Below, piece by piece: positions 1 through 64,000 of a DNA stretch of 64,000 bases (positions are counted from its first letter, which is position 1; every line of letters begins with the position of its first letter). Location: contig CAWEXU010000004.1 in the NCBI GenBank assembly GCA_963813075.1, forward strand, positions 160,001-224,000, read 5' to 3'. Source of the DNA: Methanotrichaceae archaeon. GTDB lineage: Archaea; Halobacteriota; Methanosarcinia; Methanotrichales; Methanotrichaceae. Made by a program: the position numbers and the translations under genes. The notes beneath the pieces were generated by a model, which was given only the letters and a program-made list of their open reading frames with translations, was not told where the DNA came from and did not search any database.

Positions 1-763
1 AATTCACTAAAACCCGTCCATCGTCCTCACCCAGCTCGCAGGATTCGCTGGCCATAAAGCCATCACCCTTCCGCCTCATCTCGCAGACTATCTTGCCATC
101 CACGATCCTCAATATGCGGTCGGTCTTCTCCGCCAGGGTCATGTCATGGGTCACCAGGATGAATGTCTGGTTGATCTTTTGGTTCAGCTCCCGGAGCAGG
201 TTGTATATCAGCTCAGATGATTTCGTGTCCAGGTTGCCGGTCAGCTCATCGCCTATAACGATGGAGGGACTGTTGGCCAGGGCCCTGGCCACTGCCACCC
301 GCTGGTTCTGGCCGCCGGAGAGCTGATTGGGCCGGCTGTGCAATCGGTCCCCCAGGCCGACGGCAAAAAGAAGCTCCTCCGCCTGCTTATGGGCCTCGGC
401 CTTGCTCTTGTTGGCGATGAGCATGGGCATCATCACATTCTCCACCGCGGTGAACTCCGGGATCAGATGGTGGTATTGAAAGACGAATCCAAGCTCCTGG
501 TTTCGCAGGCGGGCGCGCTCATCCGCACTGGCGCGACTGACATCGATCCCCTTGAGATAGATATGGCCGGAAGTTGGGGTATCCAACAGGCCGATCATAT
601 TGAGCAGGGTGCTCTTGCCGCTGCCGCTTGGGCCGACGATGGCCACGAACTCACCGGCCTTGATCCTCACGCTGACCCCGTCCAGGGCGCGGACCTCCAC
701 CCCGTTTCCATAGATCTTGGACAGATCCTTTAGCACAATTATGTCATCATCCCTGTTATTCAC
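1..763 (-). CDS. ABC transporter ATP-binding protein (LolD/MacB-type), 3' end runs off the window
   Basis: Manual minus-strand translation from GTG at 763: Walker A GPSGSGKST, signature LSGGQNQR, DELTGNLD, H-loop ILVTHD; no stop before base 1, so absent from the ORF track. Confidence 0.9.
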   Translation of the reverse strand, partial: MNNRDDDIIVLKDLSKIYGNGVEVRALDGVSVRIKAGEFVAIVGPSGSGKSTLLNMIGLLDTPTSGHIYLKGIDVSRASADERARLRNQELGFVFQYHHLIPEFTAVENVMMPMLIANKSKAEAHKQAEELLFAVGLGDRLHSRPNQLSGGQNQRVAVARALANSPSIVIGDELTGNLDTKSSELIYNLLRELNQKINQTFILVTHDMTLAEKTDRILRIVDGKIVCEMRRKGDGFMASESCELGEDDGRVLVN

Positions 764-1914
764 TGCCAATCGCCTCCACCGGGTCCAGCCGTGCCGCTGA
801 ATATGCTGGATACAGCCCGGAGATGAAGTTTAGGGAAAGGGCAAAGAGCAGGGCAATGGCAATGTACTCCGGCCTGGCGGCAATAGAGACTCCACTTCCC
901 GCTGCTGCGCTGGTCACATTCAGGGGTAGAATGGTTATCGCCCATGGCGGCAGCATAGCCTAAGATTGCCCCCAGGACTCCTGCCGGGATGCTGATGAGC
1001 ATGTTCTCCAGCAAGAATATCATCAGTACAGAGCGCCTTTTCGCCCCCATGGCCATAAGTATCCCTATCTCCCGCCTCCGTTTGCTCACCACCATTATCG
1101 TCGTATTGGCTATGACGAAGGCTGATATTAAAAGTATGAACATGTAGAAGAGAATGTTGGTTACGCCCTGGTTTCCCACGAACCTGGCGATCTCCTGGCT
1201 GAAGTCCTGCCAGCTGGTGGCCCTGTACGGGCTGATATCATTCAGCTCCCGGGCCAATGCCGGGGCTCTGGTGTAGTCCTCAAGCTTCACCCCGATTTCA
1301 GTTACCACATCCCCCTCACCCGCCAGATCCTGGGCAGCCTTCAGGGATAGATAGACCAGGCTCTCGTCCTTGACCGTACCCTTTTCTATTATGCCGATGG
1401 CCTTCAGCCGGACGGTCTCGTTTTTCAGGTAGAGATAGAAGTCTCCGCCCTGGCGAATGCCAAGATTCCGGGCCAGCTTGATCCCAATAAATGCCCCTTT
1501 GTTATTGAATCTGAGGTCGGAGAAGTCCCCAGAGACCGCTGACTCCTGAATTTTCATTAAATTTTCCTCCCGCCCGGGAAGGACGCCCACAAACTCCACC
1601 GATTGCACATTGTCCTGGAAACGGGCCGCACCCTGCCCCACCAACCTGGGGGAGACGGCATCTACACCGGGATAGGATTCCACCTGATCGGACAGGGTGC
1701 GGTACATGTTGATGTAGCTCTCGCTCTCTTTGGGGCCGATCAAAAGATGTGGATTCTTGTTCACAGTGTTCTCGATGATCTGGCTGCTCACGCTCTCAGT
1801 CAGCCCCAGGGACATGATGATAATTGCCACCGCAATTGCAACTGAGATCAGGGTGAAGGCCGTCCCTCTTCGATTGCTCACTATATGCCGCAGGGCAACA
1901 TCCAGCTCGAACAT
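756..1914 (-). CDS. ABC transporter permease (LolC/E-FtsX type), frameshift near 945
   Basis: ORF 760..1914 has the REIGILMAMGA motif; the canonical C-terminus GLYPAYSAARLDPVEAI is in the overlapping frame 756..956. Confidence 0.88.
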
Positions 1915-1932
1915 ATCTTGATCAGCCCCGCA

Positions 1933-3144
1933 CTATCCCCCTCTCAGGGCGATGACCGGATCGATTCGGGAGGCTTTTTTAGCCGGATAAAGCGCAGCCA
2001 CGATGCTAAGAGCCACCACCAGGAGATTTAAAAGGAGAATATCCCCGGGGTTCAGGATGAGGGGAAGGGTGGTGATCACGCTCCCTCCGGCGGCAACTTC
2101 AAAGGGGACCCGTCCCAGATAGTAAACGCCCAAAAGGCCCACCGCAGATCCTGCAGCCGCCCCCACCAGACCCAGGAGGGCACTCTCCGCCAGAAAGATG
2201 TTGCGGATGTCCTTTCGCCTCGCTCCCATGGCCATGAGCATGCCGATCTCTTTGGTCTTCTCCACCACCATCAGGTTCATGATGCTGGCCACGCCGAAGA
2301 ATGCCACCACCATGAATAGCAGTATGGAAAGCCTGGTCCAGAACCCGCCGATGTTTATCGCCCGCGTGATCTCCGGGTTTTTCTCCTCCCAGCTTCTGGC
2401 GTTGTACCCCCAGGAGGATATCACATCGGCCAGGCTCCGTGACTCGCGGATGTCATCCAGGCTTATCTCCAGGGCATTTATCACATCCCCCTCATCTTTG
2501 AAGTTGCGGGCGGTATCTAAAGAGACAAATGCCACCAGTTCGTCCAGAGGGGTGCCGGTCTGGAAGATCGCCGCCACCACCAGGTCGACGCTGCGGGACC
2601 TGGGAAATGTGGCCGAGATCCTGTCCCCGAGCTTCAGGTCCAGATCCTCAGCCAGCGTCACCCCAATCGCCGCATTTCGGTCCAGCTCTACGCTTACGAA
2701 ATCACCTTCGACCAGTGAGCCCTGGATTTTGTATATCCGGTCTATATCCAGAGGGTCAGAGCCTTTCAAGAGGGCGTTTTTGGTCTTATCCTTGCGGGAG
2801 AGAGTGGCCGGGGTGGAGAGGGAGGCGGCAGCGGACCTCAGGCCCGGCTGGGAGGCGATCCGGTCGGTGAGGCTGCCATAGAGGTGGATGAAGTCTTCTC
2901 CCTCCCTGGGCTCGACCACCACATGAGGCAGTTTCTCCTCCACCAGACCGGTGAGTATCTGCTGCTGGCCGGTGATAAGTGAGGAGAAGATGACGGAGAT
3001 GCTCACCGCCAGGCCCACCGCTAAAACGGAAAGGAACGTCTGCCGCCTTCTGCGCATCACATGCCGCAGAGCTATGGTCAGAGGAAGAGACTTCAGGAGG
3101 CCGAGAATATTCAGATCCATCTTTGAGATCCATGATAAGATCAT
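1933..3144 (-). CDS. ABC transporter permease (LolC/E-FtsX type)
   Basis: KEIGMLMAMGA and LYPAKKASRIDPVIALR motifs; true start may be ATG at 3120. Confidence 0.9.
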   Translation of the reverse strand: MILSWISKMDLNILGLLKSLPLTIALRHVMRRRRQTFLSVLAVGLAVSISVIFSSLITGQQQILTGLVEEKLPHVVVEPREGEDFIHLYGSLTDRIASQPGLRSAAASLSTPATLSRKDKTKNALLKGSDPLDIDRIYKIQGSLVEGDFVSVELDRNAAIGVTLAEDLDLKLGDRISATFPRSRSVDLVVAAIFQTGTPLDELVAFVSLDTARNFKDEGDVINALEISLDDIRESRSLADVISSWGYNARSWEEKNPEITRAINIGGFWTRLSILLFMVVAFFGVASIMNLMVVEKTKEIGMLMAMGARRKDIRNIFLAESALLGLVGAAAGSAVGLLGVYYLGRVPFEVAAGGSVITTLPLILNPGDILLLNLLVVALSIVAALYPAKKASRIDPVIALRGG

Positions 3145-3228
3145 TCCGATCCATTTAGACCTGACGCTAATGGATAAAATATTTAAAGAAACTTCCCAAT
3201 CCTGGTTCAGAACTTGTTGAGGGGCATT

Positions 3229-3681
3229 ATGGTCTTAGAAAGGGTCAGGTCGGCAGCAATCTTATTCATCCTGCTTGCGTTTCTCTGTGCGCAAACCTCC
3301 GGGGTTGAGAACAAGACAGCATACACCCGCGATGGGGTGCACTTTGTGAGCAAAGAGAGGATGGAGGAGAACATATTATATGAGTACGCCCAGCCGGGCG
3401 ACTATCGTAGTGTCCAGGTCCCACTGGATACATTAGTCGTCGGTGCATCGGTCATACCGGAGTGGTTGGAAGAAGAAGAAGAGGAAGAAAAGGAGCAGGA
3501 GGCGAAGGAGAATGAAACGGACGAGGGCGAAGATTCTCCTGATGCCGAAGAGGATGCTTCAAAATATCCCTATGCCGCGATTGGCGTTGGACTGCTACTG
3601 ATCGTGGGCCTGGTTGCACTGGTGGCCTGGACTAAAAGCCGTAAAAGCCGGCGGGGCCGCCGAAAGCTCAGGCGAAGGTAA
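3229..3681 (+). CDS. Hypothetical membrane-anchored protein
   Basis: N-terminal hydrophobic signal, poly-Glu acidic linker, C-terminal TM helix followed by Lys/Arg tail; 5 bp before the peptidase gene. Confidence 0.7.
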   Translation: MVLERVRSAAILFILLAFLCAQTSGVENKTAYTRDGVHFVSKERMEENILYEYAQPGDYRSVQVPLDTLVVGASVIPEWLEEEEEEEKEQEAKENETDEGEDSPDAEEDASKYPYAAIGVGLLLIVGLVALVAWTKSRKSRRGRRKLRRR

Positions 3682-3686
3682 AGATC

Positions 3687-5813
3687 ATGGCCAATGGGCT
3701 CAGGGCGGAATTGATAATTTTTTTAGTTTTAGCACTGCAAGGCTTTGGGGATCTGATAGCAGTAGAGGACGGGCTTTCCAGCAGGGATGCAGGCGAAGTC
3801 AGCTACCAGGTCATCCCCCGCGAGGTCCTTTTCGGCACCCCGGAGAGGGTCGGGGTCCTGATCAGCCCGGATGGCAACTGGCTCAGCTATCTTTCGGCAG
3901 AGAGCGGATACTTCAACATCTGGATCGCTCCTGTGAACAGAACCCTCTCCTCTTCTGATGAGGGTCGGATATCAAAATCCAATAAATCGAATATATCTCG
4001 GGTGGAGCTATCTGGAGCAAGACCGATCACCAATGAGACCATTCGAGGGGTTGAAAGCTATTTTTGGGCCAACGACGGTCGCCATATAGTCTTTTGTCGG
4101 GACACCTTTGGCGATGAGAACTGGCATATCTACTCGTTGGACATAACAACCGGCGAGAAGCTGGACCTGACACCTTTTGATAATGTCAGCTCATATGTGC
4201 AGGCAGCGAGCAGTCAGATTCCAGGAGAGGTCCTGATTGGTCTTAACAACAGGAACCGGTCTTACCACGACCTGTACCTGATAAACATCACCACTGGAAA
4301 GAGGAACCTGATTCTGAGGAATGATCATTTTGCGGGATTCCTGGTCGACGACGACCTGGAAGTGAGGTTGGCCATAAATGTTACGATGGACGGAATGGAA
4401 TACCTGGAGCCTGCCGGCAATGGCTCCTGGACGCCTTTCATGAAGATCGATTACCAGGATAGCGCCACCACCTTCCCCCTGGGATTCGACCGGACGGGAA
4501 ACGTCCTTTATATGTCTGAGGGCCGGGAGAGAAATACTGCAGCACTGCTGGCCAGGGATCTCTTAACGGGAAATACAGAAATCCTGGCCCAGGACCCCAG
4601 ATCCAACCCGGGCCCCACCCTGATTCACCCCAACGATCTTACCGTTCAGGCGGTGAACTTCAACTATTACCGCCATAACTGGACGGTCCTTGACGAATCC
4701 ATCCGCCCTGACCTGGAATATCTGCACCAGCTTGATCCTGGTGACCTGGTGGTGCCCTCTCGCTCATTAGACGACAGCATCTGGATTGCCGGCTTCATAA
4801 GCGATATTGCTCCGGCCAGGTATTATCTGTACGACCGGAGAGCGAAATCCGCCGAGCTTCTCTTCAGCGCTAATAAAGTGCAAGAGAGGCTGGCTCTTTC
4901 GAAGATGCATTGCGCAACCATAAAGTCCCGCGACGGCCTGGACCTGGTCAGCTACTATACCCTCCCACCCTGGGCAGATGAAGACGGCGACGGAATACCA
5001 AATGAGCCACTTCCTATGGTGCTGTGCGTTCACGGCGGACCCTGGGAGAGGGACTCCTGGGGGTTTGACCAAACCCATCAGCTACTGGCCAACCGGGGTT
5101 ATGTAGCCCTCAGCGTGAACTTCCGGGGCTCCTCTGGATTTGGTAAAGACTTCATCAATGCCGGGGATGGAGAATGGGGCAGAAAGATGGAAGACGACCT
5201 TTTAGATGCTGTCCGCTGGTCGACGGAGAACGGGATCGCAGATCCGGAGCGGATCGCCATACTGGGGCTCAGCTACGGCGGTTATGCTACCCTTTCCGCA
5301 CTGGCCAATTCAGGTGATTTATTCGCATGCGGAGTTGATATCTGCGGCCCCTCCAATCTCACCTCGTTTCTCCTTTCCCTGCCCGACTACTGGAAGCCAA
5401 GTTTGGAGGTCAAGCTCAGGAGGATTGGCGACTACAGAACCGAGGAGGGCAGAAGGCTGCTGGATGAAATTTCCCCCCTCAACCGGGCGGATCGGATCGA
5501 AAAGCCTATATTGATAGCGCAGGGGGCAAACGATCCGCGGGTGAATAAGAATGAGTCCGAACAGATCGTCCGCGCCCTGGAAGAGAAAGGCGTCCCGGTG
5601 ACTTATGCCCTCTTTCCGGACGAGGGACACGGTCTTGTCCAGCCGGGGAACGGCCTGGCCTTTTACGCCATCACCGAGGCATTCCTGGCTGAGCACCTGG
5701 GGGGAAGATACGAATCCATAGGCACGGCCCTGAACGGCTCATCCATCACCGTCCCCGTTGGAGCGGATCAGATACCGGGCCTGGCTCAGGCTTTAGCTTA
5801 TAAAACCTCATAA
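3687..5813 (+). CDS. S9 family (prolyl oligopeptidase/acylaminoacyl) peptidase, likely secreted
   Basis: VHGGPW, GLSYGG nucleophile motif, GANDPRV (Asp), DEGH (His), N-terminal propeller region and signal-like N-terminus. Confidence 0.93.
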   Translation: MANGLRAELIIFLVLALQGFGDLIAVEDGLSSRDAGEVSYQVIPREVLFGTPERVGVLISPDGNWLSYLSAESGYFNIWIAPVNRTLSSSDEGRISKSNKSNISRVELSGARPITNETIRGVESYFWANDGRHIVFCRDTFGDENWHIYSLDITTGEKLDLTPFDNVSSYVQAASSQIPGEVLIGLNNRNRSYHDLYLINITTGKRNLILRNDHFAGFLVDDDLEVRLAINVTMDGMEYLEPAGNGSWTPFMKIDYQDSATTFPLGFDRTGNVLYMSEGRERNTAALLARDLLTGNTEILAQDPRSNPGPTLIHPNDLTVQAVNFNYYRHNWTVLDESIRPDLEYLHQLDPGDLVVPSRSLDDSIWIAGFISDIAPARYYLYDRRAKSAELLFSANKVQERLALSKMHCATIKSRDGLDLVSYYTLPPWADEDGDGIPNEPLPMVLCVHGGPWERDSWGFDQTHQLLANRGYVALSVNFRGSSGFGKDFINAGDGEWGRKMEDDLLDAVRWSTENGIADPERIAILGLSYGGYATLSALANSGDLFACGVDICGPSNLTSFLLSLPDYWKPSLEVKLRRIGDYRTEEGRRLLDEISPLNRADRIEKPILIAQGANDPRVNKNESEQIVRALEEKGVPVTYALFPDEGHGLVQPGNGLAFYAITEAFLAEHLGGRYESIGTALNGSSITVPVGADQIPGLAQALAYKTS

Positions 5814-5844
5814 TCCCGATCTTGACGGAGGAGTCGGTGCATTT

Positions 5845-6452
5845 TCAGCCTTTGAGAAAGACCGCTTCCACCTGGCTTCGAAGAAGCTCGACCCCCCTCA
5901 CCCTCATCTTCCAGCGGACACTTTTGATTGAGGCTGGCACCAGGGGGTAGAATAGCTCTATTGTCTCCGATTCTGTGAAGTAGTGGGTGATAACTCCCGC
6001 CCCCCGCAGAAATGTTGACTCCTCCACCTCCTGGCCGGTACCCATGCGCATATCATCCCTGGCAAACTCCCGGAAAAACAGCCTTCCACCAGGTTTGAGC
6101 ACTCTTGATACCTCGCCGGCCAGTGCCCTGCGCCCGGAAAGGTAAAGGTGACCGGCCACATGATAGGCGAACACGCCTTCGAAGCTATCGCTTTTGAAAG
6201 GGCAACCTTTTTGCATCGGCCAGGACCGGATCGGAATGGGAAAGGGATCGATTGCACAATTGCAGAGCAGGGAGGGATATGTCCAGGGCAGCGACCCTCC
6301 AGCTTCCGAGGCATAGCGGAGAGGGTCTTGCCGTCTCCGCAGCCAAGCTCCAGGACCCGGGAACCCGCGGGCAGGTCGGGCAGGTTGCGAACACCGCCCC
6401 CCCACAGCCGACCGCGGCGGGAGTAGTCACTATCCCAGGCCTTTATGGTCAT
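5845..6452 (-). CDS. Class I SAM-dependent methyltransferase, two frameshifts (about 6310 and 6198)
   Basis: VLELGCGDG, VAALDIS...LADAKRLPF and RVLKPGG motifs lie in three successive reading frames. Confidence 0.8.
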
Positions 6453-6542
6453 GTTCACCTGGCAGATCATCCCAAAAAACAGATTATATAGGCGCTATGC
6501 ACCAGATTTGGCCAGCGCCTATCCACTTCAATATGTAGCCGA

Positions 6543-7100
6543 TTATCTTGCCGCTTTGGCCACGCGCTCCACGCTGTCCTTGTGGTTTATGGCGTAGCTC
6601 TTGACATCGCGGTTGGCTGCCGCGATGATCTCATCGGCTAAAGCCGCCTTTGCCGTCTTGGTTTTCTTGAATGAGGCAGCATGAGCGCCCTTGGCGATGA
6701 ACATCAGAGCGGTGTCCACCCTCCTCTGGGGCGCGGTGTCCACTGCTTTGGGCACGGTTATGCCGCCGTACTTGAGACGGACGACCTCTTCCCGCGGCCC
6801 GGCGTTGGCAATGGCCTGGCCCAGAACGGTAAGGGGGTTCTCCTTGGTCCTCTTGGCGATGATATCGAACGCCCCTTCCACTATGGCATAAGCCTTGAGC
6901 TTCTTGCCGGTGTTCTTCTCCTTGCGCATCATCTTATTGACCAGGCGCTCGACGATATGCTGCTCGGACTTCTTGAACTGCTGCTTGGCATGCTTTCCGC
7001 CGGAGTGCACGACCGCTTTTGGCGTGAGGTTCATATATCCTCTCACTCCGGGATCCAGGACCTCGGTCTCAATATTTTCCCATTTGCCGAATAACTTCAT
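6543..7100 (-). CDS. rps7: 30S ribosomal protein S7 (uS7)
   Basis: MKLFGKW...[11 protein letters not shown]...ERVAKAAR; second half of the artefactually fused ORF 6543..7535. Confidence 0.96.
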
Positions 7101-7105
7101 GTCGA

Positions 7106-7535
7106 TCACCTCACCGGCTTCTCTTTTCTGCCCCGCACAAGCTCCTGCTAGGGATACGTTATTGACAGCGATGACCTTGAATCTGACTCCAGGGATATCT
7201 CCCATGGACCGGCCCTGACGCCCACCGATGCGGTCTACCAGGACCTCATCGTGCTCATCTATGAATCCGATGGCTCCATCGCCCGGGGCAAAGGCCGTAA
7301 CCTGACGGCCGTTCTTGATCAGCTGAATGCGCACTGCCTTTCTTATGGCCGAGTTGGGCTGTTTGGCCTCAATTCCGACCTTCTCCAGGACAATACCCCT
7401 TCCCATGGGCGCTCCACCCAGGGGGTCAGCCTTCATCTTGCTCCCTGACATCCTGCGGATAAACTTGGGATGGCTCCACCTCATTGTCTTCCTATCACTC
7501 TCCAGTTTCCTGGCTGCATAGATTCCATTTCCCAT
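7106..7535 (-). CDS. rps12: 30S ribosomal protein S12 (uS12), +1 frameshift near 7149
   Basis: [11 protein letters not shown] and [10 protein letters not shown]; removing one base restores the end [16 protein letters not shown] at 7106. Confidence 0.95.
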
Positions 7536-7583
7536 TCATTTCACCTTGAATAAATCATGATCTGCCACTGAAATCGGGTTCCG

Positions 7584-8015
7584 TCATTGAATTATGATAT
7601 CATCAACGCCATGGTGCCTCTGTGCAAGCATCTTGGCTTTAAGTATGTTGCGACCATCCCTGCCGATGGCAATGCCCTTGTCCTTATTTGCTACCTCTAC
7701 ATAAGCCAATCGCTTACTATTCTTGTTCACGACCATGACGTTCTTGATGGCCGCGGGCTGGAAGAGGTTCTCCAGGAACTCTTTGACGTCCTCGCTATAC
7801 TCCACGATCTCGATCTGCTTGCCGACCGATTTCTTGACCCGGTTGATGTTCGAGCCCTTCCGGCCTATGGCCGCGCCCATATCCCCTTTTTTGATGACGA
7901 AGATGATCCGCTCGTTCTCTTCGTCTACCACACAGTCCCTTGCCATGCCTCCGGTGAGGCTTTCAAACAGGGCTATATACCTGATTCCTTCGGTGGTGAG
8001 CTTGAACTCACTCAT
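7584..8015 (-). CDS. nusA: Archaeal NusA (two KH domains)
   Basis: GAAIGRKG and GIAIGRDG KH motifs; conserved position in the rpo operon. Confidence 0.95.
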   Translation of the reverse strand: MSEFKLTTEGIRYIALFESLTGGMARDCVVDEENERIIFVIKKGDMGAAIGRKGSNINRVKKSVGKQIEIVEYSEDVKEFLENLFQPAAIKNVMVVNKNSKRLAYVEVANKDKGIAIGRDGRNILKAKMLAQRHHGVDDIIIQ

Positions 8016-8320
8016 GCCTCAACACCCCGGATCTCGCGCTGCAGTGCCATTATCTCCGAGTCGCCTGGCTCGATGATGGCCAACGCAGCCACGGAGAAAG
8101 GTTTTCCGCAGGCAGATCCGAGGTCCTTGCCCATGCCCTGATAACCGTAGACCGGCAGGTCCATGGTCTCCAGTTGCATCCGCACGTCTGCAGGGCAATC
8201 CAGGGCATAAACTATGAGTTTTGCCTGTCCGCTAACTCCTGCTTCAATGGTACTATTCGATCCTAGCATCACATTTCCGGTTCTGATGGAACTTCTTAAC
8301 GCTCTATCTACATTGATCAT
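8012..8320 (-). CDS. rpl30e: 50S ribosomal protein L30e
   Basis: TGNVMLG, LGSACGKPFSVAALAI; between rpoA'' and nusA. Confidence 0.95.
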   Translation of the reverse strand: MINVDRALRSSIRTGNVMLGSNSTIEAGVSGQAKLIVYALDCPADVRMQLETMDLPVYGYQGMGKDLGSACGKPFSVAALAIIEPGDSEIMALQREIRGVEA

Positions 8321-8325
8321 CGTTA

Positions 8326-12092
<3,767 letters not shown>

Positions 12093-12100
12093 ATTTACTC

Positions 12101-13931
12101 CTAAACAGCGTCTTCCAGGATCAGTCGTGGCGCTACACCAAGCGATTTGATCTCATCCAAGAGGAGCTTGAAGGCATAGCTCATCTCCACCGGATAGATC
12201 TCCGTGTCTGCTCCGCAGGTCGGGCAGAAGTCCGCATTTCTCCGCCGGTCGTGAATGGCGATCATGCCGCAATGGCTGCAGACGAGCTCTGTGACCTTGT
12301 CCGATTCGTCCACCAGACGCTCCTTGAGCGCCAGAGCGGCTCCATGGGCGATGAGAACATCCCTCTCCATCTCGCCGAACCTCAGGCCTCCTTCCCTCGC
12401 CCGGCCTTCTGTCGGCTGGCGGGTGAGTACCTGCACCGGCCCTCGGGAGCGGGCGTGCATCTTGCCTGTGACCATGTGGTAGAGCTTCTGATAGAGGATC
12501 ACTCCCACGAAGAGGTCGGCCATGATCTGCTCTCCTGTAGCTCCATTGTACAGTATCTCCCTGCCGGTATGGGAGAATCCGAACTTCATAAGGGCAGAGC
12601 GGAGTTCCGGCTCGTTCTCTCCTAAGAATGCCGTGGCATCGATGAACCTCCCATCCAGGGAGCCGACCTTGCCGCCGATCATCTCCAGGACGTGGCCCAC
12701 AGTCATCCGGGAGGGGATGGCATGGGGGTTTAGCAAGAGGTCCGGCACTACGCCCGATTCGGTGAAGGGCATATCCTCCTGGGGAACGATCAGGCCCACC
12801 ACACCCTTCTGGCCGTGGCGGGAGGCGAACTTGTCGCCCAATTCCGGGATTCGCTGGTCGCGGCTCTTGACCTTGGCCAGGCGGTTGCCGTTGGAGGATT
12901 CGGTCAGGATGACCATATCCACCACCCCTTTCTCATTGGAGCGCATGGTCACCGAGGTCTCTCTTCTCTGCTGGGGGGTCAGGCCGAACTCCGAGGGCTC
13001 TTCCAGAAACCGGGGTGGGCTGGTCTTGCCGATCAGAACGTCGTTGGGACCCACATAGGCATTGGGGTTGACCAGGCCGTCTGAGTCAAGCTGGTCATAG
13101 GCCTCGCTACCTCTCGCTCCCCGGACCTCAACATCCGGGATCTCGAACTTGTCCTCCTGGCCGCCGGGATACTTGCGCTCCTCTGCCTCCGAGACCCGGA
13201 AGAAGTGGCTGCGAGCCAGTCCGCGCTGGATTGAGCCCCGGTTCATGACCAGAGCATCCTCAATGTTATATCCCTCGTAAGCCAGGACTGCCACCACGAA
13301 GTTCTGGCCGGCAGGCCTCTCGTCAAAGCCTATGGCCTTGGAGGTCTTCGTCCGCACTATGGCCTTCTGGGGGCTGTTGAGGTAATGGCCCCGGGTATCA
13401 GGGCCGGAGCCTCATGTTGGCGGTGGACATGCCCAGGCACTGCTTGACCATCCCTGCTCCCATGGTGTTCCTGGGGCTGGCGTTGTGCTCGGGGTAGGGA
13501 ACCAGGCCGGCGGCGATTCCCAGGATCATGGATGGATCGAGCTCCAGGTGGGTGTGATCAGGGGTGATGTCCTCCTCCCAGATGGCAATGAGGCTGTTTT
13601 CCTCCTCCTCTGCGTCCAGGTATTCCACCAGGCCTCCTGAAACCAGATCGGCAAATGTCATCTCTCCTCTCAGGATCTTGTTGACATGCTCTTCGGTGAC
13701 CCGAGCCCGGCCATCCTCGACCACGATCAGAGGCCTCCGAGCCCGGCCGGAGTCGGTGTTCATGAAGATCTCGCCGGTGTCCTCGAAATAGGCCACGTTT
13801 GTCTGGCTGTTGATGCTCCCCGAGCGCCGGAGGCGGCGGAGGTTCTCGATCAGAGTCTTGGGGTCATCATGATAGCCCACTATCTCGCCGTTCACATATA
13901 CTCTGGCGCCGCCAGTCTGTACTTCAGCCAA
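12101..13931 (-). CDS. rpoB1: RNA polymerase subunit B' (Rpo2C), +1 frameshift near 13401
   Basis: ORFs 13398..13940 and 12101..13357 join as [22 protein letters not shown] when one base is removed; [23 protein letters not shown]. Confidence 0.97.
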
Positions 13932-15432
13932 TGCTACCACCTACCGAAATTATCCCTAAATCCATCAGAATCTTCTTGATATCTTCTGCATCGTCTACCC
14001 CTTTGGAGAGCTCGACGCCCTGGGCGAAGTTCTTCACCAGGCCGCAGTTCGGACCCTCAGGCGTCTCTGAGGGACAGATGCGCCCCCACTGAGTGGCATG
14101 CAGATCTCTGGCCTCGAAGTGGGGCTGGGACCGGGACAGTGGCGATATCACCCGGCGCAGATGGGAGAGGGTGGCCATGTAGTCGGTCCGGTCCAGGAGC
14201 TGGGAGACGCCGGTTCTTCCACCTACCCAGTTGCCTGTGGCCAGGGGGTGAATCATCCTCTCGGTAAGGACGTCCGCCCGGACGGTGGTCACCACATTCA
14301 GGTCCCTGTTTCTCATGCTCGCCCTCTCCAGCTGGTATTTTATGTCTCGGGTCAAACGGTTGAAGGCCACCCGGAAGAGGTCTTCCATCAGGTCTCCAGA
14401 GAGCTTGAGCCTCTTGTTGGAGTAGTGGTCCTTGTCGTCCTCGCTCCTCCGGGCTAAGGCCAGTTCGAAGCAGGCCTCGGCCATGCGGGAGAGGAAGAGA
14501 GCTTTTGCATACCGGTCCTTCTCCTCGACGCCGATGTGGGGGAGGAGGTAGCGGTCCAGGACATATGTCGCCCTCTTCTTCTGGTACTCTTTGGCCTGGC
14601 CGGCGGCAACGCGAGAGCCTATCTTCTCCAGGGCCTCGTCGTTGGTCGAGACCTCTGCCTCCTCCAGGTTCTCCAGCATGAACTTGATGATCTCCGGGTT
14701 ATCTGATACAGATTTGACGATATCCATATCCGTCTCCATGCCCAGGGAGCGGAGGAGGGTGACGAAGTTGAGCCTGCCCGAGACCGAGGGGAATGAGACC
14801 TCCAGGATGGATCGGCGGCCCCTCTCCACAATGACCAGAGATCTGTAGCCCTGCCTCTGACTGAAGACCTTGGCCACCTCGATGTTCTCGTCGTAGCGCT
14901 GGTTGTACTCCACCAGGATCTTGTTTGGCGCCAGGTCCTCCAGGGTCATTATCACCCTCTCCGAGCCGTTGACCACGAAGTAGCCGCCGGGGTCAGAGGG
15001 ATCCTCTCCAAAGGCGATCATCTCGTCAGAGGTGAGGCCGGAGAGGTTGCAGACCTTGGAGTTGAGCATGATGGGCAGGGTCCCTATGTCCGCCTCCACC
15101 GGGTCTTTCTCCGTCTCCCCCTCAACTATTGTCATCTCCAGCTTGATTGGCGAGGAATAGGTCAGGTTGCGCAGGCGGGCGTCGTTGGGGTAGAGCCTCT
15201 CCACCGAGCCGTCCGCCTCCCGGACCATGGGCCTTTCCACCCGGATGTTCCCCAGTTTCACATAGGTGTTCTCGATGTTGGTCTCTATGATATTTACCTC
15301 ATCGATCACCTTTTGCAGGCCTTTGTCTATGAAATCGTTGAAAGAGTTTATATGATGATGCACCAGTTTATCCCTGGTAAAATAGGCGCTATAAAGAGCA
15401 TTTCTGTCGAGCAAGAGACCACCTTTAATCAA
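13924..15432 (-). CDS. rpoB2: RNA polymerase subunit B'' (Rpo2N)
   Basis: GGYFVVNGSERV, DKDHYSNKRL, ETPEGPNCGLVKN; exact start uncertain. Confidence 0.98.
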   Translation of the reverse strand: MIKGGLLLDRNALYSAYFTRDKLVHHHINSFNDFIDKGLQKVIDEVNIIETNIENTYVKLGNIRVERPMVREADGSVERLYPNDARLRNLTYSSPIKLEMTIVEGETEKDPVEADIGTLPIMLNSKVCNLSGLTSDEMIAFGEDPSDPGGYFVVNGSERVIMTLEDLAPNKILVEYNQRYDENIEVAKVFSQRQGYRSLVIVERGRRSILEVSFPSVSGRLNFVTLLRSLGMETDMDIVKSVSDNPEIIKFMLENLEEAEVSTNDEALEKIGSRVAAGQAKEYQKKRATYVLDRYLLPHIGVEEKDRYAKALFLSRMAEACFELALARRSEDDKDHYSNKRLKLSGDLMEDLFRVAFNRLTRDIKYQLERASMRNRDLNVVTTVRADVLTERMIHPLATGNWVGGRTGVSQLLDRTDYMATLSHLRRVISPLSRSQPHFEARDLHATQWGRICPSETPEGPNCGLVKNFAQGVELSKGVDDAEDIKKILMDLGIISVGGSIG

Positions 15433-15673
15433 TTACCAGCCGGTAAAATGTCGAATTCTTGGCTGTTGTACTTTTCCGTATAATTTTAATTATATCGCCC
15501 ACCTTCGCCCCAATCTCTTTGGATGCGGGGTCGCTTATATGGATTTTTGGCAGCTGTGGCGCATCGATGCCGAACTCCTTCAGCACCTCGAGGCCCTCTT
15601 CCGGAGTGAGCAGAATATGATCCGGAACCATCTCATGATCTCTTACGGCAAACTTGGTCACTAGAACCACCAA
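15425..15673 (-). CDS. rpoH: RNA polymerase subunit H (Rpo5)
   Basis: HEMVPDH, QLPKIHISDP, YRLVI; first gene of the operon. Confidence 0.96.
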   Translation of the reverse strand: MVVLVTKFAVRDHEMVPDHILLTPEEGLEVLKEFGIDAPQLPKIHISDPASKEIGAKVGDIIKIIRKSTTAKNSTFYRLVID

Positions 15674-15714
15674 CTCTTAGAAGGAGCAGCATAAAGGCTC
15701 AAGGAAACTCCAAA

Positions 15715-15805
15715 CGGGCTCGGGGGGATTTGAACCCTCGACCACCTGGTATCTTCATGCAAAAATTTAAAAGCCAGACGCTCTGCCTAACTGAGCTACG
15801 AGCCC
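15715..15805 (-). tRNA. tRNA-Lys(UUU) with 17-nt intron at 37/38 (15751..15767)
   Basis: GGGCTCG/CGAGCCC acceptor, anticodon arm TCTGG-CTTTTA[AATTTTTGCATGAAGAT]A-CCAGG, TTCAAAT loop; BHB central helix CUUU/GAAG; one A-C mismatch in the T stem. Confidence 0.93.
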
Positions 15806-15891
15806 TCGCGGCCTGGCATGCCTCAAGCCTTATGTGCTGCACTGATTGAGGAATAAAGAGATCCCCCTTAAAAGCTTTTTCCCTGTGGGAC

Positions 15892-17016
15892 CTAGACAAG
15901 TCCCACTAGGCGAGCAATCTCCGATCCCACCTCAGAGGTGGTTGAGCTTCCTCCAAGGTCATATGTCTTTATCCTGCCTTCAAATAGGTTCCGCTCAATG
16001 GCAGATACGATATCTGCGGCCGCAGCCGGCTGGCCCAGGTGCTCCAGGAGAAGAGCTCCTGCCCAGATGGTAGCCAGGGGATTGACCACATTCCGGCCCT
16101 TGTACTTGGGGGCGGAGCCGTGGATGGGCTCGAACATGCTGGTGCCCTCCGGGTTCAGGTTGGCTCCCGGTGCCAGGCCCAGGCCGCCCTGGATCATGGC
16201 TCCCAGGTCGGTGATGATGTCTCCGAACATGTTGGGGGCGACGACCACATCGAACCACTCCGGGTTCTTGACAAACCACATGGTGATGGCGTCAACGAAG
16301 TTGAAGTCGTACTTGACCTCCGGATATCCTTTTGCCACGTCCAGCAAGACCTCTCTCCAAAAGCCATAGATGTCGCTGAGCACATTGGCCTTGTCGACGC
16401 TTGAGACCTTCTGGTGGCGTTTTCTCGCCAGGTCGAAGGCGTACTTTATCACTCTCTGGCAGCCCTCCCGGCTGACCTCGCCTATCTGGTAGGCGATCTC
16501 CTCGCTGTCCGAGTCGATATCAAGGCCGAACTTGATGTTGTAGAGGTTTCGACGGATCTCGAAGTCGGCATGGCTTTTGCCCTTCTTTGCGCGACTGCCT
16601 ATGCCGATGTAAAAGTCCTCCGTGTTCTCGCGAACCACGACGAAATCGATGTCCTTTGGCGTTTTATCCTTAAGAGGGGTCCAGACGCCCTCCAGGAGCT
16701 TGACCGGCCGGAGGTTGATATACTGGTCGAGGTAGAAGCGCATGGTGAGAAGGACTCCCTTCTCCAGCACGCCCGGCTTGACTCTCGGGTCGCCTATTGC
16801 TCCCAGGTAGATGGCCGGATAGCCCGAAAGCTCTTTTAGCGTCTCCTCGCTTATCAGCTCGCCCGTCTTCAGGTAGTGCTCTGCCCCTATGGAGTACTCG
16901 ATCCATTCCAAAGAGAAGTTGTACTTGTCTGCTGCCGCTTCCAGGACTTTCTGGCCCTCGGCTATGATCTCCGGGCCGATGCCGTCGCCACCGATAACTG
17001 GTACTTTATAGTTCAT
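15892..17016 (-). CDS. leuB: Isocitrate/isopropylmalate dehydrogenase family protein (probable 3-isopropylmalate dehydrogenase)
   Basis: [33 protein letters not shown]; coupled to a leuD-type gene. Confidence 0.85.
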
Positions 17017-17507
17017 GCCTTTACTCCGGACACCTGTCGTCTGGTGTACTCCACCAGACCTCCCGCGTCCACGATCTCCCTCAAGAAATCGGGAAGTGGC
17101 GTGGTATTGTACGATTCATTGCGGGTTATGTTCTTGATCACTCCGCCCGCCATATCGATCTCGATTTGGGCGCCGTCTTCGATCCTGTCCACATCCGGGC
17201 AGATGAAGAGGGGCAGGCCGATATTTATGGCATTTCTGAAGAAGATCCTGGCAAAGGATTTGGCGACGACGGCCGAGATTCCGGCCCCCTTCAAAGCCAG
17301 GGGAGCATGCTCTCGAGATGAGCCGCAGCCGAAGTTCTCGCCGGCCACCACATAGTCTCCTTTCCTGACCGCCTCTGCCATCTGGGGCCGGGCCCCTTCA
17401 AAGAGGTGTTCCGCCAGCTCCACGGGATCGTTTATCACCAGATAGCGACCGGGGATGATGGCATCGGTATCGATATCGTCCTCGAACTTCCAAGCTCTGC
17501 CCGCCAA
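17013..17507 (-). CDS. leuD: 3-isopropylmalate dehydratase small subunit family
   Basis: [37 protein letters not shown] start at 17507 after GGAG. Confidence 0.9.
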
Positions 17508-18134
17508 AATATCAAGCTCCCAATAGTGAACTACTTCCCAATGAGAATGAAGTATATTAAAGTAATGCACAAAAATTTTCGGAAAAGAGCGGCAAAGAGA
17601 GCCATATTTCGCGCGATCCGAGGAGCAGATCATAGAGAGTATCAGGCAGGTGGATAATACTGGCAAAGGTTATCTGATCTTCCGGGATGGTAGCGATATT
17701 CTTCCAGTACGGCAGTGATATTCCAGGGCGGCAGTGATATAGTAGAGGAGGGAAAACAAGGCAAACCCGCCTCCCAGGATGAGGAGGGGAAAAGGCAGCG
17801 GCCGGAGCCAGTAAGAGGATCTGGGCTGCTTTGCGATCCCTGATCGATCCATTCCCAGGCGAGATATGGCCGGGACGGGCGACAGGAGATGAGGGAGCAT
17901 AATCTTTATCGCGGTGTGAATACTTGAGGTATGAGGATTGGCAAAAGGCAGCAAGAGGCACTGTGGACTGGCCTGAAACGGCGGGGTTTTCGCCCTTGCG
18001 GCCACAATATTTGGAGGGAATGGGCGGTATGATGAGGGGAAATGAGATGGTCAGCTCTTTGTATGATAGGGTCACCTTGATAAATCTGGATGGAAATATG
18101 AGGGACCAATATAATTATTTTGAGGTGCTCAGAC

Positions 18135-19280
18135 TTGATTGATCGCAGCAAGGTCCTGGAGGTATTGAAGGGATACGACCTGGAGGACCTTCGAATTGGG
18201 ATGATCGCGTCCCACTCTGCCCTGGATACGGCAGATGGCGCAGTGGAGGAGAATTTTAGAACGCTGGCGGTATGCCAGGAGGGGAGGGAGAAGCCCTATG
18301 TCAAATACTTCCGGGCGGAGAGGGACAGGAAGGGAAATGTCATAACCGGCATGATCGACGAGGTGATGATGCTGAAGAAATTCCCGGATGTCCTGGATCC
18401 GGAAAACCAGGATATTCTCAAGGATAAGAACACCCTGTTCGTCCCCAACCGCTCTTTTACCTCCTACTGCGGGATTGATGCAGTGGAGGATCAGTTCATG
18501 CTCCCTCTGCTCGGGTCCCGCAATCTGCTCCGCTCCGAGGAGAGGGGAGACAAGAGGGACTACTACTGGCTGCTGGAGAAGGCGGGTCTGCCGTTTCCCG
18601 AGCCGATAGAAGCAGAGGACATCAACCAGCTGGTGATGGTCAAGCTGCCCCATGCAGTTAAAACCTTGGAAAGGGGATTTTTCACTGCCTCCTCATACGA
18701 AGAGTACTGCCAGAAGGCTGAGCTCCTTTTGCGCCAGAATGTGATCGACCAGGATGGGATTGAGCTGGCCAGGATTGAGCGCTATATCATCGGGCCGGTC
18801 TTCAACCTGGACTACTTCTACTCCCCCATAACCAAGAGAATTGAGCTGATCGGCATAGACTGGCGCTTTGAGACCAGCCTTGACGGCCACTGCCGCCTGC
18901 CTGCTCCTCAGCAGCTGACCCTTAATGAGCGGCAGATCAACCCCGAGTACACCGTCTGCGGCCACAACTCCGCCACCCTGCGCGAGTCGCTCCTGGAGAA
19001 GGCTTTCGTCCTGGCGGAGAAGTATGTGGAGGCCACCCAGGAGTACTACAAGCCCGGTATCATCGGGCCCTTCTGTCTGCAGACCTGTGTGGACAAGGAC
19101 CTGAACTTCTACATCTACGATGTCGCGCCCAGGATCGGCGGGGGGACCAATGTGCATATGGCAGTCGGCCACCCCTATGGCAATGCCCTCTGGCGGACCA
19201 ATATGTCCACCGGCCGCAGGCTCGCTCGCGAGGTGAGGATCGCTCTGGAGAACGACTGCCTGGACCAGATTGTGACCTGA
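18135..19280 (+). CDS. purP: Formate-dependent FAICAR synthetase family (PurP-like ATP-grasp)
   Basis: ASHSALD, VPNRSF, IGPFCLQ, DVAPRIGGGTN. Confidence 0.9.
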   Translation: MIDRSKVLEVLKGYDLEDLRIGMIASHSALDTADGAVEENFRTLAVCQEGREKPYVKYFRAERDRKGNVITGMIDEVMMLKKFPDVLDPENQDILKDKNTLFVPNRSFTSYCGIDAVEDQFMLPLLGSRNLLRSEERGDKRDYYWLLEKAGLPFPEPIEAEDINQLVMVKLPHAVKTLERGFFTASSYEEYCQKAELLLRQNVIDQDGIELARIERYIIGPVFNLDYFYSPITKRIELIGIDWRFETSLDGHCRLPAPQQLTLNERQINPEYTVCGHNSATLRESLLEKAFVLAEKYVEATQEYYKPGIIGPFCLQTCVDKDLNFYIYDVAPRIGGGTNVHMAVGHPYGNALWRTNMSTGRRLAREVRIALENDCLDQIVT

Positions 19281-19294
19281 GGCCACAGGAGAAG

Positions 19295-19732
19295 ATGACC
19301 GAAATCGCTAACAAGGATGGGGGCAGCGGCGGCCCGGTGGTTCCCAAGAAGCTCGGGCGGATTGCCAGGAAGCTCACCGCCGCCGGCGAGCAGCTGGTGC
19401 TCATCGCCCCGGCTATTCTGCACAGCCAGGCATCGGAACAGATGCTGGCCATCGCCAGGATAGGGAAGCTGGATAAGATACTGGGATACCTCGTTACCAC
19501 CGATAAGAATGTGTATTTCGTCCGGCCGGGGATCGCCTGGGATAGCGTGCGCACAGTGCCCCTGAATGTGATTACCGGGGTGGAGTATGTGGATGAGTTT
19601 CATACCAACACCCTGAAGCTCCTGGTGGGGGAGAGGGCGGAGAAGATAATATTCTACGAGGATATGGATGGAATCAGATTCTATAAGCATATGCAACAAC
19701 TGATGCATAAGGATAAGGCAGAAGACATCTGA
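19295..19732 (+). CDS. PH-domain-like hypothetical protein
   Basis: GYLVTTDKNVYF...VPLNVITGVEY pattern typical of bacterial-type PH domains. Confidence 0.65.
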   Translation: MTEIANKDGGSGGPVVPKKLGRIARKLTAAGEQLVLIAPAILHSQASEQMLAIARIGKLDKILGYLVTTDKNVYFVRPGIAWDSVRTVPLNVITGVEYVDEFHTNTLKLLVGERAEKIIFYEDMDGIRFYKHMQQLMHKDKAEDI

Positions 19733-19829
19733 GTCCAGGCCCTTCGGTATTTTTTGGCTCTTCGCTGTTTCTTGTGGGCTAAAATCAGGTTACTATGGTT
19801 TTGCCTCGAGTTTCGCTTCGTCTCACGGT

Positions 19830-20350
19830 ATGCACTCATGCGCGCGTCTGTGCGCCCACTGCCTCTGGATCCACTGACCCGGGTCAGGGGCCTGGAGCCT
19901 CTGGACTTCTCTCTTGCCGGGCCGACGGTGCAATTGCCCTGTCCGGAGGCGCTCTACCTGGGCCTGGAGCGCTGGGCGGTAACCCGTAACCAGCTGGATG
20001 TGCCGGAGCACAGGCGTTTTTGCCGCTCGCTTATTGTCCAGTATGCCGACCTCCTGCAGGTGCTCGCAAAAGAGGGAACACGGGTGCGCATTGTGGACGT
20101 GGCCGGCAGCCCGAGCTGCGGCGTTGCCACTACGAGCAGCGGCTATGAGGGCGGGCGGGTGCGCGAGTGCGAGCACGAGCATGTGCCCGGACAGGGGATA
20201 TTCATGGAGGAGCTGATTGGGGAGCTGGAGAGGCGCGGCATTCCTTTTGAGGCCGAAGAGGTGGGGAGGGAGTGCATGAATGAGTCCGAGTTCGGGAGCA
20301 TGCCGGGGATCAAGCCCTTCCAGAGAGAGGAGCAGGATCGGTTTGAGTGA
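19830..20350 (+). CDS. TudS/DUF523-related (CD3072-type) Cys-rich putative desulfidase, frameshift near 19865
   Basis: QLPCPE, GSPSCGV, GIFMEEL motifs; the family N-terminal AHCL motif (MHSCARLCAHCL) is in another frame starting at ATG 19830. Confidence 0.75.
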
Positions 20351-20389
20351 TCGCTCAAAAGAAAGGTGATTAGATTTGGCGTTGGCCGT

Positions 20390-20950
20390 CGATGCTTCGG
20401 AGAAATATTAGCATTATTATTCTCCAGCCGGGCCAGGCGAAACTGTGAGATTGGGCGCGGTTATGCTCATCGCCCTCGCCTTTCCGGAAGAGGCACGCCC
20501 AGCACATGTTGCCTGACTATTTGAGCTATCGAATATGTTTGATCTATTCATGCGAAACTGACTTTTTTAGTGGGCGCCGCGAGTCGGCCCTTCGGGCCTC
20601 CCGCGCTATGCTCTGGTCCCCTCAACGCCGGGGTGGCTTGGATAGAGCGATTGATTTGGCTAAGTCTGAATAAATGTGACCGGCATCCCATTGATGTGTG
20701 TCCACGGGCAGGCACACGCGCGCGCGGGCCGGTCGCTGCGGCAGGTCTGCACTGCCTCGGGAAGTGGTGCATTTGGGCCCCTCTGCAAGGATTCGAGCCA
20801 CACCCCACCGGCGCACAAAGACCTGCTGGATCTTGCCTCCTTGCAAGATGCGTCCGGGGACAGGGCCGGGATGGGATATCGGGGCGAAGCGAGAAAGGAG
20901 CCGCTGGCCAGCAAAGGGCTGCCCGGAGGCACAGGCATGTCTGGCCTACG
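20390..20950 (+). ncRNA. Candidate large structured RNA/element, copy 1 (family unknown; ends approximate)
   Basis: No credible ORF; many nested stems with G-U pairs valid on + strand; collinear homology to 48180..48570. Confidence 0.55.
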
Positions 20951-20957
20951 AATACCA

Positions 20958-20964
20958 TTAAATA
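20958..20964 (+). promoter_or_regulatory. Probable TATA box of tRNA-Leu
   Basis: TTAAATA about 33 bp upstream of the mature tRNA 5' end. Confidence 0.5.
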
Positions 20965-20996
20965 CTACTACTGCATGAGATTGGCTGCATCCTTTT

Positions 20997-21081
20997 GCGG
21001 GGATTGCCAAGCCAGGTCAAAGGCGCTGGATTCAGGGTCCAGTCACGAAGGTGTTCGTGGGTTCGAATCCCATTCCCCGCA
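20997..21081 (+). tRNA. tRNA-Leu(CAG)
   Basis: GCGGGGA/TCCCCGC acceptor, CTGGA-TTCAGGG-TCCAG anticodon arm, long variable arm, GTTCGAATCC, discriminator A. Confidence 0.96.
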
Positions 21082-21267
21082 CCTAAATCTAATTTGTTTG
21101 AGTCATTGATCGTTGATTACGTCCTTGATCATAGCTTTTATATAAAAAATTTTGCGATTATTTCTCCGCCCATAGCCCGGACAGATTTCCAGACGGCCAG
21201 AGCCGCTCTGAAAAGGCTTATAAGCATAAATTCCCGGTTATGAATGGTCATAATCAGGAGATTTATC

Positions 21268-21771
21268 ATGGTCAAGTCCAATCCACTGGCAGAATTTGCC
21301 GTATCGAAAGACCGGCTGCTCCAGGCTCTGGCATGCGTAGCCAACCTGGCGGACAGAGCAATAGTGCAGGCCATTGTCCATCCCAAAGATACCATACTGG
21401 GGTTTGCCTTGAGCAATACTCTATTGGATAGTGAGTCCGGGGACCAGATATATGCTTTTTATATAATAGTCCTGGAGGAGATGATGGGTGCAAAATTCAT
21501 GGTCAAAGGAGATGAGTGGCCGTTGTTTTATATCTCATGTTCTGAGCAGTTCATCAACTCCGTCGCCGCTCTGGAGCCCAGAGACAATCAATTCCTCAAG
21601 GTTGAGTTCTTCAGCGTAACCGAGGAGGATGATCCGGATGTGGTCAAGAGCGAGGCATTCATCACCGGCGAGCACAATTCCGCTGTGGGATCCATATTGA
21701 AGCACCAGCCCACCCAGGATGACGAAACCACCCTGGAAGCGGATGAGACGCAGTCTGTGCTTTACAGGTAG
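21268..21771 (+). CDS. Hypothetical protein (possible single DNA-clamp-like domain)
   Basis: AGGAG before ATG 21268, natural composition, downstream hairpin; fold guess from residue periodicity only. Confidence 0.7.
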   Translation: MVKSNPLAEFAVSKDRLLQALACVANLADRAIVQAIVHPKDTILGFALSNTLLDSESGDQIYAFYIIVLEEMMGAKFMVKGDEWPLFYISCSEQFINSVAALEPRDNQFLKVEFFSVTEEDDPDVVKSEAFITGEHNSAVGSILKHQPTQDDETTLEADETQSVLYR

Positions 21772-21875
21772 ATCATTACAATTTGTGAGCATGCCGGACC
21801 TATCCAGCAGATCTGGCCGGTCCGGCCAATGCGCCGATATATTCAAATTAATATTTCTACTTAATATTAATATCT

Positions 21876-22634
21876 TTATACATCCAGCGCAAGCTTTGCC
21901 AGGACCGGCAGGTGGTCTGATCCTGCATCATCCCCCACCCAGGCCCTCAGGCAGAGCAGATCAGGAGTGTGCCAGATATAATCCACCCGGAGGAAGGGAT
22001 AGAGGGAAAGCCCTCTGAGCATTCTGCCTATGCTCTCCAGCCGCCTCCACTGCCCGAACCTCTTGGGGAGGGTGAAGCCCCGACCGCACCCCGCCAGCTG
22101 AAAGGAATCCACCAGGCCCGCGGCCCTCATCCGGGTGCAGTTGTCCTGCCAGCTGATGGCATTGAAGTCCCCCAAAACGATTGATCGCGGGCTTGACCTC
22201 GCCAGTTGAATCAGCCCTTCGATCTGGGCTTTGGCCCGGCCGTCAAATCCGATGCCCGAAAAGCTGATCGGTGGAGGTGGATGGGCTACGATTACCGTCA
22301 GGCTCACCCCGGATAGATCGACCACGCACCTCAGGTCGGGCCGGCCGGGGTACAGTTCTATCTGCTCATGCTCTAAAATCGGGAAACGACTGGCCAGGCC
22401 CTTTCCCTCAAATCCTGCAGGAAAGTGCACCTGATAGGGATACTCCGAAAAGAGACCTTCCTCTATCGCCTTCGACTGGGAGAGGTCCAGCTCCTGCAGG
22501 CCGACGATATCGGGGCCCGACGATCTGAGCATGGCTACCAGCTGCTCCGGCCTGGCCAGGCCGGCTCCAGCATTGTAGCTCATGATATTAAACTGCAGAG
22601 CTTTCAGGGCTTTCATATCCTTCAAAGCTTTCAT
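21876..22634 (-). CDS. Endonuclease/exonuclease/phosphatase (EEP) family protein
   Basis: MSYN, DIVGLQE, GDFN, RVDYIW, SDHLPV motifs. Confidence 0.92.
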   Translation of the reverse strand: MKALKDMKALKALQFNIMSYNAGAGLARPEQLVAMLRSSGPDIVGLQELDLSQSKAIEEGLFSEYPYQVHFPAGFEGKGLASRFPILEHEQIELYPGRPDLRCVVDLSGVSLTVIVAHPPPPISFSGIGFDGRAKAQIEGLIQLARSSPRSIVLGDFNAISWQDNCTRMRAAGLVDSFQLAGCGRGFTLPKRFGQWRRLESIGRMLRGLSLYPFLRVDYIWHTPDLLCLRAWVGDDAGSDHLPVLAKLALDV

Positions 22635-22715
22635 AATCTTTATCCTTCAGATCCTCAAAATTTGCCATGCACGATATCCATCCAGGCAACCCAGCAACCT
22701 CATACTCTGAGTAGT

Positions 22716-23807
22716 TCATCGCTGTCTACGGCTCCTGTCAATGCGCAGCATATAGATCTTCCAGTATCGATCATATAAAGTGACATTGAGCGTCAGGAGG
22801 AGGACGAAGAATAAGGTCGTCTCCAGGTCTATAAATCCACTGAGCCTGTGCTGCAGGAAGATATAGAACAATAAGAGTAGCAGAAGATTCACCCCAGACA
22901 TCACCACGAACTCCTGTATGGTGGACCTCCAGCTGGCCCCTCTCCGGGACAGCCAGAGGCTGAGGGCGGTATTTATCACTATCAAGAAGGCCACGGCGGT
23001 GGCAATCTGAACGCTTTTGGCCTGCACCCCGGGCAACACCTGGGCGAATATGAGGCTCACCAGAGATATCAGTACGATCTTCTCGATCAATGCAGAATTG
23101 ATGTATCTTTCCGCCAGATCTTTAGTGGCGATCAACCTGCTGCTGCCACTTAAAGAGGACGGGATGGCATTCACGGTCAGGTAAAGGCACAGAATGGAAG
23201 GAGATTCCCCTTTCAGCAACGACCAGATGGCAATGATCAGCAATGCTGTCAGGGCAAAGACGAGGATTATCCCCAGGGGATTGGCCCGGATCCAGTCGGT
23301 GGTATCCATTCGGGCGACATGAATCCAGTACTCTTGAGGCAGCTTAACAAAGATCCAGATGATGGCGACGGCCTCGATAAGCTTCATCTTATCGATTCTG
23401 GCGGGATTGCACCGGAGGGAAAGGGCCTCAATGAGTATGAAGAAATACTCGAAGGTGTTGGGGAAGACCAGCAATAGCCATCGCAATTCCGTCAGCTCGA
23501 AGAGGGCCACGCCAATGAGCCGGAAGAAGAAGAGAAAACGGCCGAGCCCTACAGCGAAGAGATTAGTCCAGTTGCGCAGGGTCGAGATATAGGCGATGGT
23601 GAGGTAATAGATATCAAGGGCCTTATCGTATCCCTGATAGCCGTCCAGGGGCAGATCGGTGAACCACTGAAATAATGTCTGGTCGACCCCGTCCAGGGCC
23701 AATGAGCCGATGATTGCCGCCAGCGGGTAACGGGGTATGGCAATGGGAAGCAGAAAGCGGGCTATGACTATGGCCCAGAGAATCATTTGGTCGGTAGCCT
23801 CTATCAT
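22716..23807 (-). CDS. Polytopic membrane protein with CDP-alcohol phosphotransferase-like acidic motif
   Basis: About 9-10 hydrophobic segments; LDGVDQ...YDKALD (DxxD...DxxxD). Confidence 0.7.
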   Translation of the reverse strand: MIEATDQMILWAIVIARFLLPIAIPRYPLAAIIGSLALDGVDQTLFQWFTDLPLDGYQGYDKALDIYYLTIAYISTLRNWTNLFAVGLGRFLFFFRLIGVALFELTELRWLLLVFPNTFEYFFILIEALSLRCNPARIDKMKLIEAVAIIWIFVKLPQEYWIHVARMDTTDWIRANPLGIILVFALTALLIIAIWSLLKGESPSILCLYLTVNAIPSSLSGSSRLIATKDLAERYINSALIEKIVLISLVSLIFAQVLPGVQAKSVQIATAVAFLIVINTALSLWLSRRGASWRSTIQEFVVMSGVNLLLLLLFYIFLQHRLSGFIDLETTLFFVLLLTLNVTLYDRYWKIYMLRIDRSRRQR

Positions 23808-24069
23808 TGCCGTCTCTTCTCAACAGGGATCTTCTGTATTTCAGTCTGTTGGAACCATGCAAATTCTCCGGGCATTTACCGTTTTGTCTATTTACCTTTT
23901 TTCCTTTTTTGGCTAATTTGCTCTTTGATAATATGCTAATTTATCCAGTATTTGAGTGCATATCCAAATTAAAAATCAGAATTAAAGGATAATTTTTACT
24001 ATTTGACCGCAGAATTTATAGTCTTGAAGTGCCCTGGAGAGATGAGGAATTGAACGGAGGTGACAATGA

Positions 24070-24177
24070 ATGGATATGATGTCCCAAATATATGCGATAA
24101 TTCTCTTTGGAGCAATGGTGGTTTTATTGCCCTGGGGATTGAATAAATGGTCTGACACCCGCGCCGGCGTGAGATAG
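24070..24177 (+). CDS. Small (35 aa) single-pass membrane protein
   Basis: GGAGGTG (24057..24062 region) upstream; MDMMSQIYAIILFGAMVVLLPWGLNKWSDTRAGVR; below the ORF-track cutoff. Confidence 0.55.
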   Translation: MDMMSQIYAIILFGAMVVLLPWGLNKWSDTRAGVR

Positions 24178-24391
24178 GCGTTTGCAGACCGGGAGGGACC
24201 AGGATTGATCGAATTCCCCATCAGGCAATGCCTCTTCAATCCAACCTCTTTTTCCAGTAATCTTCAAATCAGGCCGGCATATCGTCGACCGGCAAGCTCT
24301 GGCGAAAGAGCCATGAGAAGCTGGAGGGCGGAGCGCTTGAGAAAAGAGAAAAATATAGACCGGGCCATCCCGGCATATAACAGTCCCGGGA

Positions 24392-25333
24392 TCAGCTCCT
24401 CCACTTGACCCTATCCCCTTTGGACTTCAGCACATCCGCCTTCTCCAGAACCCGGATCAGATCCATATAGACCTCCCTGCCGTCGACCATCAGGCTTACG
24501 TCGCCATCATCCTTGCGCAATACACAGCTATCATAAAATTCCTCCAGGCTCATCTTCCTGGCTGAAGGCGCCGTCGCCAGCTTTTCGATCAGCATTCCCA
24601 GGGCTGAGATCTGCTCATATTCATCCGGATACAGGTCGCTGAACTCTTCATCGATATCTCCTGCCAGCGGGGTGGTGAACTCATCCACATAAAGGGCAAT
24701 GGAGCGGGACAAAAAGTACTCCGCCTTAAGGATCAGCTCATCAGGCTCTGGATCGTAGTCATCTGGATCTGCAGGAATCTCCAGCAGCGGATCGTCCAAT
24801 TTCTCCCCGATGGGCTCTCCTATCACAATCTCATTCAGGGTGAGGACGGATTGAGCAAAGCTCTGCGCCTTTCCTGAGCTCAGCATAAATTCCAGCCATG
24901 CATCTGCCTCGAAATCCAAAGATTCGGCCTCTTCTGAATCATCCTCTGAAGCATCCTCCGTGGCATCCTCTGTGGCCTCGCCTGTGGATTTTTCTGAAGT
25001 CTCCTCGAGAGATTCCTCATCGCTCTCGCCGAGGGCCAGAATCTTATCCCTCTTTTCCATCATCTGCGGGTCAAGCTCTCTTAAGAAAAGCTCATCGAAC
25101 TCCTCTTTGGTGCTGCTCTGGGAGAGGGCTCTTTTTATCAAAGACAGATAGTGATCAAATTCGGTTAAATCCCCTGCCAATTCCTTGACCCGGCTGTATT
25201 TGCCACGAAGGCAGGATTCTTCATTTGAATCCATAACCAGGTATGGCTTCAACTCAACCCTGATGCCCGCATCGCTGAGAAGTGATCGAATATCAGCGGC
25301 CTCGTCCTCATCATACTCTCCAAGATAGAACAT
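24392..25333 (-). CDS. Highly acidic hypothetical protein
   Basis: 313-aa ORF, Asp/Glu-rich with low-complexity insert; own TATA-like TTTAAATA upstream. Confidence 0.75.
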   Translation of the reverse strand: MFYLGEYDEDEAADIRSLLSDAGIRVELKPYLVMDSNEESCLRGKYSRVKELAGDLTEFDHYLSLIKRALSQSSTKEEFDELFLRELDPQMMEKRDKILALGESDEESLEETSEKSTGEATEDATEDASEDDSEEAESLDFEADAWLEFMLSSGKAQSFAQSVLTLNEIVIGEPIGEKLDDPLLEIPADPDDYDPEPDELILKAEYFLSRSIALYVDEFTTPLAGDIDEEFSDLYPDEYEQISALGMLIEKLATAPSARKMSLEEFYDSCVLRKDDGDVSLMVDGREVYMDLIRVLEKADVLKSKGDRVKWRS

Positions 25334-25426
25334 GGGCCTTAGGTAGAACCCCGTATATTTAAAAGGCTATACTCAAAATAGGTGAGAGGGAAAGTCGAGA
25401 AGGGCAAAGGAGGTAGGAGTAAAAAT

Positions 25427-25924
25427 TCAGTCCAAGATCGGACTTGATTCACCAAGCCCTTTCTTGAGATTGGCATATGTTGCCCGCAGGTGCTCAGATA
25501 TCACCCTGGTATCGGATAAGACAGGCATGAAGTTTGTATCGCCATTCCAGCGGGGCACGATGTGCAGGTGGATGTGATCGGCAATGCCAGCACCCCCTAC
25601 AATTCCCATGTTTATCCCCAGGTTGAATCCATCCGGATGCATGGTCTTCTTCAAAAGCTCCACCGCCAGATCAGCAAGCTCCATCATCTCCTGCCGTTCA
25701 TCATCTGCCCATCCGGCCAGAGTTGAGGTATGTCTAAATGGAACCACCATCATGTGACCATTGTTGTACGGATAGGCATTCATGATGATGAAGTGATGCC
25801 GGCCCCGGTGCAATATGAGGTTCTCTTCGTCCCTGTTCTCCAGAGGCTTGTTGCAGAATATGCAGCCCTCCGGCTTCTTGCTGAGGATGTAGTCGATCCT
25901 CCAGGGTGCCCATAGCCTTTCCAT
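25427..25924 (-). CDS. HIT family hydrolase (Ap4A phosphorylase/FHIT-like)
   Basis: LWAPWR, CIFC, NAYPYNNGHMMV, HIHLHIVPRW. Confidence 0.93.
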   Translation of the reverse strand: MERLWAPWRIDYILSKKPEGCIFCNKPLENRDEENLILHRGRHHFIIMNAYPYNNGHMMVVPFRHTSTLAGWADDERQEMMELADLAVELLKKTMHPDGFNLGINMGIVGGAGIADHIHLHIVPRWNGDTNFMPVLSDTRVISEHLRATYANLKKGLGESSPILD

Positions 25925-25925
25925 A

Positions 25926-26540
25926 TCAGTTCGCCCCAGTCTCAAAGACGATCTTCCTTCCCACCACTTTAGGTTTACCCTCGATGAACATCTTTATCGC
26001 CTGAGGGTAGGCCCTGTACTCCGCCCTCTGGATCCTGGCTTTCAGGCTCTCATGGGTATCGTTCCTCTTCACCGGCACCGGCCGCTGATAGATGATCGGT
26101 CCGTGATCGACATCCTCATCGACGATATGAATGGTGGTGCCGGTCCACATCACCCCGTGCTCCAGGGCCTGGCTGAAGGCATCCAGTCCCCGGAACGAGG
26201 GCAAAAGAGCGGGATGGATATTCAAAATCCGGTTTTTGTAGTGGCGGACGAATCCTGCCGACAGTATCCTCATATAGCCGGTGAGAACCACCAGGTCCAC
26301 CCCTGCTTCCTCCAGCTGTGCCATGAGCAGTTGGTCATACTCCTCCCGAGACTTTCCTTTTGGATTCAAGTAAAAATGTGGGACACCAAACTCCTGGGCG
26401 ATCTTGAGGGCCCCGGCATCCGGCTGATCGGTCAGCACTATCTTCACCCGGGCAGGCAGGTCGCCCGCCCGCTCCGCCAGGAGGATGTGGCGAAGGTTCT
26501 CCCCTCGCCCGGACGATATAATGCCAATGGAGGCGGTCAA
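25926..26540 (-). CDS. purN: Phosphoribosylglycinamide formyltransferase
   Basis: SGRGENL, GYMRIL, NIHPALLPSF, DHGPII. Confidence 0.94.
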   Translation of the reverse strand: MTASIGIISSGRGENLRHILLAERAGDLPARVKIVLTDQPDAGALKIAQEFGVPHFYLNPKGKSREEYDQLLMAQLEEAGVDLVVLTGYMRILSAGFVRHYKNRILNIHPALLPSFRGLDAFSQALEHGVMWTGTTIHIVDEDVDHGPIIYQRPVPVKRNDTHESLKARIQRAEYRAYPQAIKMFIEGKPKVVGRKIVFETGAN

Positions 26541-26549
26541 ACTGATAGC

Positions 26550-26819
26550 TCACTTCCCCAGCGTGATCTCAATCGCCGATACATTGGTCTCTCCCCGGTC
26601 GGTCTCCAGGGTCTCGGTGGAGATCTGAATTCCCATCACCCTCACATCCGGCAGAAATCTGGACCTTGACACCTCTGCCACATCCACCGCCCTGGAGATA
26701 GCCCGCCCCCTGGCCATGATCCTGACATCCCTGGCGCCGCTGTTGAATTGGGTTACCACTGCCAGCACATAGTTCATCACAGGCTTATTCCCGACGAAAA
26801 CTACCTCATCCTCAGCCAT
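26550..26819 (-). CDS. albA: DNA/RNA-binding protein Alba
   Basis: [37 protein letters not shown]. Confidence 0.96.
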
Positions 26820-26880
26820 TGGCGCATCACCTTTAAAATTAAATTTCAATATCCTATCATATCATAGATAAACCTGCTGA

Positions 26881-27459
26881 TTAGAGGTACCTGCCTCGCG
26901 CTTTGATCTCCTTCACCCTCTCCAGAACACTCTCTCCACCAGGATAGACCTGGATGTAGCCCGCCCTGAAGGCCTCGATCAACTCCTCGGGCCGGTCGTG
27001 AGTGCTCTCTAAAGTCTGGAAATAGACATGCACATCCACTCCCTGCGCCTCGACGGACCGCTCATAAAAGGAGAGGCCAAAGTCAATCAGGCATATCTCG
27101 CCATCAACCAGGATCATATTGGAGGTGGTCAGGTCCCCGTGGATGATTCCCCCTTTGTGCAGCTTTCCCACCATCTCCCCCACCTTCCGGGATAGCTCCG
27201 GGCTGATCACATCTTTGAGCTTATCGCCCTTTATATGCTCCATCTTCAGTTCAAAGCGGGATACGTCGCAGATGATGGGTGTCTGGACCCCATGCCTTCG
27301 GGCGTCGGAGGTGATCCTCGCCTCACGAATGGTCCTCTCCTGGCGGATGCGTTCGTCCAAGGCCGGCAGGCGGTAGCTCTTGGGGAGCCTCCACTTCCTG
27401 ACCACCCCATCCTCCAGGGTTATGACCGCTTCCGCCCCTCTTCCGATCTCTACCGGCAT
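26881..27459 (-). CDS. bud32: KEOPS kinase/ATPase Bud32 (stand-alone)
   Basis: GRGAEA, PKSYRLPALD, HGDLTTSN, LIDFGL, terminal RGRYL. Confidence 0.93.
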   Translation of the reverse strand: MPVEIGRGAEAVITLEDGVVRKWRLPKSYRLPALDERIRQERTIREARITSDARRHGVQTPIICDVSRFELKMEHIKGDKLKDVISPELSRKVGEMVGKLHKGGIIHGDLTTSNMILVDGEICLIDFGLSFYERSVEAQGVDVHVYFQTLESTHDRPEELIEAFRAGYIQVYPGGESVLERVKEIKARGRYL

Positions 27460-28487
27460 AGATCCCCTCGCTTCTTCCAGGCCTTGATCAGTCCCAGGCA
27501 GCCGGTGATCATCATATCTCCGGCAGGCGCTGCCGCCACCGCTCCCTTTAAGGCCTCACAGGAGAGGAAGCTCTCCCTTCTGGGCCCCGTGACCAGAATC
27601 GACCGGACCCTATCCGGCACGCTGCCTATATAAGAACCATGACCTCCGTCGTCGAAGACCTCTCCCTCCTCCAGCGTCCCCCGGCAGAGCTTCTCGGTGA
27701 ACTCTTTTACCTTTTCTCCTTTCATCCCCGAGGTGTGATGCTCGAATATGGCACAGACCCTTCCCTCAGACAGGATGGCGGCGATGGTATGGCTGTTTCC
27801 GAAGTTGATGATCAATGCCGGCTCTTGCATCCGCGGGTCAAGGGCCGCCCCGAAGATGGCCGCGGGACCTGTATCCATAATAAAGGGCTCAAATCCCTCT
27901 TTGGCCAGAATATCCCGCACCGCCACCATCCTGGTCATCTCCTGCGGTGGCTCTTTATAGGCGAAATCCTCCAGTCTCCCGCCCGAACGGATGGCTCCGG
28001 CCAGGTACTCGAATCGAACCTGCCGGTTCAGCTTCCCTGGGGAGTAGCCGTGATCCTGCACCGCCACGGCGATATCCCTGGGCAAGGAGATATCGAAGAG
28101 CTGAAAAGCCCGCTGGAGGGAGGGAATGTCTATGTCTCCCGTCTTTATCACCTCTGCAGATGCCGGAGCTGCCTCTTGAATTGCCACCCCCAGGGCTTCG
28201 ACCTGCCCCAGGTCATTGTTGATGGTGGCCGCGGCAGAGGGGGTGGCATAAACCTTCAGTCCCGCTGCCAGGTGCCACCTGACCGCAATGGTGGAGGCTC
28301 CGCCTCCCATGATCGGGCCCTCTAAAAAGATATCCCGTCCCGCCATTCTGGCCCGGCTAATCCTGTTTCCCACAATTATGGTCTGACTGGGCAGGACCAT
28401 CTTCGTCGAGCCCTCAATGGGCACCTCCTCCTGATAGAGCAGGATATCCTGGGTCCCTGCCCCCACGTCAACCGCTAAGAGCGTCAT
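27450..28487 (-). CDS. DUF1786 family protein (ASKHA-like fold)
   Basis: LAVDVGAGTQDIL, AVQDHG, MDTGPAA, FEHHT, DGGHG, GDMMITGC. Confidence 0.85.
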   Translation of the reverse strand: MTLLAVDVGAGTQDILLYQEEVPIEGSTKMVLPSQTIIVGNRISRARMAGRDIFLEGPIMGGGASTIAVRWHLAAGLKVYATPSAAATINNDLGQVEALGVAIQEAAPASAEVIKTGDIDIPSLQRAFQLFDISLPRDIAVAVQDHGYSPGKLNRQVRFEYLAGAIRSGGRLEDFAYKEPPQEMTRMVAVRDILAKEGFEPFIMDTGPAAIFGAALDPRMQEPALIINFGNSHTIAAILSEGRVCAIFEHHTSGMKGEKVKEFTEKLCRGTLEEGEVFDDGGHGSYIGSVPDRVRSILVTGPRRESFLSCEALKGAVAAAPAGDMMITGCLGLIKAWKKRGDLCR

Positions 28488-28570
28488 AGATCATTCCTCC
28501 GACCCGTCCTTTGACCTCATAAATGAGACCCCAGGGGAAAAATTTTATCCTCATCCATAAAGGGAAGAGC

Positions 28571-29047
28571 ATGATCATAGATGTGGTGGTCGCGAGCACA
28601 TCTCGCTATAGCAGTTTCGGCCCGGTTTCTGATCCGGATAAGGCAGAGGACCTCTCCGGAAAAGCAATATTGGAGAAGATCGGGGAGGCGGGATATACCG
28701 GCAACTACCAGCTTCTGCCAGACGGCATAGAGCCCATCCGGCAGGCGGTGAAGATGAGCACGGCTGATGCCATGGTGATCTGCGGCGGCACAGGGCTCAC
28801 CCACCTGGACCTGACCATAGAGGCGGTAGAGCCGCTATTTGAAAAAACCCTTCCAGGATTTGGGGAGATCTTCCGCAGGCAGAGCATGGAGGAGGTTGGA
28901 ACCCGGGCCATACTAACCCGAGCAACCGCCGGAGTCTACAGGAAAAAACCGGTATTCTGCATACCGGGCTCTCCCGGAGCAGCCCGGCTGGGAGTTGAGC
29001 TCATTTTGGCAGAAATCGAGCATATCCTCAAACATGTGATGGAGTAG
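28571..29047 (+). CDS. moaB: Molybdenum cofactor biosynthesis protein MoaB/MogA
   Basis: DLSG, GGTGLTHLDLTIEA, PGFGEIFR, IPGSPGA. Confidence 0.9.
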   Translation: MIIDVVVASTSRYSSFGPVSDPDKAEDLSGKAILEKIGEAGYTGNYQLLPDGIEPIRQAVKMSTADAMVICGGTGLTHLDLTIEAVEPLFEKTLPGFGEIFRRQSMEEVGTRAILTRATAGVYRKKPVFCIPGSPGAARLGVELILAEIEHILKHVME

Positions 29048-29150
29048 AGTAAAATAATATTAATAGAATCAAATCCTGTTGCGCCGGAGTAGCCTTTTAT
29101 ATCATTAGTACGCTAATAAGCACATAGAGCTATTCACGGAGATTCGGCCA

Positions 29151-29705
29151 ATGGAGACAGAGATTCCAGTGCGAGATATCATGACCCGGCCGGTGATCAC
29201 AGCTGACGCCGATCTAGATGTATTGAGCGCTGCCAAGAAGATGGGCTCGGCCAATGTGGGCAGTCTGATAATAGTATCAGGAGATAAAACCACAGGCATC
29301 TTAACGGAGAGGGACCTGGTCAGAAAGGTCATAGCCCAGGGGGTAGACCCCAGAAATCTGAAGGTGAGAGAGATCATGAGCTCACCGGTAACTGCAATCG
29401 AGCCCGATGCAAGCTTACGGGATGCAGCGGCACTTATGCTCCGCGCGGGGGTAAAAAGGCTGCCCGTGATACTCGAGGGGAAGCTGATGGGCATAATCAC
29501 CGATACCGACCTGGTCTCTGGCTCATCCGTAGGGTTGAATGATATCTTAAGCGATCTGTTGGAGATGCACCGGGAGAGCATTCACTTGGAACAACCCAGA
29601 GGAACAGTGAGCGGGATATGTGAAGTCTGCGGCCAGCTGTCAGATAACCTGGAAAACGTGAATGGCGAGTTGCTCTGCTGGAGCTGCAGGGACGGAAATC
29701 GATAG
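29151..29705 (+). CDS. CBS-pair protein with C-terminal zinc ribbon
   Basis: GILTERD, GIITDTD; CEVCG...CWSC. Confidence 0.92.
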   Translation: METEIPVRDIMTRPVITADADLDVLSAAKKMGSANVGSLIIVSGDKTTGILTERDLVRKVIAQGVDPRNLKVREIMSSPVTAIEPDASLRDAAALMLRAGVKRLPVILEGKLMGIITDTDLVSGSSVGLNDILSDLLEMHRESIHLEQPRGTVSGICEVCGQLSDNLENVNGELLCWSCRDGNR

Positions 29706-29716
29706 CATAAGCAAGA

Positions 29717-29745
29717 TTGCGATATGGCAAATTGCAATATGGCAA
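29717..29745. promoter_or_regulatory. Two tandem 14-bp palindromes TTGC-N-ATAT-N-GCAA (possible operator)
   Basis: TTGCGATATGGCAA (29717..29730) and TTGCAATATGGCAA (29732..29745) between CBS genes 1 and 2. Confidence 0.45.
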
Positions 29746-29769
29746 TTGCGGGACAGCAGGGGAGTTGAA

Positions 29770-30549
29770 ATGCTAGTCGAAGACATTTTCTCAAGAGATC
29801 CTCTCTATGTGGAGGACTCCACCTATCTGACCAAAGCACGTCAGATGATCAGAGATAATCATGTACGAGGACTGCCGGTTGTGAGTAGCAGAGGCCTGGT
29901 TTTAGGAGTCATAACCTCACAGGATGCGCTTCGAGTGACATCGACCAAATCAAATGTCACCGTCTCTGGATTCATGGTTAAGGTACCCACAGTGACCGGT
30001 GATACTGATGTGCTTGATGCGGCAAGGATCATGCTCAAAGAGAAGAGCAACTTGCTTCCAGTAGTCGAATCCCAAGAAGATCAGACCCTCAGAGGTGTTG
30101 TAACTATAATAGATATATTCAAGCATTTAGATATCTCTAAAGTTCCCAAAAAGCAGATTGGGGATATAATGACCACGAAGGTCATGACCGCCCACATGGA
30201 TGAGCCGGTGACCAAGGTCTGGGACCGGATGGTGACGCAGGATTACACCGGCCTGCCCATGATAAGGGATGATAAGCCCATGGGAATGATCACGAGATTC
30301 GATATCCTGAAGAGTGGTTGGGCGAGGATCAGCAAAGAGAGCTCGTCAAGGCCCGTGGATTCAATGCAACTATTGGCTGAGAAGCTGATGAGCTCTCCCC
30401 TCTACAGCCTCAAGCCGACAGCCAGCGTTGCTGAGGCCATAGAGCTGATGCTCAAGCACGATGTGGGCAGGGTATCGGTAGTGAATGAAGGAAGAATTAT
30501 GGGGATAGCAGATAGAAGCGATCTGATCAGATGTTACCTGGGTGAGTGA
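29770..30549 (+). CDS. CBS domain protein (4 CBS repeats)
   Basis: GLPVV...GVITSQD, GMITRFD; GGGAG before ATG 29770. Confidence 0.92.
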   Translation: MLVEDIFSRDPLYVEDSTYLTKARQMIRDNHVRGLPVVSSRGLVLGVITSQDALRVTSTKSNVTVSGFMVKVPTVTGDTDVLDAARIMLKEKSNLLPVVESQEDQTLRGVVTIIDIFKHLDISKVPKKQIGDIMTTKVMTAHMDEPVTKVWDRMVTQDYTGLPMIRDDKPMGMITRFDILKSGWARISKESSSRPVDSMQLLAEKLMSSPLYSLKPTASVAEAIELMLKHDVGRVSVVNEGRIMGIADRSDLIRCYLGE

Positions 30550-31529
30550 AGATGAGCAATGGTCCAACTAGTGGAAAAGAGATAACGAGGATACCGCAAA
30601 AGAACGATCGAATGCCAAGAGCCCCAGGCTCGGGGGATAGAGGACCGCTACAGTTCGACTCCAGGCATGCCAAGCACATCAGCGAGGTGCTGAGCGCTGC
30701 ATCGCCAGATGTAGTCACTGTCCCGCCCACTACCACCATCATGGGGGCCATAAAGACCATGACCTTCTATGGCTTCTCCAGGCTTCCCATCGCAGATGCC
30801 GGCACGAAGAGGCTTTTGGGTTTTGTGACATCGGTGGATATAGTGGACTTCCTGGGCGGAGGGCTGCGGCATAACCTCCTGCAGGACAAGTACCAGGGCA
30901 ATATATTCACCGCCATAAATGCCGATATAAGGGAGATAATGAGCAGCAAGCTCATCTACGCCAGCGAAAACTCATCATTGAATGATGTCTTGAAGCTGAT
31001 GTACGAGAAGAATGTGGGCGGCCTCCCTATCGTGGGCGAGGATAACCGCATCAAGGGTATAATCACCGAGGAGGACTTCGTGCGCTCCTGCCGGGGAGTG
31101 GATACGGGGCAGGTGGTCGAGTCCTTCATGAGCCCCAATGTCGTAACCGCACCGGCTCAGACCACCATCGAGAAGATGACCAGGATGATCATCCAGAAGG
31201 GCTTCCGACGGATGCCCGTGGTCCAGGATGGTGTTCTCATGGGCATGGTCACCGCATCGGATATAATGAAGTACCTTGGCAGCGGAGACGCATTCGAAAA
31301 GGTGGTTACAGGCGATATCGGTGAGGTAATGAACCAGCCCATAAAAAGCCTGATCAAAAGAAGCCTGATCACCATTGAGAAGAAGATGGACCTGGGCCAG
31401 GCGGCCAGGAAGATGATGGACAACGAGATCGGATCGATGCCTGTTATGGATAAAGGTTCATTAGCAGGCATTTTGACCGAAAGAGATTTTGTGAGGGCCT
31501 TAGCTGAGAACAGAGGAATACTGCCATGA
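30546..31529 (+). CDS. CBS domain protein (4 CBS repeats)
   Basis: RLPI, GGLPIV...GIITEED, RRMPVV, GILTERD. Confidence 0.93.
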   Translation: MKMSNGPTSGKEITRIPQKNDRMPRAPGSGDRGPLQFDSRHAKHISEVLSAASPDVVTVPPTTTIMGAIKTMTFYGFSRLPIADAGTKRLLGFVTSVDIVDFLGGGLRHNLLQDKYQGNIFTAINADIREIMSSKLIYASENSSLNDVLKLMYEKNVGGLPIVGEDNRIKGIITEEDFVRSCRGVDTGQVVESFMSPNVVTAPAQTTIEKMTRMIIQKGFRRMPVVQDGVLMGMVTASDIMKYLGSGDAFEKVVTGDIGEVMNQPIKSLIKRSLITIEKKMDLGQAARKMMDNEIGSMPVMDKGSLAGILTERDFVRALAENRGILP

Positions 31530-32386
31530 TCGTAAAGAAAGTCAAAGACTACATGAGCTCTCCCATAAATGTCATTGAGCGAAATGAGCCCATTCAGAGA
31601 GCCAGAAATATGATGTTCAAGTACTCCATCGGCAGGCTGCCCGTCATGGATAACGGCAAGCTGGTGGGGATAGTCACCAAATACGATATCACCAACCGGA
31701 TCAGCCAGGCTGCTCCAGAGTGGCGGAGAAGGCCCATAGACAAGGTCCCCATCCAGGTGGTAATGACCGAGAAGCCGATAACCATATTCCCTGATGCCAC
31801 CATGCCCCAGGCAGCGGAGCTGATGATCGAGAACGACATTAGCGGACTGCCGGTGGAAAAGGATGGCGAGATCGTGGGTATGATCACCTCCCGCGATATG
31901 GTGAAGTACTTCTCCGACCAGGATGTCAATTCAACCGTGGGCGAATTGATGAGCAAGAACATCCTCAATGTGCACCGCCACCATACTATAGGCCACGTCC
32001 TGGAGGAGATGAATGTGCAGGGGATCAGCCGCGCTCTGGTCTATGAGGATAACAGGACTCCTGTGGGCATAGTGACCCGGTCAGGCCTGACGTTCTCTGA
32101 TATCATGGGGCCGAAGGATGAGATGGAGACCAAGAACATCAAGATGACCCGGAAGGAGAGTACTGCGGGCAGAAAACAGAATCGATATGTCAGGCAGATG
32201 CCTTTTGTGGCCGAAGATGTCATGACCTCGCCCGTACTATCCATGATCCCGGAGACGAAAGCGGTCGAAGCCAGCCGGACCCTGGCGGAAAAGCATATCA
32301 TCGGCATGCCGGTGGTAAAGGACGATGAAGTGGTGGGCTACTTCTCAGCCGATGAGATCATAGCAGAGATTGGCAGGTGGAAGTGA
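31526..32386 (+). CDS. CBS domain protein (4 CBS repeats)
   Basis: GRLPV...GIVTKYD, SGLPV...GMITSRD; ATGA overlap with the previous gene. Confidence 0.93.
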   Translation: MIVKKVKDYMSSPINVIERNEPIQRARNMMFKYSIGRLPVMDNGKLVGIVTKYDITNRISQAAPEWRRRPIDKVPIQVVMTEKPITIFPDATMPQAAELMIENDISGLPVEKDGEIVGMITSRDMVKYFSDQDVNSTVGELMSKNILNVHRHHTIGHVLEEMNVQGISRALVYEDNRTPVGIVTRSGLTFSDIMGPKDEMETKNIKMTRKESTAGRKQNRYVRQMPFVAEDVMTSPVLSMIPETKAVEASRTLAEKHIIGMPVVKDDEVVGYFSADEIIAEIGRWK

Positions 32387-33165
32387 TGCAGGTTAAAGAT
32401 ATTATGACTGAACCCGTTACTATCGATAAATCTGAACGGGTGGGCCATGCGCTGGATATAATGGAGAAGAACGATCTGCGCAGGCTCCTGGTCACCAATA
32501 AAGGCAAGATAGGCGGAATAATCACTACCAGACAGATTGCCCGCGTTCTTGGTGCCCGCAAATCCCTGGGCATGCCGGCCTCCTCTCTGCATGTGGCATC
32601 AGCCACTCAAGACAGCGTGATCAAGGTCCTGCCGGACATGGACATGAATGATGCCATGATCCTGTTGCAGAAGACATCGGTGCTGGTGGCAGTGGACGGG
32701 GAGAAGATCCTGGGCTGGGTCAGGCCGAGGGAGATCCTGGAAAAAGCCAATGTGAGCGGACAGGCCTACGACGCCATGCGGTATCCACTCACCGCCAACC
32801 CCAACGATAGGCTGGTTCATGCCCGGCGCACAATTCTGGACCGAGATGTGGGTAGGCTTCCCGTGGTCGAAGCAGGTCGCCTGGTAGGAATATTAACTGA
32901 AGGAGATGTGGCCAAGGCGCTGCGGGCTTTCAGGGATCTGAATGACACCGCCAGCAAACAGCATGCCCGCATCTACAATATACTGGTCTCAGATGTGATG
33001 ACCCATGATGTCAAATCCGTCTACACTGATACCCCTCTGGAGGAGGTCAAGAGCATAATCCTCAACGATAACATAGGCGGCCTGCCTGTGCTCAACCACA
33101 GAGAAGAGGTAGTGGGCATGATCACCAGGAGGTCCATACTGGATTATCTGGTGAGGACCGGATGA
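32377..33165 (+). CDS. CBS domain protein (4 CBS repeats)
   Basis: GRLPVV...GILTEGD, GGLPV...GMITRRS; start may be ATG 32386. Confidence 0.92.
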   Translation: MEVMQVKDIMTEPVTIDKSERVGHALDIMEKNDLRRLLVTNKGKIGGIITTRQIARVLGARKSLGMPASSLHVASATQDSVIKVLPDMDMNDAMILLQKTSVLVAVDGEKILGWVRPREILEKANVSGQAYDAMRYPLTANPNDRLVHARRTILDRDVGRLPVVEAGRLVGILTEGDVAKALRAFRDLNDTASKQHARIYNILVSDVMTHDVKSVYTDTPLEEVKSIILNDNIGGLPVLNHREEVVGMITRRSILDYLVRTG

Positions 33166-34283
33166 ACCTGCAAAGGGTTGCAGAAAGACTGGGAATAACT
33201 GTAGATCGGCTGGAAAGCCTGCAAGAGACGAAGATCAGTGAATCGAAATGGCCCGAGCCCCAACTGCTGAGGTTTGACAAGGAGATCTCAGGAGTTGAGG
33301 CCGGGACGGTCATTTTTAAAAACGGAGAGGTTGTATGGGGCTATCCCAGCATCCGCCGTCCTCTGGTGCTTGAAGCGGCCATAAAACGACATTTTTCCGA
33401 GACCGTGGCGGTGGAGGAGAAGATGAACGGCCACAATGTACGCATAACGTCAATAGACGGGGAGGTGGTGGCCCTGACCCGAGGGGGATTCATCTGCCCT
33501 TATTCCACGGAGGTAGCGGCAAGGCTCCTGCCGGAGGAGGTCTTCGAGAGACAGCCCAATCTGGTCTTATGCGCAGAGATGGTGGGCCCGGAAAATCCTT
33601 ACGTATCCCAGGAGGTCTATCCCACAGACAGCATAGACCTCTATCTATTCGACGTCGCCCAGAAGAACCAGCGAGGGACCGGGGGCGTCTATAAGACCCA
33701 GGAGCTGGCAGAGAAGTATGGCCTGAAGGCAACGGCATTTTTTGGGGAGTTTTCCCTGAAGACCGCTCATGAGAGGATCAAAGAGATAGTGATCAAGCTG
33801 GGCCGGCAGGGAAGGGAGGGCGTGGTGATGAAGGACCCGAAAAATAAGGTTGCCCCTCTGAAGTACACCAGCTCCGAGTCAAACTGCAGCGACCTTGAGG
33901 TGGCTTTTCGCCACTATAACGACTATGCTCTGGACTTCTTCTTATCCAGGGCGGTCAGGGAGGGATTTCAGTCTGTGGAGTGGGAGGATTCGGAGGAGGA
34001 GCGGAAGGACCGGGCCCGGCGGATTGGGGAGAGCATCCTCTTCCCACTGGCAGAGACCATCAAGAAAAAGCAGCAGAAGGAGAGCATAGTGCAGAGAGTT
34101 CAGATCCATGTCAAGAGCCTGGCCACCGCCAGAGGCTTTGAGAACCACCTGCGCAGATGCGGAATTCGGGCGATATTTGACCAGCCGCTGGCCGAGGATG
34201 ACGGCTATACCATAGGAATCACCAAGCTTATCATGAGCACAAACGATAAGACTGAAGCCCTCCTCGATGGTGAGATGTGGTGA
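33162..34283 (+). CDS. ATP-dependent RNA ligase, archaeal Rnl3/Pab1020 family
   Basis: Motif I EEKMNGHNVR, TRGGFICPYST, EMVGPENPY, REGVVMK, LKYT. Confidence 0.92.
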   Translation: MNLQRVAERLGITVDRLESLQETKISESKWPEPQLLRFDKEISGVEAGTVIFKNGEVVWGYPSIRRPLVLEAAIKRHFSETVAVEEKMNGHNVRITSIDGEVVALTRGGFICPYSTEVAARLLPEEVFERQPNLVLCAEMVGPENPYVSQEVYPTDSIDLYLFDVAQKNQRGTGGVYKTQELAEKYGLKATAFFGEFSLKTAHERIKEIVIKLGRQGREGVVMKDPKNKVAPLKYTSSESNCSDLEVAFRHYNDYALDFFLSRAVREGFQSVEWEDSEEERKDRARRIGESILFPLAETIKKKQQKESIVQRVQIHVKSLATARGFENHLRRCGIRAIFDQPLAEDDGYTIGITKLIMSTNDKTEALLDGEMW

Positions 34284-35530
34284 AGGCACAGCTTATGACA
34301 GAGATTACCGACATTGAGATGGAAGGCCATCTGATCGACTCCCAGATGCTGACCCGCGTCCTGGATAAGATCATGGACATGGGCGGGGAGTTTGAGATCA
34401 AAACCTTCCGGATAGGCGAGAAGAAGAACGATACCAGCTATGTTCAGATCACAGTCACTGGCGAGGATGCCCAACACCTGGACAGAATATTGCTGGAGCT
34501 TAATGCCCTGGGAGCGCGCCTGGTGGAGATGGAGGACGCCAAATCGGAGATAGCTCCCGGCGATATGGTCGTCCCTCGAGGATTCTATTCCACCACCAAC
34601 CACCCCACCTATGTGCGCTATCAGGGGACATGGGTGGAGGTGGAGACAAACCACATGGACTGCCTCATCGTCCTGCATGACGGGAGGGCAATATGCACAC
34701 CCATCGGCCATATCAAGAAGGGCGACCGGGTGGTGATAGGAACCGCCGGGGTCAAGGTGGTCCCGCCCGAGCGCCCCAGGGAGAAGAGCTTCTTCGGATT
34801 CATGTCCAATGAGGTCTCTTCCGAGAGGCCCAGCGGAGAGCTCGTCCGCCAGCTGGCCTGTGAGATCATCAGGACCAAGAACGCAGGAGGTAAGATTGCC
34901 GTAGTATGCGGTCCGGCGCTGGTCCATACCGGTGCTGCTCCCTCCCTGGCCAAGCTCATCCGGGAGGGGTATGTGGATGTCCTCTTAGCGGGTAATGCGG
35001 TAGCGGTCCATGATATCGAGCGCCAGCTCTTCGGCACCAGCCTGGGGATGAACTGCTCGGGAAATGCCATATCCGGAGGACACAGAAACCACCTTTATGC
35101 CATAAGCGAGATCATGGCCAGCGGCTCCATCAAGAAGGCGGTAGAGGATGGCAAGCTAAAAGAAGGGATAATGTACGAGGCGATCACCAGGGGTATAGAC
35201 TTCATCCTGGCGGGCTCCATTCGCGATGACGGGCCCCTTCCCGAGGTCATCACCGATACCGTCAAGGCCAAGGACGCCATGGACAGGGTCCTGCGAGGGG
35301 TGGACATGACCATAATGCTGGGCACAATGCTCCACTCCATTGCAGTAGGCAATCTATTGCCCTCATATGTCAAGACCATCTGCGTGGACATCAACCCCTC
35401 CACTGTGACCAAGCTGATGGACCGGGGTTCGGCCCAGGCCATAGGACTGGTGACGGATATAGGGATATTCCTGCCCCAGCTGGCAGAGGAGATTCAAAAG
35501 CAGAAGAAGATGGCAGTAACTGCGGTCTGA
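34277..35530 (+). CDS. TIGR00300 family (LOR/SDH-type ornithine cyclodeaminase-like) protein
   Basis: EGHLIDS, FYSTTNHPT, GNAVAVHDIE, LAGSIRDDGPLP, MLHSIAVGN, KLMDRGS. Confidence 0.9.
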   Translation: MVKAQLMTEITDIEMEGHLIDSQMLTRVLDKIMDMGGEFEIKTFRIGEKKNDTSYVQITVTGEDAQHLDRILLELNALGARLVEMEDAKSEIAPGDMVVPRGFYSTTNHPTYVRYQGTWVEVETNHMDCLIVLHDGRAICTPIGHIKKGDRVVIGTAGVKVVPPERPREKSFFGFMSNEVSSERPSGELVRQLACEIIRTKNAGGKIAVVCGPALVHTGAAPSLAKLIREGYVDVLLAGNAVAVHDIERQLFGTSLGMNCSGNAISGGHRNHLYAISEIMASGSIKKAVEDGKLKEGIMYEAITRGIDFILAGSIRDDGPLPEVITDTVKAKDAMDRVLRGVDMTIMLGTMLHSIAVGNLLPSYVKTICVDINPSTVTKLMDRGSAQAIGLVTDIGIFLPQLAEEIQKQKKMAVTAV

Positions 35531-35583
35531 CTGGATCGCAAATCTTTTATTCGCATATGCCCCTGTTAACAAAGTTGCGGGGT

Positions 35584-35672
35584 GCCGCCGTGGCTTAGCC
35601 CGGTTAAAGCGGCTGATTCGTAAGATAGTCCGAAAGATCAGCAGTTCATGGGTTCGAATCCCATCGGCGGCT
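35584..35672 (+). tRNA. tRNA-Thr(CGU) with 14-nt intron at 37/38 (35623..35636)
   Basis: GCCGCCG/CGGCGGC acceptor, GCTGA-TTCGTA[AGATAGTCCGAAAG]A-TCAGC, BHB central helix UUCG/CGAA. Confidence 0.94.
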
Positions 35673-35751
35673 TTATAAGCCCTTTATAAATCTTAAATAC
35701 TCACGTATATATACCCCCAGTATGTAAGGTATAAACCGGAGATACTTGAGT

Positions 35752-36303
35752 ATGGAGTCCACAATAAATATAGAGAACGTGGTGGCATCCACCAAGCTGG
35801 CAGAGGAGTTCGATCTTCATAAGATCGAGGCCGAGCTGGAGGGCGCAGAATACAATAAGGAGAAGTTCCCAGGCCTGGTATACCGGGTAAAAGCCCCCAG
35901 AGCAGCTTTTCTTATATTCACCTCGGGCAAGGTGGTATGCACTGGAGCCAAGAACGTTGAGGACGTTCGCACGGTGATAACCAATATGGCCCAGACCCTC
36001 AAGTCCATCGGTTTCGAGAATATCGATCTGGAGCCAGAGATCCATGTTCAGAATATTGTGGCCTCTGCAGATTTAAAGACAGACCTGAACCTGAACGCCA
36101 TCGCCCTCGGACTGGGCCTGGAGAACATCGAGTACGAGCCCGAGCAGTTTCCCGGTCTGGTATACAGGATCAAGGTCCCAAAAGTGGTAGTGCTCATATT
36201 CAGCTCCGGCAAATTGGTGGTCACCGGAGGCAAGTCGCCTGAGGAGTGCGAAGAGGGAGTGAAGATCGTAAGAGAGCAGCTGGAGAATATGGGGCTATTA
36301 TGA
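35752..36303 (+). CDS. tbp: TATA-box binding protein
   Basis: Two repeats NVVAS...FPGLVYR...[11 protein letters not shown] / NIVAS...FPGLVYR...[11 protein letters not shown]. Confidence 0.98.
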
Positions 36304-36338
36304 TTAGTTATATATGGGAAAGTTTCCAGTTATAAGCA

Positions 36339-39006
36339 ATGATCTTCCAGATCCTGGACGCCAACTATACCTATGATTCAGAGCATAAGCCCCTGGTCCA
36401 GCTGTTCGGCACCACTCCTGAGGGGCAGAGCGTAACAGTTAAGGCGGCAGGATTCCGGCCGTACTTTTATGCCAGAGCAGCGGAAGGCTGCCTGGATAAG
36501 GCGGCAGACGACCTCCGGGCCTTGGGTCTGGAGGTGGAGCTGATAGAGCGCTTCGAGCCCATAGGCTACCAGAAGGCTCCCAAAAAGATGCTCCGCATCA
36601 CCGCCGTTGACCCAAAAGAGGTCAGAAGCTTGAGGGAGAGGGTGCGCTCTCTTCCCGGCATCCGGGCGGTCTACGAGACGGACATCCTCTTCAAGAACAG
36701 ATTTCTGATCGACAAGTCCCTGGGGGGAATGGGATGGGTCGAGGCGCCAGTACCGGAATGGACCAAAAGACAGGATAACGGATCAACGCAATGGGGAAGA
36801 AACTTGCCCCCAGTGGACGTCGGCTCCATCCGTCCGGTGGAGCGGGAGGGAAATGCACCCCTGCGCTTCATGAGCTTTGATATCGAATGCCTGCCCGACC
36901 ACGGAGCGATGCCCAAAGCAGATAAATCACCAGTGATTTTGATCAGCATGGCCTTCGAGCCGGAGTATCAGGGAAACCGAGACCTGGTGCTGGTAGGAAA
37001 GGAGATCGACTGCCCCCGTCCGGACACCAGAGCCTGCCGGGATGAGTACGACCTTCTCAATCAGTTTGCCGCCATAATCAGAGACTACAATCCCGATATC
37101 CTCGCCGGCTACAACTCCAATGACTTCGATTTTCCTTATCTGCAGGAGAGGGCAAAACAGCTGCAGCTCGATTTCAGGGTGGGAAGGGATGGCAGCTCCT
37201 GGTACATTAAAAAGATAGTGAACCGAAGCGATGTCTCCATCACCGGCAGGGTGATAGTCGACCTGTTGCCCATCATCCGCTCCTCATTCAGCCTGAAGCA
37301 GTATACCCTGAGAAATGTTGCTGCGGAGCTTCTTTCCATGGAGAAGTACGATGTGAACCCCCAGGAGATAGAGGCTCTCTGGGCGGAAGATGGCAGATGG
37401 CCTGCGCCGGTTCATCAGCTACTCCCGCAGGGATGCGATCTTGGCTATCCGCCTGCTCTTGGACCTGCGGCTGATGGACAAGTTCATCGCCTTATCCCAG
37501 GCCAGCGGCTCGCTCTTGCAGGACATAGTCAACGGCGGCCAGTCAGGAATGGTGGAGAACCTGCTCTTGCGCCGCTTCCGGGAGATATCGCGGGTGGTTC
37601 CTCCCAAGCCGGATTCAGATCTCTCTGAAGAGCGCTATGTAGAAAACGAAGAGCTGAAGGGAGGGGCAGTGCTGGTGCCGGAGAAGGGTCTGGTGGAGGA
37701 TGTGGTCATACTGGACTACAAGTCGCTCTATCCCACCATCATGATGGCCCATAACCTCTGCTATTCGACAGTGGTGCTGGCTGACTCCCCCGGCCAAAAT
37801 GATATCATAACCGCGCCCTCCGGAGGGAGGTTCGTCTCCCCGGATGTATCGCCGGGGATTATGCCCGGAGTCCTGAGGGAATTGCTCGATCAGAGGACAG
37901 AGACCAAGAGGTTGATGAAGAAAGCGGGCGAAGACGAGAGGCGATTTTTGGATGCCAAGCAGTATGCATACAAGATCCTGCTGAACAGCTTCTATGGCTA
38001 TTCCGGTTACGCCCGGGCGAGGCTCTACAGTCTGGCTTTAGCCAATGCAGTCACCTCCTTTGGCCGGGAGAACATCCTGAGGACGAAGAAGATCATAGAC
38101 GATATCGGCACGATCTATGTGATCGACGGCCAGGCGGTGTTCAAGGAAAAGCTCGAGCTGGGAGCCCCCTCAGGAAAAGGATTCGACCTCAATGTGGTCT
38201 ATGGAGATACAGACAGCGTCTTCGTCCGCCTGCAGCCTCACAATTTGCCGGTAACCCTCGATGATGCGGGACTGATCGGAAAGAAGATCGCCGAGACGGT
38301 CACATCCAGCCTTCCCCAGCCGATGGAGCTGGTATTCGAGGCCTTCGCCAGGAGAGGCATATTCCTGGCCAAGAAGCGTTACGCCCTCTGGATCTTCGAG
38401 CAGATGGGCGAGGAATGGAAAGATAAGATCAAGGTCCGGGGGATGGAGACCGTGCGCAGAGACTGGTGCGGCCTGACCTCCGGGACCCTTAAGACCTGCC
38501 TGGAGCTGGTGCTCAAAGAGGGGAAGGTGAATGAGGCGGTAGAGCATGTCCGATCGGTGGTGGTCCGGCTGCAGAACCTGGACCTATCTTTGGATCCGGC
38601 GATACTGGAGGAGCTAACCCTAACCCGGAGGTACACCAAAAGCACGGGCTCGTACAAGAACAAGCAGCCGCACATCCAGCTGGTGGAGAAGATGAGAGAG
38701 AGGGGGGGACAGGTGCCGAATGTCGGAGACAGGGTGCCCTTTGTGATCACCCGGGGGAAGGGCAGAAAGAACAAGACCCTGTTTGTCGACCGGGCTGAAG
38801 ACCCGGCATTTGTGCTGGAGAACAATATCCCTCTGGATACGGAGTACTATGTGAATAAGCAGATCCTGCCGCCGGTGTTGCGCATATTCGAGACATTCGG
38901 GGTGAGCCGGGACCGGTTCTGCTCCAGCCGGGCTCAGAGCAGCCTGTTCAGCTTTGCCGATGACTGCAACAAGCCACAGAAGCAGAAGTCGCTCTTAGAT
39001 TTTTAG
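36339..39006 (+). CDS. polB: Family B DNA polymerase, frameshift near 37395
   Basis: Exonuclease FDIE, GYNSNDFD in 36339..37628; DYKSLYPTIM, KILLNSFYGY, YGDTDS in 37390..39006. Confidence 0.96.
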
Positions 39007-39041
39007 GAGATCCGGCTCATAAGATCTTTCATCTCCCTCAT

Positions 39042-39689
39042 TCAGCCTCCAGCCATTGCTTGATACAGATTCCAGGCCCCCACCGCCACGAAGTTCACCG
39101 CCACTGCCCCCAGGATAAGGCCCATCACTCGGGTTAAGACCATTATCCCGGTGACGCCCAGCACCCGATCGAAGTAGTCAGAGAACTTGAGGATGAACAG
39201 AGTTGCGGTGTAGGTCAGGGTTATTCCCAGGATAACGACCGCCTTCTCTGCGATGCTTCCTGCCGATCCCATCAGGACCACCACCGTGGTGATGGCACCC
39301 GGTCCGGTGAGAAGGGGGGTGGCCAGGGGAAAGACGGAGATATCATCCCTGCTGTTGGCATCCTTCAGTTCCACTTCTGTGACCTTCTTCTGCTGGTGGA
39401 CCCCTCTGAGCATATCCATCGCCACCAGGAAAAGGAGCACTCCTCCAGCCACGGATAGGCTATCAGTGGTGATGCCGAAGAGGCGGAGCACGAGGTCGCC
39501 GGCCAGGGCGAAGAGGATGGCAATGATAAAGGCGACCAGTGTGGCCCTCTTATAGATATGGCTCTTTTCCTGGGGATTCAGGCCAAGGGTTAAGGTGACA
39601 TAGACCATGGTGGCCTCGACGGGGTTGACTATCACGAAGATGGAGCTGAATACGTACACGAAGTAGAGGAGCAAATCGCCTGCGTCCAT
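39042..39689 (-). CDS. MarC family membrane protein
   Basis: FVIVNP, PLATPLLTGPGAIT, RVMGLIL. Confidence 0.93.
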   Translation of the reverse strand: MDAGDLLLYFVYVFSSIFVIVNPVEATMVYVTLTLGLNPQEKSHIYKRATLVAFIIAILFALAGDLVLRLFGITTDSLSVAGGVLLFLVAMDMLRGVHQQKKVTEVELKDANSRDDISVFPLATPLLTGPGAITTVVVLMGSAGSIAEKAVVILGITLTYTATLFILKFSDYFDRVLGVTGIMVLTRVMGLILGAVAVNFVAVGAWNLYQAMAGG

Positions 39690-39711
39690 TGAATTCTCCT
39701 TTTAGATCAAC

Positions 39712-40782
39712 TCAAACAATCCAGCTCTCCCAGAGGTGGAGGACGGTTATGGAGAGGATGGCCAGAAGGCCGATGATGACCAGGGCAGTGAATGCTAGAT
39801 GCTGCTTTGACCATTTGTCCCCTGGCCGGTCCCGGGGAGATATCCCCTGCACCAGAAAGGTGCCAACTCCAGCCAGGTTGATGCTGACGATGTTCACCAG
39901 GAACAGGAGGAAGGCACCATAAGCCAGAGTGGTGTATCCCGATCCCAGGAGCAGGCCGGAGGTCACCAGCGGGGGAAGTAGGGCAACAGCCACTGCTACA
40001 CCTATAAGCGTCGCCGGAGCGCCCGAGGTGAAGGCCAGAGTTCCGGCACAACCGGAGACCAGGGCAAGGAGGACCTCGTCCAGGCCCACCACCGTTCTGG
40101 ACTCGATCTCAGGGATAGTGGGATCGACGGCTAAAATGTAGCCCATTCCTATGGAAAGGGCGGCAGCAATGGCCAGGCCAATCACATTCGTCTTCAATGC
40201 ATTCCTGGCCAGCTTGATATCGCCCAGCGCCGCGGCCAAAGATAGGGCGACATTGGGACCCAGCAGGGGGGCTATGACCATGGCCCCGATTATTATTGCC
40301 ACGCTGTTATTCCATAAACCAATGGCCGCAACTATGGCAGAGAGGATCACCAGGACCACATAGACCCTTGTCAGCTTTGCGGCAGTGGAGATATCCTCAT
40401 AAAGCTCTTCCCTGCTCAGCCGGAAGCTCTTGTTCTCCCTGTCCTCGGAGATGTCGACATCGCCGGAGGATTTCGCTTCCATCTCTTCCACCGGGAGGGA
40501 GGCCTCGACAGGGATTATATTTATCCTGAAACCCTCCTCATCCGAGAACTTCTCCTGCAGGGACTTGAGCAGACTCTCGCTCTCCTCGGCAAAGACGAGG
40601 ATCTTCACCAGGATCTGTTCCTCTGAGAGGCGGCTATACATCACCCCCCTCACCGGATGCTTCCAGACCCCGGTGATATGCTGCATTCTAACGTCTAAAG
40701 CTTCCTTTCTCTCGCTGAGCAGCTCTTCGATCTGCTCTTTTTTTCCTTCGGGAAGGGTTATCTCAATCGAACGCAGGGCCAT
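39712..40782 (-). CDS. TIGR00341/DUF389 family membrane protein
   Basis: IIGAMVIAPLLGP, GVAVAVALLPP. Confidence 0.9.
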   Translation of the reverse strand: MALRSIEITLPEGKKEQIEELLSERKEALDVRMQHITGVWKHPVRGVMYSRLSEEQILVKILVFAEESESLLKSLQEKFSDEEGFRINIIPVEASLPVEEMEAKSSGDVDISEDRENKSFRLSREELYEDISTAAKLTRVYVVLVILSAIVAAIGLWNNSVAIIIGAMVIAPLLGPNVALSLAAALGDIKLARNALKTNVIGLAIAAALSIGMGYILAVDPTIPEIESRTVVGLDEVLLALVSGCAGTLAFTSGAPATLIGVAVAVALLPPLVTSGLLLGSGYTTLAYGAFLLFLVNIVSINLAGVGTFLVQGISPRDRPGDKWSKQHLAFTALVIIGLLAILSITVLHLWESWIV

Positions 40783-41021
40783 TATTCACTCCAGCCATTG
40801 TATAGATTTATGAGCATGCATCCAATGTGGTTGGATCAAAGACGGCTTACGGGCAGCTGATCGCCGCCGAACCCATGAACCTTTTGCAGCCGCCTCCTTG
40901 TCCAACGGTTGAATGAAGCAGCTTCCTTATAAAATCTGCCTTGAGAGGTCTGGGCCCGGATGTGGACGAGAGGAATGGCGTTTTATACCTAAAAAATCAG
41001 TCCATCGGTGGTGTGAAGGCC

Positions 41022-42905
41022 ATGGCAGAAAAAGGATCCATTCTATTGGCTGTTTTGCTTGCATTCATCGTATTCGGAGGCCAGGCAAATGGTGATATCA
41101 CCGTCAATCCAGGCGATCGAATTCAGAAGGCTATAGACTCTGCTGCCCCAGGAGAGACCATACTGGTCCAGAGCGGCAGCTACAATGAGAGCCTGGTGGT
41201 GGAAAAATCGCTCGTCCTCCAGGGTGTAGACACTGGCAGCGGCCAGCCTCAACTGCAGTCCGATGAGGGGCCGGCCATAACCCTGACGGCGAGGGGGATA
41301 ACCATTGAGGGATTTTCGGTCAGGAGCCCGAGCGGCGGGAGTGAAGGCATCGGCATACTCGTTCATTCCAATGACAATCTGATAACAGGCAACATTGTCC
41401 AGGGCTGCGTGAATGCAGGAGTTGTACTGAACCGGGCCATCAATAACACCATCCAGGACAATCTGATAGAAAGGAACGGCAATGAGGGGATATACCTGAA
41501 AAACTCCAGCCGAAACCGCCTGGAAGGAAATCGGGTTATGGAAAACGGATACGGCCTGAGGCTGGATGATTCCCATACCAATCAGATAATCGGCAATTTC
41601 TTCCAGAATAACAAATTCGAGGCCATATCTCTGTGGGCCAGCCACTCCAATCTGATTGAAGGCAACTATGCCGAGGATAATGAGGAGGGTGTGGCGATGG
41701 AAAAGAGCCGGAGCAACAAGGTGCACAGAAACGATATTCTGGGAAATGAGAAGGGCATCTCTATCTCGAGTCAGGAGTCCTCTGCAGCGATCTCTGCAAA
41801 GGGAAAGGGAGTATTCATATCCTATAATGCCACCCCATCCGGGCCTTTGACCTACTCTAATAATAGCATCTATCTGAACAACCTATCTAATAGTGAGAAT
41901 GCTTATGACGATGGCCTCAACCGCTGGGACAACGGCCTTATGGGCAACAATTACAGCGACTTCAATGATCCTGAGGAGGGCTGCAGTGGGAGGAAGATCT
42001 GCTCCACCCCATATACGATACCCGGCGGCCCCAGCATAGACGAGTACCCCCAGGCTTCACCAGTTTCTGAGCCCGGCCTGGCCAGCGGCAGAGGTGGTGC
42101 TTTCATGCAGATTGCCGGCACAGGTTTCCTCCCCGGTGAGCAGATCAAGCTGAACTATACCACCGCAGAGGGTATCGAGGCCTGGGTTGTCCTCCGGTCC
42201 ATAGGTCCGGATGACGAAAACACCTCCCAGGATATCCATCTGGGAATGAACACCTCGGGAGAGATCTCATTGACTGCTCCTCAAGAGACTGGCTCCTACC
42301 AGCTGATAATGCACGATGCCAATTCCACAGCCATAATCACTCTGCCATTCAATGTCTCCATCCCCCAGATCAGTGCGTCGCCGTCCTCGGTATTAACCTG
42401 CGAGGAGGTGACCGTCTCCTTCCAGGGAGCGCGGGGAGGGGAAAAGGATTGGATTGGCATGTACCGGGCAGACTCGTCAGATGCCCTTTCCAGCCAGAGC
42501 CTGACCGGAAGGGAAAAGGGTGCGGTCACTTTCACTGCTGAAGAGGCGGGAAGCTACATCTTCAAGCTTTTTGCCACGGGAGAAGCCACCCCAATGGCAT
42601 CAAGCAACCAGGTCGAGGTGCGGGTTAACTCAGGCCATAAAGTGGTTGCCGAGCCATCCCAGGTGGGTCCGGGGGGGACGGTCACCGTTACCTACTGGGG
42701 GGCGGCACCGGCAAGCGTCATCGGCATGTACGGCATTACCAGTCCGGACAAGTTCGACTCGGGGAAGCGTTCCACCGGAGGCAAGAGCTGCGGCAGCATG
42801 GTCTGGCAGCTTCCCTCGAAGCTCGGGCAGTACGACTTCCGGATGTTCGGGGATGACGTCAACCGGCCCATCCTGGCCTATAGCAATGCGGTGACTGTGG
42901 CATAA
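41022..42905 (+). CDS. Secreted right-handed beta-helix (NosD/CASH) protein with C-terminal Ig-like repeats
   Basis: Signal peptide, IQKAIDSAAPGETILV, Asn-rich NNTI/GN repeats, GNNYSD, DWIGMY repeats. Confidence 0.85.
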   Translation: MAEKGSILLAVLLAFIVFGGQANGDITVNPGDRIQKAIDSAAPGETILVQSGSYNESLVVEKSLVLQGVDTGSGQPQLQSDEGPAITLTARGITIEGFSVRSPSGGSEGIGILVHSNDNLITGNIVQGCVNAGVVLNRAINNTIQDNLIERNGNEGIYLKNSSRNRLEGNRVMENGYGLRLDDSHTNQIIGNFFQNNKFEAISLWASHSNLIEGNYAEDNEEGVAMEKSRSNKVHRNDILGNEKGISISSQESSAAISAKGKGVFISYNATPSGPLTYSNNSIYLNNLSNSENAYDDGLNRWDNGLMGNNYSDFNDPEEGCSGRKICSTPYTIPGGPSIDEYPQASPVSEPGLASGRGGAFMQIAGTGFLPGEQIKLNYTTAEGIEAWVVLRSIGPDDENTSQDIHLGMNTSGEISLTAPQETGSYQLIMHDANSTAIITLPFNVSIPQISASPSSVLTCEEVTVSFQGARGGEKDWIGMYRADSSDALSSQSLTGREKGAVTFTAEEAGSYIFKLFATGEATPMASSNQVEVRVNSGHKVVAEPSQVGPGGTVTVTYWGAAPASVIGMYGITSPDKFDSGKRSTGGKSCGSMVWQLPSKLGQYDFRMFGDDVNRPILAYSNAVTVA

Positions 42906-43043
42906 GGCAGACCGGACGGGTGGCCCTGACTGCAGGGCCCATCCGGTCCAAATCCACCGTTTTTACAGCAAAACCCATACACAGAGAACTAGTCTGTGCA
43001 ATAAAGCTAGTTATTTATGCAAATAAGATGCATATAATAGCTG

Positions 43044-43637
43044 ATGATCGACCTTCTCTTGCTTCTAATTATCCTGGCAGCTCTTGCCGCGGCCGGCTAC
43101 TATATGATGACCTACAACCGCTTGCAGAGCCTGAGAAATGGCGCTGATGCCACCCTCTCCCAGATCCGGGTGGCCATGAAAAAGAGGCTGGACACCATCG
43201 AGCAGCTCGTGGACTCCATCGAGAGCTATGCCCATTTTGAGAGGCAGGTCCTGGAGAAGATCACCGGGATGAGATCAGGGCTCCAGGGAGCAGGGACCGA
43301 AGAATTGGGAAGAATGGAGAAGGAGAGCCGGGGGATCTCGGGCAACATCCGCATGGTGGCAGAGAGCTATCCAGACCTGAAGACCTCTCAGGCAACGATC
43401 AACTCCATGAATGCCATCCGAGAGCTGGAGGATGAGATAGCCAGACACCGGTACACTTACAACAATATCGTTCAGGAGTTCAATACCATGCGCGACACAT
43501 TCCCCTCTCGCTGGATCGCTGCCTCCATGCCCAGGCTCGACTACCTCAACTTCGAGGAGGATGAGCTGCGCCGGGCGGGATACTATACCGGAGAGGAGAC
43601 TGAACCGTCCCGGCCGGAGGGGAAGTGGAAGGTCTGA
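43044..43637 (+). CDS. lemA: LemA family protein
   Basis: N-terminal TM, YNRL, ESYPDLK, LEDEIARHRYTYN, TFPS. Confidence 0.92.
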   Translation: MIDLLLLLIILAALAAAGYYMMTYNRLQSLRNGADATLSQIRVAMKKRLDTIEQLVDSIESYAHFERQVLEKITGMRSGLQGAGTEELGRMEKESRGISGNIRMVAESYPDLKTSQATINSMNAIRELEDEIARHRYTYNNIVQEFNTMRDTFPSRWIAASMPRLDYLNFEEDELRRAGYYTGEETEPSRPEGKWKV

Positions 43638-43713
43638 TCACTTCAACATTCTGATTATCACATAATCTCATTATCTCATAATTTTCCAGTTTGAAGAGCA
43701 CAGGTGTCGCGAG

Positions 43714-45532
43714 ATGAATGAGGGAAGCCAGGCTGCTACTCTGATCGGCATTGTAGCCCTGATCGGCCTTGCAGGGCTCTATTTGACCGGAGGCATTCCA
43801 TTCCTGGAGGAGCCCAGCCAGCAGGAGCCCATCCCGGAGGCGAGCTTTGAGCTTGGAGACTTTTATGTAGACAGCTACCGGGCAGACCTTTACCTCAATG
43901 GCACTCTGATTGAGAATTTCAGCTATCAGATAGATGCCTCCGAAAAATACCGGATGCTCTACAGGTTCTGGAAGATGCCGGTTATCCAGGGAAGGATCGA
44001 TCTGCCCTATATTGAGTTGCTAAATGTTGTGCCCACTCCGGGCGCTGTGCCCTATGTCAGGTACAGCAATAATGCGGTCAAAGTGCTATCGGCAAATGAT
44101 AGCAACTACAGAGAGGAGATCGAGTCCCTGGCAGAGCAGAATGAGGCAGGCTCTTTCTACCCTCAGATGTTCCCCGCCGGTCGATATCAGATGGAGTATG
44201 TCTTTCTTATTCATCCCTTCCTGGAGTGCGATCAGGATTACTGTCACTGGAACCTCATGCTGGCGAATGAGCATCTGCCCTACCGGCAGCTTGCCATCCG
44301 CATTCATGATCCGGACGATCTGATTGTACAGCTATTCACCCACCCAAAGATGGAGTCTTACAAAGAGGGAGACATCTGGGTTATCACTGGAGCCAGCCCC
44401 AGGAATGGGCTGATAGAGGTTGAGATGCTCCTTTTGCCCGCTGCGAAAGAGATCATAGACGGCTTTCCCAGAGAGGTATCCAATGTCTATGAAAAGACCC
44501 ACTCCACTCAAAAGAAGGGTTATATGGGCTCAGACCTATTGCCCGTGCTTCGCTCTTTGGTGGCCGCATTCCCATTGCTGCTGATCTTTCTCTATCTGCT
44601 GTTTGGCAGAGAGAGGCGCTATACAGTGCCCGAGATCGCTCAGCACCGTCCCGGCAAAGAGAAAGCCCTGGCTGGTCAATATGGTATTCAAGGATGATCC
44701 CCATGAATTTGAGCCCGATGGATTCTATGCCACACTGCTGGATTTGCATAAGCGCAATATAATCGAGCTGGGCAGGACATCTTTCACCGAGATTCGCCTT
44801 CTTCCCGGCGATTGGAGCGATATGGACCGCTATGAGAGAAAGGTCCTTGATTTTCTGAGAGACAACTCCACAAAGGATGTTTTTTCGGCCCGCGGGCTGG
44901 AGAACAGGATCAATAATCTGACTAAGTCGCATGACTCAAGAAGGCTGGCCGAGTTGAGGGCAGACATGGAAGGGATACTCCATTATAGAGATGATGACGC
45001 CGTTCGAGAGTTCGTCGCCGGAAGGAATCTATTGGCTTTGGGCTTGAACAAGAAAAAGCTGAGTTCGCCATTCATCTGGGCGGCAATCATCCTGATTTTT
45101 GTATTGGCGCAGGATATCGTATCCAATCCAGCAGCCATAGCATTGGTAATCCTTGCCCTGCAGTCAACAGCAGTGGCATTTGCCCCGTCCACTCTGCTCG
45201 GCCAGTGGAAGAAAGACTACTACAAAGAAAAGCTGGAGTGGGATTCATTCCGGACCTTTTTGGGCGACTACGCCATGATCAGAAAGTATTCTGCAGATGA
45301 CCTTAACATGTGGAAGGAATGGCTGATCTACGGCACAGCACTTGGGGTGGGAGATACGGTGGAGAAGGCGATGATGGACCTGAATATTGCCATTCCCGAG
45401 GCGGCTGCCATACATAACATAGGGATCAGCTTTGTCGATGCCCTCACCGCCAGCATGCCAGATTCAAGCGACTCCGGTGGAGGGTTCGGCTTCGGCGGGG
45501 GAGGGGGAGGAGGCGGCGGTGGGATCCGGTAG
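43714..45532 (+). CDS. DUF2207 family membrane protein, paralog 1 (frameshift near 44635)
   Basis: Joined ORFs 43714..44697 and 44603..45532; ATLLDL, WKEWLIYGTALGV, Gly-rich tail. Confidence 0.85.
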
Positions 45533-45605
45533 TGGCCCAATTCATGGCACGGTATCCTTCCTGGATCACGGAATTCAGGCAAAGGCATCGAGGTGGTGAG
45601 GCAGG

Positions 45606-47428
45606 ATGAACGAAGGGAGCCAGGCGGCTATATTGATTGGCATTGTGGCCCTGATCGGCTTTGGCGGGCTCTATATAACCGGAGGTATTCCATTTTTGGA
45701 GGAGCCCTTCCCGGCAGGCTTTTTCCTGGGGGATGTTTACGTAGAAAGCTATCAGGCGGATCTGTACCTCAACGGTACATTGAGCGAAGAGTTCGACTAC
45801 CGGATAAAAAAATCGGGAGCCTACAGGATGCTCTACCGGAACTGGAAGATGCCCCTTTCTGCGGAGCACATGGTTTTGCCTTACATAGAGCCCCTGGAGA
45901 TCCTTCCTACTCCCGGGGCCGTCCCCTATGTCAAGGACAATACTGGAGCTGTGCAGATATTATCGCCCGCGGACAGCCGCTACAAGAGCGAGGTCGCCTC
46001 CCTGGCAGAGAGGAATGAGGCAGGAGGCTACTATCCCCAGCGATTCACTGCCGGGCAGTATCAGATGGAGTACCTTTTCCGCATTCATCCATACCTTGAG
46101 TGTGACCAGGAGTTCTGCCACTGGAACCTTATGCTGGCGGATGAGCATCTGCCCTACCGGCAAATTGAGATACGCATTCATGATCCCGACGATCTGATTG
46201 TAGAGCTCTTCACCCATCCTCAGATGAGAATGCAAAAGGAGGACAAGATGTGGGTCATCACCGGGGGCAGCCCCAAAGATGAGCTGATAGAGGTTGAGAT
46301 GCTTCTTGTGCCCGGAGCGAAGGAAGGCATTGGGGGCTTTCCCAGAGAGGTCTCCGAATGTCTATCAGAAGACCATCTCCGCCCAGGAAGGGGGCTCAAG
46401 CCTATTGCTCGTGCTGCGCTCTTTGGTGGCAGCACTGCCGTTGCTATTGATTCTCATCTACCTGTTAATTGGCCGGGAGAAGAGATTTACCGTGCCCAGG
46501 GCTCTTTCCACCCCGCCCAGCAAGAGACGTCCCTGGCAGGTTAATATGCTCTTCAAGGGGGATGCATTCGACTTCGATCCCGATGGATTCTATGCCACAT
46601 TGCTGGACCTGCATAAGCGGGATATCATCCGGATAGATACATTATCCGGGACCCAGATCATGGTTCTCTCCCCGTCCGCTACCGGATCTCGATGAGTATG
46701 AGAGGAAGGTGATCGAGTTTCTCCGGGACAACTCCCAGGGGAAAGCGTTCTCAGCTTCTGGCTTTGAGGCGAGAGTGAAATCGCTGGCCCAGTCCAACGA
46801 TACCGGCCAGCTGGCCAGGCTGCGCAGTGCCATGGATGAGATACTGCATTATGTCGATGAAGATATGGTTCGCCGTCATGCGGTGGGCAGGAGCATCAGA
46901 GCCCTGGGAATCAGGGTTCAGAGCAGGCAGCTGATCATTCCACTCATCTGGGGAGCTATTTTCATCGTCCCCTTTTTCCTGGGATCGGGCATCCTGGAAA
47001 ATCCAACTGCAATCACGGCCATGATTCTGACTTTGCAGTCGAGCCTGGCCGCATTTGCTCCCTCCACCCTCTTTGGCCGCTGGAAGGAGGATTACTATAA
47101 AGAGAAGCTGGAATGGGATTCTTTCCGGGCCTTTTTGGGAGACTTTGCCATGATCCAGCGGTATTCACCCAGTGACCTGAATATATGGAAGGAGTGGCTT
47201 ATCTACGGCACAGCTCTCGGGGTAGGGGACAAAGTGGAGAGGGCGTTGAGGGATTTGAACATCCCCATCCCCGAGGCGGTGGCCATCCATACCATTCATA
47301 CCAGCTTCGGCCATGCCTACTCCTCCAGCGTGCCCAGCTCCAGCAGCTCGGGAGGATTTGGCGGGGGAAGCGGGGGCGGATTTGGCGGTGGCGGCGGTGG
47401 GGGAGGAGGCGGAGGAGGGGCGAGGTGA
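45606..47428 (+). CDS. DUF2207 family membrane protein, paralog 2 (frameshifts near 46360 and 46685)
   Basis: Joined ORFs 45606..46544, 46294..46695, 46709..47428; collinear with paralog 1. Confidence 0.85.
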
Positions 47429-47754
47429 AGCCCTCCCTTCACTCTTCGCCCGGCGATTTAGGAACTATTATGAGCAGTATCTGCGCATCGAATCCGGTCC
47501 CTTGAGCGGAGGAAGACTCCTGCAGAACTGGCCCGGGCCGGATGAAAACCCATTATTCCCATGGCACTATCACTATCTATTGCCTTTATCAGAGGAGAGG
47601 CAAAAGATTGTCGATATGATTTATTATGAACTTTTCTTAAATAGGTTTAATTGAAAGACCCAGGATACTTATCAAATTGGGTTCAGAGAAAAGGTCGAGC
47701 TTAAATAAGAGAAGATTTCGAGAGCGCATCAATGATGATTCAAGGAGAGTAAAT

Positions 47755-48018
47755 ATGCTCAGCATCGAAAGGACAAACAATAAGGGTGAGGTCGAGGTTG
47801 CGATCTGCCCGCTGTGCAACCTGCAGATAGAATTCGTGGGCGCGCCCATGATCAGATGTTACACCACAGGGGAGACCTATGAGCAAGAGGAGATCGTGTG
47901 GACTCCCAAATCCCGGGTTTCCAAGACCACCGGCTACGATGCAGAGAACATAAGAGGAAATGAGATAGACGACTTTCTTCCCAATGGAGTTGCTGCGGGG
48001 GAGGATAGAGAGGAGTAG
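47755..48018 (+). CDS. Small hypothetical protein with CPLC motif (possible Zn ribbon)
   Basis: AGGAG upstream, ICPLC...RCYTTG, acidic tail, downstream hairpin. Confidence 0.55.
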   Translation: MLSIERTNNKGEVEVAICPLCNLQIEFVGAPMIRCYTTGETYEQEEIVWTPKSRVSKTTGYDAENIRGNEIDDFLPNGVAAGEDREE

Positions 48019-48179
48019 CGTAGCGGCTGAGCGGGCCGATGATTTATACTTTCAAAAGGCAAGCTATTTTATAATTTGATTTATTCTCATATCATTTCCA
48101 TTTCAGCAGCCAGACCCTGCTTGATGCTTCTGGCAAGTGACATAAACTTCTGATTATACCAATAAAAATATAAAATTTA

Positions 48180-48570
48180 GGCAGGAGAATCTCATTGATA
48201 GATTTCCTTGGCAATGATCGCTTCAGCAGCTTTGCAGCGGGCTCCGCGCGCGAAAAGACGCGCGATACGTTCCGGGCGCCCCTCAAGGCCGGGCAGGCTT
48301 GGACAAAACAATGGAGAAAGGTTCAGCTTGAGTCCAAGTGTTGTGGAGATTACCCACAGACTACTGAACTGTTATCGAACAAGCCATACCCAATCCCTTC
48401 TGGCAGTCTTAGTCCCTGTTTTTGTGGAACCTTGCTCTCCTGTGCCCAGTGCCGGGTGAGGCCGTGGAAACGGGCATTCCTCATCTCCAGCCCTCCTGTG
48501 CCCGCTGGCGCACGCATGTGCGGGCGAAGGCGGGTGAAGGTGCAGATTATGCAACTTCATATTGCTGGAA
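48180..48570 (+). ncRNA. Candidate large structured RNA/element, copy 2 (family unknown; ends approximate)
   Basis: Multiple stems incl. CCGT-GGAA-ACGG GNRA hairpin; 23/27 identity core and collinear blocks shared with copy 1. Confidence 0.55.
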
Positions 48571-49563
48571 TTAGTCCGTAAATTCCAGTTCTTCGGCCCT
48601 GGCAAATGCTGCATCGGCCTCTGTAGTGCGACCGAGCGACTGGAGTGTGAAGGCTTTGCCGAACCAGGCGTTAGCATGTTGCGGATTGAGCTCGATGGCA
48701 TTATTGAATGCTTGCAGTGCCCCATCATAGTTACCTTGCAGGCCTAGAGCAACGCCTTTGTTGACCCAAGCATCCGCTAATTTTGGGTCGATCTCGATGG
48801 CCTTATCCAATGTCTGTAGCGCCTCATCATATTTGCCTTGTTGACCTAGAGCAATGCCTTTGTTGCTCCAGGCTGCCGCATATTTAGGATTGATTTCGAT
48901 AGCCTTATTATATAATTGGATGGCCTCATCGTAATTGCCCTCACCATTGAGAGAATTTCCTTTGTTGTACCATGCTACTGACAATTGCGGATCAATCTCG
49001 ATGGCCCTATTGTATGCCTTGATAGCCTCATCATATTTGCCTTGATCATAGAGAACCATGCCTTTGCCGTTCCAGGCATCTCCATAATTTGGATCGATCT
49101 CGATGGCCCTGTTGTATGCCTGAATGGATTCATCGAACTTACCCAGGAAATAGAGTGCATTTCCTTTATTGGACCAGGTCACTGCCGATTGAGGATCAAT
49201 CTCGATTACCTTATCGAATGTCACCAGTGCTTCATCATACTCTCCTAGTTGGCCGAGAGCAGTGCCTTTGTTATTCAATACAACTGACAATTGTGGATCG
49301 ATCTCGATGGCCCTATCGTATGCCTTGATGGCTTCATCGTATTTGCCAAGATTGGTGAGAGCAAGGCCTTTATTGTTCCAGGCTTCTACATATTGTGGAT
49401 TTAGCTCGATTGCTTCATTAAGAGCGTCGATTGATTCGTTGTACTTGTTTTCGAATAAGAGCGCATTCCCTTTCTCGAGCCAATCCTTTGCCGTCGTCTG
49501 CCCAAATGCTGGAGCACTTAGCATTGCCAAAATCATCAATATCTGAACAAGTTTTGCTTTAAT
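48571..49563 (-). CDS. Secreted tetratricopeptide repeat protein
   Basis: About 8 34-aa repeats AWxNKGxAL...YDEAI..YNRAIEIDP; signal peptide; start placed at in-frame ATT 49563 after GGAGG (ORF track starts at 49539). Confidence 0.92.
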   Translation of the reverse strand: MKAKLVQILMILAMLSAPAFGQTTAKDWLEKGNALLFENKYNESIDALNEAIELNPQYVEAWNNKGLALTNLGKYDEAIKAYDRAIEIDPQLSVVLNNKGTALGQLGEYDEALVTFDKVIEIDPQSAVTWSNKGNALYFLGKFDESIQAYNRAIEIDPNYGDAWNGKGMVLYDQGKYDEAIKAYNRAIEIDPQLSVAWYNKGNSLNGEGNYDEAIQLYNKAIEINPKYAAAWSNKGIALGQQGKYDEALQTLDKAIEIDPKLADAWVNKGVALGLQGNYDGALQAFNNAIELNPQHANAWFGKAFTLQSLGRTTEADAAFARAEELEFTD

Positions 49564-49741
49564 AGGGCCTTCCTCCGCATTCGATCATATTAACCTACTT
49601 ATAAAAATAGTTTGCGCAGCGGGAACAGCGCTGGGATGCTGCGGCGCAGGTATTCATCAGATGCTTTGATGCCATGTTTCTCTCGAAGCTCCTGGATTGG
49701 GAGACAAAGGCTATATCTCATCAATGGTAATAAATCTAGCA

Positions 49742-49999
49742 ATGTTTATAGAGTACATCAAAGCGGCAATGGATAAGGCGACTTACGAGATCATAGACGA
49801 CCCGGAGCCCTTTTATGGCGAGATCCCAGAGCTTCAGGGAGTCTGGGCCACAGGAAAGACCCTTGAGGCTTGCCGGGATGAGCTCATGAGCGCTCTTGAG
49901 GATTGGATAGCCTTTCGCCTCAGAACCGGGCGATCGATCCCTCCGATCGGTGGAGCAACAATTGTTGTCTCATCGGAGCCTGTCAGCATTGTCGAATAA
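49742..49999 (+). CDS. hicB: HicB-like antitoxin (UPF0150)
   Basis: YIKAAM..ATYE, FYGEIPELQGVWATGKTLEAC, LEDWI. Confidence 0.88.
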   Translation: MFIEYIKAAMDKATYEIIDDPEPFYGEIPELQGVWATGKTLEACRDELMSALEDWIAFRLRTGRSIPPIGGATIVVSSEPVSIVE

Positions 50000-50177
50000 A
50001 TTGACTCCAGTCTCAAGGCGTGAGCTTATAAAGCGACTGAGCAAGCTGGGATTTGATGGTCCCTACCCAGGCTCCAGGCATGACGTCATGGCCAGGGGAG
50101 AGATATCCATCATCATACCCAATTCCCATCGTGGTGAAGAGATCAGCAAAAACCTGATAGCAAGAAAGCGATCTTGA
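49989..50177 (+). pseudogene. hicA: HicA-family toxin, C-terminally truncated
   Basis: PVSRRELIKRL..LGF..GSRH..IPNSH; ends at LIAR where the antisense tnpB fragment begins. Confidence 0.75.
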
Positions 50178-50574
50178 TATCTCCGATCTTGGATAACCAT
50201 AGTCAGCGAGGCTTCAGGGCAAGAGCTGATCGAGCATAGGTGAAGCTATCGTACTGCCATAGCCCTTGAACCTGGGATATCCGGGTTTCCTCCTGCCTCG
50301 ACTCTTCGGAAGAAGGCTTGATAGGCCAAATCGAACTCTTCGACGACTTCCTGTAGAACCTGAGAATGGACTTCTGTTCAATTCGAGCTTTTCTTCTTTC
50401 CATCCTGGCAAAAGCTTCTGGTATCGTAATAGGAGCAGAAAATTGCCTTCTTGCTCGTAAGCGCTTCCTGATCGGATGGCACTTCGTCATAGGTCGATCT
50501 GCAAAGCTCCAAGGTATCAGCCATCTTGGCTTGAGATTTTGTAGGAAGATCCTATAGCGAAGCACTTTCAGCAA
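50167..50574 (-). pseudogene. tnpB: tnpB N-terminal fragment, multiply frameshifted, RuvC region missing
   Basis: Across frames: RYRI, PGWKEEK, AFFRRV, KPGYPRFKG, YDSFTY, LWLSKIGDIKI. Confidence 0.85.
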
Positions 50575-50575
50575 A

Positions 50576-50975
50576 TCACTTCACCTTTTGCATCTCTACA
50601 TATCGATTGCATTACATCCTTGGTAGCATTCCAAAGTGCCAACATAGTAAGTATGGATTTCAAAGATGGCGATTCCAAAGCTGATCTCGTAGTTCAGGAT
50701 GCGTTGTCAAAGAGCTTCTTTGCCGTAAAGCCTTTGAAGATCTGGCAATGACAACAGGAGAAATAGGTCAGCTGTCATGAAGAGGTGAACATGATCCGGC
50801 AGGATCTCTGATTGATCAATGTAATTCCCTTCCGCTTTGCTATCAATTCATGCACCAATGAAGGTCTTCGGCGATTGAACCAGTAAGAACCTTCCTTCGA
50901 TACTTTGTTGACCATACAAAGTGGTAATACACGTTATGGAGACCTCTTGCGCTTATCCAATGCTCTGCTAGTCAT
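50576..50975 (-). pseudogene. tnpA: IS200-type Y1 transposase tnpA remnant
   Basis: Across frames: YHFVWSTKYRRKVL, HUH motif PDHVHLF, FKGFTAKKLF, HPELRDQLWNRHL then in-frame stop, YYVGT, RYVEMQK. Confidence 0.87.
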
Positions 50976-51067
50976 TCTGAATTACACATATGGTTACCAT
51001 ACGTATATATACCTATCGATAGGCACGGCTGTATCCCGCCTTTGAAAAAGCTGGATTAGCATAGTCT

Positions 51068-51316
51068 CTAAACGACCTCAGCTCCGAGGGGAACAAAGGA
51101 GGCATCCTCTAGGCTCTTTGAGGCAAAGAAAAGACAAGCATAGATGTCATCCTTCGCCAGACCGGGATACTCTTCTAAAATCGCCTCCATACTGATGCCA
51201 TGAGCCAGAAGCCCCAGGATATACTCCACGGTGAGTCTTGTGCCCCTGATGACAGGTTTGCCCACCATTATCTTGGGATTTATGGTTATCCTTTCCAGCA
51301 GCTCTTCGTTGTTCAC
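51068..51316 (-). CDS. DUF433 family antitoxin-like protein
   Basis: RITINPKIMVGKPVIRGTRLTV, ILEEYPGL..DDIYACL. Confidence 0.92.
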   Translation of the reverse strand: MNNEELLERITINPKIMVGKPVIRGTRLTVEYILGLLAHGISMEAILEEYPGLAKDDIYACLFFASKSLEDASFVPLGAEVV

Positions 51317-51444
51317 GATGATGCTATTTGATGCTCTTTTGATAAACGTGAGGACATCCAGAAAAGAGTCTGATCGCTCGCCATAGAACTCAGATCGTCA
51401 GCGAGCATTCAGAGAGGGATAAAAAATTAAGAAATGGAGAAGAA

Positions 51445-54174
51445 TCAGGCCCCGGCCCGCATCGCCTCCTTTCCCGCCGCCAGGGCCTCCTCCAGCCTCT
51501 CTGTATCCGGCCCGCCGCCCTGAGCAAGCTCCGGCCTGCCGCCTCCGCCTCCGCCCAAGGCTTTGGCTGCCGCTTTGATTATGCTCCCCGCTTTGATGCC
51601 CTTTGAGAGGCCCGACTGGCCCACCGCCGCCACCAGCTTTCCGGTCTTTGAGCCCAGCAGGGCCACGCAGTCCTCCTCTGCCAGCAAGGCCGCGGCCTTG
51701 AGCAGCTCATCGATATCCGCATTGCCCATCTCCTGCACAACCACCCGCAGGCCGTCTACGGTCTCCGCCTCGGAGACCAGCGTCTTCAGCCTGGCAGAAG
51801 CCAGGTCCTCTTTCAGCCGCTCGATCTCCTTTTGCTGGCCCTTCCACTCCTCAAAGAACCTCTCCGCGGTTCGGGGGAGCTGCTCGTTTGGCACCCGCAG
51901 GACGCCCGAGGCCTCAGCCAGGAGGTCGTCTCTGGCCTGGCTGGCCCTGACCGCCGCCTCCCCGGCAGCAAACTCAATCCTCTCCACCCCGTCCTGAATC
52001 CTCTCCGCCCGCAGGATCTTGATCATCCCGATCATGCCGGTATTGGTGACATGAGTCCCGGCGCAGGCCTCAATGTCGCTTCCCACCCGCACCACCCGGA
52101 TGAGCTTGCCCGGAGGGACCCCTCCCTGGTAGAGCTCGAAGCCGAAGAGCTTCTCCGCCTCGGTGCGGGGGAGGAACTGGGTATCCACCGGGGTCAGCTC
52201 CATCACCCTGCGATTGGCCTCCAGCTCTATCGCCTTCAGCTCTGCATCGGTGATCCGCTTGAAGTGAGAGATGTCCAGCCGGGCCCGCTCCTCGCTCTTC
52301 TGCGCCCCCGCCTGCCAGATGTGCTTGCCCAACACCCTTTTGGCCGAGTCGTGGACGAGATGCGTTGCCGTATGATGGCGGGCATGGGCAAGCCTGCGGA
52401 GCATGTCCACCTTTCCGGTAACCCGATCTCCCTTTGCCAGTCCGCCCGGCTCGGCCAGCTTATGTAGCACCACTTCTCCCGACTTCTGAACGTCTATAAC
52501 CTGGAACGTCTGCCCATCCTTCTCCAGGGTGCCGTGATCGGCAGGCTGGCCGCCTCCCTCCGGGTACAGGAGCGTCCGGTCCAGGATGACCGCCCCCTCC
52601 ACTACATCCAAAACCCGAGCCTCGAACTGCTGCTGGAAGGGATTCTCATAGAAGAGCAGCTCCGTCTTGCCCGGAATGGGGGGCTTTTTCTCCTCCTCCG
52701 GCTCTGCCCGAATGTGTTTTTTCGCGACCAAAGAGTAGAAGTTGTCCGGCAGGTCAACCTGAGCCCCCATCTGTACTGCTGCCTCGCGAGCGATCTCCGG
52801 AGGGATGCCGTGCGTATCATAGAGATTGATCATCTCCGTGAGGGGCACAGGCTCATTTTTATTCCGGTAGCTTTCCGCCGTCTTCCGAACCAGCCTCATC
52901 CCCTTCTCCAGGGTCTCGGCATACTTCTGCTCCTCCTGGTCCAGGATCTCCCTGATGGTGGGGAAAGACTCCTCCCAATCAGGATAATCCAGCCGGGATA
53001 TCTGCAGACCGACCAGATCGGCAATGGGCATATTCAATCCCAGTTCCTTCATCAGCCGGAGAGTGCGGCGAATGACCAGTCGGGTGAGGTAGCCGCCCTT
53101 GACATTGGAGGGTATGATCCCGTCTCCCAGCATAAAGGCCAGGCAGCGGGTGTGGTCGACCACCGCATAGACCCGCTCCATGGGAAGAATGGCCTTCTCC
53201 AGACGCTCGGGATCAATGCCGATGCTGGCGGCGATCCGCGCCCGCAGGTCCTTCATCGAATACTCGTCCAGGTCCACCATTCCCGCCAGGCGAGCGTTCT
53301 GGGCGAAGATCTCCGCATACTCCGGGTCAGCGAGGTCGTGCTCCACTCCGGCCAGGTCTGCCACCTTTCTCACCAGCTCCGGGAATATGGCATCGTAGAT
53401 GGTGGGCGCGCCATTGGAGGCCCAGACGAACCTCTCCAGGCCGTAGCCGGTGTCTACGATGTAGTTTTTCATCTTCTCATAGCGCTCGCCCTTGATCTCG
53501 ACAGCGCCCGCAGGCGAGGCCACCAGATCCATGAACACCAGGGTGGCCAGCTCCAGGCCGCCCACCATCACCTCCACGCTGGGCCCGGCATTGCCCCCAC
53601 CGGCCCAGGGGTTCTCCTTGTAGGTGACCGCCAGAGGGTCCATCCCCAGGCCGACGAGCAGTTCGTCGCACAGCCGCACCGTCCGGTCCTTCCAGTAGTA
53701 CTCCTTCTCAGGGGTATTGAATACGTGGTGGGCCATCATCTCAAAGGTGGTCAGATGCCTCCCGCTCCGCCCCACAGAGTCCAGGTCATCCAGCCGGATG
53801 CAGGGCTGGCTGATGGTCAGGGGGTTGGCCGGCGGCGGCACCTGCCCGGAGGTCACAAAAGGCTGGAAATCAGCGATGGAGGCGATGGTCAGATAGATGT
53901 CATCGCGCCACCGGGCCGCCACCGGATACCTCTTGATCCGGGTATGGCCCCGGGCCTCGAAAAAGCCCAGGTAGTGCTCGCGCATTTCGTCCAGGCTAAG
54001 CTGGCGCTTGAATATGGGAGAGCCAATAAAGGTATAAGGATCGCAGGGCGGATCGCCGCAGGTATTCCTGCTCCCGTCCCTGGTCCAGAAGAATTTGCCG
54101 CATTTCTCGCACTTCTTATGATGGAATCCTTCTTCGATGAAGAAGTCCAATCGATATTCGTCCTCGGTGAACAT
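51445..54174 (-). CDS. alaS: Alanine--tRNA ligase (archaeal type)
   Basis: IASIADFQP, HLTTFEMMAHH, DTGYGLER, editing HHTATH/CAGTH, C-terminal GGGGGG. Confidence 0.98.
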   Translation of the reverse strand: MFTEDEYRLDFFIEEGFHHKKCEKCGKFFWTRDGSRNTCGDPPCDPYTFIGSPIFKRQLSLDEMREHYLGFFEARGHTRIKRYPVAARWRDDIYLTIASIADFQPFVTSGQVPPPANPLTISQPCIRLDDLDSVGRSGRHLTTFEMMAHHVFNTPEKEYYWKDRTVRLCDELLVGLGMDPLAVTYKENPWAGGGNAGPSVEVMVGGLELATLVFMDLVASPAGAVEIKGERYEKMKNYIVDTGYGLERFVWASNGAPTIYDAIFPELVRKVADLAGVEHDLADPEYAEIFAQNARLAGMVDLDEYSMKDLRARIAASIGIDPERLEKAILPMERVYAVVDHTRCLAFMLGDGIIPSNVKGGYLTRLVIRRTLRLMKELGLNMPIADLVGLQISRLDYPDWEESFPTIREILDQEEQKYAETLEKGMRLVRKTAESYRNKNEPVPLTEMINLYDTHGIPPEIAREAAVQMGAQVDLPDNFYSLVAKKHIRAEPEEEKKPPIPGKTELLFYENPFQQQFEARVLDVVEGAVILDRTLLYPEGGGQPADHGTLEKDGQTFQVIDVQKSGEVVLHKLAEPGGLAKGDRVTGKVDMLRRLAHARHHTATHLVHDSAKRVLGKHIWQAGAQKSEERARLDISHFKRITDAELKAIELEANRRVMELTPVDTQFLPRTEAEKLFGFELYQGGVPPGKLIRVVRVGSDIEACAGTHVTNTGMIGMIKILRAERIQDGVERIEFAAGEAAVRASQARDDLLAEASGVLRVPNEQLPRTAERFFEEWKGQQKEIERLKEDLASARLKTLVSEAETVDGLRVVVQEMGNADIDELLKAAALLAEEDCVALLGSKTGKLVAAVGQSGLSKGIKAGSIIKAAAKALGGGGGGRPELAQGGGPDTERLEEALAAGKEAMRAGA

Positions 54175-54277
54175 GGCACATCAGCTTTTGCCGGGAGAAG
54201 GACGAGGAGTGCTAAAAGGTTTTCCAAATGGCCAGGAGTTCTGCCGGCCATTAGAATAAATCAATTTAATCTCGACT

Positions 54278-54895
54278 TTAGTTCACCCTTATGACCTTGA
54301 GCAGGGATACCACAGGCACTCCGGCAATCTCATCGGTGCCTTTCTTGTCGATCAGCACGGCTATGGCATTGATCTTCGCCCCGTGCTCATCCAGGTATTC
54401 AACTGCCTCCTCCAGAGTCTGGCCTGATGTCACCACATCATCGATGATAATGCAGTCCTTATCCCGGACATCTGAGAAGTTCGAGCTCAGGTTGCCCTTA
54501 GCTTTATTGCCTTCCGGAGAGATCATCTGCTTGCTGGGAGTGTAAACCGCCAGCTCCGCTGCCAGTCCGTTGGCCACCATGCTGGCCAGGGGCAGGCCGC
54601 TCAGGGCGATGCCCACCACCACATCCACGCTGCTCTCGTTGGCATCCAGGGTCTCATAAATGATGTCGGTGATGGCCTCAGATATGTGGTTGAGCCTGAA
54701 GGCGCTTCTGCCAATGGCCGACCAGTCCACGGATATATCCTTGGGGCCGGGGGTGGTGCTCGTCTTCTCGGCATGGGTTAAAAGCCAGGTCACCGTCTCT
54801 CCGGATACATTCAGCTCCTCTGAGATCTGACCCTCTACCAGCCCTTCTGCCTTCAGTTCCGCTGCTTTCTTCATCAAAACTTCAATATTTTTCAT
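54278..54895 (-). CDS. Orotate phosphoribosyltransferase-like protein with N-terminal HTH (COG0856/GfcR-like)
   Basis: ISEELNVSGETVTWL, DISVDWSAIG, IIIDDVVTSG. Confidence 0.88.
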   Translation of the reverse strand: MKNIEVLMKKAAELKAEGLVEGQISEELNVSGETVTWLLTHAEKTSTTPGPKDISVDWSAIGRSAFRLNHISEAITDIIYETLDANESSVDVVVGIALSGLPLASMVANGLAAELAVYTPSKQMISPEGNKAKGNLSSNFSDVRDKDCIIIDDVVTSGQTLEEAVEYLDEHGAKINAIAVLIDKKGTDEIAGVPVVSLLKVIRVN

Positions 54896-55350
54896 CTTAT
54901 ACACCTTTTCTTCTTTCGGGCAGGAGTTCCGCAATCAGGACATGCTTCCCCCTCGAACCTTTTGCCGCAGCCCTGGCACCTCTGGACATATTTGCGCTTT
55001 TTCTTTATCCGGGGCTGGCCTATGGGCTCGATCCTCAGGCCGAGGTGAAGAGCTACGTTTTGCAGAGCATAGTCGTCGGTAGCGAGAGTAGCATTATACT
55101 CCAGTGCTTTGGCCAGGACATCCAGATCGGCAGCCGAGAGGGATCGAATGTCTCCCGTCTGTTCAGCCGCGTCTTTAGCTGCTTTCAAGGCCTGAGAGGT
55201 GGGGCTTTCCACTCGTGTCTCATATATGTGGAGCAGGGACTTCGTCCTTATATCCTTAAGCTCCGCCTCCACTGCCGGGACGGTGATCAGCTCCCCTTCT
55301 GGCCTCTTTCCCCAGATGAACACCGAAGCGTCCGCTACGGTCGTACACAT
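54892..55350 (-). CDS. nob1: Nob1-like PIN endonuclease with Zn ribbon
   Basis: VADASVF, TGDIRSLSAADLDVLA, TDDYALQN, CQGC...CPDCG. Confidence 0.9.
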   Translation of the reverse strand: MCTTVADASVFIWGKRPEGELITVPAVEAELKDIRTKSLLHIYETRVESPTSQALKAAKDAAEQTGDIRSLSAADLDVLAKALEYNATLATDDYALQNVALHLGLRIEPIGQPRIKKKRKYVQRCQGCGKRFEGEACPDCGTPARKKKRCIR

Positions 55351-55431
55351 GCAATTGCTCTTCTAAGTTATAGTACTTGGACTTTTCCCGGACCAAAACG
55401 CTATTATCATATAATGCGGTCTGGAAGTGCG

Positions 55432-55872
55432 ATGGCCAAGAAAGAGAAAAAGTCTGGCAGAAAGGATGAGCGGGCGCTGGCCGCGGATCAGGAAAGTAAG
55501 ACGGTGCAAAAAGAGGCAGAGCATAAAGCGACAAAAGAGCCGCCCAAGCCCAGGCCCAGGACCGCTGCCGACAGGAAGAAAGACCGCCGTGATGGGATAG
55601 TGAAGACCGTATTCGCCGCCGCTCTGGGGGTCCTGGCAGGCTTTGGCTGCTACTATATCGCCAGCACCACGGGCGAATATCCCTGGCAGATAGGCGAATA
55701 TCCCTGGCATTTCGTACTGCTGTCAGTGGTCCTGGTCACCTCTCTATTCCAGAGGGTCGCCTACCCCCTGCTGAAGATAGATGCCGCCAGCTTCAAGACC
55801 AAGGATTGGCTCTATGTGGAGTTCATCGTGGTCGACCTCTGGCTGGTCACCTGGACCATACTACTCAACTGA
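55432..55872 (+). CDS. Small archaeal membrane protein upstream of ABCE1 (EMC6-like)
   Basis: Basic N-terminus, 3 TM segments, KDWLYV...WLVTWTILLN end. Confidence 0.75.
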   Translation: MAKKEKKSGRKDERALAADQESKTVQKEAEHKATKEPPKPRPRTAADRKKDRRDGIVKTVFAAALGVLAGFGCYYIASTTGEYPWQIGEYPWHFVLLSVVLVTSLFQRVAYPLLKIDAASFKTKDWLYVEFIVVDLWLVTWTILLN

Positions 55873-55880
55873 GGTAGAAC

Positions 55881-57641
55881 ATGAGGATAGCTATCATCAA
55901 TCGCGACCGATGCCAGCCAAGAAAGTGCTCTAAAGAATGCGAATACTTCTGCCCGCCCGTCCGCACGGGCGACGAGACCATCGTATTTGAGGACAGTAAG
56001 CCCCTAATCACCGAGAACCTCTGTGTGGGCTGCGGCATATGCGTGCGCAAATGCCCCTTTGGAGCCATCACCATCACCAACCTGCCGGAGGAGATGGAGG
56101 ACCCGGTTCATAGATACGGCCAGAACGGCTTTGCCCTTTATGGACTACCGGTGCCGATCGAGGGAAGGGTCACCGGTCTGTTGGGCCCCAACGGCATAGG
56201 AAAGAGCACGGCGATATCCATACTCTCCGGCATTCTCCGGCCGAACCTGGGAAGGGATGCCTCCTGGGAGGAGGTGCTTGTGCGCTTCTCCGGCTCCATC
56301 CTGGGAGATTATCTGAAGAAAGTGGTGGATAAGGGGATCAGGACCTCATATAAGCCCCAGTATGTGGACCGCATCCCGAAGAGCTATTCAGGTGAGGTCT
56401 CGGGCTTGCTGGAGAAGACGGATGAGAGAGGTGCCCTGGCTGAACTGACGAAGACTTTGGGCATCTCAAAGCTCATGGACAGGGACATAAGCGGCCTATC
56501 CGGCGGCGAGCTGCAGAGGGTGGCCATTGCTGCCGCGGCTGCAAAGGACGCGGATTTCTATTTCTTCGATGAGATCAGCCCGTATCTGGATATCTACCAG
56601 CGGATCAACTCCGCTCGCATACTGCAGAGCCTGGCCAAAGATAAGGCGGTGATGGTGGTAGAGCACGACCTGGCACTGCTCGACCTGCTGACGGACACCG
56701 TCCACCTCATCTACGGCGTTCCCGGTGCCTACGGCGTGATAACCAGGCCCAAAGGGGTGAGGGTGGGAATCAACCAGTACCTTCGCGGCAATCTGCCCGA
56801 GGAGAATGTTCGCTTTCGCGATACTGCCATCAGCTTCGAGGTGCATGCCCCCAGAATAGAGAAGGAGATACCAACCCTCATCACCTATGATGCATTTGCC
56901 ATGCAGTATTCGTCATTCCGGCTGGAGGCCGAGCCGGGAATCATCCGCCGGGGCGAGGTGGTGGGGATTTTGGGACCCAATGGGATCGGAAAGACAACTT
57001 ACATCAAGATCCTGGCAGGGGTGGAAAAACCAACTACTGGAAGCTTTGAGAGCCAGCTGAAGATATCCTACAAGCCCCAGTACCTCAAGGCAGATACCGA
57101 GGTGACTGTGGAGGGCATGCTGAGGGGAGTGACACAGGCATTTGATAGCAGCTACTATCAGGCAGAGATCCTCAAGCCCATGGGCATAGAGCCCTTCTTA
57201 GACAAAATCCTCACCGAATTGTCCGGGGGCGAGCTGCAGAGGGTGGCCATAACTGCCTGTCTCAGCCGGGAGGCAGACCTCTATCTCCTGGACGAGCCCT
57301 CCGCCCATCTGGATGTGGAGCAGAGGATGCTGGCCGCCAAGGTCATGAGGCGATTCGCCGAGTCCACTGAGAAGACCGTCCTGGTGGTGGACCACGACAT
57401 CTACCTCATCGACCTGCTCAGCGAACGGCTGATGGTCTTCGACGGCGTTCCGGGAAGTTTAGGCGTTGCCCATACCCCACTGGAGATGCGCGAGGGCATG
57501 AACTCCTTCCTCAAGGGGATCGGCATAACCTTCCGGCGGGACGAAGAGACCCGCAGGCCCAGAGTAAACAAACCGGAGTCAAGGCTCGACAGAATGCAAA
57601 AAGAGCAGGGAGAATACTATTATCAGATTGAAGAGGCCTGA
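55881..57641 (+). CDS. Ribosome recycling ATPase ABCE1/RLI1
   Basis: Two Fe-S motifs (CQPRKC..EC..CP; CVGCGICVRKCP) and two ABC domains with LSGGELQR. Confidence 0.97.
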   Translation: MRIAIINRDRCQPRKCSKECEYFCPPVRTGDETIVFEDSKPLITENLCVGCGICVRKCPFGAITITNLPEEMEDPVHRYGQNGFALYGLPVPIEGRVTGLLGPNGIGKSTAISILSGILRPNLGRDASWEEVLVRFSGSILGDYLKKVVDKGIRTSYKPQYVDRIPKSYSGEVSGLLEKTDERGALAELTKTLGISKLMDRDISGLSGGELQRVAIAAAAAKDADFYFFDEISPYLDIYQRINSARILQSLAKDKAVMVVEHDLALLDLLTDTVHLIYGVPGAYGVITRPKGVRVGINQYLRGNLPEENVRFRDTAISFEVHAPRIEKEIPTLITYDAFAMQYSSFRLEAEPGIIRRGEVVGILGPNGIGKTTYIKILAGVEKPTTGSFESQLKISYKPQYLKADTEVTVEGMLRGVTQAFDSSYYQAEILKPMGIEPFLDKILTELSGGELQRVAITACLSREADLYLLDEPSAHLDVEQRMLAAKVMRRFAESTEKTVLVVDHDIYLIDLLSERLMVFDGVPGSLGVAHTPLEMREGMNSFLKGIGITFRRDEETRRPRVNKPESRLDRMQKEQGEYYYQIEEA

Positions 57642-57653
57642 AGTGAATGGAGA

Positions 57654-58721
57654 ATGAAGGAATTCATCCGCAAGAATAATCCATTCAACCGTCATTTCGT
57701 GCGCAACCTGGAAGCGGGAACGCTGCTGGAGATATTCCTGGTCACGGCAGTATGCTCCGTCCTGGGAATACGCTTTTTTCTCGCCCTGACCGGATATCCC
57801 AGCCTCAGCCCGGGCAATCTGCATATCGCTCATGTCCTCTTGGGCGGGGTGCTGATGATGATCGCTCTGGTCATCAATCTGAGCTACATCAACAAATCGG
57901 CCAACTATCTGGTGGCGGTGATCGGAGGCCTGGGATTTGGCGCTTTCATCGATGAGCTGGGCAAGTTCGTTACCGGGGATAATGATTACTTCTATCAGCC
58001 CACCGTGGCCCTGATCTACATTGTATTCGCCCTGCTGTACCTGGCAATTCAAACCGTGATCCATAAGCCGAAGCTCACCGAGCAGGAGAGATTGATAAAT
58101 GTCCTGGAGCTGGCAAAAGAGGCGGTCTTGGAAGACCTGGATCACCTGGAGAGGAGAAAGGCGCTGGCTCTGCTAAGAGAGTGCTCCCAGGAAAATCCAA
58201 TGACCCGCGCCCTGCAGGATCTCCTCCACAGCACCGATAGCGTGCCCATGCCCAAGATCGACATTTACACCGCCACCAAGTATCGGCTGCGCAGGTATTA
58301 TCGCAGGCTCGTTAAAAAGAGTTGGTTTATCAAAGTGGTCATGGCCTTTTTCATCCTTCAGTCCCTGTTCACCCTGGGCCTTGACCTTTTGCTGATTTAT
58401 ATCAGGATGAACTCGGAAAGGGGTCTGGCGATCATATTTCCCAGCCTGTCGTTCTTCGATCTGGCCGGGCTGGCTGCAGCCACCCTATCCTCCGGCCTGG
58501 TCATCTATGCCATCATAAAGATGAAAAGCTCTCGCCTGGAAGCCTACCGGATATTCAAGAACGCCATCCTGGTGCAGATATTCATAGTGCAGGTAATCCT
58601 CTTCTATCTGACGGAATTTCTCGCCCTGCTGGGCCTGGCCGGAAATATCTGCGTGCTCCTTGTCCTCAACTACATGATACACCAGGAGACGAACGCCAGC
58701 AGAGGCCCGGAAGACTCCTGA
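57654..58721 (+). CDS. Hypothetical polytopic membrane protein
   Basis: About 8 TM segments; LHIAHVLLGG, GFGAFIDELGKF..DNDYFY. Confidence 0.8.
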   Translation: MKEFIRKNNPFNRHFVRNLEAGTLLEIFLVTAVCSVLGIRFFLALTGYPSLSPGNLHIAHVLLGGVLMMIALVINLSYINKSANYLVAVIGGLGFGAFIDELGKFVTGDNDYFYQPTVALIYIVFALLYLAIQTVIHKPKLTEQERLINVLELAKEAVLEDLDHLERRKALALLRECSQENPMTRALQDLLHSTDSVPMPKIDIYTATKYRLRRYYRRLVKKSWFIKVVMAFFILQSLFTLGLDLLLIYIRMNSERGLAIIFPSLSFFDLAGLAAATLSSGLVIYAIIKMKSSRLEAYRIFKNAILVQIFIVQVILFYLTEFLALLGLAGNICVLLVLNYMIHQETNASRGPEDS

Positions 58722-58763
58722 GATCGAGAGGAGAATTGGAGAATCCAAGAGTCCGAAAATCGG

Positions 58764-59381
58764 TCAGGGAGAGCGTCCAGAGATCAAAGAGAACTTGATA
58801 TAAGGAAGTATTTTCGAACTATGTTTTGATTTTATTGCTAAAGTCAGTCTCCTGGCTATTTCGTCCTCTGTGGAGAATAAATTCTGCTTCACATCGAATA
58901 TTCGGCTTGATGCCTCTGATATTCGCTGATACCACAGCCGTTGGGTCTGAATGTCAATCTGCTCGCCTGGTGAGACCCGCCTGCGGCAGATGGATGAATT
59001 GCAGCTGCATTCCATCCGGTAAGGGAATGAACTGAAAAAGAGGCCGTAATCGGCAGTGATTTCCTCTCCTTCCAGGATATCTCTGATTGCTATCTCGCAA
59101 TAGATATCATCCACAAACAGGGAGAGGACATTGGCATCACAGCTGTGGTTGAGCTTTTCTGCACCTTCTCCCAGCATCCAATTGCCTGCTTCATCCTGAA
59201 CCCCGTATTTGATAATTTTATTTTTCTCTTTCTCAGGCAAAAATGATAGTTCAGCGGATGAAACAGAAATATTCTTATCATCATAAAAATATACGATCGT
59301 CCCTTGAGGGATGAATTCCCCCGCAAAGACCCCATCACCCTCAATGCCGCTATGATGTATGCCGGTCTTAACCACGTACAT
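58764..59381 (-). CDS. SET domain protein-lysine methyltransferase with post-SET Cys motif
   Basis: GDGVFA, LNHSCDAN, RDILEGEEITADYG, CSCNSSICR. Confidence 0.9.
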   Translation of the reverse strand: MYVVKTGIHHSGIEGDGVFAGEFIPQGTIVYFYDDKNISVSSAELSFLPEKEKNKIIKYGVQDEAGNWMLGEGAEKLNHSCDANVLSLFVDDIYCEIAIRDILEGEEITADYGLFFSSFPYRMECSCNSSICRRRVSPGEQIDIQTQRLWYQRISEASSRIFDVKQNLFSTEDEIARRLTLAIKSKHSSKILPYIKFSLISGRSP

Positions 59382-59485
59382 AAATTACCATAGTTATTAA
59401 AAGTAATTATACTTTTTTATGAATTCGGAATGAACAGGAGGAGCAAGAAGAAAAAGAAGCCGGGGGAAGAGTTGATGATCACCCT

Positions 59486-61327
59486 TCAATTCGAGGTATA
59501 AGCGATGTTCTTTTCAGGAAAAAAGACTTTGAGCCAGGCTTCCAGGAATATCGCTTTCCATAAATTTCGAGCATGATTTTTATTCTTATATATGTGCTCA
59601 TTTATCTCGCGGCGCAGCTTTTTAATATCTACATACTCCCGGCAGAGGGGTTCATTCTGCACGAACCAATCTTCTAAAATCTTTTTGAAGTACGTCGTCT
59701 TCAGCCAATGCGCATCAGGAGTCTCATATCCTATCTTATCCCGTCTCTGGAGAATTTCCAGGGGCACAACATCGGTCATTGCATCCCTGAGCAATGCTTT
59801 GGTTCTACCTCCTCTTATTATAAAGTCATCCGGCAGTCCAGATACAAATTCAATTATTCTATAATCGAGGAATGGAACACGCGATTCGGTTTGATTTCCC
59901 ATTGAATTCCTGTCCTCCCATTTCAGTAGCTGCTCTAGCCTGTATTTCAGATGGAATTCCAGGGACTGGCTCAGGGATGTACAATTAGAAAAATTATTGA
60001 AGTATTCTGTCGTGGCATTGGTGTCATTCATCAAATCCCTGGATAGGAGTGATTCGCGCAAAAAGATCTCTTCTCTTATGAATATTGGCAGGAGAAGATA
60101 TAATGAAAATTGGATTGCAATTCTGTAGTTTCCCCCTTTAATTAAATTATACCATTCAGAGGCAAATCTTCTGAGCTTGAAGCCCTTTAATAAATCAACT
60201 AGATAAAAACCCAGGAAATAGTGATATCCTGCCAGAAGCTCGTCTGCGCCCTGACCGTCCAGCACCACGGTGACGCCATTCTTCTTGGCCAATTCCTGCA
60301 CACAGTTCTGGGCATAGATGGAGGCGGAGGGAAAAGGCTCTCCAACTAATTCAATAATTTTTAAAAGGTCTTTTTGCAGCTTTTCCGGAGTGGGTCGGAC
60401 CCTATAATTGGCCATTCCTGTTTTCTCGGATACAATCGATATGAATTTTGATTCGTCTCTCTCGAAGTCATCGTACACCGCTGAGAAGGTCTTTATCTTC
60501 ATGCTCCGGTTGATCAGGCATGCAATGGTGGATGAATCGATTCCCCCGCTAAGACATGTGCCTACGGGAACATCGCTGATCAATCTGATGTCCACGCTAT
60601 TTTCCATCAAATCCCTGAAAATGGATATTGCATCCTCATATTTGCCGGTGAACTTTTCTTCATATCTTATATCATACCACTCTTTTATCTCCAGTTCACT
60701 TCGCTTAAGATCGAAGGTGGCATAGCAGCCTCTGGGAATCTTTTTTATCCCCTCAAAGAAGGTCTCATCGCTGTGATCAGATATATTATATAACAAAAAA
60801 TCTTTTATTATTTTTTTATTAGGGGCGGTGTCGACCTCATGCTCCAACAGAGGTGGGATTTCAGAAGAAAATAGAAATTTTTTATTTTTAAAATAGTAAT
60901 ATAAAGGTTTAACTCCCATGCGGTCTCTGGCCAAAAAAACCTTTTTGCTTTCAGAATCGTATATCGCAAAGGCGAACATGCCATTGAACCTGTCCAGGCA
61001 CCTTTCTTGCCACTGGATGTAGGAATATAATATGACCTCGGTATCTGTATTCGATTTAAATGAATATCCAAGTGATTCAAGCTCTGCCCTTAGCTCCTTA
61101 AAATTATAAACTTCACCATTATATACTATGTAAAATCTTTCCCCGCAGTCGGACATCGGCTGATGGCCATTCTTTGATAGATCGATGATGGACAGGCGCA
61201 GGTGACCCAATGAGACCTCTTCATCGACATAGATCCCCTCATCGTCTGGACCCCGGTGCTTTAACCTGGAGTTCATTTTTTCAATTTTATATTCGTCCTT
61301 CCAGTTAAAACCATTGATCCCACACAT
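59486..61327 (-). CDS. asnB: Asparagine synthase (glutamine-hydrolysing)-type amidotransferase in glycan cluster
   Basis: MCGING start, HRGPD, RLSIIDLS, NGEVYN, LSGGIDSS, GQGADE. Confidence 0.93.
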   Translation of the reverse strand: MCGINGFNWKDEYKIEKMNSRLKHRGPDDEGIYVDEEVSLGHLRLSIIDLSKNGHQPMSDCGERFYIVYNGEVYNFKELRAELESLGYSFKSNTDTEVILYSYIQWQERCLDRFNGMFAFAIYDSESKKVFLARDRMGVKPLYYYFKNKKFLFSSEIPPLLEHEVDTAPNKKIIKDFLLYNISDHSDETFFEGIKKIPRGCYATFDLKRSELEIKEWYDIRYEEKFTGKYEDAISIFRDLMENSVDIRLISDVPVGTCLSGGIDSSTIACLINRSMKIKTFSAVYDDFERDESKFISIVSEKTGMANYRVRPTPEKLQKDLLKIIELVGEPFPSASIYAQNCVQELAKKNGVTVVLDGQGADELLAGYHYFLGFYLVDLLKGFKLRRFASEWYNLIKGGNYRIAIQFSLYLLLPIFIREEIFLRESLLSRDLMNDTNATTEYFNNFSNCTSLSQSLEFHLKYRLEQLLKWEDRNSMGNQTESRVPFLDYRIIEFVSGLPDDFIIRGGRTKALLRDAMTDVVPLEILQRRDKIGYETPDAHWLKTTYFKKILEDWFVQNEPLCREYVDIKKLRREINEHIYKNKNHARNLWKAIFLEAWLKVFFPEKNIAYTSN

Positions 61328-61411
61328 GTTTGTCCTCAAAAACCTCTCAGAGCTTCCCCTGATGGACTCCAATCATCGCCAAGCAGAATGCATCTATACA
61401 TCGCGAATAAC

Positions 61412-62587
61412 CTATTGATATCTTTTATAAATTTCATTCAGATTCTGACGCTGTCTATCCCATTCGAACTGCCGGGCATAGTCAGAGATCGCCTCTCTAT
61501 CCCAATTTTTTTCCAGAGCTTCTGAAATTTTATTACATAAGTCTATGCTTAAATTGCTTTTGCATATGAGGCCATAATCATTCGAGGTGATGATCTCACA
61601 GACCCCGCCCACATTGGTGCTGACAAAAGGTATACCGCAGCCCAGGGCCTCGAACATGACGGTGGGATTCCCCTCATTCAGGCTTGCCAGCACAAATATG
61701 TCGCAGGCATTCATCCACAAAGGAAGCTCATCTCTGGGTTTTCTGCCCACGAGCTTTATGGATTCATCCAGACCGCATCTATCTATCTCCTCCTGCAGCT
61801 CGTTTCTGAGATTTCCTTCTCCGAGAATTATGCATAATATGTCCTTTGAAATCTTCACGAGCTCTCCGATGGCATGAATGAGATTCCTATGCCCTTTCAC
61901 CTTTACCAGGCTTCCAATGGATAGAATTATCCTCTTGCCCTCGGGCAAATTAAGTATCCTTCTGCAGGTCTTTTGATCGCGTGGATAAAAGCGTTTGCTG
62001 TCATATCCTGTTGGCAACACCTCCACCGGCCTTTTTATGTCCAATCTCCTTATGCATTCGGCGAGGCTGTTGCTGACGGTTATTATGCAATCAGATTCGT
62101 TTAATATCCCCCGGATCCTCTCTTTCCACAGGGGGCTCTTGAAGGGCAGGTCATATACATCATATCCATATCCTGAGACGATCAGTGGTATATGGTAGAT
62201 TTCCTTGAGCCGGGCACCCACATAGCCCGAGGTCCATACGAAATGAGAATGAATCAGGCTGGGCTGAAGCTTCTTCTGGCTGATCAATTTTGAAATTTTC
62301 CGATAATGCTTCTCGCCCAGGTGGCTGTATTGAGAGTCAATAGGTATAAAAAAGGCAGGTACGGTTGAGACGGATACATTCTCTGGCTTACCTGAATACT
62401 CTATCAGGGACTTCTTGGTAAAGAGGCTCAATTCGTGAATAGGCAGGTAATTGGATATCTCCGTTATTGGATTATGATAGACGAATACCTCAATTGAGTC
62501 GAAATTTCTGGATATAGACTCAATCTGATCTTTAACAAAATAGTTGTATATTGGGGTTATTGCTAATAGATTATTTTTATCTGGCAT
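61412..62587 (-). CDS. Glycosyltransferase family 4
   Basis: GSLVKVKG, SLNEGNPTVMFEALGCG, TNVGG. Confidence 0.92.
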   Translation of the reverse strand: MPDKNNLLAITPIYNYFVKDQIESISRNFDSIEVFVYHNPITEISNYLPIHELSLFTKKSLIEYSGKPENVSVSTVPAFFIPIDSQYSHLGEKHYRKISKLISQKKLQPSLIHSHFVWTSGYVGARLKEIYHIPLIVSGYGYDVYDLPFKSPLWKERIRGILNESDCIITVSNSLAECIRRLDIKRPVEVLPTGYDSKRFYPRDQKTCRRILNLPEGKRIILSIGSLVKVKGHRNLIHAIGELVKISKDILCIILGEGNLRNELQEEIDRCGLDESIKLVGRKPRDELPLWMNACDIFVLASLNEGNPTVMFEALGCGIPFVSTNVGGVCEIITSNDYGLICKSNLSIDLCNKISEALEKNWDREAISDYARQFEWDRQRQNLNEIYKRYQ

Positions 62588-62632
62588 TATTTATACCTCG
62601 TAATAACTCTGCAAATGATCGAATGGATATCA

Positions 62633-63103
62633 TTACCCCAATTTTTCTATATATTTTTTAATATTTGTTAACAGGCTGTTTTCAGAATCAAAGTTATCGA
62701 TAGCCTTTGCCCCTAAAATTAGCTCCAGGTTGAGCGAATCGATATCTTTAACCAAATAGATCTTGTTTTGCCTCTGCAATTCCAGCGCCAAATCCAATTT
62801 ATTCTCGTACTTGCATTCGTTGAACTCCTTTAACCTTGGCACCACGATTGTGGTCTTCCTGTTCAGAAGGCAGTTGAGGATTGAGCCTGCCCCATCGTGG
62901 GTAATTACTATGCGGGATTGCTTGATCAGCTTTAGGATCTCTTCATAGCTGATAAAATCAAAGTATTCCGCATTTTTTGGACTATAATTTGTAGCTCCTT
63001 TTTGCATAATCATCTTTTCTTGAGTCTTTCCTGCGATGAGATCGCATTTTTCTATGAGCCTATCAAATCCCTGATTATGCATGCCCACGGTCACGAAGAT
63101 CAT
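62633..63103 (-). CDS. PssE/Cps14G (Alg13-like) glycosyltransferase subunit
   Basis: MIFVTVG..FDRL, ITHDGAGSI, IVVPRL. Confidence 0.88.
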   Translation of the reverse strand: MIFVTVGMHNQGFDRLIEKCDLIAGKTQEKMIMQKGATNYSPKNAEYFDFISYEEILKLIKQSRIVITHDGAGSILNCLLNRKTTIVVPRLKEFNECKYENKLDLALELQRQNKIYLVKDIDSLNLELILGAKAIDNFDSENSLLTNIKKYIEKLG

Positions 63104-63549
63104 ATTATGGCCCCTTCATATACCGCTTTTTTTCCGTACTTTGCAAGGAGCTGCGGCCATTGAACCAAAAAATGATCGGCGACTGGATAGACAATCCTGC
63201 CGGTAAGCGAGGGATTATTCACCCTCGCCCAGCTCTCTATGAAGATGATTTTTGCGGCAAGCAGCTTTCCTATATACAAAGCGGGGATGGCAATTTCCGA
63301 TCCATTGCTGACTATGAGGTCTGGCCTGTATCTTAAGAGGACTTTGAGGAAGACCATGGCCGCAATGAACATCTTTAGGGGGTTATATCCGATATTTTTT
63401 ACTAAATATTTTTCATAATCCAGTTCTCGCGTCCTTTTAGAGTCATATGTAAGAATTATAATATCGTTTCCTTTAAATGCATCCATCAGGTAGAGCATTT
63501 GAGTGAGATGTCCTCCATGGGAGCACACAATAGCTATCTTCATAGACAT
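63100..63549 (-). CDS. PssD/Cps14F (Alg14-like) subunit
   Basis: CSHGGHL, PDLIVSNG, IFIES, SLTG, FLVQWP. Confidence 0.9.
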   Translation of the reverse strand: MSMKIAIVCSHGGHLTQMLYLMDAFKGNDIIILTYDSKRTRELDYEKYLVKNIGYNPLKMFIAAMVFLKVLLRYRPDLIVSNGSEIAIPALYIGKLLAAKIIFIESWARVNNPSLTGRIVYPVADHFLVQWPQLLAKYGKKAVYEGAII

Positions 63550-63563
63550 TCTCTTTACTTATA

Positions 63564-64000
63564 TCATAAATTATCCAATAATTGACCCAGGCCCTCATCT
63601 ATAGCGGTGAAAGGTCTCCAGCCAAGGATGCCTTTGGCCTTTTCGATATTTGCATAGCAATCCATTATTTCATTTCTGCGCCTCTCTCCTTGATAGACTA
63701 CCCTGATCTTTGATCCATGCTCTGAGCCATGCTTGGAGCCATGCTCTGATCCACGCCCTAATCCACGCTCTGATCCATGTTCTGATCCATGTTCTGATCC
63801 ATTTTCTGATCCAAAATTTGATCCATACTTTGACTCATATATCCTTATGATTATATTTATTATCTCTCTGACGCTATAACTCTGTCCACATCCAATATTG
63901 AATATATCAAAATCGCCCTGGTATTCGCCTGCCTTGATATATGCATCGATCATGTCTGTAATATAGACGAAATCCCTTTTCGGCTCGGAATCTCTCAAAA
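63564..64000 (-). CDS. NAD-dependent epimerase/dehydratase, 3' part (5' end beyond the window)
   Basis: RDFVYITD, FNIGCG, KAKGILGWRP...EGL. Confidence 0.85.
   Translation of the reverse strand, partial: LRDSEPKRDFVYITDMIDAYIKAGEYQGDFDIFNIGCGQSYSVREIINIIIRIYESKYGSNFGSENGSEHGSEHGSERGLGRGSEHGSKHGSEHGSKIRVVYQGERRRNEIMDCYANIEKAKGILGWRPFTAIDEGLGQLLDNL
63711..63830. repeat. In-frame 12-bp tandem repeat, 10 degenerate units
   Basis: Consensus TGATCCATGYTC on + strand, encoding (S-E/K-H-G)n. Confidence 0.92.

Follow-up and report, generated by a model that had tools for sequence, protein, structure and literature searches.

A genus-specific two-hairpin repeat upstream of a tRNA-Leu gene in a Methanotrichaceae archaeon is associated with defence genes and rearrangement points

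The region at positions 20390 to 20950 of the window, by which we mean the whole 64,000-nucleotide stretch of DNA analysed, is a mosaic, and its core at positions 20563-20644 is a copy of an 82-base repeat with two hairpins. A search of 61 genomes split the region into this multicopy core and a tRNA promoter that is found genus-wide (about 20926-21000). The region is preceded by an open reading frame on the + strand (19838..20350) that is weakly related to TudS (NF045597, 81 bits, below the cut-off of 130) and that adjoins the tRNA promoter in genomes with an empty site. Next, also on the + strand, are a D motif (20384..20394), which is GTTGA-like, here GTCGA, and was recognised with nhmmer as the remnant of a preceding repeat unit; a TATA-like box (20402..20409) with one mismatch against the family form, supported by its spacing and the A+T profile; and the C motif of the repeat unit (20419..20434), 46 of which lie within 400 bp of a B hairpin genome-wide. 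Transcription is predicted to start near positions 20428-20430. In the nhmmer search, the stretch 20360-20450 matches the flanks of other copies, and about 20372-20446 is another module of the same repeat family.

The variable spacer y (20435..20562, + strand) has no consensus structure, and this version of it was found only in the orthologous locus of genome G005. The left edge of the conserved core, seen as an alignment edge, is a T-run followed by GTGG (20563..20573, + strand), and ten metagenome contigs have loose ends at position 20563. The core continues on the + strand with hairpin A (20578..20605), which has a CGCG stem and an apex variable in length and sequence, and with hairpin B (20615..20644), the most conserved part, in which a GGY/GCT lower stem, a 2-nt bulge, and a 4-bp upper stem carry the loop UCAACGCC, followed by TGGATA. 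The right flank (20645..20724, + strand) is locus specific and in common with G005, its first bases also resembling G027 and G079, and is followed by GC-rich filler (about 20725..20925), for which neither the genome nor the loci compared, G005 included, contain a homologue. The promoter and leader of the tRNA-Leu gene (20926..20996, + strand), with a TATA-like sequence at 20958-20964, are conserved genus-wide and lead into tRNA-Leu(CAG) (20997..21083, + strand). A second, diverged core of hairpins A and B lies at 48245..48305 on the + strand, beside an islet of TPR, UPF0150, and DUF433 genes. The copy upstream of tRNA-Leu is probably old and decayed around its conserved core.

The initial annotation had read the region as a single, densely base-paired RNA of 560 nt. 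The stems that it named sit where it placed them, and most of them fold once excised; its non-coding call also holds, the six overlapping open reading frames scoring between -0.35 and +0.01 per codon in a dicodon model trained on the own genome, and the Rfam covariance models matched the tRNA only. These findings fit one large structured RNA, but the pairing is not denser than expected by chance. Compared with shuffled sequences, the whole 561 nt fold with a z score of +0.02 on the + strand and +0.72 on the - strand, 49 of 100 shuffles fold as well as the + strand, and none of 19 sliding 120-nt windows reached a z score of -2 or better on either strand. Among the excised stems, which were chosen post hoc, only 20399-20425 and 20830-20849 lie beyond a z score of -2. 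Stems outside the core are not conserved: at the closest orthologous locus, in G005, most of the named stems are disrupted, with the CAGGC arm deleted, TGGGCG/CGCCCA broken, and the 3' arm of GTGACCGGC absent. Moreover, 200 bases are unique, strain contigs skip parts of the region, and the parts differ in their distribution. The model of one 560-nt RNA is thus largely refuted, and we regard it as extremely improbable.

The suggestion that the region is a structured mobile or repeated element came near the truth for about 270 bases of it (20384-20644, + strand). Covariation corrects the pairing register proposed at 20611-20633, placing the loop UCAACGCC at 20622-20629, where it is closed by CCCC/GGGG. 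A second copy had also been proposed, which we assume to be 48245-48305, the sole lookalike found in the window; it has only the hairpin core in common with the first. A pseudogene origin of the flanks was rejected, given that tblastx returned noise only and a profile of the DNA upstream of empty sites matched nothing within the insert. Contigs of two RNA runs cover the neighbouring genes and are blank over 19503-21506, the tRNA included, so that this gap is not informative on expression.

A full repeat unit is composed of a TATA-like box, the C motif, the unstructured spacer y, a T- or pyrimidine-run, hairpin A, hairpin B, TGGATA, and GTTGA. The TATA-like box lies at -16 in 36 of 53 units and at -18 in 8 of 53, a spacing which resembles that of the leaderless rimK promoter. 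Judged by the archaeal consensus, the TATA-C module is a putative promoter, which in some units would act outward; a scan for sigma-70 promoters and terminators, unsuited to archaea, found nothing. Spacer y is homologous across clades and lacks a consensus fold, with a mean z score of -0.54 (47 of the 53 units). The stem of hairpin A is kept, and its apex varies between a 6-nt loop and a second helix, for which one two-sided change was seen (5 of 25 sequences).

The strongest mutual-information signal is given by pair -1:14, which closes the upper stem of hairpin B and, in 118 copies, is C-G in 71, G-C in 36, T-G in 4, T-A in 1, and unpaired in 6; conservation within the search pattern is partly circular, and position -1 lies outside that pattern. 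In 66 aligned copies, 90.7% of the cells pair, compared with 28-52% when the partners are slid. Two-sided changes occur in only 2 of 14 pairs, a number matched by 213 of 500 shuffles and in which one inherited change is counted many times. The folding z scores of the core are -0.17 (+ strand) and -0.67 (- strand), and that of the copy upstream of tRNA-Leu is +0.95. The two-hairpin structure is therefore plausible and unproven. The G-U pairs, together with one-sided C-to-U changes, weakly favour the + strand, so that the strand proposed for the large RNA weakly holds for the core. In 75 of 115 copies, a fixed inverted pair TCAAC...GTTGA lies at +40 to +42. A pseudoknot between the loop and GTTGA is conceivable, the complementarity exceeding that of shuffles (11.7 versus 10.3), with no two-sided change. 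A subfamily has a CCAC/GTGG hairpin with the loop TCCAGGCC (G000:C4:91230, C17:133673 and 134984, C5:142622, and C30:398468); the hairpin that comes next resembles a reversed type I-E CRISPR repeat lacking the handle.

With a profile built from 31 copies, the own genome yields 51 matches in 23 clusters, and 13 of the 14 multi-copy clusters have a uniform orientation. The hairpin-B pattern is present in 41 of 58 further genomes of the genus, in 1 of 46 from the rest of the family, and in none of 196 from other families, and the reversed pattern used as a control gave zero matches. The depth of public DNA contigs over 20505-20671 is 368 and 627 in two runs, compared with 4-16 in the adjoining bins, and loose contig ends are found at both core edges (20563 and 20644). 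Viral contigs, phages, and plasmids searched gave 0 matches. Since most named records with the repeat are Methanothrix or unclassified Methanosarcinales, the host genus appears to be Methanothrix. Six short repeat-bearing contigs are assigned to other taxa, probably through misbinning; one of them is 89% identical to the own csa3/cas6 locus.

Fifteen of the 20 loci in the own genome are near a Pfam match for HicAB, PIN, ParE, HEPN, Cas, Mrr, or type I restriction, and one further locus contains a CRISPR array. The same holds for other clades, where DarT/Macro, Fic, TumE, and TaqI-like domains are added. In a small control of 58 window proteins, defence matches were confined to the surroundings of the second copy, with the exception of one PIN_6 protein. 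The copy upstream of tRNA-Leu has no defence gene adjacent. The genus-specific structured repeat and its tie to defence-gene turnover are real, and the family is apparently undescribed: the Rfam covariance models gave no repeat match at 11 loci, and the literature searched holds no description of it, with room left for supplements and subscription papers. The main passages of PMC3372372 do not mention Methanosaeta, and its supplement may list such repeats; Methanothrix does not appear in the lists in the accessible part of PMC12306157.

For several copies, the last repeat of a CRISPR array is about 150 bp away, with the leader and cas2 at the opposite end of the array. The last CRISPR repeat ends just short of its final eight bases and is followed by a TATA-C module pointing into the array (L043:1420-1470; L090:3440-3500, 4830-4880, and 6410-6460); this module could be an antisense promoter at the trailer end. 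Truncated CRISPR repeats that stand alone and have the same TATA-C join are found at several array-less loci, and in another clade, lone degenerate CRISPR repeats are about as far away. Of 165 copies, 116 gave a call for the 3' neighbour and 49 gave none; this neighbour is antisense in 80 of the 116, where kin are not independent, and in 15 of 25 cases in the own genome, which is not significant. Other observations at these loci include family A DNA polymerase genes that end about 200 bp before a copy, beside CRISPR arrays (L039:7042-8103 and L043:18-1019), an IS110 element within two CRISPR arrays (L038:6324-8315 and L039:4600-6590), and fragments of cas1 and cas2 with a TnpB gene in between (L041:4960-6072). 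A multicopy protein family whose N-terminal domain is acylphosphatase-like and is followed by a long tail also recurs beside copies (L042:4308-4835, L045:2155-3371, L171, L185, and L290).

Each full unit might be a small RNA gene transcribed from its TATA-C promoter, the product being either 100-140 nt long and ending at the T-run or roughly 230 nt long and running through hairpins A and B. Such an RNA could be antisense to defence genes that are convergent with the unit and to CRISPR arrays. The fixed TATA-to-C spacing, the G-U pairs on the + strand, the antisense 3' neighbours, the junction of TATA-C with the truncated last CRISPR repeat, and the gene-free tandem arrays upstream of tRNA-Leu are consistent with small RNA genes. 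However, the spacer has many indels in addition to lacking a consensus fold, the G005 orthologue has no TATA-C, a T-run of about 6-10 bases in this clade stands between the promoter and the hairpins, and Rfam matches are absent from 11 loci, so that we consider small RNA genes possible and rather unlikely.

Filled and empty sites were compared at 36 loci chosen by their tRNA promoter sequence, two of which have less than 200 nt upstream and not all of which are confirmed as the same tRNA. Ten of these are empty, the upstream open reading frame ending about 110-130 nt before the TATA box with no insert, and 11, the own genome included, have hairpin B in one to three copies that all point the same way. 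The order found in the window (open reading frame, TATA-C, spacer, hairpin A, hairpin B, and promoter) recurs in G027 and G030, and G079 has repeat arrays before two tRNA-Leu genes. In the own genome, a copy lies within 2.5 kb of only 2 of 52 ARAGORN calls, both of them tRNA-Leu. By eye, neither terminal inverted repeats nor a target duplication was found between filled and empty sites. The upstream open reading frame has an alternative tail of 24 codons in some genomes (window 20276-20350; L002, L018, L207, and L212), which looks like the end of a small archaeal antitoxin and may point to a lost cassette. A second repeat family with 9-bp CACAGAG-type units, sometimes arranged as long inverted repeats, occurs in the same hotspots (L010 and L016-L019 upstream of tRNA, L077, L153, and L156).

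The repeat is associated with rearrangement points. Two paralogous arrays in the own genome differ by one two-gene operon and one repeat, the join having about 60 extra bases and no clean crossover inside the core. An Fe-S gene and its adjacent copy are inverted in G074 versus G010, and a synteny break between G000 and G005 falls at a repeat array. Genes joined via one copy in G005 and G031 are on separate contigs in G000, each of them beside copies. At the rimK locus, the core begins at the terminal T-run of the upstream gene in G031 and is trimmed in others. The left flank shows almost no linkage with the core, which hints weakly at exchange close to the T-run. The tandem duplications in G022 end at microhomologies with no fixed site, and in public contigs the joints lie within repeats, so that cassette circles or skips are not discernible. 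The G022 units themselves (L090:3200-7700, L088, and L092) are composed of a cas2 remnant, a leader, a mini-array, and the repeat, with spacers differing per array. The region upstream of rimK (L093-L122) is a genus-wide insertion hotspot: in most of 30 loci, DNA of unrelated sequence meets the conserved promoter at one fixed position.

We lean towards the view that the repeat is a genus-specific, BIME-like mosaic that serves as a portable recombination joint for the gain, loss, inversion, and movement of defence and other accessory genes. The copies would offer common hairpin-forming DNA for exchange, the hairpins presumably forming on the + strand when it is single stranded. Host recombination between copies could then add, remove, or invert accessory modules, perhaps assisted by a hairpin-binding factor, none having been found here, and the exchange itself may spread copies and homogenise the core. 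Alternatively, the repeats and the defence genes could merely accumulate in the same permissive sites.

A mobilising enzyme was searched for among 335 neighbours (147, being 145 of 157 called plus 2 added; 106 of 118; and 82 of 181 cluster representatives), which include no PF00589 (tyrosine recombinase) or PF01797 (Y1 transposase) gene. Two IS110 and three TnpB genes among them look like later insertions. In the genome, which is 83% complete, no IntI integrase was found, and the single tyrosine recombinase reaches 85 bits for TIGR02249 against a cut-off of 265. These results weigh against the core being the site of a dedicated, non-integron cassette system served in trans by a putative recombinase, as do the ragged cassette ends; the joints in public contigs, which lie within repeats, are uninformative. 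Such a system would fit the gene-site-gene arrays in one orientation with toxin-antitoxin cassettes, the fixed TCAAC...GTTGA pair, the sharp core edges, and a weak loss of linkage at the T-run and the foot of hairpin A; on balance, we find it distinctly unlikely. It is likewise unlikely, if slightly less so, that the repeat is the attachment site of a new chromosome-wide archaeal cassette system with a single-strand hairpin, a new recombinase, and promoters with antisense tuning, a putative system which would collect and shuffle toxin-antitoxin, restriction, and CRISPR modules.

The three Y1 proteins examined are IS200-type TnpA without a RAYT model match, and no A- or B-like hairpins or core matches flank their genes. 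Movement of the repeat by the IS200 transposases of the genome, as a non-autonomous IS200/IS605- or REP-type element, therefore appears very unlikely, despite the imperfect hairpins, the T-rich left edge, and the GTGG that 21 of 118 copies have 3 nt before hairpin A. GTAG or GTGG is found within 12 nt of the foot of hairpin A in 28 of the 118 copies, at 3-6 nt; 16 copies lack hairpin A, and 74 of the 102 that have it show neither motif.

The portable joint that we favour resembles REP/BIME elements, which the accessible sections of PMC2817692 and PMC6006769 describe as taxon-specific, extragenic, multicopy imperfect hairpins in modular mosaics and strain-variable clusters. In the latter source, GTAG or GTGG lies 0-2 nt 5' of the hairpin foot, whereas here these motifs are in the minority and outside that distance. 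Compared with REP/BIME elements as portrayed there, the repeat differs further in having direct units in 13 of 14 clusters rather than alternating ones, about 50 copies rather than over 100, units of 135-380 bp, and no RAYT gene flanked by inverted copies in the 83% complete genome. It is also archaeal and tied to defence genes, and some units have a TATA-like box.

The arrays are similar to attC arrays and CALINs, as presented in the main text of 10.1101/2022.02.06.479319, in that their sites share one orientation and lie between small accessory genes, among them many toxin-antitoxin genes; that main text contains no Methanosarcin-, Methanotri-, or Methanosaeta. As in attC, an AAC...GTT pair is present, and the hairpin tends to be on the strand opposite most genes, with the gene bias of 80 of 116 overall set against 15 of 25 in the own genome. 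An attC site has the anatomy R''-L''...L'-R' with 5-6-nt spacers and is 57 bp or longer, whereas in the repeat AAC...GTT spans 48 bp and the spacers measure about 0-1 and 8-9 nt. The alignments furthermore show conservation past GTT, in contrast to attC, and the repeat occurs in 23 scattered clusters without IntI. In the way it works, the repeat is akin to a BIME-type mosaic, and its layout is similar to that of attC arrays, but it is a member of neither class.

Pneumococcal BOX, neisserial NIME, and Correia elements are repeats built of modules that occupy variable intergenic loci, and some of them have promoters directed outward. Compared by description only, the repeat is likewise modular, intergenic, and located at variable loci, but no terminal inverted repeats or target duplication were seen in it by eye. 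HDV-like and theta ribozymes have a short stem with an 8-nt loop that starts with UC and has a G at position 6, and the repeat shares this stem and loop and, in some copies, lies near tRNA genes. The HDV-like fold was rejected, with P1 and P2 pairing of 11.3 versus 10.9 and 13.1 versus 13.0 in shuffles (115 copies) and no Rfam match. A Xer/dif site was rejected as well, since one arm resembles an archaeal dif arm and the other does not.

Methanothrix is a main acetate-to-methane organism in digesters and sediments, and mosaic repeats of the BIME kind have been described mainly from bacteria. A conserved hairpin repeat that marks defence-gene turnover can help to locate defence loci and to type strains, and it accounts for the assembly breaks at its copies. 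If an enzyme or a transcript were found, the repeat would represent a new archaeal cassette system or a new multicopy RNA.

Elsewhere in the window, the islet of TPR, UPF0150, and DUF433 genes contains an IS200 transposase fragment with an internal stop codon (50843-50938). Two tRNA genes have introns, namely, tRNA-Thr(CGT) at 35584-35672 and tRNA-Lys(TTT) at 15715-15805, and DUF2207 gene pairs are duplicated at 43700-47430. Coding repeats are found in a TPR gene (48643-49493) and as a 12-bp tandem repeat at 63708-63839.

What the first reader, a model, noticed from the sequence alone, without database searches (positions are those of the whole stretch)
48180..48570. Second, diverged copy of the structured element 28 kb away, with structure-preserving changes
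Seen, collinear with copy 1: GGAGAA-led hairpin (48183-48208 vs 20399-20425); TGATCnnTTCA; AGCGGGCTCCGCG vs AGTGGGCGCCGCG (11/13); CGCG-closed hairpin with a different interior; CGCGATACGTTCCGG vs CGCGCTATGCTCTGG (11/15); core CCCCTCAAGGCCGGGCAGGCTTGGACA (48279-48305) vs CCCCTCAACGCCGGGGTGGCTTGGATA (20618-20644), 23/27; AGCCAYACCC (48382 vs 20796); TGGA..CTTGC.CTCCT; GGGCGAAG (48522 vs 20882). Equivalent stems survive substitution: TCCGG/CCGGG vs CTCTGG/CCGGGG around the invariant CCCCTCAA loop; GCTTGGAC/GTCCAAGT vs TTGGAT/GTCTGA; TGTGG/CCACA vs GTGACCGGC/GCCGGTCGC; AGACT/AGTCT vs GCAGGTCT/AGACCTGC, both enclosing AGCCAYACCC. Length differences are whole hairpin domains. Core substitutions are all non-synonymous in the shared frame, arguing against protein-level conservation. 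No terminal inverted repeats or target duplication seen. Both copies start shortly after the stop of a + strand gene. Inference: a dispersed family of large structured RNAs or non-autonomous elements; this is the best candidate for an undescribed system here.
Basis: partly seen in the sequence, partly recalled or inferred. Interest (0 to 1): 0.85.

Follow-up and report, generated by a model that had tools for sequence, protein, structure and literature searches.

The report
Hairpin repeat marking methanogen defence cassettes
The two stretches are not a pair of large RNAs but two of dozens of copies of a short, hairpin-forming DNA repeat found in one family of methane-making microbes, where it sits at the joints between swappable defence genes.

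Summary
Only about 100 bases of the two 'copies' are homologous (window 20553-20657 and 48220-48318); the 5' and 3' parts do not beat shuffles. That core is a dispersed repeat: 54 profile hits at 24 loci in this genome, found in 51 of 58 other species of the genus and 8 of 46 other genomes of the family, and not convincingly outside it. Layout: T-tract, CGCG hairpin, 12-15 nt, then a 4-bp hairpin with an 8-9 nt conserved loop whose stem shows compensatory changes. Neighbouring copies face the same way (29 of 30) and bracket toxin-antitoxin, restriction and TPR genes and whole CRISPR mini-arrays. One 901-bp toxin-antitoxin module is present or absent with its switch inside the conserved block. 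It fails the attC, REP-tag, TIR/TSD and HDV-ribozyme tests, and no mobilising enzyme was found. Best reading: a REP/BIME-like modular repeat whose copies serve as crossover points for accessory modules. A dedicated integron-like system is not excluded (about 0.25).

The parts
48220..48318 (+). Copy 2: core repeat (T-rich tract, hairpin H1, linker, hairpin H2, GGCTTGG block)
   Evidence: model R2 62.1 bits, E 1.8e-11 (copy 2 is in the model's training set); nhmmer E 4.6e-5
48244..48264 (+). Copy 2 hairpin H1 (CGCGCG arms, 6-nt loop)
   Evidence: sequence; paired in DNA fold on both strands
48279..48304 (+). Copy 2 hairpin H2 (stem 48279-82 with 48291-94, outer pair mismatched; loop TCAAGGCC) and conserved block
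   Evidence: family covariation; column conservation
48215..48225 (+). TGATC..TTCA word of the left arm
   Evidence: a similar word lies in 51 of 166 left arms
48305..48335 (+). Right-arm subtype shared with sites in G068
   Evidence: pairwise alignment with L031; search
48571..49539 (-). TPR protein gene whose 3' end faces copy 2; start of a ~3 kb accessory island
   Evidence: Pfam TPR; TPR genes recur beside sites
49697..49999 (+). UPF0150 (HicB-like) gene; a short HicA-like frame follows to about 50180
   Evidence: Pfam PF21748; HicA-like by eye against a cluster
50203..51060 (-). Decayed IS200/IS605 element (passenger; its ends are unrelated to the repeat)
   Evidence: Y1 fragment 50843-50938 with a stop; end sequence
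51068..51316 (-). DUF433 gene, end of the island before alaS
   Evidence: Pfam
20553..20657 (+). Copy 1: core repeat; H1 20578-20605, H2 20618-20633
   Evidence: model R2 61.3 bits (in training set); nhmmer E 4e-21
20419..20432 (+). 'M' module (ATTCTCCAGCCGGG), which recurs 120-200 bp from many cores behind a TATA-like box
20943..20996 (+). Single-copy conserved promoter/leader of the tRNA; the fixed side of a variable array of sites
   Evidence: match in 47 of 59 genus genomes, 29 of 30 good ones
20997..21081 (+). tRNA-Leu(CAG)
   Evidence: Rfam, ARAGORN

Best explanation
A Methanotrichaceae-specific modular hairpin repeat that works like bacterial REP/BIME elements and whose same-strand copies act as crossover points for accessory modules. 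SHOWN: ~100-bp core, many copies, conserved H2 hairpin, singles, tandem arrays and inverted pairs, modules gained or lost between copies. INFERRED: the core is read in single-stranded form by a trans-acting enzyme not yet identified, which spreads it. Once two copies face the same way, exchange within the 25-bp conserved block, by that enzyme or by host recombination, adds or removes what lies between (toxin-antitoxin pairs, restriction genes, TPR genes, CRISPR mini-arrays). Copy 2 marks the left edge of a 3-kb island; copy 1 is the innermost unit of a variable array upstream of tRNA-Leu(CAG).
For: 54 hits at 24 loci, 29 of 30 neighbour pairs within 5 kb on the same strand, 2 of 54 inside a long ORF. 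Block positions up to 99% conserved over 136 sites while flanks fall to about 35-55%. Outer H2 pair GC 90, CG 60 of 164 sites found without a pairing requirement. In 47 picked rows, 3 of 4 H2 pairs change on both sides, one pair CG 22 / AU 13 / GC 12 with no mismatch. H1-to-H2 distance 12-15 nt in 129 of 147. Paralogous loci C12/C31 differ by 901 bp = antitoxin + PIN toxin + one extra core, with the switch in the block. Three tandem modules of site + CRISPR array, two with their own differing leaders, in G022. 0 to 3 or more sites upstream of the same tRNA-Leu in 20 loci, 9 with and 11 without. Copy 2's site is not in the corresponding stretch of 3 of 3 relatives. Similarity is less linked across the block (r 0.20) than within arms (0.45-0.65) among 30 own-genome sites. 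Head-to-head and tail-to-tail pairs in other species.
Against: No mobilising enzyme found. None of 21 Y1 transposase loci carries the element by my scan, although IS200 copies lie within 150 bp of a site in two loci with ends of their own. G068 has 38 or more sites and no Y1 hit. No recurring recombinase among 858 neighbouring ORFs. No sharp ends: modules fade gradually. Switch points are not at one base: 10 of 29 shared right flanks begin within 10 nt of the block, 16 begin in H1, 3 elsewhere, and these pairs are not independent. The linkage drop is not seen in the 60 non-self sites, where right-arm correlations are all low. The core folds no better than shuffles. Flanking-gene orientation is only weakly biased (right neighbour opposite in 33 of 54).
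Confidence: 0.5

Rival explanations
1. A dedicated cassette system: the block is the recombination site of an unknown integrase, and modules excise as circles and re-insert, as in integrons but with a non-attC site.
For: Same-strand arrays, defence cargo, the exact 901-bp indel, CRISPR-array modules, sharp switches at the block in some pairs such as L113/L125 and L114/L115, a fixed tRNA-promoter side with variable upstream units, block conserved across species.
Against: attC layout in 0 of 192 sites. The only tyrosine recombinase hit in this 83% complete genome is on C18, where no site was found. No resolvase here. Sites scattered over 24 loci; inverted pairs common in relatives; many switches lie off the block.
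Confidence: 0.25
2. A small structured RNA or transcription element: a TATA+M promoter drives a ~200-nt transcript ending at the block, often antisense to toxin genes or CRISPR trailers, or the T-tract and hairpins end transcription.
For: TATA+M lies upstream of 34 and downstream of 44 of 194 sites. H2 covariation fits RNA as well as ssDNA. Sites precede tRNA-Leu promoters and abut CRISPR trailer repeats.
Against: Most sites lack TATA+M. Unit fold z -0.36; 5'-3' pairing no better than permuted partners (p 0.11). No Rfam hit. HDV-type P1 and P2 together in 1 of 140 vs 1.3 in controls. Patchy copy number from 0 to 38 or more.
Confidence: 0.17
3. A CRISPR by-product: a degenerate repeat or leader part handled by Cas1.
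For: The block's last 13 bases match the end of local CRISPR repeats at 11 of 13 (post hoc, by eye; repeats). Sites abut truncated trailer repeats and lie between cas2 and the leader in some species.
Against: True leaders lack it. G005, G045 and G069 carry 9-16 pattern hits but no such repeat and no Cas4-Cas1 of this type. Subtypes in sister genera end differently.
Confidence: 0.05
4. One reading: two copies of one 400-500 nt structured RNA.
For: Two short words occur in the same order in both 3' parts; shuffle p 0.06-0.09.
Against: Not significant; absent from the other 164 right arms examined; not seen in the orthologue; no excess folding.
Confidence: 0.03

Closest known systems
REP / BIME / REPIN repeats with RAYT (TnpA-REP)
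   Same: Short intergenic hairpin repeats, lineage-specific, patchy copy number, singles, tandem arrays and inverted pairs (features as described in PMC6006769 and PMC3733652, passages read).
   Different: GT[AG]G at the hairpin foot in 3 of 193 sites; two hairpins plus a conserved loop, ~100 bp; no flanked Y1 gene; archaeal; arrays enclose defence genes.
Integron cassette arrays lacking an integrase (CALINs), including archaeal ones
   Same: Same-strand sites between short accessory genes, more alike within than between genomes (10.1101/2022.02.06.479319, passages read; the within-genome likeness here is by eye).
   Different: No attC layout (0 of 192); dispersed over 24 loci; inverted pairs; cargo includes whole CRISPR arrays; no integrase beside arrays.
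pdif / dif modules of Acinetobacter
   Same: Genus-restricted multiple sites flanking exchangeable adaptive genes (PMC6449649, abstract read).
   Different: The site is GC-rich hairpins, not an 11-6-11 Xer site (layout recalled, compared by eye); no Xer link shown.
MITEs and IS200/IS605-derived palindrome elements
   Same: Non-autonomous, multi-copy, intergenic.
   Different: No TIR or TSD; local IS200/IS605 ends are unrelated; ends are not sharp.

Membership tests
REP/REPIN (RAYT-associated) | Multi-copy intergenic hairpin, also as inverted pairs or arrays | tested here: met
REP/REPIN (RAYT-associated) | GT[AG]G tetranucleotide at the hairpin foot | tested here: not met
   3 of 193 within 2 nt of the foot; 54 of 193 within 9 nt
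REP/REPIN (RAYT-associated) | A Y1 transposase gene flanked by the repeats | tested here: not met
   0 of 21 Y1 loci; no Y1 hit in G068, 98% complete; 10 genomes plus own searched
Integron attC / CALIN | RYYYAAC...GTTRRRY with L boxes | tested here: not met
   0 of 192 windows; shuffles 0.35 (own script, no positive control)
Integron attC / CALIN | Same-strand sites between accessory genes | tested here: met
   29 of 30 pairs; cargo
Integron attC / CALIN | IntI-type tyrosine recombinase | tested here: inconclusive
   one PF00589 hit in own genome away from sites; 1 of 29 recombinase loci had a relative of the element nearby and its 4 closest homologues did not; IntI insertion not examined
MITE | Terminal inverted repeats and target duplication | tested here: not met
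   41 own sites: longest direct 5.4 vs 5.7 permuted, inverted 5.5 vs 5.5
HDV-like ribozyme | P1 and P2 around the P3/L3 hairpin | tested here: not met
   both found in 1 of 140; control 1.3. The loop likeness was recalled
Rfam RNA families | Match at gathering score | tested here: not met
   only tRNAs; sub-threshold hits look like chance
CRISPR leader or repeat | Present at leaders; co-occurs with arrays and Cas1 | tested here: not met
IS91 / rolling-circle element | Y2 transposase | tested here: inconclusive
   0 of 59 genomes, but the control genomes did not ring either
Any recombination site | Excision or integration demonstrated | not testable with these tools
   only assembled contigs were available

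The most novel reading that the evidence does not exclude
An undescribed archaeal cassette-exchange system: a hairpin site unrelated to attC, read by an unknown recombinase, that stockpiles and reshuffles toxin-antitoxin pairs, restriction genes and entire CRISPR arrays with their leaders, with arrays anchored upstream of tRNA-Leu promoters.
Probability: 0.25. Interest if true: 0.85.

Novelty: new variant of a known kind. Interest (0 to 1): 0.58.

Why it matters
These methanogens are common in digesters (the locus searched was held by 20 runs from 12 sludge, digester and bioreactor studies). A family-wide repeat that marks the joints of their defence islands gives a handle on how those islands are assembled, and would be a REP/BIME-like system in archaea. 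If a dedicated enzyme exists, it would be a new route for moving whole CRISPR arrays and possibly a new recombinase. The repeat also breaks short-read assemblies at these loci (contig ends), so defence content may be under-counted.

Tried and rejected
Expression and excision: four runs laid on a G005 array were all contigs; no joints were listed, and one contig of depth 3.8 may be another diverged copy. Core bins rose about 5.5-fold over the left flank in the DNA runs and 1.1- to 3-fold in the RNA runs; contigs cannot show strand or level, so this is no evidence either way. Reverse transcriptase: one hit below the cut-off. IS110 as the enzyme: it sits in CRISPR repeats, not in the block. Integrase 2 kb from a site in G063: it lies beyond a tRNA-Leu(TAG) and looks like a separate element. 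Short ~200-aa tyrosine recombinase beside a relative of the element in G041: four homologues lack it. Plasmids: best E 0.3. Viral contigs: 0 matches. Likeness to plasmid nick sites and IS605 ends (recalled): dropped because the matching bases vary with the H2 stem. RNAalifold on A2 found only H2. One search had mis-set columns and was redone. For A3 I used 47 rows: 46 of the 73 listed, all chosen for at least 3 of 4 stem pairs, plus copy 1; near-duplicates and two evident false hits were dropped, so one search is partly circular and one search is the unselected count. Look-ups of earlier findings gave nothing relevant.

Full report
Observation. Split into three parts, only the core (20541-20650 vs 48213-48312) beats dinucleotide shuffles (0 of 1000); the 5' parts give p 0.93 and 0.48, the 3' parts 0.086 and 0.061. 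Neither whole region folds better than shuffles by more than 1.8 sd. Rfam gives only tRNAs in the window and chance-level hits around both copies and one array.

Copy number and range. Iterated nhmmer finds 54 hits in this 2.7-Mb, 83% complete genome, at 24 loci; a covariance model finds 41. A 21-nt pattern hits 40 of 58 other genus genomes and 1 of 46 other family genomes. The structured model hits 51 of 58 and 8 of 46, saturating at 38 in five genomes. Outside the family: 0 of 76 genomes with the sequence model and two single weak hits in 146 with the structured one. An exact 24-mer gave 63 loci among 185,579 species genomes, all titled Methanothrix, Methanotrichaceae or uncultured Methanosarcinales; none in viral contigs.

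Anatomy. T-rich tract, hairpin H1 (CGCG arms, variable loop), 12-15 nt in 129 of 147 sites, hairpin H2 (4 bp, loop TCnn(T)nGCC), then NGGC and a subtype-specific tail. The outer H2 pair is GC in 90 and CG in 60 of 164 sites found by sequence alone. With sister-genus subtypes the stem takes at least seven forms; on 47 picked rows 3 of 4 pairs change on both sides and 0 of 500 shuffles reach the score (rows were selected for pairing). H1 arms barely vary, so they show no covariation. Which strand folds, and whether as DNA or RNA, is not shown. Further modules recur: a TATA-like box plus 'M' upstream of 34 and downstream of 44 of 194 sites, 245-bp non-coding tandem units, and inverted pairs with a ~100-nt spacer in other species.

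Context. Neighbouring sites share a strand in 29 of 30 pairs. Pfam shows PIN, MazE, PemK, ParE, HEPN, TumE, HicB-like, Mrr, GmrSD, type I restriction, cas1/2/4/6, csa3, csx3, Card1 and TPR genes beside them. By my hand count about 18 of the 24 own loci have such a defence gene or array within about 1.5 kb. In the window, the only toxin-antitoxin-like genes among some 58 ORFs scanned lie within 3.1 kb of copy 2. At the copy-2 position three relatives keep the upstream gene but have other DNA and no site. Upstream of tRNA-Leu(CAG), 9 of 20 loci have one to three or more sites and 11 have none, one of these on a short contig end.

tRNA-Leu link (unexplained). Sites lie 120-1300 bp upstream, same strand, of tRNA-Leu with three anticodons. 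In this genome 2 of 6 Leu calls vs 0 of 38 others have a site within 4 kb (Fisher p 0.016). In G005, G068 and G063 the tRNAs with a type-A site within 1.5 kb upstream are two each, all Leu, read from coordinates; a tRNA-Pro in G068 has one at 1.8 kb. At locus level p is about 0.003, post hoc.

Exchange at the core. Paralogous loci C12 and C31 differ by 901 bp: an antitoxin and PIN toxin plus one core; the single core in C12 has the H1 type of one C31 core and the right flank of the other. In G022 three tandem modules each carry site, promoter-like arm, truncated trailer repeat and CRISPR array, two with differing leaders. Of 127 pairs sharing a flank, 16 share only the right, 7 only the left and 4 both at my thresholds. 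Of 29 long shared right flanks 10 begin within 10 nt of the block and 16 in H1; of 11 shared left flanks 6 end at +25 to +32. Host recombination in a conserved repeat would give the same picture, so this does not prove a site-specific enzyme. What argues for a sequence-specific factor is that the block stays near-invariant across species whose flanks no longer align (inference).

Search for the enzyme. Nothing found: Y1, Y2 (uninformative control), tyrosine recombinases, resolvase, reverse transcriptase, neighbour clustering, Cas1 co-occurrence. Only candidate families were tested; no whole-proteome profile was possible.

Comparison with what is known. It works most like REP/BIME repeats and, in arrays, like integrase-less cassette clusters or dif modules, but fails a defining test for each. 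Seven literature searches returned no description of this family; the library holds only open papers. Seen: passages of 10.1101/2022.02.06.479319 (no 'Methanosarcin' in the main text; the listing shows no 'Methanothrix'), PMC3733652 (no 'Methano'), PMC13343696 (no Methanothrix), PMC6006769, and the abstract and outline of PMC6449649. No supplements were read; their genome tables, or IS databases, could list these repeats. The HDV loop, Xer site and nick-site likenesses are recalled.

Verdict. New variant of a known kind; interest 0.58; a dedicated cassette system remains open at about 0.25.

Noticed in passing
G000 C10 ~95.0-96.5k, C7 ~0.5-2.0k, C7 ~108.4-109.9k (L004, L020, L019): Three near-identical IS110-family transposase copies (495 aa) sit in CRISPR arrays, inserted in the first bases of the repeat with short sub-terminal inverted repeats; a short remnant sits at the same place in G061 (L035). 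A CRISPR-repeat-targeting IS110.
   Followed up: partly
window 20943-20996: The ~50 bases upstream of tRNA-Leu(CAG) are 81-96% identical in the genus genomes that match there, unusually conserved for a tRNA promoter/leader.
   Followed up: no
G005 C1 1484252 and 1487601; G067 C36 65365 and 70008: The 5' end of a tRNA-Leu is duplicated around tyrosine-integrase pieces, suggesting elements that integrate at the 5' part of tRNA-Leu.
   Followed up: no
G000 C17:1428, C7:108170, C10:96629, C4:142643, C7:34727: Trailer CRISPR repeats beside the M module lack about the 8 bases that would form the crRNA 5' handle.
   Followed up: partly
L004:8721-9920, L008:18-1019, L097:2622-3479: A family-A DNA polymerase gene, unusual in archaea (recalled), recurs just upstream of sites; 7 members in the neighbour clustering.
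   Followed up: no
L166:1426-2028, L165, L167, L170: A ~200-aa tyrosine recombinase family that seems to lack the N-terminal binding domain.
   Followed up: partly
G000 C19:33.3-33.7k, C18:3.8-4.1k; L083:5075-5398: A second, unrelated ~330-bp repeat; in G005 it replaces H1 of a site while the block and right arm remain.
   Followed up: no
window 43714-47428: Tandem duplicated DUF2207 gene, both copies split into separate N- and C-terminal frames.
   Followed up: no
window 6543-7535: Ribosomal proteins S12 and S7 are in one 330-aa frame; fusion or sequence error.
   Followed up: no
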